Shown here in pieces: positions 1 through 64,000 of a DNA stretch of 64,000 nucleotides (position 1 is the stretch's first letter; every line of letters begins with the position of its first letter). Where the stretch lies: the IMG/VR virus record IMGVR_UViG_3300021963_000047, positions 1 through 64,000 of that record, one strand, 5' to 3'. The stretch is from a virus. The position numbers and the translations under genes were made by a program. The notes under the pieces are model-generated. The model was not told the DNA's origin. It saw nothing but the letters and a program-made list of their open reading frames with translations, and made no database searches.

Positions 1-2
1 TA

Positions 3-164
3 TTTTTAAGTTATCATGGAATGTCTGTAGATGTTGCATCTAACGTTGTAGCTACATGGGCAAATACAGAAGCATACCATACAAATGGATCAGTAAGAGT
101 ATGGGTAGAAGCATCAAAATACGTAATAAAGGAAAGTTATAAGAATGGCTTACTCAGTCTTTGA
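3..164 (+). CDS. 3' end of a partial hypothetical ORF running in from the window edge
   Basis: Frame 3 is open from the edge to TGA 162-164 and overlaps the nrdB start; no recognisable motif. Confidence 0.3.
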   Translation, partial: FLSYHGMSVDVASNVVATWANTEAYHTNGSVRVWVEASKYVIKESYKNGLLSL

Positions 165-1245
165 TTCAAATAATAAAAAAGATCACACATCAGTAAAGGC
201 GTTTTTCGATGATGCACCCACTATTGCAAGATATGATAGACAGAAGTATCCCTGGATCGAGAAGCTCACAGACAAACAATTGGGTTTCTTTTGGCGTCCT
301 GAAGAAGTGGATATCTATAAGGATGCAAAAGATTTTAAAGAGTTGACAGAACATGAGCAACACATTTTTACATCCAATCTCAAGCGACAGATCTTGCTCG
401 ATAGCGTCCAAGGAAGAGCCCCTATGGTGGCGTTTGGACCTATCTGTTCATTACCCGAGCTTGAAAACTGGATCACTACATGGACATTCTCAGAGACAAT
501 CCACTCAAGGTCATACACCCATATCATCAGAAACATATATCCTAACCCTTCAAAAGTTTTCGACGAGATAATGGATATTGCTGAGATCGTAGATTGTGCT
601 GAAGATATTTCAAAATACTATGACGATTTAATTAGATGTAATGAAATGCTAAGTGGTCATTCTGCACATTCAATTTCTGAATATGATCACAAGAAAGCTC
701 TTTGGCTTGCACTTATGTCTGTTAATATCCTTGAAGGAGTAAGATTTTATGTCTCGTTTGCATGTTCGTGGGCGTTTGCTGAAGTCAAGAAAATGGAGGG
801 CAATGCTAAGATCATCAAGTTTATCGCACGTGACGAAAACTTACATCTTGCTGGAACCCAGCAACTCCTCAAGGCTTTACAAAAAGAAGATGAAGACTTC
901 GCTCGCATTGCAGAAGAAACCAAAGATGAATCCATTAAGCTGTTTGTTGCCGCGGTTGAACAAGAAAAAGCGTGGGCATCTTTTCTATTTAAAGACGGTT
1001 CGATGGTTGGTCTCAACGAAGCATTGCTGGGTGAATATATAGAGTGGATAGCAAATAAGCGTATGACAGCGGTCGGGTTGTCATCACCATATAAGGGTGG
1101 TAGTAATCCTCTACCTTGGACACAGAAGTGGATCTCTGGTGCAGAAGTACAAGTTGCACCACAGGAAACTGAAATCACTAGCTATGTAGTTGGTGGTGTT
1201 AAAAAAGATGTAACGACAGATAGTTTTAAAGGATTTAGTCTATGA
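145..1245 (+). CDS. nrdB: Ribonucleotide reductase class Ia beta subunit
   Basis: FFWRPEEVD, LLDSVQGR, FSETIHSRSY, LEGVRFYVSFAC, IARDENLH and C-terminal VAPQETEITSY motifs. Confidence 0.97.
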   Translation: MAYSVFDSNNKKDHTSVKAFFDDAPTIARYDRQKYPWIEKLTDKQLGFFWRPEEVDIYKDAKDFKELTEHEQHIFTSNLKRQILLDSVQGRAPMVAFGPICSLPELENWITTWTFSETIHSRSYTHIIRNIYPNPSKVFDEIMDIAEIVDCAEDISKYYDDLIRCNEMLSGHSAHSISEYDHKKALWLALMSVNILEGVRFYVSFACSWAFAEVKKMEGNAKIIKFIARDENLHLAGTQQLLKALQKEDEDFARIAEETKDESIKLFVAAVEQEKAWASFLFKDGSMVGLNEALLGEYIEWIANKRMTAVGLSSPYKGGSNPLPWTQKWISGAEVQVAPQETEITSYVVGGVKKDVTTDSFKGFSL

Positions 1246-1508
1246 GTTGTGGTGATAATTGTAGTTGTAAGGGAACTAAAGATGTGCATGATACCGAATA
1301 CTACAGAAACATACTCGAGCATTATCGCAAGGGGTATAAAGACGGCATGGAATTTGCAAGAAGCCATCCTCATCTATCACCTCCAGCTATATCGAATGAT
1401 GGGCTTAAAGATTTGGTAGGATGTAAAGTGTGTGGTATTGACTTTACAAAAGGAGTATGGGGATATGTGTGTAATCATCCACAATGCCCTTCGAGAATAA
1501 CATGTTAA
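1242..1508 (+). CDS. Hypothetical Cys-rich protein
   Basis: ATGA overlap with nrdB; CxxC ... CxxxxCP motifs. Confidence 0.6.
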   Translation: MSCGDNCSCKGTKDVHDTEYYRNILEHYRKGYKDGMEFARSHPHLSPPAISNDGLKDLVGCKVCGIDFTKGVWGYVCNHPQCPSRITC

Positions 1509-1523
1509 TTAGGAGAAAAGGAA

Positions 1524-1691
1524 TTGACTGATAGAGAAATAGTTTGTACAAATTGTGAAGCAGAATTTCAAGTAGTACATGATGAAGTAGATTCACCCGA
1601 GTTTTGCCCATTTTGTGGCGACAAGATCAGATATGATGATTCTGATCTTGATGAAGATTTAGACTTGGAAAATTGGGAAGAAGACGTGTGA
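1524..1691 (+). CDS. Small zinc-ribbon protein with acidic tail (55 aa, absent from the ORF track)
   Basis: AGGAG/AAGGA upstream, TTG start; reads MTDREIVCTNCEAEF...EFCPFCGDKIRYDDSDLDEDLDLENWEEDV. Confidence 0.75.
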   Translation: MTDREIVCTNCEAEFQVVHDEVDSPEFCPFCGDKIRYDDSDLDEDLDLENWEEDV

Positions 1692-1718
1692 TAAATAGAG
1701 GGAAAGGTATCCCTCTAT
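1690..1718 (+). promoter_or_regulatory. Late-promoter-like box overlapping a hairpin that sequesters the start of the GIY-YIG gene
   Basis: GATAAATA at 1690-1697; perfect 9-bp stem ATAGAGGGA (1695-1703) / TCCCTCTAT (1710-1718) including the AT of ATG 1717. Confidence 0.6.
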
Positions 1719-2130
1719 GTCTTATGAAAACCCGTGGTATTATAATAACGAAATAGTAGAATCAGATAAAATAGAAGAGTTCTACGGCTTCGTTTACCGA
1801 ATCACAAATACACTCAATAATAAACAATATATCGGCAAGAAGTTTTTCTGGTCATCGAAAACACGTGTAATTAAGAAAAAGAAGAAGCGATACAAAGCTG
1901 AATCTGACTGGAAAAAATATTACGGTTCTAATAAAGAATTGGTGTACGATGTTGATAATTGTGGTATTATGAATTTTAGGAGAGAGATTCTTAGACTGTG
2001 CAAGTCTAAGGGTGAATGCAACTACTTTGAAGCAAAATATCAGTTCGCCGAAGAAGTATTGGAAAATGATAACTATTATAACTCGTGGATCATGTGCAAG
2101 ATACACAAAAGTCACGCGAAGGTAAAATAG
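1717..2130 (+). CDS. GIY-YIG family endonuclease
   Basis: GFVYRITN...QYIGKK, YYGS and conserved E...YN motifs. Confidence 0.85.
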   Translation: MSYENPWYYNNEIVESDKIEEFYGFVYRITNTLNNKQYIGKKFFWSSKTRVIKKKKKRYKAESDWKKYYGSNKELVYDVDNCGIMNFRREILRLCKSKGECNYFEAKYQFAEEVLENDNYYNSWIMCKIHKSHAKVK

Positions 2131-2168
2131 CTCAAAATTTTCCGGAAATATTTTTTACAGTTTACGAA

Positions 2169-2197
2169 TTGACATTTTTTCACAGTTTTTGTACTAT
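2169..2197 (+). promoter_or_regulatory. Sigma70-type promoter for the tRNA cluster
   Basis: TTGACA-17 nt-TACTAT ending 17 nt before tRNA-Leu. Confidence 0.7.
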
Positions 2198-2214
2198 ATA
2201 GATATATAGATCAG

Positions 2215-2291
2215 GCCCATGTAGCCCAATCGGCAGAGGCAGGAGACTTAAAATCTCCAAAGTGTCAGTTCGAGTCTGACCATGGGCACCA
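2215..2291 (+). tRNA. tRNA-Leu(TAA), short variable loop
   Basis: GCCCATG/CATGGGC acceptor, GGAGA-CTTAAAA-TCTCC anticodon arm, GTCAG-TTCGAGT-CTGAC T arm, encoded CCA. Confidence 0.92.
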
Positions 2292-2304
2292 ATAACAGGA
2301 GTAT

Positions 2305-2412
2305 ATGATGGCGCATCCGCATAAGAACAGACCGCGTAAGGGTCGTCGTAAAGTAGGTAGCAAGAAGCGTAAAGCTCGTCGCTTGAAGGGCAAGCGTAAG
2401 GGTAAGAAGTAA
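2305..2412 (+). CDS. Very basic 35-aa peptide
   Basis: AGGAG RBS; MMAHPHKNRPRKGRRKVGSKKRKARRLKGKRKGKK; strongly biased CGT/AAG codon use. Confidence 0.75.
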   Translation: MMAHPHKNRPRKGRRKVGSKKRKARRLKGKRKGKK

Positions 2413-2423
2413 ATACTAATATT

Positions 2424-2498
2424 GCGGGTGTGGTATAAGGGTTGTGCCCTAGCCTTCCAAGCTAGTGAAGACCGGTTCGAGTCCGGCCATCCGCTCCA
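2424..2498 (+). tRNA. tRNA-Gly(TCC)
   Basis: GCGGGTG/CATCCGC acceptor, CTAGC-CTTCCAA-GCTAG anticodon arm, TTCGAGT T loop, T discriminator plus CCA. Confidence 0.92.
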
Positions 2499-2515
2499 CT
2501 GAAATAGGAGTTATC

Positions 2516-2992
2516 GTGTCACGTGAATTTAATCTTGATGAAGTCATTCAATTTATTAGTACTTCTTCGCCTACCACATCCATCTATATTGGAGCAGATA
2601 GTGAACGCTACCGTGGTAGGGATGACAAATGGTATGCTGACTACACAGTTGCTGTTGTTGTACACATGGATTCATCTCGAGGCTGTCGTGTCTTCGGAAA
2701 AGTAGATACAGAACGTGACTATGATAAGCGTCATGATCGTCCGGCTGTTCGTCTAATGAATGAAGTATATCGTGCATCTCAGATGTATCTAGATCTATTG
2801 GAAGCAGTTGGTGATCGTCATTGTGAAGTACATCTTGACATCAATCCAGATGAGATGCATGGATCTTCTTGTGTTATTCAACAAGCAACCGGTTATATTC
2901 GTGGTATGTGTGGCTTTGCACCAAAAGTGAAGCCTGAAGCTTTCGCAGCATCTTATGCTGCTGATCGTCTAAAAGAAATTATGGCCAATTAA
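2516..2992 (+). CDS. RNase H-like YkuK (DUF458) family protein
   Basis: IYIGADS, RLMNEVY, EVHLDIN, KPEAFAASYAAD motifs; start moved to GTG 2516 behind AGGAG because the ORF-track start lies inside tRNA-Gly. Confidence 0.8.
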   Translation: MSREFNLDEVIQFISTSSPTTSIYIGADSERYRGRDDKWYADYTVAVVVHMDSSRGCRVFGKVDTERDYDKRHDRPAVRLMNEVYRASQMYLDLLEAVGDRHCEVHLDINPDEMHGSSCVIQQATGYIRGMCGFAPKVKPEAFAASYAADRLKEIMAN

Positions 2993-3002
2993 GGAGAATA
3001 AA

Positions 3003-3701
3003 ATGCAACCATCTATTACAGAAGTAAGAAGCCAACTCATCTATGATGAGGGTCTACGTAACTTTATGCTTAGTGTCTATAACTATATGACATTTGCGCT
3101 TGCAATAAGCGGTCTTGTATCTCTCGGCATTAGCATGAGTCCTGATCTTCTTAAACTTATCTGGACTACAAACTTTAAGTGGATTGCTATGTTCTCTCCG
3201 CTTGCCATGAGTCTTGTATTTGCATTTATGGTCCAGAATATGAGTGCCTATGCTGCTCGCGTATTCTTGGTAGCTTTTGCGGCTGTCATGGGTCTCAGCA
3301 TGAGCTCTATCTTTCTGGTCTTTAAACTTGGAAGCATTGCTCAGGTATTCTTTATTACTGCTGCCACATTTGGTGCTACTTCTTTGTATGGATATACAAC
3401 TAAGCGAGACTTGACTGGCCTCGGCAGTTTCTTGATGATGGGTGTTATTGGTTTGGTCATTGCTGGTCTTATAAATGTATTCCTACAAAGTTCAATGATG
3501 TCTCTTATCATTAGTTGTATTTCAGTCATCGTGTTTACTGGTCTTACAGCTTATGATACACAGAACTTGAAAAATACTTATGATGAACTTGATGAGACCG
3601 AAAGAGATAAGGCAGGTGCTCTTGGCGCTTTCAATCTCTATATCAACTTCATTAATATCTTTATGTCGCTGCTTAATATTCTTGGCGATAAGAAAGAATA
3701 A
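3003..3701 (+). CDS. Bax inhibitor-1/YccA family membrane protein
   Basis: DEGLRNFMLSVYNYM N-terminus, about 7 hydrophobic helices, YGYTTKRDL, AYDTQ, LYINFINIF. Confidence 0.9.
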   Translation: MQPSITEVRSQLIYDEGLRNFMLSVYNYMTFALAISGLVSLGISMSPDLLKLIWTTNFKWIAMFSPLAMSLVFAFMVQNMSAYAARVFLVAFAAVMGLSMSSIFLVFKLGSIAQVFFITAATFGATSLYGYTTKRDLTGLGSFLMMGVIGLVIAGLINVFLQSSMMSLIISCISVIVFTGLTAYDTQNLKNTYDELDETERDKAGALGAFNLYINFINIFMSLLNILGDKKE

Positions 3702-3712
3702 AAAAAAGAATT

Positions 3713-3787
3713 GCGCGAGTAGCTTAAAGGTGAAGCCGGCCGCTCATAACGGTCTGAGTGTAGGTTCGAGTCCTACCTCGCGCACCA
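3713..3787 (+). tRNA. tRNA with CAT anticodon (Ile2 or elongator Met, not initiator)
   Basis: GCGCGAG/CTCGCGC acceptor with paired 1-72, GGCCG-CTCATAA-CGGTC anticodon arm lacking the 3 GC pairs of initiators, CCA. Confidence 0.9.
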
Positions 3788-3803
3788 TTTTTTCAGGTAA
3801 AAT

Positions 3804-5072
3804 ATGAAAAAAAATCTTTGGAATGAAATGTATAATTTGCCAGAACCAGCTTGTCTTTATAAGTGGCAATGGACAACAGTATATCTTTCACAACAACAAG
3901 CTAGTACTTGTCATAGAGTTGAAGCAGAAGATATATCTTTAGAAGATTTTGATTTTCATAATACTCAGGGTGCTATACAGGCTAGAAAAAAAATGCTTGA
4001 TGGTAAATGGCCCGGGAAGGGTTGTGAGTATTGTCGAGACTTGGAAGAAGTTGGTGGTTTGAGTGATCGCGAACATATTAATAATAGTATGAAGCACATC
4101 AATCGTTTAACTCCAAAAGAAGTATTAATTGATCCACTTTCAACTCACTTAACACCATCAACATTAGAAGTATATTTTTCTAATTTATGTAATCAGGCAT
4201 GTCTATATTGCTTTTCAAAATATAGTTCAAAGATAGAAGCCGAACACAGACATTATAATACTTCTAACGAAACTGAAGAATTTCAGTTAAGAATTACTTC
4301 TGAAAGAAAGAAAAACTATAAAGAAGCAAAAACTAAATTTTGGAATTGGATGAAAAGTAATGCTATTTCTTTAAAAGAATATCATATTTTGGGTGGTGAG
4401 CCACTATATCAAGAAGAAATATGGGAAAACATTGAATTCTTTAAAAATAATCCATGTCCAGATTTAAATATTCAAATATTCACAAATTTAAATATAGAAA
4501 ATAAAAAAGCCAGAGATATTTTTATTTCATTTCAAAAATTAATAGATAATAAAAATATTAAAAACTTAACTTTAATGTTAAGCAAAGATTGTTGGGGTCC
4601 CTCTGAAGAATATGTAAGAAGTGGATCAAACAATATTGTTTGGAAAGAAAATTTTGATATGCTTTCTAAAGATTTTTGTTTTTCTGTTATGATACATTCA
4701 ACTTTATGTAATTTGAGTATTAAATCTAATATAGATCTCATAACATTATATAATAATTCATTCTTATCAAGATTAGATAATAATTGTTTTAATTATAGTA
4801 AAGCAGGAGGACACCCTCATCTAGATATAGGTATATTTCCTAAAGGCTTCTTTGATAAAGACTTTGACATGATGATAAAGAATGTTAAATATGAATGGTC
4901 TAAAACCAAATTGGAAGGCTTTAAAAAGTTTGCAAATTCTAGACCATATAGACCAGATCTAGTCTATAAACTTAAAAATTATCTAGATATCATTGATCAA
5001 AGAAGAGGAATGAACTGGAGACAGACTTTCCCATGGTTAGACAAGTTTAATCCAGATGATTACACAGAATAA
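3804..5072 (+). CDS. Radical SAM protein with an extra N-terminal Cys cluster
   Basis: CNQACLYC (CxxxCxxC), ILGGEP, IFTN motifs; N-terminal C...CH...CEYC. Confidence 0.88.
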
Positions 5073-5457
5073 AAACATTAAAAAACTATTATTAATTACT
5101 ATATGTAGCATAGTAGCTGGTTGTGCTTCTACTAATAGTAATGCATCTCTTTTAGAAGAGACAGCTAGTATAAATAAAAAGTACCTCGTGAATGCTACGT
5201 GGTATAAGGCGGGTCGTAAGACTGCTAATGGGGAAAAGTTTGATCCTCATGGCATGACTGCGGCTCATAAAAAGTTACCATTTAATACTATGGTGAGGGT
5301 AACCAATCCTAGCAATGGTAAGAGCATTTTGGTTAGGATTAATGATCGTGGCCCCTTTACTAAAGGAAGAGATTTAGATCTCGCAATGGGGGCGGCAAAA
5401 GCTATAGATATGAAGGGAACATCTAAGTTAGTAATGGAGATCATGCCAAACCAATAA
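5056..5457 (+). CDS. rlpA: RlpA-like (double-psi beta-barrel) lytic transglycosylase lipoprotein
   Basis: Lipobox VAGC; [30 protein letters not shown] motifs. Confidence 0.88.
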
Positions 5458-5472
5458 CAAAAAGGAAAACGC

Positions 5473-6309
5473 ATGAAAAAGATTATTTTAATTGTGTCAC
5501 TGATGCTGGCACCATTTGCTACAGCAAATCTTGCAGAAGCTAGGCCAAACAATGAAAATACTCAGGTCTCGCAACAACAAGTAAAGAAAAAGAAACAGGT
5601 TAAGAAGAAGCCTGTAAAAAAAGTTCAAGCAGCTAAAGTAGCTCCGGAAAATAATCCATTTATAAGAGACACTCGTCCTATATTTGGTTATACACATGAA
5701 GAATCTGTCGCACAATATTGGGCAGAAGAAAAAGCAAGACAAGAAAGACAACAAAAAGAAGCAGCTCAACAGGTAGCTTCTAATCTTGGCTTAAATAAAA
5801 AGCAAAATAACGTTACTAAAAAGACTGCGCTAGAAGTTCGTAAAGACTGTTTCTGGTTTATATGTAAAGATGAACAGGTAGTTAAACCGGTTTATGCAGA
5901 AGCCAAGAAGTGGGAAGGCAAGAACGCTAAGAAAAATCGTGGCGAGTTAAAGAGTCTTATGGCTGCAGGTAATAACAACCAACCTGTAGATCCGGTTAGA
6001 ATTCCTTGGTGTGCAGGATTTGTTAATGCTATATTAGCACGTTCTGGTTATGAAACAACAGGAAGTCTAATGGCTCGTAGCTTCTTACATTATGGTGTAG
6101 TAACAAAAGAACCAGAGATCGGTGATATAGTTGTTACTAAACGAGGAAGAAGTGAAATGGCAGGTCACGTTGGTTTCTTCGAAGGTTATGAATGGTTCGA
6201 AGGCGTTAAATACATCAAAGTGTATGGTGGCAATACTGCTAAGTCAGTTCAAGTTGGTTACTTCCCAGCAAACCAAGTATTAGGGTATCGTAAACCAGTA
6301 ACAGCTTGA
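5473..6309 (+). CDS. TIGR02594-like (CHAP/NlpC-P60 fold) peptidoglycan hydrolase with signal peptide
   Basis: PWCAGFVN, ARSF, GDIVV, GHVGF, GGN motifs; N-terminal signal peptide. Confidence 0.8.
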   Translation: MKKIILIVSLMLAPFATANLAEARPNNENTQVSQQQVKKKKQVKKKPVKKVQAAKVAPENNPFIRDTRPIFGYTHEESVAQYWAEEKARQERQQKEAAQQVASNLGLNKKQNNVTKKTALEVRKDCFWFICKDEQVVKPVYAEAKKWEGKNAKKNRGELKSLMAAGNNNQPVDPVRIPWCAGFVNAILARSGYETTGSLMARSFLHYGVVTKEPEIGDIVVTKRGRSEMAGHVGFFEGYEWFEGVKYIKVYGGNTAKSVQVGYFPANQVLGYRKPVTA

Positions 6310-6350
6310 GATACGTATTAATACAACGATATAATTATAATATAATATTA

Positions 6351-6402
6351 GACATAGAGAAAGATCAAGTAGTTTTTTTATCAAAAGATCTTTCTCTGTG
6401 TC
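6351..6402. repeat. 16-bp inverted repeat in an intergenic region
   Basis: GACATAGAGAAAGATC (6351-6366) / GATCTTTCTCTGTGTC (6387-6402), one G-U pair, 20-nt loop. Confidence 0.8.
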
Positions 6403-6423
6403 GAAAACAACTGGAGTTATATA

Positions 6424-6585
6424 ATGACACATGTGGATCTTCTGCAAGTTGAAATTAATTGGCTTAGACAAATCTTAGAACATATAGATAAAGTTATTAA
6501 GTCAGAGACTATGACAGACTCTGAAAAAACTGTTGCTATTGCGTGGTTGGTTCGTCAAACAAAGAGTGCAAGTAGAGATGAGTGA
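6424..6585 (+). CDS. Hypothetical 53-aa protein
   Basis: GGAG RBS; MTHVDLLQVEINWLRQILEH...; overlaps the clpP start. Confidence 0.55.
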   Translation: MTHVDLLQVEINWLRQILEHIDKVIKSETMTDSEKTVAIAWLVRQTKSASRDE

Positions 6586-7141
6586 TAAAGAAGATAAGAT
6601 TACAAATATACCAAGTATAGAAGATCATCACTATCTTTTATTTAATAAAGATTTTGATCCAAGTTCTTGTGGTGATGCTATGGAATTTATTATAGCAAGA
6701 AACTTGATGAGAAAAGATCGTCCTAAACATATTAAAATGATTATTAATTCTCCTGGTGGTGAAGTTGGTTCAGCATTTGCATTAATCGATACGATGAAGG
6801 GATCAAAGATACCAGTATACACTTATGGTCTTGGCGAGATTGCTAGTTGTGGTTTAATGACTTTTATTGCAGGAGAAAAAGGTCATCGTTATGTGACTAG
6901 GAATACTGCCATCCTTTCTCACCAATATTCTTGGGGAAGTTATGGTAAAGAACACGAACTTATGGCCCGTGTAAAAGAATTTAATAATACACATGCCCGT
7001 ATTGTTGAACACTATAAGCGCTGTACTGGTTTGGATGAAAAATCTATTAAGAAGTATCTTCTACCCGCAGAAGATGTATGGCTTACTGCTAAAGAAGCAG
7101 TTAAGTATGGGATAGCAGACGAGATCGTGGAGTTTTATTAA
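6578..7141 (+). CDS. clpP: ClpP-like serine protease (S14)
   Basis: IINSPGG, GEIASCG (catalytic Ser), ILSHQ (His), DVWLTAKEAVKYGIADEI; start moved to ATG 6578. Confidence 0.88.
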   Translation: MSDKEDKITNIPSIEDHHYLLFNKDFDPSSCGDAMEFIIARNLMRKDRPKHIKMIINSPGGEVGSAFALIDTMKGSKIPVYTYGLGEIASCGLMTFIAGEKGHRYVTRNTAILSHQYSWGSYGKEHELMARVKEFNNTHARIVEHYKRCTGLDEKSIKKYLLPAEDVWLTAKEAVKYGIADEIVEFY

Positions 7142-7290
7142 TGTGGAGACTCTGGGCAAAAGCTCTAGGGGAAAAAGCAAGTAGTGATAATAAAGAAGCA
7201 GATTTAATTGCTACTATCAGGACTTTAATTGTCTTGTGCTATATCATAACTAATATGTTTATTGTGGCAGGAGTTATACGACATTGGTGA
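7141..7290 (+). CDS. Small membrane protein of T4-like aquatic phages (49 aa)
   Basis: MWRLWAKALGEKAS...FIVAGVIRHW, translationally coupled to clpP. Confidence 0.7.
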   Translation: MWRLWAKALGEKASSDNKEADLIATIRTLIVLCYIITNMFIVAGVIRHW

Positions 7291-7508
7291 AGTCTTTTGA
7301 GTGGTGGATGGAATGGACAGCCACTGCAGTCTTGATGGTAGGAGTAGCTCTTACCGCTTGGAATATCTATCCATTAAATATCTACTTCAGTTTAGCAGGC
7401 AATTTTGGTTGGCTTGTAGTTGGTTATATGTGGAAAAAGTGGTCTTTGATCATAATCCAGTTTGTTGTTTCAGCACTTTATGTAGCAGGCCTCATTATAA
7501 ATACTTAA
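7284..7508 (+). CDS. Small hydrophobic membrane protein
   Basis: About 3 hydrophobic segments; coupled to neighbours. Confidence 0.65.
   Translation: MVKSFEWWMEWTATAVLMVGVALTAWNIYPLNIYFSLAGNFGWLVVGYMWKKWSLIIIQFVVSALYVAGLIINT
7496..7503 (+). promoter_or_regulatory. T4-type late promoter
   Basis: Exact TATAAATA 17 nt before ATG 7521. Confidence 0.7.
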
Positions 7509-7520
7509 AACGAGGATGCC

Positions 7521-8237
7521 ATGAAACCATTTTACTCATACTTAGAAGAATTGAAGATAAGCCTTCAGTATCATGATGAGCTTAACCCTAAACTATGGAA
7601 TGGTAATAAACTTAAACCAGAAGTCAGAGTAAAACTATTACAGTTTGCCGACGCGTGGGGAGATTATGCGAGCATTCCTAAAAATCTAATTCAAGACATC
7701 ATTATGGTTGGTGGCAATGTCAATTATAATTACACCGACAAGTCAGATATTGATGTGCATATTGTAATTGATAGAAATAAATTAGGTGAGAGAAAGCTTG
7801 TAGATGACTATCTACAGAGTAAAAAAGTTTTATGGACTCTAACACATAATATAAAAGTCTATGGTTATTCTTTAGAACCATACGCGCAAGATCCTGTAGC
7901 ATCCTATCCGAAAGGACAGGGTGTTTTTTCTTTAAAGAATAATAAGTGGATAGTTGAACCTACTAAGGGCTCTTATGATTTCAATAAAGATAAGAATCTA
8001 AAGAAAAAAGTTTCTGACTATATGCATCTTATAGATCATATGATAAAGAGTAAAATGGATGCTGAAGCATTTAGATCTTTAAAAGAAAAGATTAGAGGAA
8101 TGCGTGGCGCTGCTATCGCAAAGGGTGGCGAGTTTAGTCAAGAGAATCTTGTATTCAAAGAACTTCGTAATCGTGGTTACCTTGACAAGATGGATAAATA
8201 TGAAAAGAGCCTGAAGGACAAAGAACTGTCATTGTAA
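7521..8237 (+). CDS. Nucleotidyltransferase (Pol beta superfamily)
   Basis: IIMVGGNVNYNY...SDIDVHI (hG[GS]...DxD) signature. Confidence 0.75.
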   Translation: MKPFYSYLEELKISLQYHDELNPKLWNGNKLKPEVRVKLLQFADAWGDYASIPKNLIQDIIMVGGNVNYNYTDKSDIDVHIVIDRNKLGERKLVDDYLQSKKVLWTLTHNIKVYGYSLEPYAQDPVASYPKGQGVFSLKNNKWIVEPTKGSYDFNKDKNLKKKVSDYMHLIDHMIKSKMDAEAFRSLKEKIRGMRGAAIAKGGEFSQENLVFKELRNRGYLDKMDKYEKSLKDKELSL

Positions 8238-9689
8238 ATGTTTGATTATATATTATGGTTGCTGTTTGGTACAGTATATGGATTCATTATTGGTTTAATA
8301 CCAGTCGCCGGTGCGAGCACTGCGCTTATAACCATATATGGATTCTTAGATTTATTTAGATCAGATCCATATCTACTTGTAGTCTTCACAACTGCCATAG
8401 TAGTTTCTAGCACAATTGGTGATAGTTTTGCCAGTATTGTTCTCAATATACCGGGAGCATCCGGATCTGCAGCAACCATCGTTGATGGCTTTCCTATGGC
8501 TAAAAAAGGTGAAGCAGCTCGTGCGTTAAGTGCTGCTATAACCACATCAACACTAAATGGTTTTATATTTGGTGTTATTGCTCTAGTATTCTTGCCATTC
8601 TATTCTAAAGCAGTATTGTCTTTTGGCATACCGGAACTATTATGTTTTCTTATACTAGCTTTTACTTGTGTTACTTTTATCACAAGCGATAAATGGGTAA
8701 GAGGCATATTTGGTTTATGTCTTGGAATATTTCTTGGCATGGTTGGTCAACATCCAACAACAAATGCTGCTCGTTGGACATTTGATTGGGATTACATAAA
8801 AGCAGGCATTCAAATTATGCCAGTTCTTGCTGGCGTACTTGCATTTCCAGAATTAATTGAAGCTTATAGATCTGGATATAATGCTGCGACTGCAAAGATA
8901 GTTGATGCTAGGAATCAAACTATTCAAGGTGTAAAAGATACATTCATACACTGGAAAGATAGTATTCGCGGTGGCGCTATTGGCGCTTTCATTGGTGTAT
9001 TGCCGGGTGTCGGTGGTGCTGTAGCAGACTGGGTAGCTTATAGTCAAACAGTTGCTCTAAACAAGAATGAAAAGATACCATTTGGTGAAGGCAATATCAA
9101 GGGTGTTATTGGTTGTGAGGGTGCTAATAACTCTCAGAAAGCAACAGGTTATATACCTACTGTCTTATTTGGTATACCCGCTGCACCATTCGAAGCTATC
9201 ATCTTAAGTCTGTTTATCTTAGTTGGTATAGAACTAGGAACACCAAACTTATTAAAAGATATGACATTCTTTAAAGCACTAAACTATAGTTATATGGCTT
9301 CATTGACCATAACTTTTATAGCATCGATGTTCATGATTAAGTACATCACTCTCGTATTTAAGATACCATTTTCAATTTGGTTCTATATACTTTCTGCTCT
9401 TTTAGTATGGAGTTGTGTACAATATACCGGATATTGGGAAGACTATTTTATCTTAGCAGCATTTATTGTTCTTGGATTTTTACTAAAATATTTTAGTATA
9501 AGTAGAGCTGCATTTATTATTGGATTTGTTTTATCAGATCAAATAGAAAAGATGTATTATCAGTATACAACATTGTTCGAATGGTATACTATCTTTACTA
9601 GACCAATTTCATTAACTTTAATAATAGTATCTTTGATACTGGCAATCTATGGAATCTTCTTTAATAAGACAAGGATATCTTACACATGA
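8238..9689 (+). CDS. tctA: Tripartite tricarboxylate transporter large subunit TctA
   Basis: GLIPVAG, IVLNIPGASGSAATIVDGFPMAKKGEAARAL, GVLPGVGG, EGANNS, IPTVLFGIP repeats; polytopic membrane protein. Confidence 0.9.
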   Translation: MFDYILWLLFGTVYGFIIGLIPVAGASTALITIYGFLDLFRSDPYLLVVFTTAIVVSSTIGDSFASIVLNIPGASGSAATIVDGFPMAKKGEAARALSAAITTSTLNGFIFGVIALVFLPFYSKAVLSFGIPELLCFLILAFTCVTFITSDKWVRGIFGLCLGIFLGMVGQHPTTNAARWTFDWDYIKAGIQIMPVLAGVLAFPELIEAYRSGYNAATAKIVDARNQTIQGVKDTFIHWKDSIRGGAIGAFIGVLPGVGGAVADWVAYSQTVALNKNEKIPFGEGNIKGVIGCEGANNSQKATGYIPTVLFGIPAAPFEAIILSLFILVGIELGTPNLLKDMTFFKALNYSYMASLTITFIASMFMIKYITLVFKIPFSIWFYILSALLVWSCVQYTGYWEDYFILAAFIVLGFLLKYFSISRAAFIIGFVLSDQIEKMYYQYTTLFEWYTIFTRPISLTLIIVSLILAIYGIFFNKTRISYT

Positions 9690-10441
9690 CACAATATCAA
9701 GAGTGGAACGGAAGCAGATGGCAATATATGAAAGAGCAAAGCTCTTGGCATTTTGACAACATGAGACCACCAGAACACGGCAAAGATAGTTATACATTTG
9801 TTGGTAACTTTAGATATAGCTTTAAAAATATAATTGAAAAATATATTCCTATTGCACAAGCTAGTACATGGGCAACAAGAAATAATTTTAATCCTAAGAT
9901 TGCATCTGAAGGTTTATATTCTGCATCTGCAGAACAACAAGATCTAATCAGAGTTGGCGCTGATCCTGATCAAGAAATATTTTGTAGAGTAGCAGCAGAT
10001 GATGAACCAGTATTTAAATATATTGCTGAGTATCTTGGTATAGAAAAACCTGCTATAAAATTTCATAATCAAAAGACAGGTCAGATGTTACATTTGCATA
10101 TCGATAATTTTGCTGCTAGACCTGAAAGAGATAATAGTTTTAAAGTTACAGAGATGGATGAGAATCCTGACATCATGCGTAGGTTTGCAATCATGCTTGA
10201 TGACTGGAAATCAGGACAGATATTTCAATTAGGTAATGCTATGTACTGGCAGTGGTCAGCAGGTGATTGTATAACATGGGAGTGGAAAGATATTCCACAT
10301 TGTACAGCAAATATGGGTTGGGACGATAGACCCATGTTACAGATCACTGGATATACTACTAAAAAAACAAAAGATCTATTAGATAAAGCAAAAGATTTAG
10401 GACCATTTTATCATGATATTTCATTTACATCTTTTAAATGA
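9686..10441 (+). CDS. Putative Fe(II)/2OG-type (double-stranded beta-helix) oxygenase
   Basis: LHLHIDN (HxD) ... PHCTANMG (distal H) ... RPMLQITG; paralog of 61835-62806. Confidence 0.6.
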   Translation: MTQYQEWNGSRWQYMKEQSSWHFDNMRPPEHGKDSYTFVGNFRYSFKNIIEKYIPIAQASTWATRNNFNPKIASEGLYSASAEQQDLIRVGADPDQEIFCRVAADDEPVFKYIAEYLGIEKPAIKFHNQKTGQMLHLHIDNFAARPERDNSFKVTEMDENPDIMRRFAIMLDDWKSGQIFQLGNAMYWQWSAGDCITWEWKDIPHCTANMGWDDRPMLQITGYTTKKTKDLLDKAKDLGPFYHDISFTSFK

Positions 10442-11282
10442 AAAAACAAATCAAGTTCATATTCTTAATTTAAAACCATATGATAATTTGTTGGGAAGAG
10501 CATGGTCTTCCCTATTAAAAGAAGCTATTGATAGTAGTAATTGCTGGTTAGTAGAAACAGATAGAATCTATCATGTTAATAATGAATGGTCAAAAGAAAC
10601 TATCATAGAAAAAATGCAACGATGTATTGATATCGTAAACATGTATGACAATATAATTGTTGCAGATTTAACTAATGAAGTTACACAAGAAACAATGAAC
10701 TACTTGCATACTTTCTTCGAGAAACTTAGGGGAAAAGATGAAGCACCACCTCAGTGGTATATCGATGCACCTAGACAAGTTAAAGATGCAGTATCAGAAT
10801 TTAATGTGTTGATTCATCGTTATGAAGCTTATGATAGTATGAATCATCATGCTAAAATTACTGTTGGTTATAAGCATAGACCGACAAGAGAAATGACTCT
10901 TGAAGAAAAGAAATGTTTTAATTTAAATCTTCAACCAGGAGAAATATATTTAAAATATTGTCATAAAGGTAAAGATCTATTAGATGTTTTTAAAGATGAA
11001 GATGAACATATTGGTGATGAGAACATATTACCACAACACAAAATAAGTTCTGACTTTAATATTAATTTTTCTTGGAAAATGCAAGAAAAAAGAAAAGATG
11101 ATTTTTATAAATGGTTAGAAGATAAGAAAACTTTTCTTAAGTCTATAAATATAGACATCGATGATCCTTCTGTAACCATTGGCAGAGGTGTTGTTGGAAA
11201 AGTTCTTCATGAAGATATGGAAGAACTTAGAAAAGAAATATTTGGTGTAACTAAAATTCATGATATAACATATACGGAGTGA
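10413..11282 (+). CDS. Hypothetical protein
   Basis: 289-aa ORF coupled within the tct operon; no family recognised. Confidence 0.75.
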   Translation: MIFHLHLLNEKTNQVHILNLKPYDNLLGRAWSSLLKEAIDSSNCWLVETDRIYHVNNEWSKETIIEKMQRCIDIVNMYDNIIVADLTNEVTQETMNYLHTFFEKLRGKDEAPPQWYIDAPRQVKDAVSEFNVLIHRYEAYDSMNHHAKITVGYKHRPTREMTLEEKKCFNLNLQPGEIYLKYCHKGKDLLDVFKDEDEHIGDENILPQHKISSDFNINFSWKMQEKRKDDFYKWLEDKKTFLKSINIDIDDPSVTIGRGVVGKVLHEDMEELRKEIFGVTKIHDITYTE

Positions 11283-11285
11283 ATA

Positions 11286-12353
11286 ATGAATAGATTATTA
11301 TCGTTTTTCATCGCACTGTTGTTTTCAACTGCGGTTTATGCACAGCAACCATATAGACTAATCGTTCCACAAGAACCCGGCGGTGGTACATCTGTGTGGG
11401 CAAATATTATTGCTCAACACCTTGAGAAGTTTATTGGTACTAAAGTTATTGTAGAACATATTCCTGGTGCAAATGATATTCCCGGTTTTAATAAATTTCA
11501 CAATGAATTGCAGAAAGATCCATATGCAATCATGGTTGCTCATGGCGGTAATGCCGAGAGCTTCTTGACTGATAAAGTCGATTATGATTATAAGTTCTAT
11601 GAACCAATTGGGCTCGTCAATCTAAATATTGTTGTGAGTCATGCTACAAACTTTGATCCTTATAAAGATAAAGTAAAGTTTGGTAGTACTTCAGGCAGAC
11701 GACCAGACGTTATGGCAATTGTCATGATGATTTGTGGTCCACAACCAAACATGGATGCATACATTAAATGCTATAATGACAAGATGATCTTTGTTAAGGG
11801 CATGAAACCAGCAGAAGCCAGACTTGCAGCCCTTCGCGGTGAACTCAATACAGTCAGAGAAACTTATTCATCACATCTCAAGTTTATTGGACCAATGATT
11901 GAGAAGGGTGATTATAAGTTATGGTTCTCACATGGTGTTCTCGATCTTAAGACTGGAAAGATTGTAAAAGATAAGAACTATAATACCAATCACTTCGAAG
12001 ATCTCTATAAGCAGAAGTGGGGTGTAGCACCATCAGGCGAGTTCTATGATGCTTATGTTCTTGTTAAGAACTTTAGAGACGTCTTGCAGAAAAGCTTGTG
12101 GGTCGGTAAGTCTAATCCAAATGCAGAACACATTAGAGCATCAATTAGAAAGATGCTTGCTGATCCTGCGGCAAAGAAAGCTCTTGATGACGACAGCGGC
12201 GATTATGAATGGTTTATTGGTGATGATATGACTAAAGCATATAACATCATTAAGAAGCAGATCAACGAGCAGAGCTTAAAGAATCTTGTAAAGTTTACAC
12301 AAGATGGAATCAAGCTTGAAAGTGTTTATAAGCCAGAACTAATCACTCCGTAA
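11286..12353 (+). CDS. tctC: TctC/Bug-like periplasmic solute-binding protein
   Basis: Signal peptide; LIVPQEPGGGTSVWANIIAQHLEKFIG-VIVEHIPGA matches the Bug/TctC N-terminal signature. Confidence 0.78.
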   Translation: MNRLLSFFIALLFSTAVYAQQPYRLIVPQEPGGGTSVWANIIAQHLEKFIGTKVIVEHIPGANDIPGFNKFHNELQKDPYAIMVAHGGNAESFLTDKVDYDYKFYEPIGLVNLNIVVSHATNFDPYKDKVKFGSTSGRRPDVMAIVMMICGPQPNMDAYIKCYNDKMIFVKGMKPAEARLAALRGELNTVRETYSSHLKFIGPMIEKGDYKLWFSHGVLDLKTGKIVKDKNYNTNHFEDLYKQKWGVAPSGEFYDAYVLVKNFRDVLQKSLWVGKSNPNAEHIRASIRKMLADPAAKKALDDDSGDYEWFIGDDMTKAYNIIKKQINEQSLKNLVKFTQDGIKLESVYKPELITP

Positions 12354-12809
12354 GTGGCGCATAAACTTTCTAGTTAATGTCTTCTCTAAACGGTATGCTT
12401 CTTTTTCCCACGGAGCATTCCAATAAGATGCATCAATATTATCATATCCATATTCACTAATATGGATATCACCTTTCCATCTAATCTTCTTAGACGTATT
12501 ATAATCTCTTAGCTGACCAGTTGCATATTGCTTTACATGTACAAGTTCATGTGCTAAAACACTAAGAGTCTGTTTGAAGGTTAGATCTGCATCGATCTCT
12601 ATATCAAAATCCCTCGGCCTGTTAAGGTCGAGGGCGTCACATACACCGTAAAAATCTTCTTTCTTGAATAGATTCTTTTTGAATCTAATAGTAACGTATA
12701 CATTACTTGATAGTCGATTTGACATCAAACAAGATGCATAGTAGTGTGCAGCTTTTCTTATAAGCTTTCTCTGACACTTGCTCGGCTTACCGTAGATTGT
12801 AACATCCAT
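12339..12809 (-). CDS. Zinc metallopeptidase-like protein
   Basis: LAHELVHVKQY (HExxH) and PWEKEAY. Confidence 0.8.
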   Translation of the reverse strand: MDVTIYGKPSKCQRKLIRKAAHYYASCLMSNRLSSNVYVTIRFKKNLFKKEDFYGVCDALDLNRPRDFDIEIDADLTFKQTLSVLAHELVHVKQYATGQLRDYNTSKKIRWKGDIHISEYGYDNIDASYWNAPWEKEAYRLEKTLTRKFMRHLRSD

Positions 12810-12820
12810 GATCGTCTCCC

Positions 12821-13528
12821 CTAGCCAAAGATTTGCAAGACTTTCTCTGTATACAGATATTTATCTTTGACAAAAACCTGGGGTTCTGGCTGACCATCAA
12901 CCGCTATGATGATAGCTATCTGAGGGATCTCGAGGTTACGAAGATCTTCTGCCATAATGCTATAGCATGTAGCTTGTAGAAAGTAATCCTCGATCCATTC
13001 TTCTTTCTTTGGTTTAAGGCTGGTCTTAAAGTCAACGATGCTGACTATACCATCAAACTCTGCAATGCAGTCTGTCCTGCCAGCAGTGTTAAGCCTCTTA
13101 GAATATAGAGGAGCCTCGATGGCATAAATGGTTCCAATCCTTTTATCAAGTACGGGTTTAATACTTGAGAATGTCATGATATTTGCAGGCATGACACCTT
13201 CTGGATAATACTCTTTATTTAAAAGATAATCTTCACAGATAGAATGGATGGCGGTGCCACGGTTTCCGGCTTGCACTTTAATCTGGTCTGCTCTTTCTTG
13301 GCCAACACTATTAATCCAGTTCTGCAGATGAGTCTTATCTTTGTGTTGACCAAGTACAGTAGTGACAGAAGGATATCTGCCACCATCGGGTGCAAAGTAG
13401 TATCTCTTACCGTCAATGATACGAGCTTCAAAGTCTTCGAACTCTGTAAAAAAATGTTCGAAGACTTTGCCTCTATTATAGACTGGTCGTGTTGCGCTAA
13501 GCCGAGATTTGAAGTCTGTCTTTAACAA
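12821..13528 (-). CDS. PD-(D/E)XK (Cas4-like) exonuclease
   Basis: YPSVTTVL, RGTAIH, AGRTDCI, IVDFKTS, YFLQATCY. Confidence 0.85.
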   Translation of the reverse strand: MLKTDFKSRLSATRPVYNRGKVFEHFFTEFEDFEARIIDGKRYYFAPDGGRYPSVTTVLGQHKDKTHLQNWINSVGQERADQIKVQAGNRGTAIHSICEDYLLNKEYYPEGVMPANIMTFSSIKPVLDKRIGTIYAIEAPLYSKRLNTAGRTDCIAEFDGIVSIVDFKTSLKPKKEEWIEDYFLQATCYSIMAEDLRNLEIPQIAIIIAVDGQPEPQVFVKDKYLYTEKVLQIFG

Positions 13529-14249
13529 CGATATATTCTTTCACTAATGACGATCTAACAATGTCGTCCACATCAAAATCAACGAAGCTGAAAGCTTTCA
13601 TATTCTGCAGGATCTTCATGAAGTCAATTAGACCCTTCTTATCTTTGTCATAAGTAAAGTCAGACTGTCTAAAGTCTCCGCAGAAAATGATCCTACAGTT
13701 TCTGCCAATACGTGTGATGATAGAGTCTAACTCATGAAGAGTCATGTTAGCTACTTCATCCACGATAACAATACAATCATTGAGTGTGATACCACGAACG
13801 AATGATGTACTAATGAATTCTACATAATCTTTTGTCTTAAGTACATCATAAGCATCACCCCTATTAAACAATTCTGAACAGATTGCATAGTATGGTGCTT
13901 CGTATACTTTTGCTTTTTCTTTCTGATTACCGGGAAGGAAACCCATGTCGCGTGTTGGAACTACGCTTCTAATGATATAAACTTTTTTATATCCACAATT
14001 ACCATCAAACAATTCTTTAAGAGACAGATATAGGGAGATGAAGCTCTTTCCTGTTCCAGCAATTCCATGAAGCATCAAATTCTTTTTTGCAGAAAATGCT
14101 TCGAATGTTTTTTGTTGGTTAGCTGTTAGAGGTTTTATCTCTCTGAGATTAAAATTAACTCTAAAGTTTGCTTCGTTGTTTATCTTTACTCCCTGTTCTC
14201 TTAATGCTCTTCTCTGTTTCTTGTTAAGTCTTGTTTGTTGCTGAGTCAT
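13497..14249 (-). CDS. phoH: PhoH family ATPase
   Basis: GIAGTGKS Walker A, MGFLPG, RGITL, IVDEVAN, GDFRQSD, DIVRS. Confidence 0.93.
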   Translation of the reverse strand: MTQQQTRLNKKQRRALREQGVKINNEANFRVNFNLREIKPLTANQQKTFEAFSAKKNLMLHGIAGTGKSFISLYLSLKELFDGNCGYKKVYIIRSVVPTRDMGFLPGNQKEKAKVYEAPYYAICSELFNRGDAYDVLKTKDYVEFISTSFVRGITLNDCIVIVDEVANMTLHELDSIITRIGRNCRIIFCGDFRQSDFTYDKDKKGLIDFMKILQNMKAFSFVDFDVDDIVRSSLVKEYIVVKDRLQISA

Positions 14250-14269
14250 TGTTTCTCTTATTGTTATAA

Positions 14270-14518
14270 TTAAAATGTATTGACAGTAGACTTAGTCATT
14301 CCTCTCGAGTGTTCTTTCTTTACATTCTTCAAAATATCTCTGAATGAACTATCTGGTTTTTTGAGACCAAGTCTGATACTATCTCCAATAGCTGGAGCAC
14401 CGTTTACAAGTTGAGTTACATTTTTGTTCTCCTCCAAATAAACATCAAGAGCAGAGATGCTCATGAACTCTTCGTACTCTTCACCTGTATCATTATTAAG
14501 GAACTTGTATGTAGGCAT
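14270..14518 (-). CDS. Conserved T4-like hypothetical protein (MPTYxF type)
   Basis: MPTYKFLNNDTGE motif next to phoH. Confidence 0.75.
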   Translation of the reverse strand: MPTYKFLNNDTGEEYEEFMSISALDVYLEENKNVTQLVNGAPAIGDSIRLGLKKPDSSFRDILKNVKKEHSRGMTKSTVNTF

Positions 14519-14721
14519 TACTTCCTCTCGTAATAGTAATCTTCATCTTCGAAGTCTTCTTCTTCAATAAGAGCATTTATATCTTTAGTCTTAAGGGCTC
14601 TTTCGAGCCTCTTACTTTCTTTTTTATTTACTCTATTACGAGGGTTATCGTAATATTCATCTTCATCATCATCATAAGAATAGTCGTTCTTCTTGAACTT
14701 CTTAAACGTTGACTTGCTCAT
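14518..14721 (-). CDS. Hypothetical charged protein
   Basis: Coupled ORF in the operon. Confidence 0.6.
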   Translation of the reverse strand: MSKSTFKKFKKNDYSYDDDEDEYYDNPRNRVNKKESKRLERALKTKDINALIEEEDFEDEDYYYERK

Positions 14722-15130
14722 TGATTAGCCCTGGAAATGCCTCTGATACTAGTGCCTCTGTAATTCCCTTATATGGAAGCTTCTTGTCTTTCATAGCTAC
14801 AATAAGCTCCGCATCTTTGGGATCGATTGCCTCAAGCAGATTAATAAAAAGAGATTCACGCTTGAGGTTTGTAAGGCCGGGATGACCGTCCTTAACAAAA
14901 AGATAAAACTTTCTTGCTTCAGAGTATAGCATACCCTGACTTTCAACATGCTCGCTTGGTTTATAAGGTGGAGCACCTTCTGGAAGATCAAATACAATAC
15001 TCTTATCGAGAGCATGTTTAAGGACAGATCGAAGCACAGGATTATCGTGCTGTCTAAAAACTTCTAGCTTTTCCGCTTTAGTCTTTGCTTTAGAAACCCT
15101 ATCAAGGATCTCTGATATACTAAGTCTCAT
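14702..15130 (-). CDS. Conserved T4-like hypothetical protein
   Basis: LPEGAPPYKP, KRESLFINLLE motifs; usual position downstream of rnh. Confidence 0.78.
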   Translation of the reverse strand: MRLSISEILDRVSKAKTKAEKLEVFRQHDNPVLRSVLKHALDKSIVFDLPEGAPPYKPSEHVESQGMLYSEARKFYLFVKDGHPGLTNLKRESLFINLLEAIDPKDAELIVAMKDKKLPYKGITEALVSEAFPGLINEQVNV

Positions 15131-15996
15131 TAAAATTCTCCAATACTTTCCATAAGATTTTTCAAACGATTTGTTATAAAGTAATTAAGCATCTTGCTAC
15201 GATCACGTCCGTCCTGTTGTTCATACTGTTGCATGATTGTTTCTTGCAGATTTTCTGGTGTATGCTTAAGATCGATCAGACGCTTATTACGAATATAGTT
15301 TCTATATAAAGGATGATCAAACTTACCATCTAAACCAAGTTCAAGTATACCCTCAATCTTCTTGGCAGTAAGAGGCTTCTGTCGCTGACCAACAACGAAG
15401 CAATCATCACCGGACAATACGTTAGGAACACCATCGCCAGAGTCACCTTTAAGAACATGTTCTGCAAGGTAACGCTCAGGATCAGAGTGCTCTATAAACT
15501 TCTTACGCACGGGATCATACTGACGAACATTAGAATACACATGAAGTTGGATAAAGTCTTTATCACCAGACAAGATAAGAATCTTCTCATCACTCTCTGA
15601 TGAGACTACTTTGCCATACGTGTGCACGAGTGTAGCGATGATGTCATCGGCCTCAGCTGAGACGACATCAATCACACGATACGGGAAATAGTCTTTAAGC
15701 TCTTGACGAATCTTACCGAGACAGTCAAAGATACTCTTCCAATCGAGCTCTGACTTCTCTTGATTCTTCTTACGATTAGCCTTATAATAAGGGAACTCTA
15801 CCTTACGCCAATTATTGGTATTGTCACATGCAATGATGATCTCACCATATTCACGTGAAAACTTTTGGTTGAAAGACCTGATAGCATTGAGGACCATGTG
15901 ACGAACCATGTTCTCTTCTAGCTGCGCGTTTGTGTGGTTACCTAACTGCATCATTAGGTTTGAGATCATTACTTGGTTAAGATCAATGATGATCAT
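15130..15996 (-). CDS. rnh: T4-type RNase H (5'-3' exonuclease)
   Basis: IIIDLNQ, YYKANRK, AEADDII, LSGDKDFIQL, GDSGDGVPN. Confidence 0.93.
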   Translation of the reverse strand: MIIIDLNQVMISNLMMQLGNHTNAQLEENMVRHMVLNAIRSFNQKFSREYGEIIIACDNTNNWRKVEFPYYKANRKKNQEKSELDWKSIFDCLGKIRQELKDYFPYRVIDVVSAEADDIIATLVHTYGKVVSSESDEKILILSGDKDFIQLHVYSNVRQYDPVRKKFIEHSDPERYLAEHVLKGDSGDGVPNVLSGDDCFVVGQRQKPLTAKKIEGILELGLDGKFDHPLYRNYIRNKRLIDLKHTPENLQETIMQQYEQQDGRDRSKMLNYFITNRLKNLMESIGEF

Positions 15997-16011
15997 GATG
16001 TATTATAGAGC

Positions 16012-16419
16012 TTAGCTCTTCTCCTGTTGAACTTCAAACATAGAAGATATTACCTCATTTCTTAAAAGAAGTACACCGCTATCTTCGTCATGATTAAAAA
16101 GGTTCTCGGCAAGTGTTTGCATAGGATGATCTATACCATAATGCTTAAGCATAATAGATCTAAGCGCTTCGACTAGAAATGCACCATCTTTCACATTGTT
16201 TACTTCACCGGTCTCTTCATCATCTACAAAGTCAAAACCAGCAGTAGCCATCTGATTAAAGATTATTGGTACCATAGTAGACAACACTTCTTGGATGTGA
16301 AGGTGTTTTATATTGTCTACTCTTTGAACTATTTCTTTTTCGTCTTTCGGTATTTCCCTTGTAGTGCCGGGAAATTGTATAACATTATTTTTATTCTGTA
16401 ACTCTATTACATTTGCCAT
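16012..16419 (-). CDS. Hypothetical protein
   Basis: 135-aa ORF with AAGGA RBS; TATAAATA on the minus strand at 16449-16456. Confidence 0.7.
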   Translation of the reverse strand: MANVIELQNKNNVIQFPGTTREIPKDEKEIVQRVDNIKHLHIQEVLSTMVPIIFNQMATAGFDFVDDEETGEVNNVKDGAFLVEALRSIMLKHYGIDHPMQTLAENLFNHDEDSGVLLLRNEVISSMFEVQQEKS

Positions 16420-16458
16420 ATGTTTTCCTTAAAAAGGATATCATGGGATATTTATATT

Positions 16459-17424
16459 TCAAGTAGTTCTATAGACCCACGTAGGCTTAGGAAATTCTCT
16501 TGGTTCATTCAGGAGACTTCTGATAAGAGCAGACCATTGGTGTTTTCTACCTTCCCAATTATAGAAACCATCTGTATAAGACTTCTGAAAATCAAGTTTA
16601 TTTTGCACATGATTATCATTAATACTTCTAATTGCATCTGAAAGAATCATGTGAAATGTTCCAGCATGTTCTGATGGATTTTCATTCCACTGATACATAT
16701 AAGTCCAATTTGCTGCAGTCTCTGAAAGAGCAGCAAAATTAGGATGAACACAAACAAGTCTAGCACTCATAGCCTCAAGAAGGCAGAGGCAAGACGTCTC
16801 AGGCCAGATAGAAGGATAAGCAAAAATATGAGCAGATTTAAGAGCTTCTCTTAAATCTTGATTGGTAACAGTACCATGATAGTTGATCTTAGGGTGTGCC
16901 TTACAACGTTCAAAGAGTTCTTGATATGGTTCATCACGTTGTTCCCACCCATAAAGCTTGAAAGAAGAATATACATCGAGCTCAATATTATCAAACTCTT
17001 CACATAGCTTTTCAAATACTGGCACTAGAATCTGCAATCCACGATGTGGTGTGGGTGTATAGATTAATTTGATTTTATCTTTTGGTTTTTCATGTGGTTC
17101 AATAGGTGTGATGGCATTCTGCATGACTACACACTTAGACCAAGGAATATTATAATGACTTATGTATGCTTGCATCTGCCAATTAGAGACGAACACAATC
17201 TTATGGAACCGATCGTGTCCGCCATTCTTTAGATGTTCTGATTCAGGATCACCAGGAAGATCATGTTGCCAAAGGATTCTAACTTTAGTTTCATCCAACT
17301 CTCTTACACGAGACGGAATGATTTGACACTGATCGAGAAGTTCTTTATCAATGCTCTGATGGAGTCTTTCCATCATGAGTTCAGTGCCACCCTTAGCATT
17401 AGCAGACAGTTCATTCACTTCCAT
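16459..17424 (-). CDS. Glycosyltransferase family 4 (GT-B)
   Basis: GGTE N-terminus, PHRGL, FAYPSIWPETSCLCLLEAM (Ex7E). Confidence 0.88.
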   Translation of the reverse strand: MEVNELSANAKGGTELMMERLHQSIDKELLDQCQIIPSRVRELDETKVRILWQHDLPGDPESEHLKNGGHDRFHKIVFVSNWQMQAYISHYNIPWSKCVVMQNAITPIEPHEKPKDKIKLIYTPTPHRGLQILVPVFEKLCEEFDNIELDVYSSFKLYGWEQRDEPYQELFERCKAHPKINYHGTVTNQDLREALKSAHIFAYPSIWPETSCLCLLEAMSARLVCVHPNFAALSETAANWTYMYQWNENPSEHAGTFHMILSDAIRSINDNHVQNKLDFQKSYTDGFYNWEGRKHQWSALIRSLLNEPREFPKPTWVYRTT

Positions 17425-17444
17425 AATATATTAATCCCTTTTTA

Positions 17445-17810
17445 TTAAGCTTGGCGTGTCAAGAAAGATGGTCTAATTGACTTAGCCTTGAAGTATTGCT
17501 TCACAAGATCGATGACGATCTGGTTGTCATATGGTTTACAAGAAAATACATCGAGGTACATGGCATTGCCACCCTCTTGGTCGTCAGGAACAAAATGAGC
17601 ACAGATGTTTGAGGTCTCAATCAACTGTACAAGAGTGTAACCGGCTTTGTTTCCGCTACCGAAGCTAACGATTTGTGGTTCACCATAAGCAACCATATCT
17701 ATATCATTAACTAATTGCTTTGTAAATCTATAAATTGTATCGTAATCATTGATAGCGTGTGCATCAAGATCGGCGCAGTCTAATACGAGATGATAACCCC
17801 AATATGCCAT
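17445..17810 (-). CDS. speD: S-adenosylmethionine decarboxylase proenzyme (SpeD/SpeH type)
   Basis: WGYHLVLD, GYTLVQLIETSNICAHF (E-x-S cleavage site), YLDVFSCK. Confidence 0.85.
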   Translation of the reverse strand: MAYWGYHLVLDCADLDAHAINDYDTIYRFTKQLVNDIDMVAYGEPQIVSFGSGNKAGYTLVQLIETSNICAHFVPDDQEGGNAMYLDVFSCKPYDNQIVIDLVKQYFKAKSIRPSFLTRQA

Positions 17811-17833
17811 GTCATTTGAACTCCTATGATTAG

Positions 17834-17862
17834 AAAAAAGAAAGCTCTTCTTTCGAAGAGCC
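17834..17862 (-). terminator. Rho-independent terminator
   Basis: Minus strand GCTCTTC-GAAA-GAAGAGC followed by TTTCTTTTTT. Confidence 0.8.
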
Positions 17863-17869
17863 TTGTTAT

Positions 17870-18145
17870 TTATTCATATCCCTCGATGTACTGTGCACTG
17901 AGGATATTCTCTAGTCGGAATGACCGCCAACCTAGATCATTGATTGACCAGACTGGAAGCACATCCGGATTTTCTTTTCGATGTGTCTCAGCAGCTTCGA
18001 GATCTTCATTCTTCATCTGCGGAGGCATATACTTAGGATTGAGAGTAGCACGCATAGTACGCAGTGAACCATCAACTTTAGTAAACGTAAGATCAACAGC
18101 TCCCTTCTTAAGGAGCTTCACCATTTCTTCACGATCAGTAACCAT
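17870..18145 (-). CDS. WYL_2/SH3-fold phage protein
   Basis: FTKVDGSLRTMRATL ... VWS...GWRSFR. Confidence 0.75.
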   Translation of the reverse strand: MVTDREEMVKLLKKGAVDLTFTKVDGSLRTMRATLNPKYMPPQMKNEDLEAAETHRKENPDVLPVWSINDLGWRSFRLENILSAQYIEGYE

Positions 18146-18405
18146 TATTTTTCCTCGTTCAAAAGCTTTCGCGTATCAAGAGATTCTTCAGTCAAGATCT
18201 TGCTCAACTCAGTGAATCCGCCGATGTGATAACCATCGATGACAACTACAGGAAAAGACCTAGCGTTAGGAAACTTTTCAAGCAGTTGTTCTCTGGTATA
18301 ATCTACACCAAGTTTATGTTCTGTAAACTGTTTATTTCTAGTAGTCAGCAGACTCTTAGCAGATACACAGTGAACGCAGTTATCTTTGCTATAAATTTCA
18401 ATCAA
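18145..18405 (-). CDS. Glutaredoxin (NrdC-like)
   Basis: IYSKDNCVHC, RSFP, IGGFTEL; start moved to TTG 18405 behind GGAGA. Confidence 0.85.
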   Translation of the reverse strand: MIEIYSKDNCVHCVSAKSLLTTRNKQFTEHKLGVDYTREQLLEKFPNARSFPVVVIDGYHIGGFTELSKILTEESLDTRKLLNEEK

Positions 18406-18505
18406 GTCGTTCTCTCCAATATTCCAATACGTCAGCCCATATGGTAGGATCATATCCGGCTGCGATCATGTCTTCTTCAACGAGGATTTCGAGGTCGCTC
18501 TTCAT
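18398..18505 (-). CDS. Hypothetical 35-aa protein
   Basis: AGGAG RBS; MKSDLEILVEEDMIAAGYDPTIWADVLEYWRERLD. Confidence 0.55.
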   Translation of the reverse strand: MKSDLEILVEEDMIAAGYDPTIWADVLEYWRERLD

Positions 18506-18534
18506 TATATATCTCCTAGAGAAAGAGAGGCTGC

Positions 18535-19494
18535 TTACGCAGCCTCCGCCATTTCGATTGCAGTCTCAAGAGCCTGAGTCTTGAGGTTACGGTTGGTGCC
18601 GAACCATGAAGAGGCAAGGCGGGTATCTTGATTACGACCCATGACGTGATCAGTCATGAAGGTAACCGTATTGAAAGCCTGCCACCAAGTGCCCTGAGCA
18701 TACTCTGCACCGGGCTGCTGGTCAAGCAACTCAAGAGCGATACCAGCATTCTTGGAAAGCTCTTTCTTGGTGTTGTCGGTAACACCGGTAACAGGGAAGA
18801 TACGCTTGAAGTAGTCAACGATGGACTCATCATTAAACTTCTTGGAGCCAAGGAAGCCAGCCATTTCTTTGTACTGGGCAAGCTTGTCAGCAGCAATGCC
18901 AAGCATCATCTTGACGTTGTCAGGATCGAACTTGGTACGGTGAGAGATCTTAGCCATACGCTCAACCGCAGAGTTAAGCGAGAGGGTCAGAGTGTTATTG
19001 CACACCACACGGATAGGCGTGAAGCGCACGTCAGTGGAGAATCCATACTTGTGGAAGTTCGAGAACAAGAGGTAGGACTCAACTACGTCACCCTTGAACA
19101 GCTCGAAAGATTCCTTGACTTTGGCCAAGCCCCACACGATCTGGCCATCACGGAGAGAGCCAGCAGTGTGCATCTCCATATCACCAGAGAGGACGAAGTC
19201 ATTGAAGAAGTCAAAAGCTTCTTGGTTCTGGACCTCGTTCCAGTCATCAGAGACGACGTCGATGATCTTGTCGTCAATGTTACGGACCAGTGCCGAGCGG
19301 CCAACCGGAACTTTCTTGCCGGCAACCTCAGCGAAGGCCGGAACCTTTGTGACGGTCCAGTCAAGGCCGGCTGCCTCGAGCATCTGGGCAGGGGTCAGGT
19401 CGGCAGGAACCTTAGTACCAAGGCCGTGCCAAGGGGTCTCACCAGCGTAGGCCATCTGAGCCTTACCGTTGAGCATCTCAATCATGTGTGCCAT
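18535..19494 (-). CDS. DUF932 / TIGR03299 phage-plasmid protein
   Basis: PWHGLG, AGLDWTV, TAGSL, TPIRVVCNNTL, GTWWQAFN. Confidence 0.9.
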   Translation of the reverse strand: MAHMIEMLNGKAQMAYAGETPWHGLGTKVPADLTPAQMLEAAGLDWTVTKVPAFAEVAGKKVPVGRSALVRNIDDKIIDVVSDDWNEVQNQEAFDFFNDFVLSGDMEMHTAGSLRDGQIVWGLAKVKESFELFKGDVVESYLLFSNFHKYGFSTDVRFTPIRVVCNNTLTLSLNSAVERMAKISHRTKFDPDNVKMMLGIAADKLAQYKEMAGFLGSKKFNDESIVDYFKRIFPVTGVTDNTKKELSKNAGIALELLDQQPGAEYAQGTWWQAFNTVTFMTDHVMGRNQDTRLASSWFGTNRNLKTQALETAIEMAEAA

Positions 19495-19545
19495 GCTATA
19501 TACTCCTGTGTGATTGGTTAGTGTCTGTATTCAGCTTACTTTCTG

Positions 19546-19574
19546 ATAATACCAAGTCCTCATCATTTGTAAAC
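19546..19574 (-). promoter_or_regulatory. T4 early-like promoter (leftward)
   Basis: Minus strand GTTTAC-17 nt-TATTAT with TGG extension. Confidence 0.7.
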
Positions 19575-19606
19575 AGCTAAAATCACTTTTTTCGAAAAAA
19601 AAATCG

Positions 19607-19635
19607 GTTTACTTTGCCGGTCCCTGTGGTAGTAT
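19607..19635 (+). promoter_or_regulatory. T4 early-like promoter (rightward 1)
   Basis: A-tract, then GTTTAC-17 nt-TAGTAT with TGTGG extension. Confidence 0.65.
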
Positions 19636-19668
19636 ATACATATGGTCAATGAGGCAGCGAAAATACCA

Positions 19669-19697
19669 GTTGACATTTTTCCCTGCTTTGGTATAAT
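19669..19697 (+). promoter_or_regulatory. Sigma70/early promoter (rightward 2)
   Basis: GTTGACA...TGGTATAAT (TTGACA-16 nt-TATAAT, extended -10). Confidence 0.75.
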
Positions 19698-19719
19698 AAT
19701 CTTATAAGAGGTGATAATC

Positions 19720-20853
19720 ATGGCTAAAGCAGCACGTAGACCGGCGCTCAATGCACGCGCCAAAGTAAAGAAGCCACGGGTCACACGATCTGAGGCATAC
19801 TTGGTCAATCTCAAGTACATGGGCGATGAGCCTGAACTCCGTGGCCAATTGTCAGATTCACAACTTGGTAAGGCTCTTAATTGGTATAATGCCATGTGCT
19901 CTACGTCAGAGTACAAAGAGTACACGCGTGACTATCTTAAGTCTCTCAAACGTGATCGTGAAGCTAAGCAAGTCATGCGAGTGCCTGACCAATATTTTCC
20001 TACCACGATCGGTTCCATCTCACGTCTCTTGTCTCGTGGTTGTACTGTGCAAGATAGCACCATGTCTTTCTTTGAGTCCAAGCTTAAAGAAGCATTGTCT
20101 CGTGTTATCGAAGTAGAAAAGTCAGAGACTCCCGTTGAGAAAGTTTCTATTCAAGATCGTATGAAAGAACGTGCCAACGATATCATCGGCGACATCGAAG
20201 AGATCATCGACTCTGGTGTAGAATTCTCTCTGTACGATCATCTCCAGAAAAACCAGATACCTGCTATGTATGCTACCAAGATCATCGACCATTATCGTCC
20301 GTGGCTCGAAGAACTTTGTGAAGCACACGAAGGTAAATGTGATCAGCTCAAAGAAGCTTATAAGCACCTTACTAAGAAGCAGCTTGAAGCTCGTGTGTTG
20401 TTCATCAACTCATTGATCGAAGATGCTGAACGTTATGGTGACGTTACTAAAAAGCTTCGAGCTCCTCGTAAGCCTCGTGCTGTATCTGCTGAGAAGAAGC
20501 TTAAGAACTTTATCTACATGAAAGAAAGCAATGAGTACAAGATTGCTTCTATCTCTCCTGATAAAGTCTTAGGTGCTCAGGAGCTTTGGACTTTCAATAC
20601 GAAGTATAAGCTGCTGACGGTGTTCCGTGCACGTGGACCGGCAGGTCTCGACGTCAAGCGAACCACTATCATCGGCTATGATGAGTCTACAACAATGACT
20701 AAGCGTTGTGGTCGTAAGCCAGAATACTTCGTTGACAAAGTTCTAAACGGTGGTAAGCTGGTCTTGAGAAAACTGATGGATGAAGCTAAGGGTGATGCAC
20801 CCCTAGCAGCACGCATCAACGAACACACAATCCTTTTGAAGGTGGTATCATGA
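19720..20853 (+). CDS. Conserved hypothetical phage protein
   Basis: Long ORF behind GAGG RBS and strong promoters; start moved to ATG 19720. Confidence 0.8.
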   Translation: MAKAARRPALNARAKVKKPRVTRSEAYLVNLKYMGDEPELRGQLSDSQLGKALNWYNAMCSTSEYKEYTRDYLKSLKRDREAKQVMRVPDQYFPTTIGSISRLLSRGCTVQDSTMSFFESKLKEALSRVIEVEKSETPVEKVSIQDRMKERANDIIGDIEEIIDSGVEFSLYDHLQKNQIPAMYATKIIDHYRPWLEELCEAHEGKCDQLKEAYKHLTKKQLEARVLFINSLIEDAERYGDVTKKLRAPRKPRAVSAEKKLKNFIYMKESNEYKIASISPDKVLGAQELWTFNTKYKLLTVFRARGPAGLDVKRTTIIGYDESTTMTKRCGRKPEYFVDKVLNGGKLVLRKLMDEAKGDAPLAARINEHTILLKVVS

Positions 20854-21284
20854 AGATTGTCAATGAATGCAAGATGTTTACGCCTGAACAGCTACAGCTT
20901 CTTGAAAAGAAGTATAACGGCAAGTTTGTGTTTGAGAGTTGTCTTAAAAACAAAGATGGTGGCTGGTGTAATTTTCCAGCCGCTATCTTCTACACTGAAG
21001 AAGCACACCCACAAGGTTCGAACTACTTTGCTATCTGGTTTGATGATGCCGGCCATGTCATGATCTCTAATGGTATCACTGCTACTGAACCATTCTATGG
21101 TATTGTTGTTGATGATACAGCATACTACTCTCGCTATCGTCATGACTATAAAGACTATGGTGGTTTCTTCATCGACGGTGGTCGAGACTATTCACGTTTC
21201 GGCGGATCACGTTTTAAAGATATCAAGAGTTGCACAATGAAAGTAGAAAAAGACAAATTAGCTGTTTACAATGTTAGACAGTAG
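20850..21284 (+). CDS. Hypothetical phage protein
   Basis: ATGA overlap; SRYRHDY...FIDGGRDY motif. Confidence 0.75.
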   Translation: MKIVNECKMFTPEQLQLLEKKYNGKFVFESCLKNKDGGWCNFPAAIFYTEEAHPQGSNYFAIWFDDAGHVMISNGITATEPFYGIVVDDTAYYSRYRHDYKDYGGFFIDGGRDYSRFGGSRFKDIKSCTMKVEKDKLAVYNVRQ

Positions 21285-21295
21285 TGGTATAAATA
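21265..21295 (+). promoter_or_regulatory. Composite sigma70/late promoter for tmRNA
   Basis: TTTACA-17 nt-TATAAATA. Confidence 0.65.
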
Positions 21296-21300
21296 ATCAT

Positions 21301-21581
21301 GCTGAGGTCGTTGAGGCGTTCAGAATAAACGTTTCGGACGCGGGGGCAGTACCCGCCGCCTCCACCACAGATACATTCTTTGAGGTCTTGGTCGTTACCA
21401 GCATAGCAAAAACGGCGACAGAGTGTATCTTTGATGGGGGCGAAATAGGATCGACGTGCGTAGTAAAGGTACGAAGAGACCGAAAGCAACGTATAGATGC
21501 AAACGATAATGCACCTTTCGCTATGGCAGTAGCTGCCTAAGCATGAGCTCGGTGGGGAGCTTGGAAACAGAATCCCCACCA
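21301..21581 (+). ncRNA. ssrA: Permuted two-piece tmRNA (alphaproteobacterial type), tag ANDNAPFAMAVAA
   Basis: Acceptor piece first (GCGGG-GGCAGTA-CCCGC-CGCCTCC-ACCA, ends 21367), paired spacer, coding piece from GGGGGCGAAATAGGATCGAC (21436), tag codons 21499-21540; outer ends approximate. Confidence 0.93.
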
Positions 21582-21590
21582 CAGTTTATT

Positions 21591-21667
21591 GGTCACTTAG
21601 CTCAGCAGGATAGAGCAACAGCCTTCTAAGCTGTGGGTCGATGGTTCGAATCCATCAGTGATCACCA
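21591..21667 (+). tRNA. tRNA-Arg(TCT)
   Basis: GGTCACT/AGTGATC acceptor, ACAGC-CTTCTAA-GCTGT anticodon arm, TTCGAAT, CCA. Confidence 0.93.
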
Positions 21668-21683
21668 TTTTAAGGAGCCATAT

Positions 21684-21794
21684 ATGTCTAAGCGTTATGA
21701 TCATTGGTTTTGGAATAGCAGGCTTGTTGATAACATCGCAAGCTTTATCGTAAGGCTAGACACATACATATGGCGTAAGCAATATAATCGTTAA
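21684..21794 (+). CDS. Hypothetical 36-aa protein
   Basis: AAGGAG RBS; MSKRYDHWFWNSRLVDNIASFIVRLDTYIWRKQYNR. Confidence 0.55.
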   Translation: MSKRYDHWFWNSRLVDNIASFIVRLDTYIWRKQYNR

Positions 21795-21801
21795 AATTTA
21801 C

Positions 21802-21893
21802 GGGGGTGGGTGTTGGTACACGGGAGGGCCTTATAATCCCTTTAGCGCCCGATTAGCGTTCTTGACTCGGTTCGAATCCGGGCACCCCTACCA
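21802..21893 (+). tRNA. Atypical tRNA-like RNA, anticodon TAT, long variable arm
   Basis: GGGGGTG/CACCCCT-ACCA, D arm GTGT-TGGT-ACAC, CTTATAA loop, V arm AGCGC/GCGTT, T arm CTCGG-TTCGAAT-CCGGG. Confidence 0.75.
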
Positions 21894-21909
21894 ATTTAGA
21901 AAGTAATCA

Positions 21910-22137
21910 ATGAAAGATCTTATTTTTAATGTGAACTATGTCCAAGAGATTGAGAACTTAGTGAGAGATAAAAACATAGAGTACATCGATGCGATTGTGC
22001 ACTACTGTGAGAAGTCAGGTTTAGAGATTGAGTTCTTGGCTAGTGTTATTAAGAAAGATCCTGTGATGAAATCAAAGCTTCAGTTTGAAGCAGAGAATCT
22101 TAACTTCATGAAAAAGAGTGCAAGACTTCCAATATAG
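21910..22137 (+). CDS. gp33: Late transcription coactivator gp33-like
   Basis: YIDAIVHYCE...KLQFEAENLNF...LPI; synteny 33-59-32. Confidence 0.85.
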   Translation: MKDLIFNVNYVQEIENLVRDKNIEYIDAIVHYCEKSGLEIEFLASVIKKDPVMKSKLQFEAENLNFMKKSARLPI

Positions 22138-22146
22138 GAGAGTGTA

Positions 22147-22359
22147 ATGCCGTACAAAGAAGTTTGGGTAGATGACGAAGACCTCTCCGATTTTGATGAT
22201 CTAGATCTTATTGATGAATTACGAGGACGTAAATACACTATCTACGGCAAAAAATATGATCTCGTATGGGAACTTTATCAGGCATATCTATTAGATAACG
22301 AAAAAGCTTTTAGAGAATATGTCAAAAAGATATTGATTGAGAATGGATACAGACCGTAA
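22147..22359 (+). CDS. Hypothetical protein
   Basis: AGGAG RBS, 70 aa. Confidence 0.65.
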   Translation: MPYKEVWVDDEDLSDFDDLDLIDELRGRKYTIYGKKYDLVWELYQAYLLDNEKAFREYVKKILIENGYRP

Positions 22360-22360
22360 G

Positions 22361-22936
22361 ATGTCAGCATTTGAATGTTACAAAGAGTATGTGGCTTTGA
22401 AAAACCACTTTACTCAGAAGAGCTATGACTATATCAAATACAATGGTAAGACGAGTGTAAAGGCTGACTCTTTTAATTCCCGCAAAGATAAGATCTTCTT
22501 TGAGAAACTTGCTAAGCACAAAGATCCTAAAGGATTCTTGATTGCTAACTTAGTAGAAGATGAGAAAGTCTGGATTAAAGACTTAGCGTATAATGAAATA
22601 GCACAGACTAGATACAACGACTGGACAAAAAGAATCCAGTCGTTGACTTATATGTTCAAGACAGAACTATCAAAGCTTAAAGAAAACTTTGATGAGAACT
22701 TCTTGGTAGAAGAGTACGATCATCCACACCTTCTAAAACTTTACCTTCGAAAAGAGATTTCAATAGAGACACTAGTCATCTTGGTTGAAGTGACTGGATG
22801 TTTTAAACATTGGAATAAGAAACTTAAAGACGATCCTATCTGGGATCAAGTTTCTTTTAAGATCAAGAAGTACAGATCTTTCTTGAACTTTGATACAACT
22901 AAAATAAAATCTGTTATAGTTGACAAATTTAGCTAA
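22361..22936 (+). CDS. gp59: Helicase loader gp59-like
   Basis: YVALKNHF...YDYIKYNGK, ISIETL; directly upstream of gp32; start moved to ATG 22361. Confidence 0.88.
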   Translation: MSAFECYKEYVALKNHFTQKSYDYIKYNGKTSVKADSFNSRKDKIFFEKLAKHKDPKGFLIANLVEDEKVWIKDLAYNEIAQTRYNDWTKRIQSLTYMFKTELSKLKENFDENFLVEEYDHPHLLKLYLRKEISIETLVILVEVTGCFKHWNKKLKDDPIWDQVSFKIKKYRSFLNFDTTKIKSVIVDKFS

Positions 22937-22950
22937 GAAGCATATAAATA
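22920..22950 (+). promoter_or_regulatory. Composite sigma70/late promoter for gene 32
   Basis: TTGACA-17 nt-TATAAATA. Confidence 0.7.
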
Positions 22951-23016
22951 GATGTGCAGCTATTGCTGCTACACACTGTTATACAACGCAATACAACGCT
23001 TATATGGAGAAATACA

Positions 23017-23916
23017 ATGGTAGACTTTTCACAACTTAAGAAAGCATCTTCGCAGTCCCTCGATAAACTTACTGCTGAACTTAATAAGCTTTCAAATCCC
23101 CAAGAACAAAAGAAGGGTGACGATCGTTTCTGGTCTCCCTCAGTAGATAAAGCTGGTAATGGCTATGCTGTTATTCGCTTCCTCCCAGCTCCTGCTGGTG
23201 AAGATATCCCGTTTGTTCGTCTCTTTGATCATGGCTTTAAGGGACCATCGGGTAAGTGGTACATTGAAAATTCACTCACTTCAATCGGTCAGAAGGATCC
23301 CGTTAGCGAATACAATAGCTATCTTTGGAACCTATCGTCAGACGATAACTCAGACTCTCGTAAGCAGGCTCGTGCGCAGAAGCGCCGTCTCCACTACATC
23401 TCTAACATCTATGTAGTTAAGGATCCTGCTAATCCTGAGAATGAGGGTAAAGTATTCTTGTTTAAGTATGGCAAGAAGATCTTTGATAAGCTCAATGACT
23501 TGATGAATCCTCAGTTTCCTGATGAAGCACCTATCAATCCATTTGACTTTTGGCAGGGTGCTAACTTCAACTTGAAGATTCGTAATGTTGAAGGTTATCG
23601 TAACTATGATAAGTCTGAGTTCAGCGCAGCTTCTGCATTGCTTAATGATGATGAAGAACTCGAGAAGGTTTGGAAGAAGGAATATCCGCTTCAGGCTTTT
23701 CTCGCTCCTGAAAACTTCAAGAGCTATGATGAATTGAAATCTAAGTTGAATACTGTACTTGAAGTTGCTAGTACAACTGTTCGTAAGGCTGAAGAAGAGG
23801 ATGTTCCGTGGGCTCGTTCTGAATCTGCTCCTCAGTTTAAAGCTTCATCTGCTCCTAAGATCGATGAAGAAGAGGAAGAAGACGAGATGGAATTCTTCAA
23901 GAAGCTTAAGGCTTAA
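23017..23916 (+). CDS. gp32: Single-stranded DNA-binding protein gp32
   Basis: DDRFW, GNGYAVIRFLP, WYIENS, KYGKKIFDK, NYDKSEF, acidic tail; start moved to ATG 23017 behind GGAGA. Confidence 0.96.
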   Translation: MVDFSQLKKASSQSLDKLTAELNKLSNPQEQKKGDDRFWSPSVDKAGNGYAVIRFLPAPAGEDIPFVRLFDHGFKGPSGKWYIENSLTSIGQKDPVSEYNSYLWNLSSDDNSDSRKQARAQKRRLHYISNIYVVKDPANPENEGKVFLFKYGKKIFDKLNDLMNPQFPDEAPINPFDFWQGANFNLKIRNVEGYRNYDKSEFSAASALLNDDEELEKVWKKEYPLQAFLAPENFKSYDELKSKLNTVLEVASTTVRKAEEEDVPWARSESAPQFKASSAPKIDEEEEEDEMEFFKKLKA

Positions 23917-23921
23917 ACTTA

Positions 23922-23948
23922 AAGGGGGCGAAAGCCCCCTTCTTTTTT
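23922..23948 (+). terminator. Rho-independent terminator after gene 32
   Basis: AAGGGGGC-GAAA-GCCCCCTT followed by CTTTTTT. Confidence 0.9.
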
Positions 23949-26900
23949 ATGATACCATTGAACCCGCTCTAGCTCTCCTGTTAACAGACACACTGTTACT
24001 TCCAAGAGATTCTACTAATGCGCCGGCTATACCACCTGCGAGTACTTCAGCAAATCCTCCACCCGGACTGGCACTAGGAATACCATCTATACCAAAACGT
24101 TTTTCTGATGGTGTGCTATAAGTTCTATTATCTTGTGGTGAAACAACCACTGGACCAGATCTTCTATTATCTCTAGCAATATCCATATTTGTTGAGCGAG
24201 TATTAATATTAGAGCCAGTATTAACTGGTTGACTAATCAGACTTTGACCTAAGTTTCCAAGTGTACTGCCTAACATACCTCCAAGCATGCTACCCATGGG
24301 TCCAGCTCTTCCACCAAGCATACTTCCTAGCATACCACCTAAACCGCCAAGACCCATGCCTCTGCCACCCATCATTCCCATACCCATGCCTCTTCCACCC
24401 ATCATTCCCATGCCTAACATTCCACCTAATGGATTTCCACCCATCATTCCCATACCGCCCATAGCTCCACCAGCACCTAATCCGGTAACGCTTCCACCAG
24501 GTGTTGGTTGATAGCTACCACCAGTTGCAGCTCCTGCACCTTGTCTTCCTTCATTCTCTCCACCTTTAGCCATTTGACCGCCACGAGCTTCATTGCTTGA
24601 ACCACCTTCATTGCCACCCATAGAGAAGTGCATTGTATCTTTACTTGATCTCCAATTGCCACCCCAACCTAATCCATGTTTTGCTGCCATAGCACCAACG
24701 TTTGCTGGCATATCTGTTTTTCCATAGTTTTGAGAACCAGGAAATGTATGTGGATTTTCTGAAGGATTGATATCAATTGCCATGCCTTTTGAGTGCCAAC
24801 TAAAACCACCTGAAGCAGTAGATCTATTAGCATATCCACCAATAGATTTAATCTTATATCCCGAACCTTCAAGTTCATTAACAAAACCTTCAAAATTCTT
24901 AGCATATTCTGCAGCAACTTGATATGGTCTACCTCCGGGTGTTTTTAATGTAACCATACCACCTTGCTGTCTTCTACCTTCATTTTCAGGAAACTGTGTT
25001 GGACCCTGTTGTCTATTTGGTCTACCTTGATTATCGTCGGGGGTTATAGGTCCTTGTTCTCTTCCTGGTGTGCCTTGTGGAGATTCTGGTCCTGTTGGTC
25101 CTTGTTCTCTTCCGGGTCTACCTTGATTATCTGGGAATTGTGTTGGACCTTGTTGTCTATTTGGTCTTCCTTGTGGAGAATCTTGACCAGCAGGACCTTG
25201 TTGTCTGCTTCCTCCACCACCAGAATATATTGAATAAACTTTTGAAGCCCATGTTGGATTAACAGTATTATAACCGCCGGCTACTAAATTTTTTAACGTT
25301 GTTTCTGCATCACCAGAATATCTACTACCCCATCTACGAACATGATGTTTTACAGCAGATTCTAATGAGTCATAAACTGCATGCAGTTGACCGTCAGCTC
25401 CCCTTGTACCACCGACTATTCCATCTTTACCGATCTGCGCTTGTGTTATAGTTTGTCCAAATGGATTATTGGCTCTTTGAGTCATAGAGCTCTTTAACCA
25501 ACCTGATTCTAACATTGCTATTGCAGCTGTAACTTTTGGATCAGGAGAACCTGCTGCTTTAGCAGCTTGTTCCATTTTAGCAAAAGCTTCTGAATTAGAT
25601 CCAGTGAAACGCATTGGTTGTGTTTGATTTAATCCAGCAGTTGCTCCACTAGCAGCAGCTTGAACATTAGGGGCTCCGCCGGGATTAGTAACATAGTTCC
25701 CAGAATTGTTCTCTAGTTTAGGACCCTGTCTTAATGCTGGCTCGCTCGGTTGACCAGATGCTGCTTGTGATGTAGCAGTTGCAGTTGATGCTGCAGATTG
25801 TGAAGCATTATTAGATGATGCACCACCACTTGCTGCGTTTTGATTATCTGGTGGTAATGGTGGTTGATTACCCCTTTGCAATGCTTCAGATGTTTGTCCA
25901 ACTTTGTTTGGTCTTTTTGTTTCAGAAAGTGTTTGTCCATTAAACTCTTTCCATAATTCATATACTTCCCATGCTAAAGATACATTGCCAATAACATTAA
26001 TTGCTGTCCATATCCAACCCGGACCGGGAATGGTCATTCCGGCACCCATAGAAACTAATCTAGGACCAATCTTTGCCATTAAGTTTGGAGCTTTCTTTTC
26101 TAAGAAAGCTAAGAACTTAGACCATTTAGAAGTACTTGCGCCTGCAGTTTTAGATTCTGCTTTAGCCCACGGAGATCTTGTTTCAGAAGTCGGCGAAGAT
26201 ATATCAACTGGTTTTATATTATTTTTTGTTCCACTGCCACCAAGCATTCCTGCTACATCTGCAGCTACTCCTAAACCAGCAAAAGCTAAATTGGTAGCTG
26301 ATGAACCATCATTTAATGTTTCACCAATAAACTGTGCAGGTTTTGCACCTACTGCTGGCATATCTGCAATAGATTCTTGCATAAATTTTTCTGCTGCACC
26401 CGCATCTCGCATGGCCAATTCATTGGCTTTAACTTTATCAGCATCAGACAGTCTATAATAATTACCTAAAGCTTGAGGATTATTGAGCTGCCAATATTTG
26501 TATGTTGTTGGATTTAATTGCGGACCTGTTGCTGCTTCTTTTATAAACTTCTTATCAGGTGCTTTACTTGAATCAGAAGATGTGTTGTCTTCGCCATCAC
26601 CACCATCTTCACCACCACTGCCTAAAAGAGAACCAAGACCTAAAGCACCAAGACCAAGAGCTCCAGCTCTTCCACCTAATCCAGGTATTCTTCCTGGTGT
26701 TTTGCCTTTTCCTTTTCCAGCACCACCTCCGCCACCGCCGCCAACAATACCACCAGCATTATTGGTGTTATTATTAACAGTATTATAGGTGTTATTATTA
26801 ACTGTCTGTTGTACAACAGGTGGTGGTTCTTTTTTATAGAGAAGACGATTTACTGCAACTTCAACTCTTTCTTGTGAAAGAAGTATGTCTTCTAAAACAT

Positions 26901-27303
26901 CATCTATTTTTTTTAATCTTGAACCAAGAGCAGTTATATTTTGATTTACTGCAGAATTTTGTTGTTTGAGAGCAGAATATTCTGAAGCAGTTTGATTATC
27001 ACGTGTTGTTACAGAATCAGAACTAGCTTTAGAATTTTTTTTTGTATCTTTATTTTTTTCTTCTTTAGGATTAAATATGGCTTTTCCAAGTGTACCGGTT
27101 CTGCTTGCAGCACCTCTTCTCATGTCTTGAGATACTTGTTTTCTAAAAGTCATGGGAGCTTCATCAGGATCAGTTAAACCCTGTCTCTCATCTCTTTTCC
27201 TCTGGTAGTATCTACCTACACTACCAAAATTTCCCATGCCTGTATAAGCTGAGTCTTTTAATGCTTCTTTTACTCTGCCAAACAGTCCTTCGTTTTCAGC
27301 CAT
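23947..27303 (-). CDS. Tape-measure/baseplate-hub-like protein with lysozyme-like (glucosaminidase-type) and M15 peptidase domains
   Basis: Follows gp26/51; AAIAMLESGW...NNPFG; GGYANR...SWHSKGMAIDINP...WGGNW...DTMHF; low-complexity linkers. Confidence 0.75.
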   Translation of the reverse strand: MAENEGLFGRVKEALKDSAYTGMGNFGSVGRYYQRKRDERQGLTDPDEAPMTFRKQVSQDMRRGAASRTGTLGKAIFNPKEEKNKDTKKNSKASSDSVTTRDNQTASEYSALKQQNSAVNQNITALGSRLKKIDDVLEDILLSQERVEVAVNRLLYKKEPPPVVQQTVNNNTYNTVNNNTNNAGGIVGGGGGGGAGKGKGKTPGRIPGLGGRAGALGLGALGLGSLLGSGGEDGGDGEDNTSSDSSKAPDKKFIKEAATGPQLNPTTYKYWQLNNPQALGNYYRLSDADKVKANELAMRDAGAAEKFMQESIADMPAVGAKPAQFIGETLNDGSSATNLAFAGLGVAADVAGMLGGSGTKNNIKPVDISSPTSETRSPWAKAESKTAGASTSKWSKFLAFLEKKAPNLMAKIGPRLVSMGAGMTIPGPGWIWTAINVIGNVSLAWEVYELWKEFNGQTLSETKRPNKVGQTSEALQRGNQPPLPPDNQNAASGGASSNNASQSAASTATATSQAASGQPSEPALRQGPKLENNSGNYVTNPGGAPNVQAAASGATAGLNQTQPMRFTGSNSEAFAKMEQAAKAAGSPDPKVTAAIAMLESGWLKSSMTQRANNPFGQTITQAQIGKDGIVGGTRGADGQLHAVYDSLESAVKHHVRRWGSRYSGDAETTLKNLVAGGYNTVNPTWASKVYSIYSGGGGSRQQGPAGQDSPQGRPNRQQGPTQFPDNQGRPGREQGPTGPESPQGTPGREQGPITPDDNQGRPNRQQGPTQFPENEGRRQQGGMVTLKTPGGRPYQVAAEYAKNFEGFVNELEGSGYKIKSIGGYANRSTASGGFSWHSKGMAIDINPSENPHTFPGSQNYGKTDMPANVGAMAAKHGLGWGGNWRSSKDTMHFSMGGNEGGSSNEARGGQMAKGGENEGRQGAGAATGGSYQPTPGGSVTGLGAGGAMGGMGMMGGNPLGGMLGMGMMGGRGMGMGMMGGRGMGLGGLGGMLGSMLGGRAGPMGSMLGGMLGSTLGNLGQSLISQPVNTGSNINTRSTNMDIARDNRRSGPVVVSPQDNRTYSTPSEKRFGIDGIPSASPGGGFAEVLAGGIAGALVESLGSNSVSVNRRARAGSMVS
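24960..25210 (-). repeat. About five 48-nt (16-aa) tandem repeats R(Q/E)QGP...QG(R/T)P
   Basis: RQQGPAGQDSPQGRPN / RQQGPTQFPDNQGRPG / REQGPTGPESPQGTPG / REQGPITPDDNQGRPN / RQQGPTQFPENEG. Confidence 0.8.
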
Positions 27304-27309
27304 TAATCG

Positions 27310-27489
27310 TTAACCTTTTTTATTTTCTTCTTCTAGTTTCTTTAAATAATTATTAAGAAGAATAATATATAAATCTCTTTCAAATGGTATAAGATTTTCT
27401 ATATCAGATATAGAATATTTATGATGCTGAGCTAAACTAAAAATAGTTTGATAGTAATTCTCAAGAGTGTTATGGCTCAGCGAAATGTA
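27310..27489 (-). CDS. gp51: gp51-like baseplate hub assembly protein, no start codon; probable -1 frameshift extension of gp26
   Basis: YISLSHNTLENYYQTIFSLAQHHKYSISDIENLIPFERDLYIILL... contains no ATG/GTG/TTG; frame opens at T TTT TTT (27489-27495). Confidence 0.8.
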   Translation of the reverse strand, partial: YISLSHNTLENYYQTIFSLAQHHKYSISDIENLIPFERDLYIILLNNYLKKLEEENKKG

Positions 27490-28187
27490 AAAAAATCAGT
27501 TAAACTTGATAGAATAATCTTTCTATCATTGCCTAAAGAATTTTTATATTCAATTGTATGTAACATATAAGGCATATTATTAAAGAATGATTTAATAAGA
27601 TCATAAGTTTTTAGGGGCAACTCTTCTAGAAACTGCATTATTTCATCATTACTCATTTCTTTAAAATCATGCATCTCATCTTTTATAAAGATCTTATCTA
27701 GACATGCCAGAATCATATGTTCTATCATATCATTATCTATTTTTTTCAAAAATTCTTTGTCATCATACAATCTAGCACTAGGATATTTTAAAGATATAGA
27801 AATTTCATCATTTATTTTAATATTATTATTAATTTTTTCCGGGAAAATAACTTCTAATTTATCTAGATCAACTGCAAAATTATATATCTTTTCATCTTCA
27901 CCATCAACGTAAGATACGTTTGTAATGTTACTGACAGAAAAGCTTCTAATCTTAATGAAAAGATATTCTAAATCAAATATAGTCATGTCATTAACATCTA
28001 TATTTGGTGTCACTATACAATTATTAACTACTTGTTTTAAAGCAGAAAATACATCTAATTCATCATTTGATTCTTTAGCCATAAGAAGAATCTTTTCTTC
28101 TTTAACTAAAAGAGGTCTAACTCTTACTTTCTTTTTTGTTGATGGTATAGTCACATCAGTTGTAGGGTGTGTAATTTTAGGTAACAT
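27477..28187 (-). CDS. gp26: Baseplate hub assembly protein gp26
   Basis: MLPKI, RPLLVKEEKILLMA, FDLEYLFIKIRS, C-terminal LTDFF. Confidence 0.9.
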   Translation of the reverse strand: MLPKITHPTTDVTIPSTKKKVRVRPLLVKEEKILLMAKESNDELDVFSALKQVVNNCIVTPNIDVNDMTIFDLEYLFIKIRSFSVSNITNVSYVDGEDEKIYNFAVDLDKLEVIFPEKINNNIKINDEISISLKYPSARLYDDKEFLKKIDNDMIEHMILACLDKIFIKDEMHDFKEMSNDEIMQFLEELPLKTYDLIKSFFNNMPYMLHTIEYKNSLGNDRKIILSSLTDFFTFR

Positions 28188-28212
28188 TATATTTCTCCAC
28201 TTATATTATAAT

Positions 28213-29220
28213 TTATCTAGAACCAAATTTCTTTCTTAAGTCTGCATCAGTATAGTTTGGTGTTTTAACACCATCACTGCCCCAATAATCCGGATCATCA
28301 GCTCTTGAATATTGACCAGAAAGCCAGAACTCCATTTCCCAGAATGACATCTTTATAATAAGAGATTCTGGTTCACCATCTTTATGAAAAGATGGTACAC
28401 CTGAACCGGCATAGTTTACACTGCATGATTCCATCACTGCAGGCTTGAATCTATACAAGAATTGTGGGTGTGAAAATTCGATATTAAAAATTGCTGGAAA
28501 TGTAAAAAACATACCATCAAATAATATTCCCGGTGCCATCCAATTATTAATATCTGCTACCATGTTTTTTATACCAAAAGATTCTCTTAAATTCTTTGGT
28601 GATATTTTCCATGTCATTTCATGCTTTTTATATGTAGGTCCTTTTAATAAAAGAACTTGAAACTGATTCATTGTTAAACCAGTTGCAGCCGATAAACCCG
28701 CAGACATTTGTCCACCAACGTCTAGACCTGTTAATTCTTTTAGAGCTCCAGCTGCAGCACCACCTGCAGCACCTAAAGCCCCAGCTATAATATTTCCAGC
28801 AATATTTCCACCGCCGGCTGTAGCATCATAACCACTAGTATCTCTTCCAGTGATTGCATTCCATGCTCCAGACATATTAGCAATTGCTGCTCCAGCCTGT
28901 TGAAGTTCTGTTGGTGTATACTGCACAAACTGTGTATCATTTAATTGTTGTGGCAATGGTAATATAATTTGAGCAATAGAATTGCCCTTTGCTATTTGCA
29001 TAGCATTTAATCTAGCATATTTTTGAACGCCAATACAAATATAAAACTTAGGATTATCAGATATGAACTGATACTTCTGTATGGAAGCAGATTCTGTGGC
29101 ATTTTTTGCTATGATTTCTTGCGGAGTTTGACCCTGCTTGCCTCTAACGACTTGTCCAGCTAAAGTAGTAACTGTTTTTTCATTTGAATTAGACTGATTA
29201 GTCTGTAAATTCGATGCCAT
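28213..29220 (-). CDS. gp48: Baseplate tail-tube cap gp48-like
   Basis: IILPLP, F-P-F..., SVNY, MSFWEME pattern; synteny. Confidence 0.7.
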   Translation of the reverse strand: MASNLQTNQSNSNEKTVTTLAGQVVRGKQGQTPQEIIAKNATESASIQKYQFISDNPKFYICIGVQKYARLNAMQIAKGNSIAQIILPLPQQLNDTQFVQYTPTELQQAGAAIANMSGAWNAITGRDTSGYDATAGGGNIAGNIIAGALGAAGGAAAGALKELTGLDVGGQMSAGLSAATGLTMNQFQVLLLKGPTYKKHEMTWKISPKNLRESFGIKNMVADINNWMAPGILFDGMFFTFPAIFNIEFSHPQFLYRFKPAVMESCSVNYAGSGVPSFHKDGEPESLIIKMSFWEMEFWLSGQYSRADDPDYWGSDGVKTPNYTDADLRKKFGSR

Positions 29221-29229
29221 CTTTTTTCC

Positions 29230-29237
29230 TATAAATA
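29230..29237 (+). promoter_or_regulatory. T4-type late promoter; divergent partner on the minus strand at 29308-29315
   Basis: Exact TATAAATA before gp4; TATTTATA at 29308-29315 faces gp48. Confidence 0.65.
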
Positions 29238-29242
29238 TTTTT

Positions 29243-29683
29243 ATGTTACATCAAGGCTACTTTAAACCAAAAAATCCTCAAAAATATAAAGGCGACCCGA
29301 CTAATATTATTTATAGGTCAGGGTGGGAACTTAAATTCATGCTTTACGTAGATTCTCATCCTGAGATAATTGAATGGGGCAGCGAAGAAATAGCTATACC
29401 ATACAAGTCACCCATAGATGGTAGGATACATAGGTATTTTCCAGATTTTTATATCAAGAAAAAATCTAAAGAAGGAAAATCAGAGACATTAATAGTGGAA
29501 ATAAAACCACTTAAACAAACTATTGAACCAACAAAACAAGCAAAGAAGACAAAAAGATATATTAATGAAGTCATGACATGGGGAATAAATAGCTCTAAGT
29601 GGAAAGCTGCGCAGAATTACTGTTTAGAAAGAAGCTGGAAATTCTTAATACTAACAGAAAAAGAGTTGAATATAAAATACTAA
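29243..29683 (+). CDS. gp4: Head completion nuclease gp4 (TnsA-like)
   Basis: PKNPQKYKGD, YRSGWE, WGSEE, HRYFPDF, VEIKP. Confidence 0.92.
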   Translation: MLHQGYFKPKNPQKYKGDPTNIIYRSGWELKFMLYVDSHPEIIEWGSEEIAIPYKSPIDGRIHRYFPDFYIKKKSKEGKSETLIVEIKPLKQTIEPTKQAKKTKRYINEVMTWGINSSKWKAAQNYCLERSWKFLILTEKELNIKY

Positions 29684-30264
29684 TGGCTTACATCTTTCAA
29701 AAATTAGCAAAAAAAGGAAATCAACTAGGATTGGTTTCTAACAAAGATATATTAGATGCAAGAGAGTGGTTCAGAGATGAAGCCGCTAATATTAAAACTG
29801 TGAATGCAACACAAATGATGAGAACAAATATATCTGGTTCTCCTAGTATAGGTAGTATGTATATGTTTTTCTATGATCCGAAACATAAACAAACACTACC
29901 ATATTATGATAAATTTCCATTAGTATTTCCTATCAATTTTTATACTGATGGATTTCTAGGAATAAACTTACATTATATACCACCAGCTACAAGAGCTGTA
30001 CTGATGGATCGTCTTTATAGTACCATAAATAATGATGATATTGGCGAAAATACAAAAGTACAATTAAATTATGAGATGTTATCAGGAGCCAGTAGATTTA
30101 AGTCTTTCAAACCTTGTGTAAAAAAATACCTTTATAGTCATGTTGTGTCTGGTTTTAAATATGTTAGTCCTTTAGATTGGGATAAAGCGATTATGTTACC
30201 TACAGAAAGATTCGCAAAATCTACTAAAGAAAAAGCATGGTCAGATTCAATGAGTAAACTATAA
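29683..30264 (+). CDS. gp2: DNA end protector gp2
   Basis: YDPKHKQTLPYYDKFPL, GINLHY, KKYL, LPTERF; start moved to ATG 29683. Confidence 0.9.
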   Translation: MAYIFQKLAKKGNQLGLVSNKDILDAREWFRDEAANIKTVNATQMMRTNISGSPSIGSMYMFFYDPKHKQTLPYYDKFPLVFPINFYTDGFLGINLHYIPPATRAVLMDRLYSTINNDDIGENTKVQLNYEMLSGASRFKSFKPCVKKYLYSHVVSGFKYVSPLDWDKAIMLPTERFAKSTKEKAWSDSMSKL

Positions 30265-31022
30265 TGGCAGGTTTTAACATAGACGAATTTAATTCTAGAA
30301 TATCTGATGCAGGTGGTTTAACTAGAAACAATAAGTTTAGACTTGTTGTAACACCACCAGCAATATTTTCTGCTATACCTATAGATAAAAGATCTGAGTC
30401 ATTAAATACCATATTAAATGGTTCTAGATATCTAGAATACTTTTGTTATGCAACTAGTATACCTGGTGTTGCACTCAATACGCATGAAGTAAGAAGATAT
30501 GGTTATGGTCCAATTGAAAAAAAACCTTATAACGTTGGATTTAGAGATATAACGTTAAGTTTATATTTTGATAATCAAAGAAGAAATTATGATTTCTTAC
30601 AATTATGGGTATCAACAATATTTAATCATGACCCAAGATCTGGCATAGATAACATTTTTATTGTCGATTATAAAGAAAATTATGCATCAACAATAGAATT
30701 ATATGTATATGATGATTCGGGTGTGCTAATAGCAAAGTATGTTATGACAGAAGCATATCCAATAAACATTGGAGATATGCCATTAAACTGGGCAGATACA
30801 AATAACATATTAAAGATTCCAGTAACTTTTACATTTTATAATTTCTATAATGAGTTTCAGTGGAATCCGGATGGCCTTTATGATGCTTTAACTGGAGTTA
30901 CAAGAACAGCTCCAAAAATAAATCAAATAGATGGGAATAACAATATAGATGGTAGTGCTGACTCTGTTAATAGAGGTAATATGCCACAAGTTAATCCTAT
31001 GAATGATGTTACAGGGTTTTAA
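30264..31022 (+). CDS. gp54: Tail-tube initiator gp54-like (gp19 fold)
   Basis: GGLTRNNKF, IPG, EAYPINIG...LNW...VTFTF. Confidence 0.72.
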   Translation: MAGFNIDEFNSRISDAGGLTRNNKFRLVVTPPAIFSAIPIDKRSESLNTILNGSRYLEYFCYATSIPGVALNTHEVRRYGYGPIEKKPYNVGFRDITLSLYFDNQRRNYDFLQLWVSTIFNHDPRSGIDNIFIVDYKENYASTIELYVYDDSGVLIAKYVMTEAYPINIGDMPLNWADTNNILKIPVTFTFYNFYNEFQWNPDGLYDALTGVTRTAPKINQIDGNNNIDGSADSVNRGNMPQVNPMNDVTGF

Positions 31023-31025
31023 TAG

Positions 31026-31901
31026 ATGGAAAATTTCTTTAACAAATTTCCAAATACAGTTTATAATGATAAAACTTGTGTAGATATATCAAGAAGAGTG
31101 ACTCTTGGTCAGAATGAGACCAGAAAAACAAATTTGTTTTATACGTATGATATACAAAACGATCTAAGAGCTGATCAAGTAGCCGAATATTATTACAATG
31201 ATCCAACTTATGACTGGTTAATATTATTACAGAACGGTATTATTGATCCATATTATGGATGGTATCTTTCTGATGATGATTTTAACACTCTTTTAAGTGA
31301 AAAATATGGTAGTCTTGAAACTTCTATCAAAAAAATTAAACACTATCAACTAAATTGGTTAGATGGTGAAGACGAAATATCTGTTTCTTTTTATGAAAAT
31401 AATTTACCATATGAACACAGAAAATATTTTATGCCTGATTATGGTTCTGGCACATCTATTATATCTTATTCTAAGAGAAAAGAAGATTGGATTATTAATA
31501 CCAATAAGATAGTAAAATTAAATATTAGTACGTATACTAATGGAAATACTTTTATTGTTGGTGAACTTGTAGACATAAAAAGTAACCTTAATTATCAAAG
31601 CGCAAATGGGACGGGTGAAATTGTTTATTCAAATAGCACAGTAGTTTTTATAAAAAATGTAGATGGTTATACTACAAATAATTATTATGTTGTTGGTGAA
31701 TCTTCAAATACTTCTGCACAATTTACACATGCTAATACTGTAATAGAAAATATATCAAATTCAGAATTAATATTCTGGACTCCAATTACATGTTATGAAT
31801 ATGAAAGACAAAAAAATGAAAAGAATAAGTCTATAAGATTGATTGATTCTAGCTATTCATTACAAATAGCAGAAGAGTTAAGATTAAAGTTATTGGATTG
31901 A
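31026..31901 (+). CDS. gp53: Baseplate wedge gp53
   Basis: FFNKFP, RADQVAEYYY, WLILLQN-IIDPY, YEYE...NEKNKSIRLI. Confidence 0.85.
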   Translation: MENFFNKFPNTVYNDKTCVDISRRVTLGQNETRKTNLFYTYDIQNDLRADQVAEYYYNDPTYDWLILLQNGIIDPYYGWYLSDDDFNTLLSEKYGSLETSIKKIKHYQLNWLDGEDEISVSFYENNLPYEHRKYFMPDYGSGTSIISYSKRKEDWIINTNKIVKLNISTYTNGNTFIVGELVDIKSNLNYQSANGTGEIVYSNSTVVFIKNVDGYTTNNYYVVGESSNTSAQFTHANTVIENISNSELIFWTPITCYEYERQKNEKNKSIRLIDSSYSLQIAEELRLKLLD

Positions 31902-31904
31902 TAT

Positions 31905-33152
31905 ATGGTTGCTTCATTACCAACACCAGGCGAAGCTAGAATAAGAAGCGTATCTTTAAATGGCTTAGATCTAAGCCCATATGTGTATGAGTTGTCTATA
32001 AGTGAAAGTATATTTAAACCATTTAGATCAGCAGAACTTATAATTATAGACAATAATAATATAGCTAAACAACTTAAATTAAAAGGAAATGAAGATATAA
32101 GAATAGCCTTTGATGCTGGATCAGGAAAAGTGTACGAAGCTAAAATGAAAGTTGTATCTCCAGAAGGAGCTAACTATTCTCAGAACATGAGATTTCAAGG
32201 ATTTAAATTAAATGCTGTAAGCGAAAGCTTTTTTAGAAACAAAACTAGTACAGTACAAAAATCATTTAAAAATATAACTGGCACCGATGCTATTAAAAAA
32301 ATTCATGAAGAATATAAACTTGGTGGATCTCTTAATGCTACGGCAAGTAAAGGATTTATTGGTGAGAATGAACCATATATCGTATCAAATTTAAATCCGT
32401 TTGATGCTATACAAGGTATTAGAACTAGAATTAACTCTGAAAAATACAAGACAGGTGCTTATGCATACTTCGAAGATGCTGATGGAAACTTTACATTAAA
32501 ACCATTAGAAGAATTATTTGATACATTACAAGCACAGGCCCGCTTAACACATAAACCAACTATGGGTGAAAATTTTAAAGATATGTATGCACAAGGATAC
32601 AATATTATTGGATTTCAAGAAGGCGCTTCGTTTAATTCTGGAACAAGATTTGATATCACTGATGTTTTAAATGCAAGAAAATCTGCAAAAGTTAGTACGT
32701 TTGATACTGTTCAAGCAAAATATCAAGAAGGTAAAGTAAAAGATCCGCAAGAAGCTAAGAAAGCTGGTTACTATAATGTTAATGATAACTATGGTACACA
32801 AGATCCAAGATCAACTACATTAATACCGCATGATAAAAGATTAGAAAAAAATAACGTACAAGCTGAAAAAAGTGCGGACGAACAGAGATTTATACAAGAA
32901 GTAAAAAACGGACCGGCTGCTACTATACAAGTTATGTTGGATTCCGGTATTAATTGCACAGTAGGAAAAGGTGTCAATGCTAAACTTGCAGAACCAATTG
33001 GTGATATGTCAACGATGAGTTCTGGCAATCCTTTGGGTGGTGATATGTTAGTTGTTAATTTAAAACATATTATTAAAATGACCGGTGATAAACCGAGAGC
33101 AACTACAACTATGGAACTCGCCAAGGGCGGCATGAATAAAGGAACTACATAA
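31905..33152 (+). CDS. Baseplate hub protein (gp27-like)
   Basis: ISESIF, AYFE, LKHII motifs; lies between gp53 and gp5. Confidence 0.6.
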   Translation: MVASLPTPGEARIRSVSLNGLDLSPYVYELSISESIFKPFRSAELIIIDNNNIAKQLKLKGNEDIRIAFDAGSGKVYEAKMKVVSPEGANYSQNMRFQGFKLNAVSESFFRNKTSTVQKSFKNITGTDAIKKIHEEYKLGGSLNATASKGFIGENEPYIVSNLNPFDAIQGIRTRINSEKYKTGAYAYFEDADGNFTLKPLEELFDTLQAQARLTHKPTMGENFKDMYAQGYNIIGFQEGASFNSGTRFDITDVLNARKSAKVSTFDTVQAKYQEGKVKDPQEAKKAGYYNVNDNYGTQDPRSTTLIPHDKRLEKNNVQAEKSADEQRFIQEVKNGPAATIQVMLDSGINCTVGKGVNAKLAEPIGDMSTMSSGNPLGGDMLVVNLKHIIKMTGDKPRATTTMELAKGGMNKGTT

Positions 33153-34135
33153 TGAATTTTTTCTGGGCAGAAATTGTTGATGTTGAAAAAGATGATGAAA
33201 AATCTGGTAGAGCAAAGATTAGAATTTTTGAAGATCAAACAAGACTTAAAGATGATGAATTAAGATATGCTAGACCTGTTTTTCCTGTTACTTCTACTTC
33301 TGTAAAGGGTGCTGGATCAACACCGGGTTATCAAAAAGGTAGTAGAGTACTCGGATTCTTTCTAGATAATGATAATCAAATACCTTATATACTTGGTACT
33401 ATACCTAGCGCTGGTAAACCAGGAAGTCTAAGTCAAGAAGGCAGAGATATACCTCTTGGTATTTCTAAAGACCCTGGCAAATTTAATATTAAAACTGAAG
33501 ATATAAGATATGTTACATCCGGAAATTTAGATGATAGAAAACTTGATAATAAAAGTATAATACAATATGCAAAAGTAGAAGCAAATGGCCCATCAAAATT
33601 TGCTGATGTAAAAACTATAGCAACACAAGTTCCTTTTGGTAAAAATGCTACTGATGTAATTAAAAAAGTTGATCCTAAAAATAGTGCCGGTGTTTTAGGT
33701 CCAAGCGTTTTAAGCATGTTAAAAGCATTTCAAAGTTCTCCTGCAGCAAAATTAATTACAATGCTTGTTGCTTCTAATTTTTCTGCAGTATCTAGTCAAA
33801 TAAAATCAAATAATACACAAAGTACAAATGATAATCTTATTAATCAATTAATGGCTTTATTAGATTTAATTAATAATGTCTTAATAGTAATAGGAAAAGT
33901 AACACCACAAGATGCTCCAACATTTAGAAAAAATGTAAGCAATATAAAAGAAGCTACTGATGGTTTATCAACTTCATTATTCTATCAAGATCAATGTAAT
34001 ATTATAGTTAAATTAGGAAACACTCTTTATGATACTCCTAATGATAAGTTATTAGAATTAATTGCAATTATAATTACTGAATGTCAAAGATTAAAAAATA
34101 CAGTTAATCAAGAAATTGAAAGATTAAAGAGATAA
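33152..34135 (+). CDS. gp5 N-terminal OB-fold protein with helical extension
   Basis: FFWAEIVDV...GRAKIRIF, VLGFFLD...QIPYILGTIP. Confidence 0.75.
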   Translation: MNFFWAEIVDVEKDDEKSGRAKIRIFEDQTRLKDDELRYARPVFPVTSTSVKGAGSTPGYQKGSRVLGFFLDNDNQIPYILGTIPSAGKPGSLSQEGRDIPLGISKDPGKFNIKTEDIRYVTSGNLDDRKLDNKSIIQYAKVEANGPSKFADVKTIATQVPFGKNATDVIKKVDPKNSAGVLGPSVLSMLKAFQSSPAAKLITMLVASNFSAVSSQIKSNNTQSTNDNLINQLMALLDLINNVLIVIGKVTPQDAPTFRKNVSNIKEATDGLSTSLFYQDQCNIIVKLGNTLYDTPNDKLLELIAIIITECQRLKNTVNQEIERLKR

Positions 34136-34138
34136 AAT

Positions 34139-34669
34139 ATGGCTATAAAAAGAGATGAAGAGAGAGTACCTAATACTACATTTAATGCGCAGTACTCAAA
34201 AGTTAGAATAGAAGAAACACCTGGAGGTCATAAAGTAACGTACGATGATACTCCAGGTTCCAGAAGATATAGATTAGAACATCCATCTGGCACTTATACA
34301 GAAATTTCTGAAGATGGTAAAGTTGTACAAGTTAACGTAGCTAATAGGCATGTTTATGATAAAGGTGGTTTAACTCTTTCTATTCAAGAAAACGGTGATA
34401 TAAAAATAGGCGGAAGCGCAAGGCTTTCTATTGGAGACGGTGCTCATATAGAAATAGGTGGAGATGCTGCCATAGCTGTAGGTGGAGATGCTATTATACA
34501 TTCACACGGCAATTTAAAAATGGGAGCAGCAGATGTCTATATTGGATCTAGAGGAAACATGGATTTAAATTGTTCAGGCAATTTTAATTTATTAGTTGGC
34601 GGCACTACAAATATAGCATCAGATGGTAATATGACACAATCTGCACCACGTATAGATCTTAATAAATAA
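34139..34669 (+). CDS. gp5 C-terminal beta-helix spike
   Basis: ETPGGH...DDTPG...HPSGTYTEI, repeated (V/I)xG units, RIDLN terminus. Confidence 0.82.
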   Translation: MAIKRDEERVPNTTFNAQYSKVRIEETPGGHKVTYDDTPGSRRYRLEHPSGTYTEISEDGKVVQVNVANRHVYDKGGLTLSIQENGDIKIGGSARLSIGDGAHIEIGGDAAIAVGGDAIIHSHGNLKMGAADVYIGSRGNMDLNCSGNFNLLVGGTTNIASDGNMTQSAPRIDLNK

Positions 34670-34679
34670 GAGATAAACA

Positions 34680-35000
34680 ATGCCCGCAGTAGCCAGAAAA
34701 GATAGTGAAGACACAGTAGCATCTCCTGATGGTTCAGGAATTTGCTGTTCAAGTGCATCTATACAGTCTACTGATATAGGCTCAAGCGATGTTTTTGTTA
34801 ATGGCATAGGAGTTGTAAGAGAAGGAGATGCTATGATAACTCATGATTATCCAGGACCTTGTTGTAATCCACATGCTCCAGTTCTTTCATCTTTTTCATC
34901 TACTGTATTTGTTAATGGTAAAGGTTTGGGAAGAAAAGATGATGCGTATGGTGGTGATCATATAATATCATCTGGTTCAAGTAATGTATTCGCAGGATAA
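34680..35000 (+). CDS. PAAR spike-tip protein (gp5.4-like)
   Basis: MPAVAR, GSSDVFVNG, H...C...H metal ligands, SGSSNVFAG. Confidence 0.88.
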   Translation: MPAVARKDSEDTVASPDGSGICCSSASIQSTDIGSSDVFVNGIGVVREGDAMITHDYPGPCCNPHAPVLSSFSSTVFVNGKGLGRKDDAYGGDHIISSGSSNVFAG

Positions 35001-35004
35001 CTAA

Positions 35005-35424
35005 ATGGCACGTTCGGACAAATATACCAGTTTAACAAATAAACCAATATATTATAGTGATTTTACTACTAATCTGGATCTTAATATGAGCACTGGATTT
35101 CTAGCAAAAACAACAAATGAAAATTCTGTAAAGAATTCTATAAGAAACATAATCTTTACAAGAAACGGTGAAAGATTTTATCAACCCTCTATAGGTTCAA
35201 AAGTAAGTGCATTATTGTTTGAATTGATAGATGATCCGACATCTATTGCTCTTAAAAATACCATAGCAGAAGCCATAGAAAATAATGAACCCAGGGCAAA
35301 TATACAAACTATAGATCTATATCCTGATCCGGATAGAAATGGTTATTATATTAAAATAGTTTTTAACATTATAAATATCCCTGAAGATATAGTTTTAAAT
35401 TTTTTCTTAGATAGAGTAAGATAA
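35005..35424 (+). CDS. gp25: Baseplate wedge gp25
   Basis: YSDF, SVKNSIRNI..T..GER, LLFE, EPR. Confidence 0.92.
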   Translation: MARSDKYTSLTNKPIYYSDFTTNLDLNMSTGFLAKTTNENSVKNSIRNIIFTRNGERFYQPSIGSKVSALLFELIDDPTSIALKNTIAEAIENNEPRANIQTIDLYPDPDRNGYYIKIVFNIINIPEDIVLNFFLDRVR

Positions 35425-37217
35425 TGGCAAATAGTTCTATAAACCTAGTCGGTTTAGATTTTTCAGATATTAAACAAGACTTTAAAAATTACTTAAAGTC
35501 ACAAGACCAATTCAAAGACTATGACTTTGATGGATCTAATATGTCTGTACTTATGGATCTTTTGGCATACAATACATATAAGAATGCATTCTATCTAAAT
35601 ATGGCCGTCTCTGAAGCTTTCTTAGATTCATCACAGATGGAAGCTTCTGTATTATCACATGCTAAAGAACTCAATTATATTCCAAGATCTGCGCGTTCTT
35701 CGAGAGCAAAGATTGTAGTAAATTTTCAAGCTTCTGGAGACAATCAACCGTATACGGTTGAAAAGGGTACATCATTTACTTCAATCATAAAGAATGAGTC
35801 TTTTATTTTTACTATACCAGAAGCACTAAGTGTATCTTCTACAAACACTACGTTTAGTTTTGAAACATATGTGTATGAGGGTGTTTATTTAAAAGACTCC
35901 TATATTGTTGATACATCAATAGATACTCAAAGATTTATATTAACAAATAAAAATGTTGATACTGATAGTTTAGTTGTTACAGTATATGAAGATGGTTCAG
36001 ATATTGGTGAAAATTACACCATGTCTTCAACATTATTAGATTTAAATTCAACAAGTAAAGTTTATTTTCTACAGGCTAGTGATCTAGGAAATTATGAAAT
36101 CATTTTTGGTGATGATATAATTGGCAAGAAGCCTAAGAATGGTGCTAGAGTTGTATTAGACTATAGAATATCTAATGGATCTAGAGCAGATGGTTCAAAA
36201 GAATTTTCTATAAATTTTGACCCAACAAACGGTGAATTATTAGAAACTCCAGAAATAGAAGTAGTTGAAAATTCTATTGGTGGATTTGAAAGAGAATCTC
36301 TTGACTCTATTAAGTATTATGCACCAAGACATTTTCAAGTACAAGAAAGAGCTATAACAACTTCCGATTATGAAATCATTTTAAAAACTAAGTTTCCGGA
36401 AATTAATACATTATCTGTATATGGCGGAGAAGAAGTAGATCCTCCTAGATATGGTAAAGTGTTTATAGCTATTGATGTTTCTAATGTTGATGGCATTCCT
36501 GAAAATAGAAGAAATGAATATTATTCTTTTATAAAAGCAAGATCACCTCTTTCTATCGATCCAGTTATAGTTGAACCTATATTCACGTATCTATCAATAG
36601 ATTCTAAAGTAAGATATAATATAAACATTTCCAAATCAACACCAGATAGATTAAAAACATTAGTTACACAAGCTATACTAAATTATAATCAATTATACTT
36701 AGATGATTTTAATGCTACTCTTAGAAATAGTAAGTTAAATTTTGCTATAGATTCTTCAGATTCAAGCATAGTAAGTAATATTACTGATGTATTAATCTAT
36801 AAGAAAATAATCCCATCTTTAGAAACAGCACAAAATATCGATATATCATTTAACGTAGCTTTAACAGATGATTTACCTCTTCTATCTGACAGTCATCCAT
36901 CTACAGATAGACATACTGTGTCAAGTAGTTTATTTAAATATAATGGCATAGATGTCAGTATTGAAGATGATGGACAAGGAAGCTTAAGAATAGTACAACC
37001 AATAGGTGACATACATAAAAAAATTAGAGATGTTGGTACCGTTGATTATGCAACCGGTCTTATAAAATTAATTAATTTTTCTGTTGATAGCTATCAAGGA
37101 AATGAAATCAAAATATATGCAAGACCAAAAGATAGCGATATTACTGTAGCAAAAAATACGATATTAACTATCGAACCAACTGAAGTAAAAGTAAAAGTTG
37201 AAGCGGTTAGAGTTTAA
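35424..37217 (+). CDS. gp6: Baseplate wedge gp6
   Basis: LDFSDIK, DYDFDGSNMSVLMDLLAYNT, FLDS, QERAITTSDY, PPRYGKVFI. Confidence 0.93.
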   Translation: MANSSINLVGLDFSDIKQDFKNYLKSQDQFKDYDFDGSNMSVLMDLLAYNTYKNAFYLNMAVSEAFLDSSQMEASVLSHAKELNYIPRSARSSRAKIVVNFQASGDNQPYTVEKGTSFTSIIKNESFIFTIPEALSVSSTNTTFSFETYVYEGVYLKDSYIVDTSIDTQRFILTNKNVDTDSLVVTVYEDGSDIGENYTMSSTLLDLNSTSKVYFLQASDLGNYEIIFGDDIIGKKPKNGARVVLDYRISNGSRADGSKEFSINFDPTNGELLETPEIEVVENSIGGFERESLDSIKYYAPRHFQVQERAITTSDYEIILKTKFPEINTLSVYGGEEVDPPRYGKVFIAIDVSNVDGIPENRRNEYYSFIKARSPLSIDPVIVEPIFTYLSIDSKVRYNINISKSTPDRLKTLVTQAILNYNQLYLDDFNATLRNSKLNFAIDSSDSSIVSNITDVLIYKKIIPSLETAQNIDISFNVALTDDLPLLSDSHPSTDRHTVSSSLFKYNGIDVSIEDDGQGSLRIVQPIGDIHKKIRDVGTVDYATGLIKLINFSVDSYQGNEIKIYARPKDSDITVAKNTILTIEPTEVKVKVEAVRV

Positions 37218-39709
37218 TGGAAGTAATAGAAAAGAAGATTTCCAACTTAATTGAAAATCAATTTCCTTCTTTTTATAAAGAGCAAGGACCAATCTTCATT
37301 GAGTTTGTTAGACAGTATTATAAGTGGTTAGAGACAGAGAATGCGTTAAAACATTCAAGAAATTTCTTTGACTATAAAGATATCGATGATACTACTGATG
37401 AATTTCTTGTTTACTTTAAAGAAAAATATTTAAAAAATATCCAGTTCGAAACTACTACAAATACTAGACAACTACTTAAACATACACTAGATCTTTATAG
37501 ATCAAAAGGTACTGAAAGATCTATAGATCTTTTATTCAAACTGGTATTTGGTGTTCCGGCTCATGTCTATTATCCAGGAGACGATGTATTTACTCTGTCT
37601 TCTGGTAAATGGAAGAAACAAAAATACTTAGAAGTAAATTTAAATAATATTAATACAGTTTTTTCTGGAGAAACTATAATAGGTTTAACATCTTCTGCTA
37701 CAGCATATGTTGATGCTGTAGTTAGAAAGAAAGTAAAAGGAAGACTTATAGATGTATTATACATCTCTTCTTTAAATGGTAATTTTGTAACCGGTGAATA
37801 TATTAATGTTGTTAATGACGGTGTTCTAGATGGAGATAGAAAAACGTTTATAACAGGTTCATTAAACTCAGTAATAGTATCTGATATAGGTGTTGGTTCA
37901 GATTATGCGGTAGGTGATATTGTAGATTTAAATTCTGTCTATGGTATAAATGCAAAAGCAAGAGTTGTATCTATTAATTCTGCAGTAGGAACTGTAGAAT
38001 TTGAATTAATTAATGGTGGTTATGCTTATACAGATAATGCTAGTATTTTAATATCTGAAAAAGTCGTAACATTATCAAATGTAGTTGTTTCTAATTCTCA
38101 AGTTAATAACTATTTTGAGATACTTAATAATGTTTATCAACCACTAGCAAATATAAACTTCTTAAATGCTAATGGTTATTTTACTTCTAATGATTATATC
38201 TACACATATCATTCGAATGGTTCTGTAAAAGGTGTTGGTAAAGTAATATCTACTTCTACAAACACCGATACAAACGGTCAAATTTATATAATCAAATATT
38301 CTGGTAACCTTCAAGCCAATGATTTTTATACTACCGGTAACACAATTGGCGCCAATCAATCTGTAGTAAATGGTTATGTTGATAAAACTGTGTCTGCTAA
38401 CGTTATTGGTGTTTCATCGAACGTAACTCTATACATTGCAAATACAAATAAATCATTCGTTAAAGATCAAATTGTATATCAAGTAAATGATAGTAACACA
38501 GTTACAGCGAATGGTACAATTTTAAAATATACTCAAACACTTGGTTCTAATGGTATCTTAGAAGTAGCAAATACGTTCGGTGTATTTAGATCTTCGCGTG
38601 CAATTTATAGTTCTAATAATTTAATTTCTAATCTAAGTTCTGTTGAACTTAGAGTTGGTTTGCATAGTGTTAATGGTACTTATACAACGTTTAATAATAA
38701 TTATTTTTATGCAAATGCTGAAAAGTATGACACTACAGCTGCAGTAAAAACGGTAGGTCTAGGAACTGGAGCTTCATTTACTATATCAAATGATATGATC
38801 TATGAAGAATATATTGATTTAAATACTGATTATCTTTCAGAATTTGCTAATACAGAATTAGATGTTGTTTATGGATTTGATGCCATGCCAACAGCAAATC
38901 TAACAACATTATTAGATGATGCTCTTTCTTTTGCTAATACACAAATAGGAAAAATTGCAGCAATTACTGGAATAAATCCTGGTTCCGGTTATAGCTATCC
39001 ACCATTTGTTTTAATATATGAACCTAAAACTTATCGCTATCAAAAGCAAGATAAAATATTAACTATTGCAAATAATACTGCTACATTTTTACCTGGTGAA
39101 ATAGTCACACAAAATGTTGGTTCTAATGCTTTTGCTATTGTAAAGAGCTTTAGTAATAATGAACTAAGATTGGAAAAACTAGTTTGGAATGATATTTTTA
39201 CTGTCACTACAAACTCTGCTACAAGAATATTTGGTGAAACAAGTGGAGCGTATGGTAATATAACAGCAATTAATATTGATTTTACTACAGAATATCTTGG
39301 ATTTAATGCAGTAGTTGATGATAAAGTACAGACATCTAATGGAGCTATAACACAACTTCAAATATTAGACTCTGGTTATGGATTTATTAATTCAGAAACA
39401 GTATCTATAACTTCATCAAATAATGACTCTCTTGCTTCTGGTATAGCAGTCTTAAGTAGACAGGGAGAAGCTCAAGGATTTTATAGTCAAAAGGGTGGTT
39501 TCTTGAGTGATCAGAAAAAATTATTCGATGGTAACTATTATCAAGATTATTCATATGAAATAATATCATCTGTCGTTCTTAATAAATATGAAGAAATGCT
39601 TAAACAGGTACTTCATTTATCTGGCACAAAATACTTCTCTAAGTATGAGTATGCTGAAGCGGCCAATTCAAGTGTTAATATTTTAGATGTAAACATTACG
39701 GTACAATAA
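37217..39709 (+). CDS. gp7: Baseplate wedge gp7-like
   Basis: FVRQYYKW, LYRSKGT, DGNYYQDYSY, LHLSGTK; follows gp6. Confidence 0.75.
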   Translation: MEVIEKKISNLIENQFPSFYKEQGPIFIEFVRQYYKWLETENALKHSRNFFDYKDIDDTTDEFLVYFKEKYLKNIQFETTTNTRQLLKHTLDLYRSKGTERSIDLLFKLVFGVPAHVYYPGDDVFTLSSGKWKKQKYLEVNLNNINTVFSGETIIGLTSSATAYVDAVVRKKVKGRLIDVLYISSLNGNFVTGEYINVVNDGVLDGDRKTFITGSLNSVIVSDIGVGSDYAVGDIVDLNSVYGINAKARVVSINSAVGTVEFELINGGYAYTDNASILISEKVVTLSNVVVSNSQVNNYFEILNNVYQPLANINFLNANGYFTSNDYIYTYHSNGSVKGVGKVISTSTNTDTNGQIYIIKYSGNLQANDFYTTGNTIGANQSVVNGYVDKTVSANVIGVSSNVTLYIANTNKSFVKDQIVYQVNDSNTVTANGTILKYTQTLGSNGILEVANTFGVFRSSRAIYSSNNLISNLSSVELRVGLHSVNGTYTTFNNNYFYANAEKYDTTAAVKTVGLGTGASFTISNDMIYEEYIDLNTDYLSEFANTELDVVYGFDAMPTANLTTLLDDALSFANTQIGKIAAITGINPGSGYSYPPFVLIYEPKTYRYQKQDKILTIANNTATFLPGEIVTQNVGSNAFAIVKSFSNNELRLEKLVWNDIFTVTTNSATRIFGETSGAYGNITAINIDFTTEYLGFNAVVDDKVQTSNGAITQLQILDSGYGFINSETVSITSSNNDSLASGIAVLSRQGEAQGFYSQKGGFLSDQKKLFDGNYYQDYSYEIISSVVLNKYEEMLKQVLHLSGTKYFSKYEYAEAANSSVNILDVNITVQ

Positions 39710-41748
39710 TGGCAAAAAAATTAACAACAGTACACAATAAACATCATGTTGCTACCCAGTTCTTGGAATCTGTTTCTGAGACTACAAATACTGCATATTA
39801 TGTTTTTGTCGGTGATCAATATGATAGATCTTCTGTAAGAGAAATATCAGAATCAGATAGAGACATTATCATTGATACGTATCAAAATATGATAATGGGT
39901 AAAAGAGTTACGCCATCTGACATCAAATTAGGAATTAGAAATATTCCATATGTTTCTAATACAAAATATGATATGTATGATGATCAAGATCAATATCTAT
40001 CAATAAAAAACTATTATGTTGTTGTTAATGCTTCATCATACTATCACGTTTATAAATGCTTAGATAATAATGGAAATACGTATTCTACCATTACACCAGA
40101 TATATCTCATATATCTGGTGCTAATACAGAATTATATGAAACTTCAGATGGTTATAGATGGAAATATCTATTTTCTATAAGCTCTTCAGCAAAAAATAAA
40201 TTTGCTACAGATGATTATTTTCCAATAGTTGCAAATACTTCAGTTACAAGCAGTGCAGTAGATGGTTCAATCAATCTAATTAAAGTTATAGATGGCGGAA
40301 AAAGATATGACAATTATTTAGAAGGAACATTTAGTACTTCACATATTAAAATAAATGGTAATTCAGTATTATATGAAATTTCAAATTCTAATATTAATAC
40401 TACAAATACTTTTTATTCTAACTGTTTAATATATCTTAGCTCAGGTACAGGTATAGGACAATATAGAAAGATTGTTGACTACTTTACAAATTCTAATGGA
40501 AATTATATTGTAGTTAATAGTGAATTTACCACAGTACCTACCAATGGTACTGAATGGGAAATATATCCATATGTTAAAATAGTTGGTTCTGGGCAAACTA
40601 TTAATGCTGTCGCCAGAGCAATTGTGAATTCTAGTTCTTCTAATAGTATTCATAAGATTGAAATCTTAGATCCTGGAAAAAATTATAATTATCATGATTC
40701 AACTATAGAAGTATCATCTGTTGTTTCTACATCAGAAAATTTTAGACAAGCAAATGTTAGATCAATATATTCACCGCCAGGTGGTCATGGTTCTAGCATT
40801 GAAAATGAATTATATTGTAAAAATATGATCATAAGTGTTGAATTTGCAAACAGTGAAAGCAATACTATTTTAACAACAAATAAATTTAATCAAGTAGGTT
40901 TACTAAAAGATCCTCTTTTTACTAATGTACAATTAAATTTGGATAATGTTGTTGGTACTTTTACTCCAGATGAAAAAATAGTTAAGATAAATCCAATAAG
41001 AATTAATACTAATGCAATTAGCAATTCTACTTCTAATATAACATGCAATTCTGCTGCTTTTAATACGCAGTTACAAGCAGGTGATACAATCTATCTTAGA
41101 ACTAGTGATAGTACTGAACACTTTATTCATACTGTTAATAGTATTGTTAATTCTACAGTTATAACATTGACTACAAATACTTCAATTACATCAAATAATG
41201 TATGGATATATTTGGCAAACGTTTCATCTAATGGTTATCTTAGCGATATAAAAACCGCTAATTCTATTTTATTATCAAATGTACAAGGAATATTCCAGAC
41301 AGATGATACTGTTGTTGGTTTGCAGTCTGGTACAGTTGGTACTGTAACTACAATTTATAGAAATGACGTAGCAAAAGGATTTAATACCTTTATACAACTT
41401 GGCAAATTTGTTGGTAACTTAGTTTCTGGAACTTTTACTGAAAATGAAATAATATATCAAGGCAACTTAACTGCCGCAAACGCTACTCTTCACTCTGTAA
41501 TAAATACATCTAGTAACGGTATTCTTCTTTATGTAAGTAACACTGTTGGATCATTTTCATTTGGTAATGTCGGAAATGTATCTTTCACTGTTACAGGAAA
41601 TGATAGTTTAGCTGTAGCGCATGTGTCTAATTCATATCCTGGAGAATTGGTATATGGCTCTGGCGAAGTATTATATCTTAATAATATTGAAGCCGTTGAA
41701 AGAGAAGAAACACAAAAAGAAGTATTTAAAATAATTTTTGAATTTTAA
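39709..41748 (+). CDS. gp8: Baseplate wedge gp8-like
   Basis: VYKCLDN, DGYRWKYLF, SPPGGHG, QVGLLKDP, SGEVLY..N...R...QKE.FKIIFEF. Confidence 0.85.
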   Translation: MAKKLTTVHNKHHVATQFLESVSETTNTAYYVFVGDQYDRSSVREISESDRDIIIDTYQNMIMGKRVTPSDIKLGIRNIPYVSNTKYDMYDDQDQYLSIKNYYVVVNASSYYHVYKCLDNNGNTYSTITPDISHISGANTELYETSDGYRWKYLFSISSSAKNKFATDDYFPIVANTSVTSSAVDGSINLIKVIDGGKRYDNYLEGTFSTSHIKINGNSVLYEISNSNINTTNTFYSNCLIYLSSGTGIGQYRKIVDYFTNSNGNYIVVNSEFTTVPTNGTEWEIYPYVKIVGSGQTINAVARAIVNSSSSNSIHKIEILDPGKNYNYHDSTIEVSSVVSTSENFRQANVRSIYSPPGGHGSSIENELYCKNMIISVEFANSESNTILTTNKFNQVGLLKDPLFTNVQLNLDNVVGTFTPDEKIVKINPIRINTNAISNSTSNITCNSAAFNTQLQAGDTIYLRTSDSTEHFIHTVNSIVNSTVITLTTNTSITSNNVWIYLANVSSNGYLSDIKTANSILLSNVQGIFQTDDTVVGLQSGTVGTVTTIYRNDVAKGFNTFIQLGKFVGNLVSGTFTENEIIYQGNLTAANATLHSVINTSSNGILLYVSNTVGSFSFGNVGNVSFTVTGNDSLAVAHVSNSYPGELVYGSGEVLYLNNIEAVEREETQKEVFKIIFEF

Positions 41749-41757
41749 GGGGTTTAG

Positions 41758-44700
41758 ATGGCTATCGAGAAAGATCTTAACGTATCTCCATATTTTGATG
41801 ACTACGATGAGGCAAAGAATTTTCACAGAGTTCTTTTCAAGCCGGGCGTCTCTGTACAAGTTAGAGAACTAAACCAACTTCAAGCTATTCTTCAAAATCA
41901 AGTTGAAAGATTTGGTAACAATATCTATAAAAGAGGAACAATCATCGATGGTTGTTCATTCTCTTTTGATGATACAATTAGATATGTCAAGCTTTTAGAT
42001 AACGATTTTTTTGGTGTTCCAGTCAATATAAGTGTTTTAAACAATCCAAGTTTTAGAGTTAAGAACTCTAACAATGTACTATCTACTATAGTAAATGTTT
42101 CTGATGGTTATGAGTCTACAGATCCTGATTTAAAAACTTTATATATTCGTTATAGAAATGCTGGAGATAGCGGTTCAGAATATTCATATGACCCAAATCA
42201 GATTTTAACTGTTTATCATAAAAATAAAAGACTTGGTGATATTACAGTCAATAATGGTGGTCTTAATTTTTCTAATTCAGATACATTAGTAATCACACCA
42301 CAGATAGCAGTAAATGTTACATCCGGATCATTTACAAACGGTCAGTATATAACTGATACAACAAATGGTGCCAATCTACAAATTATTGGTGTCGATACAA
42401 CAACATATTCTTCCAATAATTGGGTACTTTTAAAACTAAAACCATTAGATTCGGTTTTAGCCAATGCAGATGCTACTGCCAATCTTTGGACAGTAGGTGT
42501 TGGTAATGAAGTAACAACTAATACAACTGTAGCTACAGTCATAAGCAAATTTGGTGATTCTGCTGTAGGTTATGTAAGAACTACAGCAGCAGGAAAAGTT
42601 ACTAGTGCAATTCTAACTGCTAGAGGAAGTGGTTATGAACATGTTCCAACAGTTAGATTAAGATCTATAGGCAATCCTTCTGGCCTTACAACATTAGATC
42701 TTGAAGCTAGAAATTATTATACTAAACTTGTTGTTGCTGATGGTGCTACAGCTGTTGGCAACAGTTATCAATTTGGTGTTAGTGAAGGAATTATATATCA
42801 AAAAGGTCATTTCATAAGAGTTGAACCTCAGAGCATTATTGTTTCTAAATATAATAATGTTCCAAACAATGTTTCTGTTGTATTTGAAACTACAGAAGAT
42901 ATTATTAACTCTAACATTGATACTTCTCTATTAGATAATGCTCTTGGTACTGAAAACGAAACTGCTCCTGGCGCAGATAGATTAAAACTTACAGCAAACC
43001 TTGTTGTACAGGCTACATCAAACGCTGAAGCTAATGCAGAGACTTATATATTAACAAGTTTCTCTGAAGGTTATCCATTCAGACAAAATCAATTTACTGC
43101 TTTCAATTCTATAAATGATGAAATGGCAGAAAGAACAAATGATCAATCAGGCAACTTTGTTCTAGATCCATTTGCCATGACAACGCGTTCACCAGCAAAT
43201 ACTGCATACGAAGGAAATACTTTTTCTATTGTTGTTGATCCGGGAAGAGCTTATATTAGTGGTTATAGAGTAGCTACAAAATCAAACTTTGTATTGGATG
43301 TCCCTAAGTCATTAGATACAATGACTGCTAATGTTAATATAAGCTTGAATTATGGAAACTATATTAGAGTTTCTGATGTAGCTGGTTTATTTCAGTTTAA
43401 TACCGGTTCTATAGTTAAACTATATAATGCTGCTAAAGATTATATTGCAAACTCTGATTTAGCAACAGGTGAATCAATAACACCTGCAGGAACTAATATT
43501 GGTCAGGCAAGAGTTAGATCTCTAGTATTAGAAAATGGAGTAGCTGGTACATCTTCAGCTATATATAGATTATATCTTTTCCAAGTTGATATCTATCCCG
43601 GTTATAATTTTAAAGACGCAAGAAGCGTTTATTATGATGGTTCAATTAAGGGTATTGCTGATATCATACTTGAATATGATCCTACATCAAATAGTAATAT
43701 TGCTGTAGCAAAAGACAGTAAGAACGGCAAATTAGTATTTAATACAAATAGAACAATTAAAAATGCTAATAATGTAAGATACACATATAGAACAGTATCA
43801 TCTAATACTGCTATGAGTGGTAATGGTACTGCAACGATCTCATATACTAGTATTGCTGATGAGTTCTTTCCATATTCATCACCACTAAGTGTTTCTGATT
43901 TACAATCACTATACGTTGCTCCAGCAGGTCAAGGTTTCAAGAGCAATGTTGCTATTACAGGCACTGTGACTGCAACCACTACTTCACCGAACTTAGTTGG
44001 TTCTTCAACTACATTTATAACAGATTTAAGAATTGGCGATTATATCTACGTATATTCTAATACAACTAGTTATGATATTAAGTTAGTAACAAATATAGTT
44101 AATAATACTCTTATTATTGTAGATTCAAATGTATCATTTGCAAACACTACTAGTTATATTAAGAGATACTACCCACAATATATTCCAATACCATTTGGCA
44201 CAAGAGATGGTCTAACAGCAAACGTAGATGCTAATAGCAATATCTTGACTATTAGTTTAGGCAGTGCTATAGAAACACCTTCAAATAATCATACAATTGT
44301 AGCTTATAACGTAGAAAGAATTGGTGCAGCAGCTGGAACTAAGACAGCAAGTAGAAATAATCTTGTAAAGATTAGTACAGCAAATAATACTGCGAATACA
44401 ATTGGACCTTGGTATCTTGGTGTAAAAGATATAATTAGACTTAGAAAAGTTTATAAGTCTAATAGTAGTACAGTTAATACTAATAGCACAGATGTTACTG
44501 ACTATTTCTATATCGATCATAATCATAATGAAGATTATATTGATAATGGTTGGTTATATCTAAATCCTAAAGTAAACTTTTCTCTAGCAAATACTGATTG
44601 GTTACTTGTTGAATTTGATAGAGCTAATACTTCAGTAAGTGGTTATTATACTTCTGTATCTTATTTAACTGCAAATGCTGAACAGATTGCAGTTAATGAT

Positions 44701-45462
44701 TCTAAAGCTTTAGCTAACTTGAATACAAGTATGCATACTATGGAAGTTCCTGAATTTTTCACAAATGAAAATAAGTATTATGATATGTTAAAGTGTTTTG
44801 ATTTTAGACCACACTCTAATAATAATGCAAACTTAACATCTAATGCTTCATTGGCTACAATTAATCCGGAAGAATTAAATGCAAATAATCTATTTGCAAA
44901 TACAGAATATCGTTTTCCGTTGCCAGATAGTAGATTAACTGCTCAAGTAGAATACTACACTGGAAGAACTGATACAGTTAGAGTTAATAAAAATAATACT
45001 ATAACTGTAACTGAAGGTATAAGCAATGGTGGTCTAACAACAACTGGAAGAACTAGAGATAGTATAAAGATTGGAAATGTAAGAGTACCACCATATCCTT
45101 CTATTCCAGAAAATCCTTCTACTCAATTGCAAGAAATTTTAGATAAGCAAATTGCTAGTGAAAATTTTGTCTTTAATAGAATAGTAGATAGAACTATCTC
45201 TAGACAAATGGATATTACTTCTCAAGCAAAAGCTTATAATATGAAAGATATTGGTAGATTGGATCGTCGTATTCAAAATCTAGAATATACAGTAAGTCTT
45301 TCATTAGCAGAAAGTAATCTTAAAAATAAAGTAATTCCAAGTTCTATTGCTCCTGAAATTAATAGATTTAAATTTGGTTTCTTTATTGATGACTTCTCCA
45401 ATAAAAACTTTACTGAAGAGAAAGATCCAGAATATTCTGCAACGTTGGATATAAGAAAGTAA
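41758..45462 (+). CDS. Large virion structural protein, DUF4815/VrlC-like N-terminal part
   Basis: LNVSPYFDDY, VLFKPG..VQVRELNQLQ, APGADR, MKDIGRLDRRIQNLEY, RFKFGFFIDDF. Confidence 0.8.
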   Translation: MAIEKDLNVSPYFDDYDEAKNFHRVLFKPGVSVQVRELNQLQAILQNQVERFGNNIYKRGTIIDGCSFSFDDTIRYVKLLDNDFFGVPVNISVLNNPSFRVKNSNNVLSTIVNVSDGYESTDPDLKTLYIRYRNAGDSGSEYSYDPNQILTVYHKNKRLGDITVNNGGLNFSNSDTLVITPQIAVNVTSGSFTNGQYITDTTNGANLQIIGVDTTTYSSNNWVLLKLKPLDSVLANADATANLWTVGVGNEVTTNTTVATVISKFGDSAVGYVRTTAAGKVTSAILTARGSGYEHVPTVRLRSIGNPSGLTTLDLEARNYYTKLVVADGATAVGNSYQFGVSEGIIYQKGHFIRVEPQSIIVSKYNNVPNNVSVVFETTEDIINSNIDTSLLDNALGTENETAPGADRLKLTANLVVQATSNAEANAETYILTSFSEGYPFRQNQFTAFNSINDEMAERTNDQSGNFVLDPFAMTTRSPANTAYEGNTFSIVVDPGRAYISGYRVATKSNFVLDVPKSLDTMTANVNISLNYGNYIRVSDVAGLFQFNTGSIVKLYNAAKDYIANSDLATGESITPAGTNIGQARVRSLVLENGVAGTSSAIYRLYLFQVDIYPGYNFKDARSVYYDGSIKGIADIILEYDPTSNSNIAVAKDSKNGKLVFNTNRTIKNANNVRYTYRTVSSNTAMSGNGTATISYTSIADEFFPYSSPLSVSDLQSLYVAPAGQGFKSNVAITGTVTATTTSPNLVGSSTTFITDLRIGDYIYVYSNTTSYDIKLVTNIVNNTLIIVDSNVSFANTTSYIKRYYPQYIPIPFGTRDGLTANVDANSNILTISLGSAIETPSNNHTIVAYNVERIGAAAGTKTASRNNLVKISTANNTANTIGPWYLGVKDIIRLRKVYKSNSSTVNTNSTDVTDYFYIDHNHNEDYIDNGWLYLNPKVNFSLANTDWLLVEFDRANTSVSGYYTSVSYLTANAEQIAVNDSKALANLNTSMHTMEVPEFFTNENKYYDMLKCFDFRPHSNNNANLTSNASLATINPEELNANNLFANTEYRFPLPDSRLTAQVEYYTGRTDTVRVNKNNTITVTEGISNGGLTTTGRTRDSIKIGNVRVPPYPSIPENPSTQLQEILDKQIASENFVFNRIVDRTISRQMDITSQAKAYNMKDIGRLDRRIQNLEYTVSLSLAESNLKNKVIPSSIAPEINRFKFGFFIDDFSNKNFTEEKDPEYSATLDIRK

Positions 45463-45500
45463 ATAGGAATAATCAATGAATATTTTTAAGGTAAGAAACT

Positions 45501-45962
45501 ATGTTATATCCGCTTAGAGAGAATTTTTATATAACTGTTGATGGCGATACAGAGCCAGCATATCAAGAGTTTCAAATAGTTTCTCAGCCTATAGCTACTT
45601 ACATTTATGTACCACCTACAACTGGAACTGGTGTAGGTGGTACTGGTGTAGGTGGTACTGGTGTTATAACAACAGGTACTGGTGGTACAGATTGGACTGG
45701 AACTGGTGTAGGTGGTACTGGTGTTGGAACTGGCGTAGGTGGAACCGGTGTTGGAACCGGTGTTGGAACTGGTGTGGGTGTAGATTATCCAGAATTTGGC
45801 GATGGATATGACGATGACGATGATGATGACGATGATGATGCACCATGCACAGGAGATACTGATACAACTGGTGATACATGTACTTGCGCTGATGCCGAAG
45901 ATGATGACGATGACGATGATGATGACGGTGACGATGATGATGGCGATGATGATGGCGAGTGA
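45501..45962 (+). CDS. Low-complexity protein (GTGVG repeats plus poly-Asp)
   Basis: AAGG RBS; GTGVG repeats at about 45620-45780, GAT/GAC runs at about 45808-45955. Confidence 0.6.
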   Translation: MLYPLRENFYITVDGDTEPAYQEFQIVSQPIATYIYVPPTTGTGVGGTGVGGTGVITTGTGGTDWTGTGVGGTGVGTGVGGTGVGTGVGTGVGVDYPEFGDGYDDDDDDDDDDAPCTGDTDTTGDTCTCADAEDDDDDDDDDGDDDDGDDDGE

Positions 45963-46007
45963 TTTGAAGCTAAATAAGATAAAGTACATTTCGGAGAAAT
46001 TAAAACA

Positions 46008-48761
46008 ATGGTAGCATTTAATAAACTTAAAAGAGCAAGCAGATTCAAACTCAATAAAGCTTCTCTAGAGTTTAGAAGTTATGGTTTAAAGCCAAATACT
46101 GTCTATAACTTTGTAGACGAGTATGGCAATGATCTGACGTCACATACACAACAAGTGAAAAAAGGTGAAAACTATAACGCAGTTTTTAGTTACTACCAAG
46201 CAAATGAAAGATCACCAAACTTAGATTCTGATGGATACAATATTCCATATTCACATAGTGAGATTCACTATGAAATACTTTTTAATGATTACAATTACTC
46301 TGCTCTCAATACAAAAATAGATAATGTCATAGATATTGGAGAGCTTGGTGATCCATTAAAAACAGATGAAAATGGCATGCTAGCATTCTATTATTATCAT
46401 CCAGATAATAATAATCTAAGTGATGATCTTATTAAGAATACATCTTTAAAAGTTAATAGATATAAAGATTTCTTATTCAAGACTTATAAGTTGACACTTC
46501 CAGATGGAACACATACTGTTAATATTAACCCTGGTAAGAAACTTGTAAAAAGTAAAAATATCGATAACACTGATAATTCTACATTTACGGAAAAGATTTC
46601 TGCGGCAGAAAAAGCATCATTTAGTTTAGCACAAACGTTTTATATAGATGCAGATGCTGTCAATAATGCTACAGAAGTTTTTATTAGCAGTATTGATTTA
46701 TTCTTTAAATCAAAATCAAGCGCAGATGCAACTACAACAGTTAGTGGTCTAGAAAAACCAGGATGTAGCATTACTATAGTACCAACAAAAGACAGAATAC
46801 CTATTATAGATGAAGCAGCATACATGCCATTTTCTAGACTTGAATATGGTTATATCGGTGTTGATCCTGATAATGCCACAGTTAAAACTAAATTTAGCTT
46901 TACAAATCTAGTCAATGTAAAAACAAATACAGAATACGCAGTTTTAATAAAGTTTGATGGCAATTCTAACTTTAAACTTTGGACTAGTACAGAAGGTCAA
47001 TATATACTAGGTACTACAAATAAGACAGCAGGACCTGCGGGCAAGTACATAGGAAACTATTATAGTTATTCTAGCTCTGGTAATAGTTGGATACCAAATA
47101 GTACAACTGATTTAAAATTTAATGTTAATATTGCTAGATTTGCTACAAATGGAACACCAATCAATGCAAATCTTTCTACGATTACAGTTAGAAATAATAG
47201 CAGAGAGTTCATTCACTTTAATGAATTAAGTTCTTCTGCAAAAGATTTTAAACATAATGAAAAAGTTTATCAAGTACAAGCAAATGCCACTGGTAATATT
47301 TCTGTAAGTAATACTTCTACAACTATTACTGGTAACGGAACTCTATTTGATAGCTATTTTGATCAAGGATCTGACTATGAATGGATTGTTATTCAGAACT
47401 CTAGTGGTCAGAATGAACTTAGAGAAGTTATTTCAGTAACTTCTAATACAGTATTAACCATCGACAGACCAACTAGCTTTACTAATACAGCTTGTAATTT
47501 TTATAAAGCTCCAGTAGCATGGGTAGAAGCAGTTAAGTCTTCACACTTAGATGGTGGAAAATCAAATATGCTCGTATTAGCATATTCACAAGCAAACAGT
47601 TCTCTCAAATTTTCTAACAATGGAACAATTTTTGGTTCAGTAAGTAATGCCTATGTAACCAATACACAATTGGTTGATATAAAAGTTAATGAAGCTTCTG
47701 CTGCATTGAATTTAATTAATCCTGCACAGGCTGAGTACAGCACTTATATTACATTCAATTACACATTAGATGCCGGTGGAAACACTGTATTAGATGCTAC
47801 ACCATTTAGTAAGAATGTAAGTAATTTTGTAAGCTACACTTTTACACCAGAAGATGCAGTAGTATTTCCTTCTAGATCAAATGAAATAGCTGCCATAGTT
47901 GCTAGTGGTAATTCTACAGTTTATGCAAACGATTATGGTAATTCAATTATACTTGAAATAACACCTACTATAGTAAATGATTTTGTTACTCCGAAAATAG
48001 GTTCTTTAAAAGATGTAGTGTTATCTAGATATGTCATTAATAATGATTATACAAATGAAAATACAAAGTATGGAAATGCATACAGCAAACATATCACTAC
48101 TAAAGTTAATTTAGAAGCAAATGTAGCAGCTGAAGATATTCTTGTATATCTGAATGCTTATAGACCAATCGGAACTGACATAAAAGTATTCGCAAAAATC
48201 TATAATAATCTAGATATTGAAGCTTTTGATGATAAAGATTGGACTCTATTGGAACAAAAGAGTAGCGCAAAAGATGCGTATTCAAAAAATATGAATGATA
48301 TTATTGAATACACTTATGGGTTTACTCAGTATCCAAATACAGACTTTACATCTGCTGGATATGTTTCAACAACAATAGATCAATCAAATGTGACTGGTAC
48401 AGGAACAACATTTACTACTGATTTTGCAGCTAATGATTTAGTTAAAATTTATCCAGCTTTATTCCCAAATACTTACATAGTTGGTGTTGTTAACAGCGTC
48501 TCAAATAGTACACTATTAACATTAAAAACACCAATAACTAATACCAGTATTACCGGTTCTGGATTAAAAATTGATAAGCTTGAATTTAAATATCAAGCAT
48601 TCAATAATATTACTACAGATAATGTAGTAAGATACTATAGTTCTAGTATGACAGAATTTGATAAGTTTAATAGTTTTAAACTTAAGATAGTATTCTTGTC
48701 AAGTAATAATTATAGTATTCCAATGGTACAAAGCATGAGAGCGGTAGCGGTTTCAACATGA
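46008..48761 (+). CDS. Virion structural protein, DUF4815/VrlC-like C-terminal part
   Basis: GLKPNT, LAQTF, IDLFF, DLKF, FNSFKLKIV...MRAVA. Confidence 0.75.
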   Translation: MVAFNKLKRASRFKLNKASLEFRSYGLKPNTVYNFVDEYGNDLTSHTQQVKKGENYNAVFSYYQANERSPNLDSDGYNIPYSHSEIHYEILFNDYNYSALNTKIDNVIDIGELGDPLKTDENGMLAFYYYHPDNNNLSDDLIKNTSLKVNRYKDFLFKTYKLTLPDGTHTVNINPGKKLVKSKNIDNTDNSTFTEKISAAEKASFSLAQTFYIDADAVNNATEVFISSIDLFFKSKSSADATTTVSGLEKPGCSITIVPTKDRIPIIDEAAYMPFSRLEYGYIGVDPDNATVKTKFSFTNLVNVKTNTEYAVLIKFDGNSNFKLWTSTEGQYILGTTNKTAGPAGKYIGNYYSYSSSGNSWIPNSTTDLKFNVNIARFATNGTPINANLSTITVRNNSREFIHFNELSSSAKDFKHNEKVYQVQANATGNISVSNTSTTITGNGTLFDSYFDQGSDYEWIVIQNSSGQNELREVISVTSNTVLTIDRPTSFTNTACNFYKAPVAWVEAVKSSHLDGGKSNMLVLAYSQANSSLKFSNNGTIFGSVSNAYVTNTQLVDIKVNEASAALNLINPAQAEYSTYITFNYTLDAGGNTVLDATPFSKNVSNFVSYTFTPEDAVVFPSRSNEIAAIVASGNSTVYANDYGNSIILEITPTIVNDFVTPKIGSLKDVVLSRYVINNDYTNENTKYGNAYSKHITTKVNLEANVAAEDILVYLNAYRPIGTDIKVFAKIYNNLDIEAFDDKDWTLLEQKSSAKDAYSKNMNDIIEYTYGFTQYPNTDFTSAGYVSTTIDQSNVTGTGTTFTTDFAANDLVKIYPALFPNTYIVGVVNSVSNSTLLTLKTPITNTSITGSGLKIDKLEFKYQAFNNITTDNVVRYYSSSMTEFDKFNSFKLKIVFLSSNNYSIPMVQSMRAVAVST

Positions 48762-49000
48762 TACCAAAAAAAGGTAAAAAAAAGAAAAAGAATAATTTAA
48801 TAGCAACAAACATGCCGGGTTTTTATAAAAATAAGAATACCGGAATCATTATAAATAAAAATAAAAACGAATTAGCATTAGTAAAGAATGCCGTTAATAA
48901 TGCTAAACTCGCAAATGAAAGTAAAGAAAAAGTGGATAAGTTAGAAGATGAAGTTAAACAATTAAAAGAATTATTATTACAGGTCATAGAACGGAAATAA
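48758..49000 (+). CDS. Small coiled-coil phage protein
   Basis: TGIIIN motif and C-terminal heptads. Confidence 0.65.
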   Translation: MIPKKGKKKKKNNLIATNMPGFYKNKNTGIIINKNKNELALVKNAVNNAKLANESKEKVDKLEDEVKQLKELLLQVIERK

Positions 49001-49003
49001 TTT

Positions 49004-49900
49004 ATGTCTAAAACGTTATCTTCTATCAACACGGCTGCTGATACTTTTCAAAACTGGATTGATAGAACCAATAGCATTATTAGTTTAATCGATACAGAAG
49101 TTGTAACTGCAAATTCTACAGGAGCTCTTACTTCTGGCAATGGATTTGTTAATGGTTACTTCGGTGCCAATACTATTGTTGCAACTTATATTAAAGGTGG
49201 TAATGTTACAACAAATAGTGTTATAACATTTCAAACTAATACTACATTTAGTGCAAACGTTTTAATAAGTGAAAATCTTGTTGTAACTAATACTGTCAAT
49301 TTTGCTAATAGTTTATTGGTATCTGGTAACGTTACTCTATCAAACAGTATCAGTGTCACAGGTAATGCTACTTTATCTAATACTCTATTAGTTATTGGTT
49401 TAGCTAATGCTTCTGGTGGTTTAAACACTACAACTGCTAATGCTACATCATTAAATGTCGGCGCAAATATAAACATAACAACTTCAAATTTAAACATTGG
49501 TAATTCCAGTGTAAATGTATCATCAAATTCATCAATGATACAAATAGTTGGAAGTAATGTAGTTACTGTAAATTACTTAGCAAATCTTGCCACACAAAAT
49601 ACTGTAACTTTTACAGGTTTAACATCACAAATTCTAGATAGTATGGCTTTAGCAACAGTTAGATCTGCTGAATATATTATTTCAGCAAACAACAATACTG
49701 CTAATGCATATCAAATTTCTAAGATATTAGTTATACATGATGGTGCTACTGCTTATGTTACAGAATATGGCACAATATATACAAATACTGCAGTGGTAAC
49801 AATTAGCGCAGGCGCAAACGCTACTCATATGTTTGTAAACTGTACACCAGCTTCAACTAATACTACTGTTAAGTTTACTAGACTTGCATTAGGTGTATAA
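49004..49900 (+). CDS. Beta-rich virion/fibre protein
   Basis: DTFQNWIDRTN N-terminus; SAEYII...VIHDG...VTEYG C-terminal module. Confidence 0.7.
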   Translation: MSKTLSSINTAADTFQNWIDRTNSIISLIDTEVVTANSTGALTSGNGFVNGYFGANTIVATYIKGGNVTTNSVITFQTNTTFSANVLISENLVVTNTVNFANSLLVSGNVTLSNSISVTGNATLSNTLLVIGLANASGGLNTTTANATSLNVGANINITTSNLNIGNSSVNVSSNSSMIQIVGSNVVTVNYLANLATQNTVTFTGLTSQILDSMALATVRSAEYIISANNNTANAYQISKILVIHDGATAYVTEYGTIYTNTAVVTISAGANATHMFVNCTPASTNTTVKFTRLALGV

Positions 49901-49902
49901 AA

Positions 49903-50232
49903 ATGGCAACAAAAGCAAACTTAGTAATAGATCAAGGAACAACATATACTACAGATCTAAATCTAACAGATGAAAACGGTGATCCTTTAGTTCTTTCTGG
50001 TTATACTGCAAATTCACAGATTAGAAAACACTATACTTCATCAAATTCTGTAGTCTTTTCTACTTCAATAAATGCAGTCGCTGGTATTATAACTCTATCA
50101 TTAACTGCAAATCAAACCGCCAATATGGCCAGTGGTAGATATGTCTATGATGTAGAGCTTACCGATGCATCAAATAGTGTTTCTAGAATTGTAGAAGGCA
50201 TAGTAACTGTAACACCACAGGTAACTAGATAA
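49903..50232 (+). CDS. Conserved structural protein
   Basis: ANLVIDQG...GRYVYDVE...RIVEGIVTVTP. Confidence 0.75.
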   Translation: MATKANLVIDQGTTYTTDLNLTDENGDPLVLSGYTANSQIRKHYTSSNSVVFSTSINAVAGIITLSLTANQTANMASGRYVYDVELTDASNSVSRIVEGIVTVTPQVTR

Positions 50233-50498
50233 TGGTTAATATAGTTGTTTCTTCTAAGAAAGCTATAAGAGTAACAGCCAATACGACTGGAGAAGTTATT
50301 CAGTCTTCTACTCCAGTCACTTTAAAAAATACAACAAAATTTTCTGCTGGTAGATTGGATCAGTTAGCAGATGTTTCTGAGCCAACAACACCAGAAGATG
50401 GTTCTACTTTAGTATATAATGCTAGTACAGACACATATGAAGTTAAAAAAGTTAATTTAGGTGAGGTTGAAGGTGATCTTAACGGTGGAACGTTCTAA
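50232..50498 (+). CDS. Hypothetical structural protein
   Basis: LADV...DGSTLVYN...GGTF. Confidence 0.65.
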   Translation: MVNIVVSSKKAIRVTANTTGEVIQSSTPVTLKNTTKFSAGRLDQLADVSEPTTPEDGSTLVYNASTDTYEVKKVNLGEVEGDLNGGTF

Positions 50499-50500
50499 AA

Positions 50501-50508
50501 TATAAATA
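50501..50508 (+). promoter_or_regulatory. T4-type late promoter
   Basis: Exact intergenic TATAAATA before a fibre gene; further copies at 5169, 35370, 48850 and 53069. Confidence 0.75.
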
Positions 50509-50538
50509 ATTTAAAAAATAATAACAAAGGAACCACCA

Positions 50539-52569
50539 ATGGCAAACCAAATTCAAATTAAAAGAAGTACTACTACAGCAACACCAGTATCACTTGCTAA
50601 TGGTGAATTAGCTTGGACATCAAATGGTGATATCCTCTTTATTGGATCCAGCGGCGCCGTAGAACCTATTTCTGGTAAGAGATATCCTGGTATTCTAACT
50701 GCCAATCAAGCATTGGTTGCTAACGCTACTTCTGGTATCGATAAGATCATCGTAGCAAATCTTCAGCCAACATACATTTATGCTAATGGTGCTTCCGGAA
50801 CTGCTGGTCAAATCCTCACTTCTAACTCTTCTGGTGGTGTTTACTGGACAGCTCCAGCACCAACTACAGCAGGCGCAAATACACAAGTTCAATTCAATGA
50901 TGAAGGTGCACTTGCTGGCGACGCAGATTTTACTTTCAACAAAACAACAAATACACTCACTGTAACTAATATTGCCGGTAATGGTGCTTCTATTACTTCT
51001 GTAGATGCAACAAAAGTTGGTGGTAATACTGCTGGTGATCTTAATACATATGCAGATAATAAAGCTGCAAATGCTTATTCAAATGCAATGTCAGATACGT
51101 TATCACGTAGTGGCACATATACTGGAAATAATATTTTCCAAGGCACAAATACGGTATTTAGTTCAAACGTAACTATTTCTGGTACAATTAACAGAGCTCC
51201 GACAATCACTCTTGCTGGTGATCTTAGTGGTTCTGTAACTCTTACAGACCTTGCAAACGGTACACTTACAGCAACCATCGCAGCAGACTCAGTTGCTCTT
51301 GGTACAGATACGACCGGCAACTACGTTGCTACTATTACAGCTGGAGCTGGTATTTCTGGTTCATCTTCTGCAGAAGGTGGTACACCAACTATCGCTGTTG
51401 TTGCAAATAATGGTATAGTTGCAAATTCATCTGGAGTATTTGTCAATGGTCAAGATGGTCTTACAACAAATGCTTCTGGAGTGTTCGTCAAGAGTGGTAC
51501 AGGTGTTACAGTAAATGCTACCGGTGTTCATATTGGTCAGGCAGTTGGTACATCTGATAACGTAACTTTTAATGATATTACTATCAATGGAAATACTATT
51601 ATTGGTAGCAATAGCAGTGATGTTGTTTCTGTTAATGGTTTAATCAATACAGCGCTAGTACCAGCTGCTAACGTAACATATGATCTTGGCACATCAACAA
51701 TGAGATGGAAAGATCTTTATCTTTCTGGCTCAACTCTTGTTCTTGGTAACGTTACTCTTTCTGATGCAACTGGAACACTATCAACAAATAGTGCTGCTAT
51801 TAGTGAAAATCTAACAGTATCTGGTAATGCAGTATTAGGTAGTAATTCATCAGATATCGTTTCTATTAATGGAGCAGTTAATACTGCTATTACGCCAAGT
51901 GCTAACGTAACATATGATCTTGGTACAAATACATCTCGTTGGAGAGAAATTCACGCTGCTAACGTTCACTCAGTAGATGGTTACTTTGATGGAAACCTTC
52001 AAGTTTCTGGTAACCTTGTAGTTCTCGGTGACGCATTAACAGTCAACGTTGCAACTCTTGCTGTTGAAGACTCGCTCATTCAACTTGCAACAAATAACAC
52101 ATCAACAGACCTTCTCGATATTGGTTTCTATGGAAACTATCAAGTAGGTGGTGGTGGTCATGAACATGCAGGTTTCTTCAGAGACGCTTCTGACGATGGT
52201 ATCTTTAAGTTATTCTATGGTCTACAAGATGCTCCAACAACAACAGTAGATATTGCTGGCACTGGTTATACTAGAGGTACAATCGAAGCTTATCTAAAGT
52301 CAGGTGCATTAATATCAAACGCAACAAATGTTGCTATCACATCAAACTCTACAGTAAGTGTTGCTATTACTGCAAATACTTTAGCATTAACTACTGCACT
52401 CTCTGCAACTGATGGTGGTACAGGCTTTGATACATACACAAGCGGTGATTTATTAGTAGCAAATACTGGTAACGCGCTTTCTAAGTTGTCTCTTGGAACA
52501 GCAGGATATGTACTTCAGTCAAATGGCACTGCATTGATCTATGACGTACTTGATGGTGGTTCATTCTAA
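50539..52569 (+). CDS. Tail fibre-like protein
   Basis: IQIKRS...GELA N-terminus, G/T/N-rich repeats, HAGFFRDASD, DGGSF end. Confidence 0.78.
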   Translation: MANQIQIKRSTTTATPVSLANGELAWTSNGDILFIGSSGAVEPISGKRYPGILTANQALVANATSGIDKIIVANLQPTYIYANGASGTAGQILTSNSSGGVYWTAPAPTTAGANTQVQFNDEGALAGDADFTFNKTTNTLTVTNIAGNGASITSVDATKVGGNTAGDLNTYADNKAANAYSNAMSDTLSRSGTYTGNNIFQGTNTVFSSNVTISGTINRAPTITLAGDLSGSVTLTDLANGTLTATIAADSVALGTDTTGNYVATITAGAGISGSSSAEGGTPTIAVVANNGIVANSSGVFVNGQDGLTTNASGVFVKSGTGVTVNATGVHIGQAVGTSDNVTFNDITINGNTIIGSNSSDVVSVNGLINTALVPAANVTYDLGTSTMRWKDLYLSGSTLVLGNVTLSDATGTLSTNSAAISENLTVSGNAVLGSNSSDIVSINGAVNTAITPSANVTYDLGTNTSRWREIHAANVHSVDGYFDGNLQVSGNLVVLGDALTVNVATLAVEDSLIQLATNNTSTDLLDIGFYGNYQVGGGGHEHAGFFRDASDDGIFKLFYGLQDAPTTTVDIAGTGYTRGTIEAYLKSGALISNATNVAITSNSTVSVAITANTLALTTALSATDGGTGFDTYTSGDLLVANTGNALSKLSLGTAGYVLQSNGTALIYDVLDGGSF

Positions 52570-52586
52570 ATTAAAGGATTTATATT

Positions 52587-53114
52587 ATGATTAATGATGA
52601 GAATAAAGATCAATACACTCTTGCATTTATACAGAAGCAAGAACAGCATATCATGGAGCTGTTGAGAAAGAGTATAGACTTAGAAATTAAAGTCAGTATC
52701 CTTAACAGCTCCATCATTAACCTCAATAATCTTTTAAAAGAATCAGAACTCAGATTCGAAGAATCTCAGAAGAATGTTTCTTTCTCTAATGAAATCATGA
52801 CTCAGGCTACAGCTAGCATCGAAGATTTGACAATTAAAAATAAACAGCATATTGAAAGAGAAGAAACTCTTGTTAAGACAATAACAAATTTACAAGTAGA
52901 AGCTGATAAGTTAAAATCAGAAATTGGTTCTATAAGTGTCCAACGTGAAGAAGCAAAGAAACAGGTAATTGCTCTAGAAAACAGTGTTGAGCAATATAAG
53001 AGAGAAATCAATAGACAGAATGAAGAACTTCAATCTTTATTTAAAGAAAATGAAGAGCTAAAAATAAATATAAATACAAAAAAGACTTCTAAAAAGAAGG
53101 ATGATACTTTTTAA
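52587..53114 (+). CDS. Coiled-coil protein
   Basis: Continuous heptad pattern, E/K/Q-rich. Confidence 0.7.
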   Translation: MINDENKDQYTLAFIQKQEQHIMELLRKSIDLEIKVSILNSSIINLNNLLKESELRFEESQKNVSFSNEIMTQATASIEDLTIKNKQHIEREETLVKTITNLQVEADKLKSEIGSISVQREEAKKQVIALENSVEQYKREINRQNEELQSLFKENEELKININTKKTSKKKDDTF

Positions 53115-53145
53115 TCCAGTATATACTGGAGAATGAAGGGGCCAT

Positions 53146-56100
53146 ATGGCAAATACAACTATTCAGCTTAAGCGCTCATCTGTAGCAGGCAAGCAACCAA
53201 ATACCACTACGCTCAGTATAGGTGAGCTAGCCATCAATATTACAGATAAGAAGTTATATTCTTCTGATGGCACTAATATATTTGAACCTGCTGGTAACGT
53301 TAGTACTATCAATATCACCGGTGGTATAAAAGCCAATGGCTCTCTAGGAACTGCAGGTCAAGTTCTCGCATCAAATGGTTCTTCTATCTATTGGACTACT
53401 GATCAGACATCCGGCAATGTTGTTGCTAATGCAATTACAACCAGCACGTTGGCAGCAAATGCTATCGCTATTACATCCGGTACACTTACTGTAGGTAACT
53501 CTACTGTTAATACTGATATCGGCAATAACTATATTTCTGTTGGCAACACTCTCTCATATGCTAACATTTATAGTAATAGAATTATTATTGGCAATACTTC
53601 TGTTTTCAGTTCTGTAAATTCTTATTATATTAAATCATATGCGAATGGCGATATTACATCCAGTAATGGTGTAACAATCAGTGGTAATTTCTTACAGAAT
53701 GAAGGTCATCCTACTTCACAAACAAGTTTAGGATCTGCAATTGCTCTCGGTACTCCAGGATGGAATGGACCCGGCGGCGCTTCGAATTTTGCTCCACAAG
53801 GTAGCGCATACGCAGTTGTAGCAAATCTGTTTTTTGTAAACACTTCATTCATGCAAATGGGTAATAGTAGTGTTTACTTTAATATGACACCAAGATCATT
53901 GACGATGGGAAACACTGTTGTCAATTCTAGTGCTTTAACTGTAAGATCTATTGTGGCGAATGGTTCTCTAGGAACTGCTGGTCAAGTACTTGCTACAAAT
54001 GGAACAGCAGTATATTGGACTGCAGATCAAGGTGCCAACGCAATCACTGCGAACAGTCTGACAGCAAATGCTATTGCTATTACAACTGGCACATTGACTA
54101 TCGGCAATAGTACAGTTAATACAGATATTGGTAATAACTATGTCAGTGTTGGTAATTCTACAAGTTATGCGAATATATACAGCACATATATTCGCGTTGG
54201 TAACACTTCTGTTTTCAGCACTATAAACTCTTCAGCTTTAAGTATAAAATCTATTGTTGCTAACGGTTCTGTTGGAACTGCTGGTTATGTGTTATCAACA
54301 AATGGAACTGGCATATATTGGTCTCCTGCAGGTTCAGGCACTGTAACTATAACAAATAATACACCATCAAATATAAAAAATATAGTTAATACAAGTGTTA
54401 GTACAACACAAACAGTGGTGGATACAGCCAATGCAACTGGCATTTCAACAATAGAATATCTAATTTCTGCAAGAGATAATACTAATTCAAACTATAAATC
54501 TTCTCGTGTATTAATAACAACTGATGGAACAACATCATATGTAACAGAATATGGAATTGTTTTAAGTAATAATTCTGCACAAGTATGTTCTTTCGACTCT
54601 GATATTAATACTGGAAATATTAGACTCCTTGCTACAGGTGACAGTGCCGATGTTGATGTAAGTCTACAGAGAGTTGTATTAGGTTCTGCGACTGAAGCTG
54701 GCGATATAGCAGCTACACCAATATTAGATAGTGTTACAAACACAGCTATTAATATTGCTGCTTCAGCAAACGCCGTTAAGACTGCATATGATGTTGGTAT
54801 AGCAGGTCAAATGGCCGGTGCAGCTGCATATACTAATGCAGTTTCATATGTAGATACAAAAATTGGTACAGCAAATAGTGCTATAACTGGAAATGCATCT
54901 GCTGCTTATACAAACGCTGTAGTATTTGCTGCAAATGCAAGTAATATAAATTCTGGTACTCTAGCAGAAGCAAGATTACCATATAGAATGAATCAAAACA
55001 TTCAAACAACCGATTCAGTACAATTCACAAGTGCTTCTATTGGTGGTACATTAGTTGCAAATACACAACAAATTACTGTCAATAACATGGTTGTTGCTAA
55101 TGGTTCTTTTGGAACTGCTGGTTATGTATTAACATCAGCAGGTCAAGGACTATCACCGTACTGGGCACAGGCAGCAGATGCAGGAGCAGCTTATACAAAT
55201 GCAGTAGTATTTGCGGCAAATGCAAGTAATATAAATTCTGGTACTCTAGCAGAAGCAAGATTACCATATAGAATGAATCAAAACGTTCGTACCTCAGATA
55301 CTGTCGAATTTAGTGGTCTTACACTAACAGGAAACTTAGTTGTTTCTGGTAATGTTAATATCATAGGTGCAAACAATTTATCTATTTCAGATAATATGAT
55401 TTATTTGAATTCTAATAATGATGTATCAAATCCTGATCTAGGCTTTGCTGGTAATTATAATGATGGTACATATCATCATGCTGGTTTCTTTAGAGATGCT
55501 TCTGATGGTATATGGAAAGTATTTGACAACTATGATCCTGAACCAGATGCATCAGCATTTATAGATACATCTAATGCATCGTTTAGTTTAGCAAACTTTC
55601 AAGCTAATACACTTTACTTAGGCAACACAACAACTAACTGGGTCGTTGCGAATAGTAGTGTTGTAGTTTCTACAGGTACTGTAAAAGGCGCAATACTTCA
55701 ATCTACACAATCATCTGGCGATGAAGGTGGTCAGATCGATCTTGCTCTTGCTGCTAATAATACAACACTGACTGGTGGCATTGCAATCGATGTCTATCAA
55801 AATAGACTTCGTATTTTTGAAACTGGTGGATCAAATCGTGGCGCATATATTGATCTTTCAGCCGCATCTACCGGAGTAGGCTCAAATCTTCTTGCCGGTG
55901 GAGGTGGCGGCGGTGGATTTACTAATGGTCAATCTATTAGCGTAAATAACTTTGTTATTACTGGAGTTATGACTGCTAATAGTTCTAATGGAACTTCTGG
56001 TCAAGTTTTAACTTCAAATGGTAGTGGAGTTTATTGGTCTTCTTCTATAACTTCTGCTACAACACAATCATTTACTGGCAATGGTTCTAATACACAATTT

Positions 56101-56316
56101 ACTTTAGCAACTGCTGTATCTGACAATAATGTTTTAGTTACATTAGACGGTTTAGTTCAAATACCAATAACACATTATAGTATTTCTGGTACAACTATTA
56201 GTTTCGTATTGGCTCCCCCAAATTCTACAAAAATAGAAGTTAGAACTATGCCAGCAGGTATAACCGGTATATCAACAGGCAAATCTATCGCTATGGCATT
56301 AGTATTCGGAGGATAA
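53146..56316 (+). CDS. Modular tail fibre-like protein
   Basis: IQLKRS...GELAIN, repeated ANGSxGTAGxVLxxNGxxxYW modules, internal duplication. Confidence 0.8.
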   Translation: MANTTIQLKRSSVAGKQPNTTTLSIGELAINITDKKLYSSDGTNIFEPAGNVSTINITGGIKANGSLGTAGQVLASNGSSIYWTTDQTSGNVVANAITTSTLAANAIAITSGTLTVGNSTVNTDIGNNYISVGNTLSYANIYSNRIIIGNTSVFSSVNSYYIKSYANGDITSSNGVTISGNFLQNEGHPTSQTSLGSAIALGTPGWNGPGGASNFAPQGSAYAVVANLFFVNTSFMQMGNSSVYFNMTPRSLTMGNTVVNSSALTVRSIVANGSLGTAGQVLATNGTAVYWTADQGANAITANSLTANAIAITTGTLTIGNSTVNTDIGNNYVSVGNSTSYANIYSTYIRVGNTSVFSTINSSALSIKSIVANGSVGTAGYVLSTNGTGIYWSPAGSGTVTITNNTPSNIKNIVNTSVSTTQTVVDTANATGISTIEYLISARDNTNSNYKSSRVLITTDGTTSYVTEYGIVLSNNSAQVCSFDSDINTGNIRLLATGDSADVDVSLQRVVLGSATEAGDIAATPILDSVTNTAINIAASANAVKTAYDVGIAGQMAGAAAYTNAVSYVDTKIGTANSAITGNASAAYTNAVVFAANASNINSGTLAEARLPYRMNQNIQTTDSVQFTSASIGGTLVANTQQITVNNMVVANGSFGTAGYVLTSAGQGLSPYWAQAADAGAAYTNAVVFAANASNINSGTLAEARLPYRMNQNVRTSDTVEFSGLTLTGNLVVSGNVNIIGANNLSISDNMIYLNSNNDVSNPDLGFAGNYNDGTYHHAGFFRDASDGIWKVFDNYDPEPDASAFIDTSNASFSLANFQANTLYLGNTTTNWVVANSSVVVSTGTVKGAILQSTQSSGDEGGQIDLALAANNTTLTGGIAIDVYQNRLRIFETGGSNRGAYIDLSAASTGVGSNLLAGGGGGGGFTNGQSISVNNFVITGVMTANSSNGTSGQVLTSNGSGVYWSSSITSATTQSFTGNGSNTQFTLATAVSDNNVLVTLDGLVQIPITHYSISGTTISFVLAPPNSTKIEVRTMPAGITGISTGKSIAMALVFGG
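54931..55284 (+). repeat. Perfect 69-nt direct repeat (54931-54999 and 55216-55284)
   Basis: GCAAATGCAAGTAATATAAATTCTGGTACTCTAGCAGAAGCAAGATTACCATATAGAATGAATCAAAAC occurs twice, 285 nt apart. Confidence 0.9.
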
Positions 56317-56342
56317 ATGACTAATCTTAATATAGGCAAAAA

Positions 56343-57857
56343 ATGACTTATCAAAAAATAAAACCCGAATTCATAGATATTAGTCTTGCTTCTACGGGAC
56401 AGACTTTAGTATCAAATGGTACTTCTATGACATTTAGTGATATAAAACCTACATTTACAGCTATTGCATCAGGCACATTAAATAATGGTGACAAAGTCAT
56501 TATTAATTCAAATGGAACAGTAAGCGCTGTAACTTTTAGTGCAACTACTTCTGTATCTTCCGGAGCAGAAGCAGTTGCAGCTTTAGTTCAAAGTAGTTTT
56601 ATTAGTTGTGGGTATGATAACGTAAATAGTAAAATATGCTTAGTATATAGAAATACTAACAGCACTACTACACAATATGTTATTGGCACTGTTTCTGGAT
56701 CAACGATAACATTTGGAACACCTGGTACTCTTTATGCTGGTGCTGTTTCATCGCGAATACATGTTGAATTTGAACCAGTAAATCAGAAATTATTAATATT
56801 TTATGGAGATCCAGGGAACAGCAATTATGCTACTGTTCAAATTGGTACAGTTTCAGGTACTACTGTCACTTTTGCAACTCCAGTAGTTGTTTCACCTGCA
56901 CCAGCGTTTTATTGTGTTGCTAGATATAGCAGTGTTAGTAACACTACAGTTTTTTTCTACACAGCATACAATCAATTACATGTAAAGAGTGGTTCACTTT
57001 TAGGCAATACTTATACATTTGGTGCTCAAACTGCATTTACAACATCAAATATGGATAACCTTGATGCTGCATATGATAACACTACTGGCAGATGGATAGT
57101 TGTAGGTCAATATGCTGGTGTTGGAAGATCAGTAATTGTATCAGTTACTGGAACTACTATTAATTATATAAGTGCTGCTTCAACTTTTGCTAACTCAGGC
57201 ATTGATACAAATGGTTATAGATCTACGCAAGTTGAATATGATTCAACACAACAAAAAGTTATAGTATGTTATAAAACTTCTGGTTCACAAATCAAATCTA
57301 ATATTGGAACAGTTGCTGGAAATACTATTTCTTATAATACAGTAGTAACACAAAATGCTGCTACTATCGACTATTTTGGTATGGCATATGAAAGTACAAC
57401 CGGTAAACCTGTTTTAGCAATTGTTAAATCTAGTGCACTATACATATCTGTCGGGACTGTAGCGAGCAATACTATAACTTTTTCTTCAGATGCTAATACA
57501 GGTACGATATTTTCTTCACAAGAAGGTATCTATGCAGTCGATGCTCCAACTCCTGGAAAAATTATTTGTGCTTATCCTAATGGATCACTTTATATCTCTG
57601 CTAAAGTTGTAAATACATTCACTGGTTCTACAAATTTAACAAATACAAATTATATTGGTATTTCTGATGCAGCTTATACAAATGGTCAAACGGCAACAGT
57701 ACAAATTGCGGGAGCAGTAGATGATGCACAATCAGGATTAACACCAGGAACTCAATATTATATTCAAAAAAATGGTACTCTTGGAACTACAGCAGACACA
57801 CCATCAGTAATTGCTGGTACTGCTGTAGCAACAACAAAAATAATAGTCAAAGGATAA
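56343..57857 (+). CDS. Beta-repeat (propeller-like) virion/receptor-binding protein
   Basis: About 48-aa repeats with GTVSGTT(I/V)TF; C-terminal GLTPGTQYY. Confidence 0.65.
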   Translation: MTYQKIKPEFIDISLASTGQTLVSNGTSMTFSDIKPTFTAIASGTLNNGDKVIINSNGTVSAVTFSATTSVSSGAEAVAALVQSSFISCGYDNVNSKICLVYRNTNSTTTQYVIGTVSGSTITFGTPGTLYAGAVSSRIHVEFEPVNQKLLIFYGDPGNSNYATVQIGTVSGTTVTFATPVVVSPAPAFYCVARYSSVSNTTVFFYTAYNQLHVKSGSLLGNTYTFGAQTAFTTSNMDNLDAAYDNTTGRWIVVGQYAGVGRSVIVSVTGTTINYISAASTFANSGIDTNGYRSTQVEYDSTQQKVIVCYKTSGSQIKSNIGTVAGNTISYNTVVTQNAATIDYFGMAYESTTGKPVLAIVKSSALYISVGTVASNTITFSSDANTGTIFSSQEGIYAVDAPTPGKIICAYPNGSLYISAKVVNTFTGSTNLTNTNYIGISDAAYTNGQTATVQIAGAVDDAQSGLTPGTQYYIQKNGTLGTTADTPSVIAGTAVATTKIIVKG

Positions 57858-57872
57858 TTTTCGGAGCATAAA

Positions 57873-58229
57873 ATGGCTAATCCTAATATAGTGAATGTTA
57901 CTACAATATATGGTAATACTGCAACTCTTGCAGTATCTTCTACTACTACAAACGTAGTAAGTAATCCAACGAGTTCTGGTAACATTTATAAAATAAATCT
58001 TTTAACAGTTGCAAATTATTCAACTAATAGTTATGCTGTAACTGCCGAACTAAATGTTGCTGGAGCAAATACTAATATAGTTAAGAATATAGTAATACCT
58101 GCAAATTCTTCTTTAGCGATTATAGGTAAAGATACAGCCATGTATCTTTTAGAGAATAGTTCAATTCAACTTTCGACGACACAAAATTCTGCATTTCACG
58201 CTATTTGTAGTTGGGAGCAAATAAGCTAA
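57873..58229 (+). CDS. Small virion-associated protein
   Basis: MANPNIVNVTTIYG...YLLE; GGAG RBS. Confidence 0.7.
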   Translation: MANPNIVNVTTIYGNTATLAVSSTTTNVVSNPTSSGNIYKINLLTVANYSTNSYAVTAELNVAGANTNIVKNIVIPANSSLAIIGKDTAMYLLENSSIQLSTTQNSAFHAICSWEQIS

Positions 58230-60958
58230 TGCCAAGAATTAGACCAGAAGGTGGGTTATCAGGAACTTATCAAACACCAAATACCACTATTGCTAGTGGT
58301 ATGTGGACTATGCGTGATTTAGATAGAAATCTAAGAGCAGGATCATGGCCAATAGATTCAAATCAATCAGATCCTTATTTTAAATATAACGTTCTTTTAA
58401 CACATTTTAATGGATCTGATAATACGAATAATAATCTTATTAAAGATTCAGTAAGTACAAATGAAGTTTCAAGACTTCCATTCGAAAATACTTTTGGTGC
58501 ATATTTTCCAGGAACATTAGGTTATAAGACTCCCGCAAATGGTAACTTCACTTTAACTGGTGATTTTACTATGGAAATGTATGTATATTTTTCGGGATCT
58601 CCGACCGACGTTTCACTATTTAATAACTACACTTCTGCAAACGGCAGTACAGAATTTACTATAGAAGTAAGTGCTGCTAATAAATTTGCAGTTTTTCTTA
58701 ATGGATTGAGTTCAGTAAGAATTACTGGTACTACGACTGTAACTACCGGTGTTTGGTATCATGTTGCTCTTGTAAGATCTGCTGGTGTTAATAAACTATA
58801 TGTAAATGGCGTTCAAGAAGGATCATCATATTCTTTCGCTGGAACAATTGGAACAGGCAACGCGTATTATATTGCGCAATATAATAATGCAGCTAGATTA
58901 ACTGGCAATTTATCAAATTTAAGAGTTACTAATACTGCAGTATATACTTCTAACTTTACACCGCCAACAACAACATTAACAGCGATAAGTGGTACACAAC
59001 TTTTAGTTGCAACTACAACAACATTTATTGATAGTTCACCAAATGCTTTAACATTAACATTATCAGGAACTGGTTCTTTAACTATAAATCCGGCTTTTTT
59101 AACTTTGACCGGAGCTCCTGGTCAAGGAACATTTAGTCCTTATTCTACGCCAAACGGTTATTGGTCTTCATTTTTTGATGGGGCAGGATTTCTTAATATT
59201 CCAGCAAATGCCAATTATTTGATTGGAACACAAGATTTCACTTTAGAATGCTGGATATATGCAAAAGCTGGAGCAGCGACACAAGGCATTATTACTTCTC
59301 ATCAAACAGGTGGAATGCTTCAATTTTATTTGAATACAAACGGAACATTATATGTTGCAGTTAATAATAATGGTGGAACAACTACAACATATACTACTAT
59401 GTCAACTACTTCTACCATAAATCAAACTGATTGGAATCATATTGCGTTGGTAAGGAGTGGCACTGAAGTAGCTGTCTATATCAATGGCGTTAAAGATGCT
59501 ACAACTATAACACTTTCTGCTGGAACAAATATAGGAAGTTATGGTGGTAACAAACCAATATATATTGCAGCTGGTGCAGATCAAGCCGGCAAATTTACAG
59601 GTATAATATCTAACGTTAGATACGTAGTCGGCAACGCAGTATATACTGCAAATTTTACGCCATCTACAACACCTCTGACTGCAATTACTAACACAAAACT
59701 ATTAACGTGTCAAAGCAATAGATTTGTAGATAATTCTAGCTATGCTTCAAATATAACCGTCACCGCTTCTTCATTATTATCACCGTTTTCACCGTTTGCA
59801 TACACTACAGCATATTCTGCTAATACACACGGTGGAAGTATTTCATTTAATGGTACTAATGAATATGGTAGAATTACGAGTGCTATCAATGAATTAGGAT
59901 TTGGAACTGCTGATTTTACTGTAGAATATTGGGTTTATCTTTACAATGTTGGTGCAGGCTTTATGTTTGATACAAGAACATCTGGTGGCGGTGCTGCACA
60001 AACAAAAGTCTTAATGTCAGCAAATAATACAAATATAGTTGCATATGTTGGTTCAACACAAATAATTGCTTCAACTACTCCAACTTCTGTTGTCACAGGT
60101 CAATGGTTACATATAGCCCTTGTAAGATCGAGTGCTGTGACAAGAATGTATGTTAATGGTGTCCAACAATCTACGACTTATTCAGATACCAATAATTATG
60201 GTGCCAATAGTCAGTTATCTTTGGGTACAGTCGGCGATAGTCCTGGATATGCTGCAACATTCTTAAGAGGATATATTTCGGATTTTAGAGTTACAAAAAG
60301 AGCTGTATATACTTCTGCATTTACTCCACCATCAGAACCACTTTCTGCAGTTGCTAATACAACACTATTAATAACAGGAAGAGGTGGTAATGTTATTGAT
60401 AATAGCAGACATCATACATTAAGTACAGTTAATAATGCTGTGATATCTACTACACAAAGCAAATTTGGAAACAGTAGCATTTATTTAAATGGCACTACAT
60501 CTACATATTTAAAATCTCCAACTATTAATAGTAGTAGTTGGTTTAGAACTGGTGACTTTACAGTTGAAGCATGGGTTTATTTTTCAAGTATCGGTGCAGC
60601 CAGCCAACAGATATTATCTATTGTTGGCACATCGACATTTTCATTACTAGCCAATTCTACAAATATACAAGTTGCCAGTGGAAACTTTGCTACAACTTTC
60701 AATTCTGGTCAATGGTATCATATAGCGGTATCAAGACAAGGAAGTATCTGTAGAGTATTCAAAGATGGAGCTTATTTAGGGGCCAACTCTACTCATAGTT
60801 TTGACTATTATGGTTTTGGTACGTTGGCTATTGGAGCGACAACGAGCGGAACGAACTTGTTAAATGGTTATATTGATGAAATGAGAATATCAAAATATGC
60901 TCGATATACATCAAATTCAGGATTTACTGTACCTAATAGTGAATTTAAAGACTTATAA
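58229..60958 (+). CDS. Concanavalin A-like lectin/LamG repeat protein
   Basis: Four DFTxE.W...W.H(V/I)A(L/V).R...(S/D)..R modules; start moved to ATG 58229. Confidence 0.85.
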   Translation: MPRIRPEGGLSGTYQTPNTTIASGMWTMRDLDRNLRAGSWPIDSNQSDPYFKYNVLLTHFNGSDNTNNNLIKDSVSTNEVSRLPFENTFGAYFPGTLGYKTPANGNFTLTGDFTMEMYVYFSGSPTDVSLFNNYTSANGSTEFTIEVSAANKFAVFLNGLSSVRITGTTTVTTGVWYHVALVRSAGVNKLYVNGVQEGSSYSFAGTIGTGNAYYIAQYNNAARLTGNLSNLRVTNTAVYTSNFTPPTTTLTAISGTQLLVATTTTFIDSSPNALTLTLSGTGSLTINPAFLTLTGAPGQGTFSPYSTPNGYWSSFFDGAGFLNIPANANYLIGTQDFTLECWIYAKAGAATQGIITSHQTGGMLQFYLNTNGTLYVAVNNNGGTTTTYTTMSTTSTINQTDWNHIALVRSGTEVAVYINGVKDATTITLSAGTNIGSYGGNKPIYIAAGADQAGKFTGIISNVRYVVGNAVYTANFTPSTTPLTAITNTKLLTCQSNRFVDNSSYASNITVTASSLLSPFSPFAYTTAYSANTHGGSISFNGTNEYGRITSAINELGFGTADFTVEYWVYLYNVGAGFMFDTRTSGGGAAQTKVLMSANNTNIVAYVGSTQIIASTTPTSVVTGQWLHIALVRSSAVTRMYVNGVQQSTTYSDTNNYGANSQLSLGTVGDSPGYAATFLRGYISDFRVTKRAVYTSAFTPPSEPLSAVANTTLLITGRGGNVIDNSRHHTLSTVNNAVISTTQSKFGNSSIYLNGTTSTYLKSPTINSSSWFRTGDFTVEAWVYFSSIGAASQQILSIVGTSTFSLLANSTNIQVASGNFATTFNSGQWYHIAVSRQGSICRVFKDGAYLGANSTHSFDYYGFGTLAIGATTSGTNLLNGYIDEMRISKYARYTSNSGFTVPNSEFKDL

Positions 60959-61014
60959 AATATAAAAAGAAAATAGAGAGCATCAGCAGATAGATAATAA
61001 ATTGGTTTTATATT

Positions 61015-61848
61015 ATGGATATTAATGAAGTTAATAAGATTAAATCTACTATAAAAGATAATGTAAATACACAACTATTTAAAAAACCATTTATCGTATT
61101 AAATACATATGGTAAAGATAACGGATCTATAAGATATAAAGATTATGGAAAAGATCCAATCTGTACACATTTAATTCAAATGTTTAATTATGAAGGTATT
61201 AATATTGAATATAAATTCAATGAGTTTGGTTTAAGAGGACCGTCTTTAAAAAACAAAAATAAAAAAATACTTTTTGCTGGAGGTAGTTTTTGTTTTGGAA
61301 CTGGTGTAAATGTTGAGCAAACTTTTCCATATATTATATCAGAACAACTAGATGCAGACTATCTAAATTTGAGTGATGTTGATTCTCTTAGTGAATTAAT
61401 TCCCATATTAAAAGATATAAAAGAAAAATTTAAACCAGATTATTTTATTCTATCTGATACTAGGTTTATCACAGAAATCGGTTGGCTTAGACTCTATATA
61501 TTGGATAGATTTCCAAAACAAAATGAACAAAAACTAGGATGGGAAGCTATAGCCGATAATACCATATTATCAAATGGTGACATTAGAAGATTTGCGCAGC
61601 ATCTATTTGAAAAGACAGACGATGATACATTATTAATGTTTGAAGCTTTTTGTAAAGATCTTTTTGATATTCCTATGATATTTGTTTATTTTAATAGAAA
61701 AAGCTTTGCAAATAAAACTATTGATTTTAAATATTTTAAACAAATAAAATTAGAAGCTAAAGACGTAGTAGATATATCACGAGATAATAATCATCCAGGT
61801 CCATTAACACACAAGATGGTGGCTGATAAAATACTTAAACTTCTATAA
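61015..61848 (+). CDS. SGNH-hydrolase-like protein
   Basis: FAGGSFCFGTG (block I-like) and RDNNHPG (DxxH). Confidence 0.55.
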   Translation: MDINEVNKIKSTIKDNVNTQLFKKPFIVLNTYGKDNGSIRYKDYGKDPICTHLIQMFNYEGINIEYKFNEFGLRGPSLKNKNKKILFAGGSFCFGTGVNVEQTFPYIISEQLDADYLNLSDVDSLSELIPILKDIKEKFKPDYFILSDTRFITEIGWLRLYILDRFPKQNEQKLGWEAIADNTILSNGDIRRFAQHLFEKTDDDTLLMFEAFCKDLFDIPMIFVYFNRKSFANKTIDFKYFKQIKLEAKDVVDISRDNNHPGPLTHKMVADKILKLL

Positions 61849-62806
61849 TAAGATCTTTACTACCATTCTTAATTAATTCTTCTGTTTTTTCTGTTACAAA
61901 ACCAGTCACTTGTAATGTAAATCTTGGTGTATATCCGAAGTTTGCAGTTCCATGTGGCATGTTACACCAATCATATACTAAACATTCTCCAGCATCATAT
62001 TGATGATAGTAAGTATTGCCAAATTGCCATACGTGGCCATAATCCCAATCATTCAATGCTATTAATAGTCTTCTAAGTTTGAGCGGGTTCTTATCTGCAC
62101 CAGCTGCTTTCCATCTATCTCTCCAGTGTGGTCTAGCATATCGCATTTGTTGATCAATATGAAATGGTGTAACTTGTCCTAATAATTGGATATGAATCCT
62201 CATCTGATGTACATCAAAGCCTATAGCTTCTGCCATTCTATGAAAAACTAAGTAATCTTCATGATGATTATTTTTCCAATCTTCTTTACCATCTTTATCA
62301 AAACCAACAAGAGAAACTAAAGAATCATTATACATACAAGATATGTCTTCTTGTCTAGAAGCACGTTTTATATCCAGTAATTCTCCTTCATGAAGATCTT
62401 TATCTTGTTGTGACAAATTTCTAGGTCTGTAGTTGCCTATAGTTTGTTCTTTACAATCATTTAAAGCTTTCTCTAGTCCTTTAGACCAATCACCTTTAAA
62501 CTTACACATGATCTTAAATGTTTCTTCATTTGGATCTGCTTTAGTATTAAAGTGCCAGTTTGATCTTAACTTATTATGATGCCATCTAGAAGGTATACCA
62601 TCAACAGTAAAGACATTCATGTTAGATTCAGAATGTTTCTTTAGTTGCTCATCAGAATACATATCTTCTTGATACTGTGAATCTTCAATGTTTACACCAG
62701 CTTGAAGCTCAGGCACTTTTTCTGGCATATACTCAGATATATTTTGTTTTGAATTCCAATTATATCCTTGATTCTTTATCATTTTGCTTGTATCATACGT
62801 GGTCAT
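61835..62806 (-). CDS. Putative Fe(II)/2OG-type oxygenase, paralog of 9686-10441
   Basis: TPFHIDQ, NDWDYGHVWQFGN, PHGTANFG, RFTLQVTG. Confidence 0.6.
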   Translation of the reverse strand: MTTYDTSKMIKNQGYNWNSKQNISEYMPEKVPELQAGVNIEDSQYQEDMYSDEQLKKHSESNMNVFTVDGIPSRWHHNKLRSNWHFNTKADPNEETFKIMCKFKGDWSKGLEKALNDCKEQTIGNYRPRNLSQQDKDLHEGELLDIKRASRQEDISCMYNDSLVSLVGFDKDGKEDWKNNHHEDYLVFHRMAEAIGFDVHQMRIHIQLLGQVTPFHIDQQMRYARPHWRDRWKAAGADKNPLKLRRLLIALNDWDYGHVWQFGNTYYHQYDAGECLVYDWCNMPHGTANFGYTPRFTLQVTGFVTEKTEELIKNGSKDLIIEV

Positions 62807-63330
62807 TTGTTTCCTGGCCCTTCACCCCTGACTGAATATTGTATTTTTGATATTAACCAATCATATGATTTTTCATCAGAAACATCTATATCTACCGCAT
62901 AATGTACTGTAGAATCTCTAAAACAAAAACTGTAATGACATAAATTTGAATTTATTATCATCCATTGGTTTTGTCTAAAGTGTTGAATCTTTCCGTCAAT
63001 AATATATGTACAATCTTCTGGATGTGTAAAATTTGGATGACAATTCAATCTAATATATTTTCTTTGATATTTCTCAAGTATTAAATCCCTGTGTGGTAAA
63101 AAGAAACTACCACGATTTAATTCTATCCTGACCGGTTTGTTAGTTATAACATACTCAGGAATATTCCATGTTTCTGGTGGTCTTTTATAATGCCAAACAA
63201 GCTTATTACCTATCTGATTTTCATACTTTTTTTGTTCTACAAGATCAGAATGTATCATTTCGTGTGGAGCATACAGATCTAATCCTATAACATTTCCATA
63301 TAATGAAAATATCTCAGTTGTAGAAAGCAT
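62803..63330 (-). CDS. Aspartyl/asparaginyl beta-hydroxylase-like oxygenase
   Basis: GSFFLPHRD (HxD) and INSNLCHYSF. Confidence 0.55.
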   Translation of the reverse strand: MLSTTEIFSLYGNVIGLDLYAPHEMIHSDLVEQKKYENQIGNKLVWHYKRPPETWNIPEYVITNKPVRIELNRGSFFLPHRDLILEKYQRKYIRLNCHPNFTHPEDCTYIIDGKIQHFRQNQWMIINSNLCHYSFCFRDSTVHYAVDIDVSDEKSYDWLISKIQYSVRGEGPGNK

Positions 63331-63912
63331 TTAGTATTCCTTACAATTTGGTAATAAGTTAGATATAGCTTTCATATTCTTTTCTGTAATATAGACACTC
63401 ATTAAAACATGATAGATATCATCTGTAAAAGAAAATGATCCATGTACTTTTCTAGTATTAAGGATATAAGGAACTCCAGCTTTAAATTTTACCAATTTAT
63501 CATCATAGATAAAGCACCATTCGTGTGTTTCAACTTTATTTAGAGGTATAAAAATTCTAAATTGTGGGTTTAATCCATACGCATCTCTATGCATCTTAAA
63601 ATAAGAACCAGTATCTATCTTAACTGCCCGACATCTAGCTAAGTTTTCCCACTTATCAAAAAACTTTTTGATACTAGGACAATCTAATAAATTTTGATTG
63701 TATGATTGATCTTGTTCATGCTTATTTTTATTTTCTAAACCAAGATCATCAATCGGTCCAGTAAGATTGATGGCACTTTTACCATGCGTAGCAGGTATCC
63801 ATGTATTTAAAGCTTGTAATTCTTCTATAGTATTATTATCAAACTTATAATCAAGTTCAATTATATCACCGTAAGCACTTAGTACACTTAACATACTTAA
63901 TACTTCTGTCAT
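63331..63912 (-). CDS. Aspartyl/asparaginyl beta-hydroxylase-like oxygenase
   Basis: GSYFKMHRD, RIFIPL, LNTRKVHGSF. Confidence 0.65.
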   Translation of the reverse strand: MTEVLSMLSVLSAYGDIIELDYKFDNNTIEELQALNTWIPATHGKSAINLTGPIDDLGLENKNKHEQDQSYNQNLLDCPSIKKFFDKWENLARCRAVKIDTGSYFKMHRDAYGLNPQFRIFIPLNKVETHEWCFIYDDKLVKFKAGVPYILNTRKVHGSFSFTDDIYHVLMSVYITEKNMKAISNLLPNCKEY

Positions 63913-63998
63913 AATAAATCCTTTTTATGATGCTTAAATCTCTTGATCTCATTATAGATCTTCACGACAGTTTTAGGACCATCTGAGATGTACCAACA
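63909..63998 (-). CDS. 3' end of a partial ORF running in from the window edge
   Basis: Minus-strand frame CWYISDGPKTVVKIYNEIKRFKHHKKDLL ends in an ATGA overlap with the next gene. Confidence 0.35.
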   Translation of the reverse strand, partial: CWYISDGPKTVVKIYNEIKRFKHHKKDLL

Positions 63999-64000
63999 TG

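Follow-up and report, generated by a model that had tools for sequence, protein, structure and literature searches.

Why would a phage carry parts of a tripartite tricarboxylate transporter (TTT) with an oxygenase between them, and what would such a system import? The locus lies in a window of 64,000 nucleotides (positions 1 to 64,000 of the 117.6-kb IMG/VR record IMGVR_UViG_3300021963_000047) from an uncultured T4-like phage from water. The initial annotation described five abutting or overlapping genes behind a late box, and this layout was recovered on the + strand at 7521-12353, with ORFs of 238, 483, 251, 289 and 355 aa in gene order and junctions of 0, -4, -29 and +3 bases. The features referred to below are:

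7284..7508, + strand: DUF6552 small membrane protein, 74 aa (PF20189, E 1e-12)
7496..7503, + strand: late box TATAAATA of the T4 type, followed by a GAGG ribosome-binding site and an ATG at 7521
7521..8237, + strand: first operon gene, a Pol-beta-type nucleotidyltransferase-like protein, 238 aa
8238..9689, + strand: TctA-family permease, 483 aa (PF01970, full profile)
9686..10441, + strand: predicted Fe(II)/2-oxoglutarate (2OG) dioxygenase of an unnamed, mostly viral family, 251 aa (structure, invariant residues)
10413..11282, + strand: 289-aa protein of a large unnamed family, with invariant N131, H135, E138 and G186
11286..12353, + strand: very divergent TctC/Bug-type periplasmic binding protein, 355 aa (profile, relatives, predicted fold)
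61835..62806, - strand: dioxygenase paralogue (32% identity and E 3e-32 by tblastn) with which a second tailoring island begins
112474-112701 of the record: second copy of the DUF6552 gene

The late box ends 17 bases before the first ATG, within the 3' end of the DUF6552 ORF. The number of TATAAATA occurrences in the window is at chance level (12 seen vs 12.1 expected), and their placement was assessed separately across the record, using same-strand ORFs of at least 70 aa and random positions as the null (2000 trials). Twelve of the 28 boxes stand at most 40 nt upstream of an ORF's ATG, against a null mean of 1.07 and a maximum of 5, so that placement is above chance. The box and the GAGG that follows it are unchanged in all six close relatives, with variation at adjacent synonymous sites. 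The box is a conserved and positionally credible candidate for a T4-type late promoter and, judged from its conservation and placement, the operon is probably expressed late, as had been proposed. All five genes are under purifying selection, with dN/dS of 0.04-0.05 for the nucleotidyltransferase, 0.045-0.049 for TctA, 0.06-0.10 for the dioxygenase, 0.11-0.23 for the 289-aa protein and 0.02-0.04 for the TctC-like protein (0.02-0.23 overall), values that are rough because dS is close to saturation (0.4-1.5).

The permease is a TctA, in agreement with its first assignment. PF01970 is matched at E 2.4e-89 (300.4 bits vs a cut-off of 28.9) over profile positions 1-423 of 423, and the match recurs in a six-frame search. 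According to the available part of the 2018 TTT review, TctA is marked by a motif, G-x3-G-x3-G-x2-P-G-x-G, that occurs twice, once in TM1 and once in TM7. Residues 245-259 fit this motif exactly, and residues 11-25 fit it with one deviation (V23 for G). G11, G15, G19, P22, G25, G249, G253, P256, G257 and G259 are invariant in seven viral TctA proteins, the most distant of which is 32% identical. With a window of 19 and a threshold of 1.6, a rough Kyte-Doolittle scan finds 10 hydrophobic segments, within the expected ~9-12 helices.

The binding protein is far more divergent. Its own PF03401 search is blank, with no match at E <= 0.1 and none at E <= 10 in the six-frame search, and its annotation as TctC is upheld by three other lines of evidence. 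PF03401 is the one Pfam family that its relatives match, in 11 of 40 cases and with E 9.9e-6 at best. A family profile run against the PDB matched nine sequences, all of them TTT binding proteins (best E 2e-5). The AlphaFold2 (AF2) model (pLDDT 93.1, pTM 0.89) is predicted to have the two-lobed class II binding-protein fold of the Bug type: among the Foldseek matches listed, all ranks through 17 are TTT binding proteins (E 1.5e-11, for BugD, to 1.2e-7; TM by target 0.57-0.72), and SsuA, at rank 18, is the first member of another family. The N-terminus, which reads as a hydrophobic stretch ending ...VYA-QQ and is hydrophobic in 7/7 aligned homologues, is predicted to be a signal peptide. The first loop motif, P-x-x-P-G-x-G-T, is retained, and in alignment it falls on the equivalent loop of BugD and BugE; Q29, G32, G34 and T35 are invariant in 40 sequences. 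From the BugD literature, we take this loop to be a putative carboxylate clamp.

The TctA + TctC system is genuine, and it is a conserved one with hardly any occurrence outside viruses. Of 42 viral clusters, 40 have TctC beside TctA, with a median of 19 bases between them, and the two others are contigs that end at most 60 bases after TctA. The gene order is therefore conserved in related phages as far as this pair is concerned, but the five-gene layout is not (1/42), and the order TctA-dioxygenase-TctC is found in 6/42. IMG/VR holds 497 stretches that encode a TctA relative, and the TctC-like family comprises at least 1519 protein clusters. By comparison, the cassette was found at only three loci in 185,579 species genomes, all on short MAG contigs with the same cassette, and in 0/120 family relatives of one cassette-bearing MAG.

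TctB is the small 4-5 helix subunit (PF07331) of the canonical tripartite system, and we know of no TTT system demonstrated to function in its absence. The absence of TctB noted initially holds up in PF07331 searches, which gave no match at E <= 10 in the 117.6-kb record and none at E <= 1 in any of five related viral records, of which three are 99-100% complete. Nor did a small multi-helix ORF recur within ~4 kb of TctA in the 42 cluster representatives. In its available part, the 2018 review describes TctB as poorly conserved, a caveat on such profile negatives, and calls its function unknown, the analogous DctQ being essential in TRAP systems. A missing TctB and apparently late expression, together with a very divergent binding protein ~50 residues longer than solved Bug proteins, would also suit a system that imports nothing and instead, for example, blocks or senses a host envelope function or excludes superinfecting phages. 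We hold this to be very improbable, however. Both signature repeats of TctA are kept without change from one viral lineage to the next, its match to the Pfam profile is complete, and the TctA and TctC genes alike are under strong purifying selection. Moreover, 4/42 clusters have a gene for a small outer-membrane beta-barrel between those of TctA and TctC; this suits import from outside the cell and completes an envelope-spanning route.

The gene behind TctA was first read as an HxD...H oxygenase-like protein, for which a double-stranded beta-helix fold was expected. Searches of Pfam, PHROG and NCBIfam with this protein gave no match, and the fold is borne out by structure. The AF2 model (pLDDT 87.5) has P4H and AspH as top Foldseek matches (E 4.8e-6), and 5c5t_A is its best VIA-align match (Z 10.9, rmsd 3.5, 148 aligned); the best 30 VIA-align rows are all Fe/2OG oxygenases (Z 10.9-9.1, model residues about 26-227). 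All of 32 sequences, the most distant of them 26% identical, keep H138, D140, H205 and R215. Model and alignment thus identify a predicted genuine Fe/2OG dioxygenase with an HxD...H triad and a basic residue; R215 is presumably the residue that holds the 2OG C5-carboxylate, by its spacing from the distal His, as in PHD-type enzymes.

The dioxygenase is one of a few enzyme families that recur across TctA lineages 46-68% identical to that of the window. The most constant partner is a methyltransferase, in 35/42 clusters at a median of 168 bases from TctA, whose family profile matches TehB (E 3.3e-5). The dioxygenase is present in 26/42 and missing from 16/42 within the flanks available. A sulfotransferase-like family, S1 (Sulfotransfer_3 match in 3/9 members, best E 5.4e-4), occurs in 27/42, a second, S2, in 11/42, and an APS-kinase-like/nucleotidyltransferase fusion in 8/42 (PF01583, E 2.5e-5).

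The 289-aa protein, with the invariant residues listed above, is probably an enzyme. At E <= 0.001 its family comprises 421 clusters, and searches against Pfam, the PDB and cultured phages gave no relative. Members adjoin S1 or the methyltransferase in other phages, and in 8/17 more distant viral loci they lie at most 8 kb from a methyltransferase, a sulfotransferase-like gene or TctA. The first operon gene, which adjoins TctA in 2/42 clusters, is outside the conserved cassette. Its product matches PF01909 (NTP_transf_2) below threshold (E 0.0069, 17.2 bits vs a cut-off of 21) and phrog_36119, a PHROG of unknown function, at E 1.2e-77; a G-G...D-I-D motif is readable in residues 64-79, and the gene has DNA matches in 10 Synechococcus phage records. 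The DUF6552 gene lies upstream of the late box and therefore off the late transcript. It is a loose cassette companion, at most 10 kb from TctA in 9/42 clusters, and also occurs in two cultured phages without a TctA match.

In the source phage, one dioxygenase and one member of the 289-aa family sit in the transporter operon, and the remaining partner families form a separate island at 61.8-74.5 kb of the record, extending past the window. Besides the dioxygenase paralogue at its start, this island holds another dioxygenase paralogue, further HxD/HxN cupin-like ORFs, three sulfotransferase-like genes and two methyltransferases, the latter two groups being of the same families that flank TctA elsewhere. 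The record thus has at least three paralogues of the dioxygenase family. The island adjoins virion genes, lies ~50 kb from the TctA/TctC operon and contains no transporter. The module was accordingly not "self-contained" as the initial annotation had it, with methyltransferase and sulfotransferase-like families 50 kb off.

This arrangement bears on whether the transporter and the enzymes are connected at all. The system could be a plain nutrient scavenger that imports a common dissolved organic or amino acid for carbon, nitrogen or energy, with the enzymes as passengers of the island. The partner families do form an island without a transporter here, each enzyme partner is dispensable next to a near-universal TctA + TctC pair, and known TTT binding proteins take aspartate, glutamate, malate, citrate and adipate, according to the accessible part of the literature. 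We nevertheless consider this rather unlikely. The close spacing of the methyltransferase and the recurrence of the same families are tighter than random island content, and the binding protein belongs to a deeply divergent, almost virus-only clade rather than being a recent copy of a host nutrient receptor.

A more specific cargo had been suggested at first, namely a carboxylate or Fe-citrate feeding phage oxygenases; 2OG itself would be a further candidate, in a phage with many Fe/2OG oxygenases. The dioxygenase paralogues and cupin-like ORFs of the record would provide the demand, one solved TTT binding protein (5oei) holds 2-oxoadipate, and the iron-uptake factor PiuC is among the structural matches of the dioxygenase (Z 10.7). 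However, some ten prolyl hydroxylases and others tie with PiuC to within 1 Z unit, and the most constant partner of TctA is the methyltransferase rather than the dioxygenase. Neither sequence nor structure singles out citrate, Fe-citrate, iron or 2OG, and 2OG is plentiful intracellularly and scarce in water. Import to supply the oxygenases with any of these compounds appears improbable.

The dioxygenase also raises sulfur scavenging in the manner of tauABCD or atsK, in which an organosulfonate or sulfate ester would be imported and the dioxygenase would release sulfite or sulfate. The sulfur so gained would, in other phages, supply PAPS synthesis and the sulfotransferase-like proteins; some cassettes hold the APS-kinase-like/nucleotidyltransferase fusion and sulfotransferase-like genes. 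SlcHFG, a TTT system, is a putative sulfolactate importer in the part of the source available. Against the PDB, the dioxygenase family profile matches one sequence only, that of the alkylsulfatase AtsK; the match spans the distal His and Arg and, at E 0.13, is not significant. Among the 50 structural rows listed there is no TauD or AtsK entry, the best being prolyl hydroxylases, and no APS-kinase-like gene was found at E <= 0.01 in the record, which is ~70% complete. We judge the chances of this explanation to be slim.

The reading that we favour, by a modest degree of confidence, is a virus-specific two-component TTT uptake system whose cargo feeds phage tailoring chemistry rather than serving as bulk food. 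The five-gene unit would be transcribed from the T4-type late promoter and translationally coupled. The TctC-like protein would be exported by its signal peptide to the periplasm, where its two lobes may trap between them a small anion, probably one with a carboxylate group. The protein would then hand this solute to TctA, which would move it into the infected cell, presumably in a cation-coupled manner by analogy with the TTT family. As no TctB is encoded, the clade would either work without it or borrow that of the host. The cargo would most likely be a precursor or co-substrate for phage-specific tailoring. The transporter travels with the same few enzyme families (Fe/2OG dioxygenase, class I methyltransferase, sulfotransferase-like P-loop proteins and the 289-aa family) in many phages. 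The "uptake-and-modify" idea of the initial annotation survives in part: a predicted dioxygenase does lie between TctA and TctC, and its link to import, drawn from gene neighbourhood alone, is plausible. Several observations count against this explanation. The partner enzymes are 50 kb away here and also occur without the transporter, and therefore may act on virion proteins or glycans, unrelated to an imported solute. It is also unusual for a Sec-exported protein and a polytopic membrane protein to be made late, when little time remains for uptake. TctB is missing, the Pfam TctC model is blind to the binding protein, and the dioxygenase is not in every cluster.

Within the accessible parts of the literature, the sole mention of tctA on viral DNA that was found concerns SUP05 viral contigs (Roux et al. 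2014, eLife, PMC4164917), also listed in a review (PMC6359870); the role in infection is stated there as unknown. Compared by description rather than by sequence, and from the available part of that paper (PMC4164917), the SUP05 tctA is a domain hit only, without binding protein, synteny or distribution. The known systems nearest to it are those of the TTT family (TC 2.A.80), with Salmonella TctCBA, Bordetella BctCBA and the Bug/TctC binding proteins BugD, BugE, Bug27, MatC, TphC and AdpC. The phage system resembles these in a TctA that covers the full Pfam profile with both signature repeats, and in a binding protein, two-lobed by prediction, for which structure and profile searches alike give TTT binding proteins, and no others, as best matches. 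It differs in having no TctB, in a binding protein that falls below the Pfam TctC model, in the separation of the tctA- and tctC-type genes by two enzyme genes behind a phage late promoter, and in a clade almost confined to viral contigs. Cyanomyoviruses carry a phage-borne periplasmic phosphate-binding protein, PstS, and in both cases the phage would provide the high-affinity periplasmic receptor of a host-type uptake system. PstS plugs into the host ABC transporter, whereas here the phage also brings the permease, a secondary transporter. In tauABCD and atsK-atsRBC, a binding-protein-dependent ABC importer stands beside an Fe/2OG dioxygenase whose substrate is the solute brought in. The phage operon shares this logic of an importer of the binding-protein-dependent kind beside an Fe/2OG dioxygenase, but those systems use ABC transporters and TauD-family enzymes, whereas the predicted fold of the phage dioxygenase is closest to prolyl-hydroxylase-like enzymes.

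The IMG/VR record spans 117.6 kb, with an estimated completeness of ~70%, and the window covers its first 64 kb. The surrounding genes (ribonucleotide reductase, PhoH, exonucleases and a baseplate protein) are typical of a T4-like aquatic myovirus. Six tRNA/tmRNA genes were located by ARAGORN (window 21271-21631, 2215-3787 and 21591-21893): a permuted tmRNA with the tag ANDNAPFAMAVAA, and five tRNA genes that include a 94-base tRNA-Ile(tat). At the DNA level, only 10 Synechococcus myoviruses among 50,697 GenBank phage records gave matches, which covered the nucleotidyltransferase gene alone.

The run of five abutting or overlapping genes described in the initial annotation was confirmed, with junctions of 0, -4, -29 and +3 bases. 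The gene 3' of the TctC-like ORF is convergent and overlaps its end.

Features of the operon and its upstream region
7142-7289: 49-aa ORF with one hydrophobic segment, ending at the DUF6552 start
7284-7508: DUF6552 ORF, 74 aa
7496-7503: TATAAATA box, within the last codons of the DUF6552 ORF and 17 bases 5' of the first operon ATG
7521-8237, plus strand: putative nucleotidyltransferase
8238-9689, plus strand: TctA permease
9686-10441, plus strand: predicted Fe/2OG dioxygenase (9686)
10413-11282, plus strand: 289-aa protein of an unnamed family (10413)
11286-12353, plus strand: TctC-like binding protein

The 49-aa and DUF6552 ORFs are a pair of small membrane proteins just 5' of the box.

The protein encoded at 8238-9689 is, as first proposed, unambiguously TctA. 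It matches PF01970 over the entire profile (E 2.4e-89), and it contains both copies of the glycine/proline repeat, a motif taken from extracts of a review of tripartite tricarboxylate transporters (TTT; PMC5812351). The TctC assignment was established by another route than its own PF03401 search, as the 11286-12353 product has no Pfam match. A profile of seven viral homologues gave nine matches in the PDB, all of them TTT binding proteins (BugE, 2e-5; BugD, 2.3e-5), and PF03401 was matched by 11 of 40 family members, with no other Pfam family matched. An AF2 model (pLDDT 93.1) retrieved a TTT binding protein in every Foldseek row listed to rank 17 (BugD, E 1.5e-11), and the hydrophobic N-terminus is typical of an exported protein. 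Profile matches and predicted fold together identify this protein as a TctC/Bug-type binding protein.

The absence of TctB between these genes, already remarked upon, extends further: PF07331 gave no match at E <= 10 in the 117.6-kb record and none at E <= 1 across five records of related viruses (completeness 99-100% for three of these). Because TctB is poorly conserved, according to extracts of the TTT review (PMC5812351), a very divergent form could have escaped the profile search. No recurrent small multi-helix ORF was found near TctA in 42 representatives, in a screen with a crude threshold that counted only one segment in DUF6552 itself. DUF6552 was considered as a TctB stand-in and rejected: only 9 of 42 clusters have it less than 10 kb from TctA, two phages without a TctA match (Pelagibacter phage Mosig, Limnohabitans phage DC31) also encode it, and the record contains a second copy 100 kb away. 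It is thus only a loose companion of the cassette. A prediction of the TctA-DUF6552 complex scored 0.00 ("no answer"), which counts neither way, and Atlas pointed, below its threshold, to small viral proteins resembling PnuC (score 0.86). The second copy lies outside the window (record 112474-112701, minus strand); the DUF6552 abutting TctA in the 359-kb phage of locus L014 shares 68% identity with this copy versus 26% with the copy at 7284.

Another type of viral contig (L016 5115-6956, and L017) encodes a 613-aa TctA (35% identical) whose C-terminus bears an additional hydrophobic region (~130 residues). TctC is absent nearby, and this TctA gene is surrounded by structural genes. The protein may be a TctA-TctB fusion.

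Among the companion genes, 7521-8237 matches phrog_36119 (E 1.2e-77), a large phage family with no assigned function, and resembles Pol-beta nucleotidyltransferases weakly (PF01909, E 0.0069, below cut-off). The 9686-10441 product has no match in Pfam, PHROG or NCBIfam. Its AF2 model (pLDDT 87.5, from an alignment of 32 sequences) has prolyl-4-hydroxylase and AspH as best Foldseek matches (E ~5e-6), and Fe/2OG oxygenases fill the 30 best VIA-align rows (5c5t_A: Z 10.9, rmsd 3.5, 148 aligned). Residues H138, D140, H205 and R215 are invariant across the 32 sequences, down to 26% identity. The modelled structure therefore agrees with the oxygenase-like protein first noted at this position and identifies it as an Fe/2OG dioxygenase. 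A specific link to AtsK/TauD was rejected (AtsK at E 0.13 only); the 50 VIA-align rows listed include no TauD-family entry, though the enzyme may still belong to that family. The analogy to sulfur scavenging, with AtsK at E 0.13, is weak.

The unnamed family that includes the 10413 protein is large (421 clusters at E <= 0.001) and has invariant N131, H135, E138 and G186. No Pfam family is common to more than 1 of 42 members, the PDB holds no relative (best E 0.09), cultured phage records contain no copy, and Atlas features gave no usable match, with a poor Atlas model (pLDDT 0.47). Among relatives longer than 500 aa, 3 of 5 are without a Pfam match; one longer relative, P0313, is fused to radical-SAM/SPASM domains, and another, P0366, to an SCP2 lipid-binding domain.

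The system is common: 497 IMG/VR stretches encode a TctA relative, and the TctC-like family numbers 1519 clusters or more, from 8000 scored candidates. The best 79 of the 497 loci, grouped at 90% TctA identity into 42 clusters, were used for a synteny census in which other families were counted within the available flanks. TctC adjoins TctA in 40 of the 42 clusters (median gap 19 bases), bearing out the pairing in related phages; in the remaining two, the contig stops less than 60 bases after TctA. The five-gene order as a unit did not hold, being found in a single cluster, that of the window's close relatives, while the order TctA-dioxygenase-TctC occurs in 6 of 42. The complete order is therefore lineage-specific, and what is conserved is the transporter pair with a looser pool of enzymes.

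Table. Families near TctA in the 42 clusters
Methyltransferase: 35 (median gap 168 bases)
Sulfotransferase-like family S1: 27
Dioxygenase: 26
P-loop family S2: 11
DUF6552: 9
APS-kinase-like/nucleotidyltransferase fusion: 8
Small outer-membrane barrel: 4
10413 family: 3
Nucleotidyltransferase: 2

The barrel-like protein (~190 aa, with a signal peptide and a final Phe) is encoded between the two transporter genes or next to them (L009 7446-8036, L012 7439-8026, L007 4456-5010) and matches an outer-membrane beta-barrel family weakly (PF13505, E 3.5e-5, below cut-off). The 283-aa fusion (L007 5070-5921, L028 7350-8183) joins an APS-kinase/KTI12-like P-loop domain to a cytidylyltransferase-like domain; a search of the window's own record found none. 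At viral locus L084 the TctA-TctC pair occurs twice in tandem, accompanied by two dioxygenases, three S1 genes and two such fusions. Against PDB sequences, the S1 family gave no match at E <= 10.

The dioxygenase and S1 families comprise 293 and 1264 clusters, respectively, and their named members, like those of the TctC-like family, are nearly all "hypothetical". Cultured phage records contain no copy of the binding protein, and only 7 of them, all outside the T4-like phages, match TctA (25-30% identity). Across 185,579 prokaryotic species (one genome each), only three loci matched; they lie on MAG contigs of 1.9-11.3 kb from three unrelated families, and each bears the same cassette. A search of 120 further genomes from the family of one such MAG gave no copy of the gene. 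Two of the contigs, L028 and L029, have few and weak PHROG matches (sigma factor, primase-like), and their gene content leaves a viral nature unproven. This distribution indicates that the cassette clade is essentially viral.

Comparisons among relatives at 64-98% protein identity gave dN/dS of 0.02-0.04 for the TctC-like gene, 0.045-0.049 for TctA, 0.04-0.05 for the nucleotidyltransferase, 0.06-0.10 for the dioxygenase and 0.11-0.23 for 10413, the fastest-evolving of the five; the values are rough, since dS is 0.4-1.5. Judged from these ratios, all five genes are maintained.

The TATAAATA box upstream of the operon had been read as a late promoter. By count alone this carries no significance, as the 12 copies in the window match the 12.1 expected by chance, but placement and conservation speak for it. 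Of the 28 boxes in the 117.6-kb record, 12 are at most 40 nt 5' of a same-strand ATG that opens an ORF of 70 aa or more; random placement put a mean of 1.07, and a maximum of 5, near ORF starts (2000 trials). The box, its spacer and the GAGG site are unchanged in 6 of 6 close relatives, and synonymous sites nearby vary. Placement and conservation thus make late transcription of the operon plausible. The 22 sequencing runs listed for this sequence include no RNA run. A second TATAAATA at 11144 is not kept in relatives and was discarded as a promoter. Sigma-70-type promoters occur at chance frequency (28 against 26.2 expected). Terminator-like hairpins number 7, against 2.6 expected, and every one falls within a gene. 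At its 3' end the 10413 gene has a stretch of ~45 bases (11238-11285), reaching to the GGAG that precedes the TctC start codon, which is near-identical in all relatives, the rest of the protein being 64-76% identical; this stretch may provide translational coupling or a regulatory element for the binding-protein gene.

A second tailoring island covers 61835-64000 of the window and continues to ~74.5 kb of the record (L030 1336-14084). It contains two more 9686-dioxygenase paralogues, three S1 genes, two methyltransferases, HxD-type cupin-like ORFs, three glycosyltransferase-like genes and a Tyr/Thr/Gly-repeat protein. These enzyme families are those that flank TctA in other phages. The 10413 family keeps their company too in 8 of 17 more distant loci, counted without dereplication, in at least four distinct arrangements (S1-methyltransferase-10413 runs, for example). 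The island is set among glycosyltransferase-like and fibre-like genes and adjoins baseplate genes; as the pool enzymes also occur without a transporter, they may act on virion components instead.

The best reading of the cassette is a working, virus-specific, two-part TTT-type importer. Gene neighbourhood, the sole basis for linking cargo to enzymes, suggests that the cargo would feed phage-specific chemistry rather than general nutrition: similar enzymes accompany the transporter repeatedly, and some phages place the barrel between the two transporter genes. For citrate, Fe-citrate or 2-oxoglutarate, the cargoes initially favoured, no result spoke in support. A wider and rather doubtful possibility is that large aquatic phages carry a portable pathway, in which a TctB-less two-component importer, in some cases with its own outer-membrane channel, would feed virus-only oxygenase, methyltransferase, sulfotransferase-like and 10413 enzymes, converting one specific compound dissolved in the water into a phage-specific product (a modified metabolite or a virion decoration).

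The cassette is abundant, virus-specific, unpublished in the literature searched and open to experiment. The identity of its cargo would reveal a compound that infected cells are made to import in estuarine, marine and fresh waters, and would give a first handle on the unannotated phage oxygenase, methyltransferase and sulfotransferase-like families travelling with the transporter.

Phage auxiliary genes are known to provide individual components of host uptake systems. The literature searched (full text) describes no complete uptake system specific to viruses. Within extracts from that same body of text, tctA on viral DNA appears in two papers only: as a "protein domain hit" on SUP05 viral contigs, with a role not known (Roux et al. 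2014, PMC4164917), and as the same hit in a table of a review (PMC6359870). The extracts of the TTT review (PMC5812351) describe rare TctAB fusions and TctA-only archaea but mention no viral systems, and SlcHFG, in those of the Taurinivorans paper (PMC10507020), is a bacterial system with no phage involved. The cassette offers a natural test of the need for TctB in TTT transport. If the portable pathway is real, TctA and TctC would suffice for transport, and this would be the first case of a virus encoding a binding-protein-dependent secondary transporter together with dedicated downstream chemistry.
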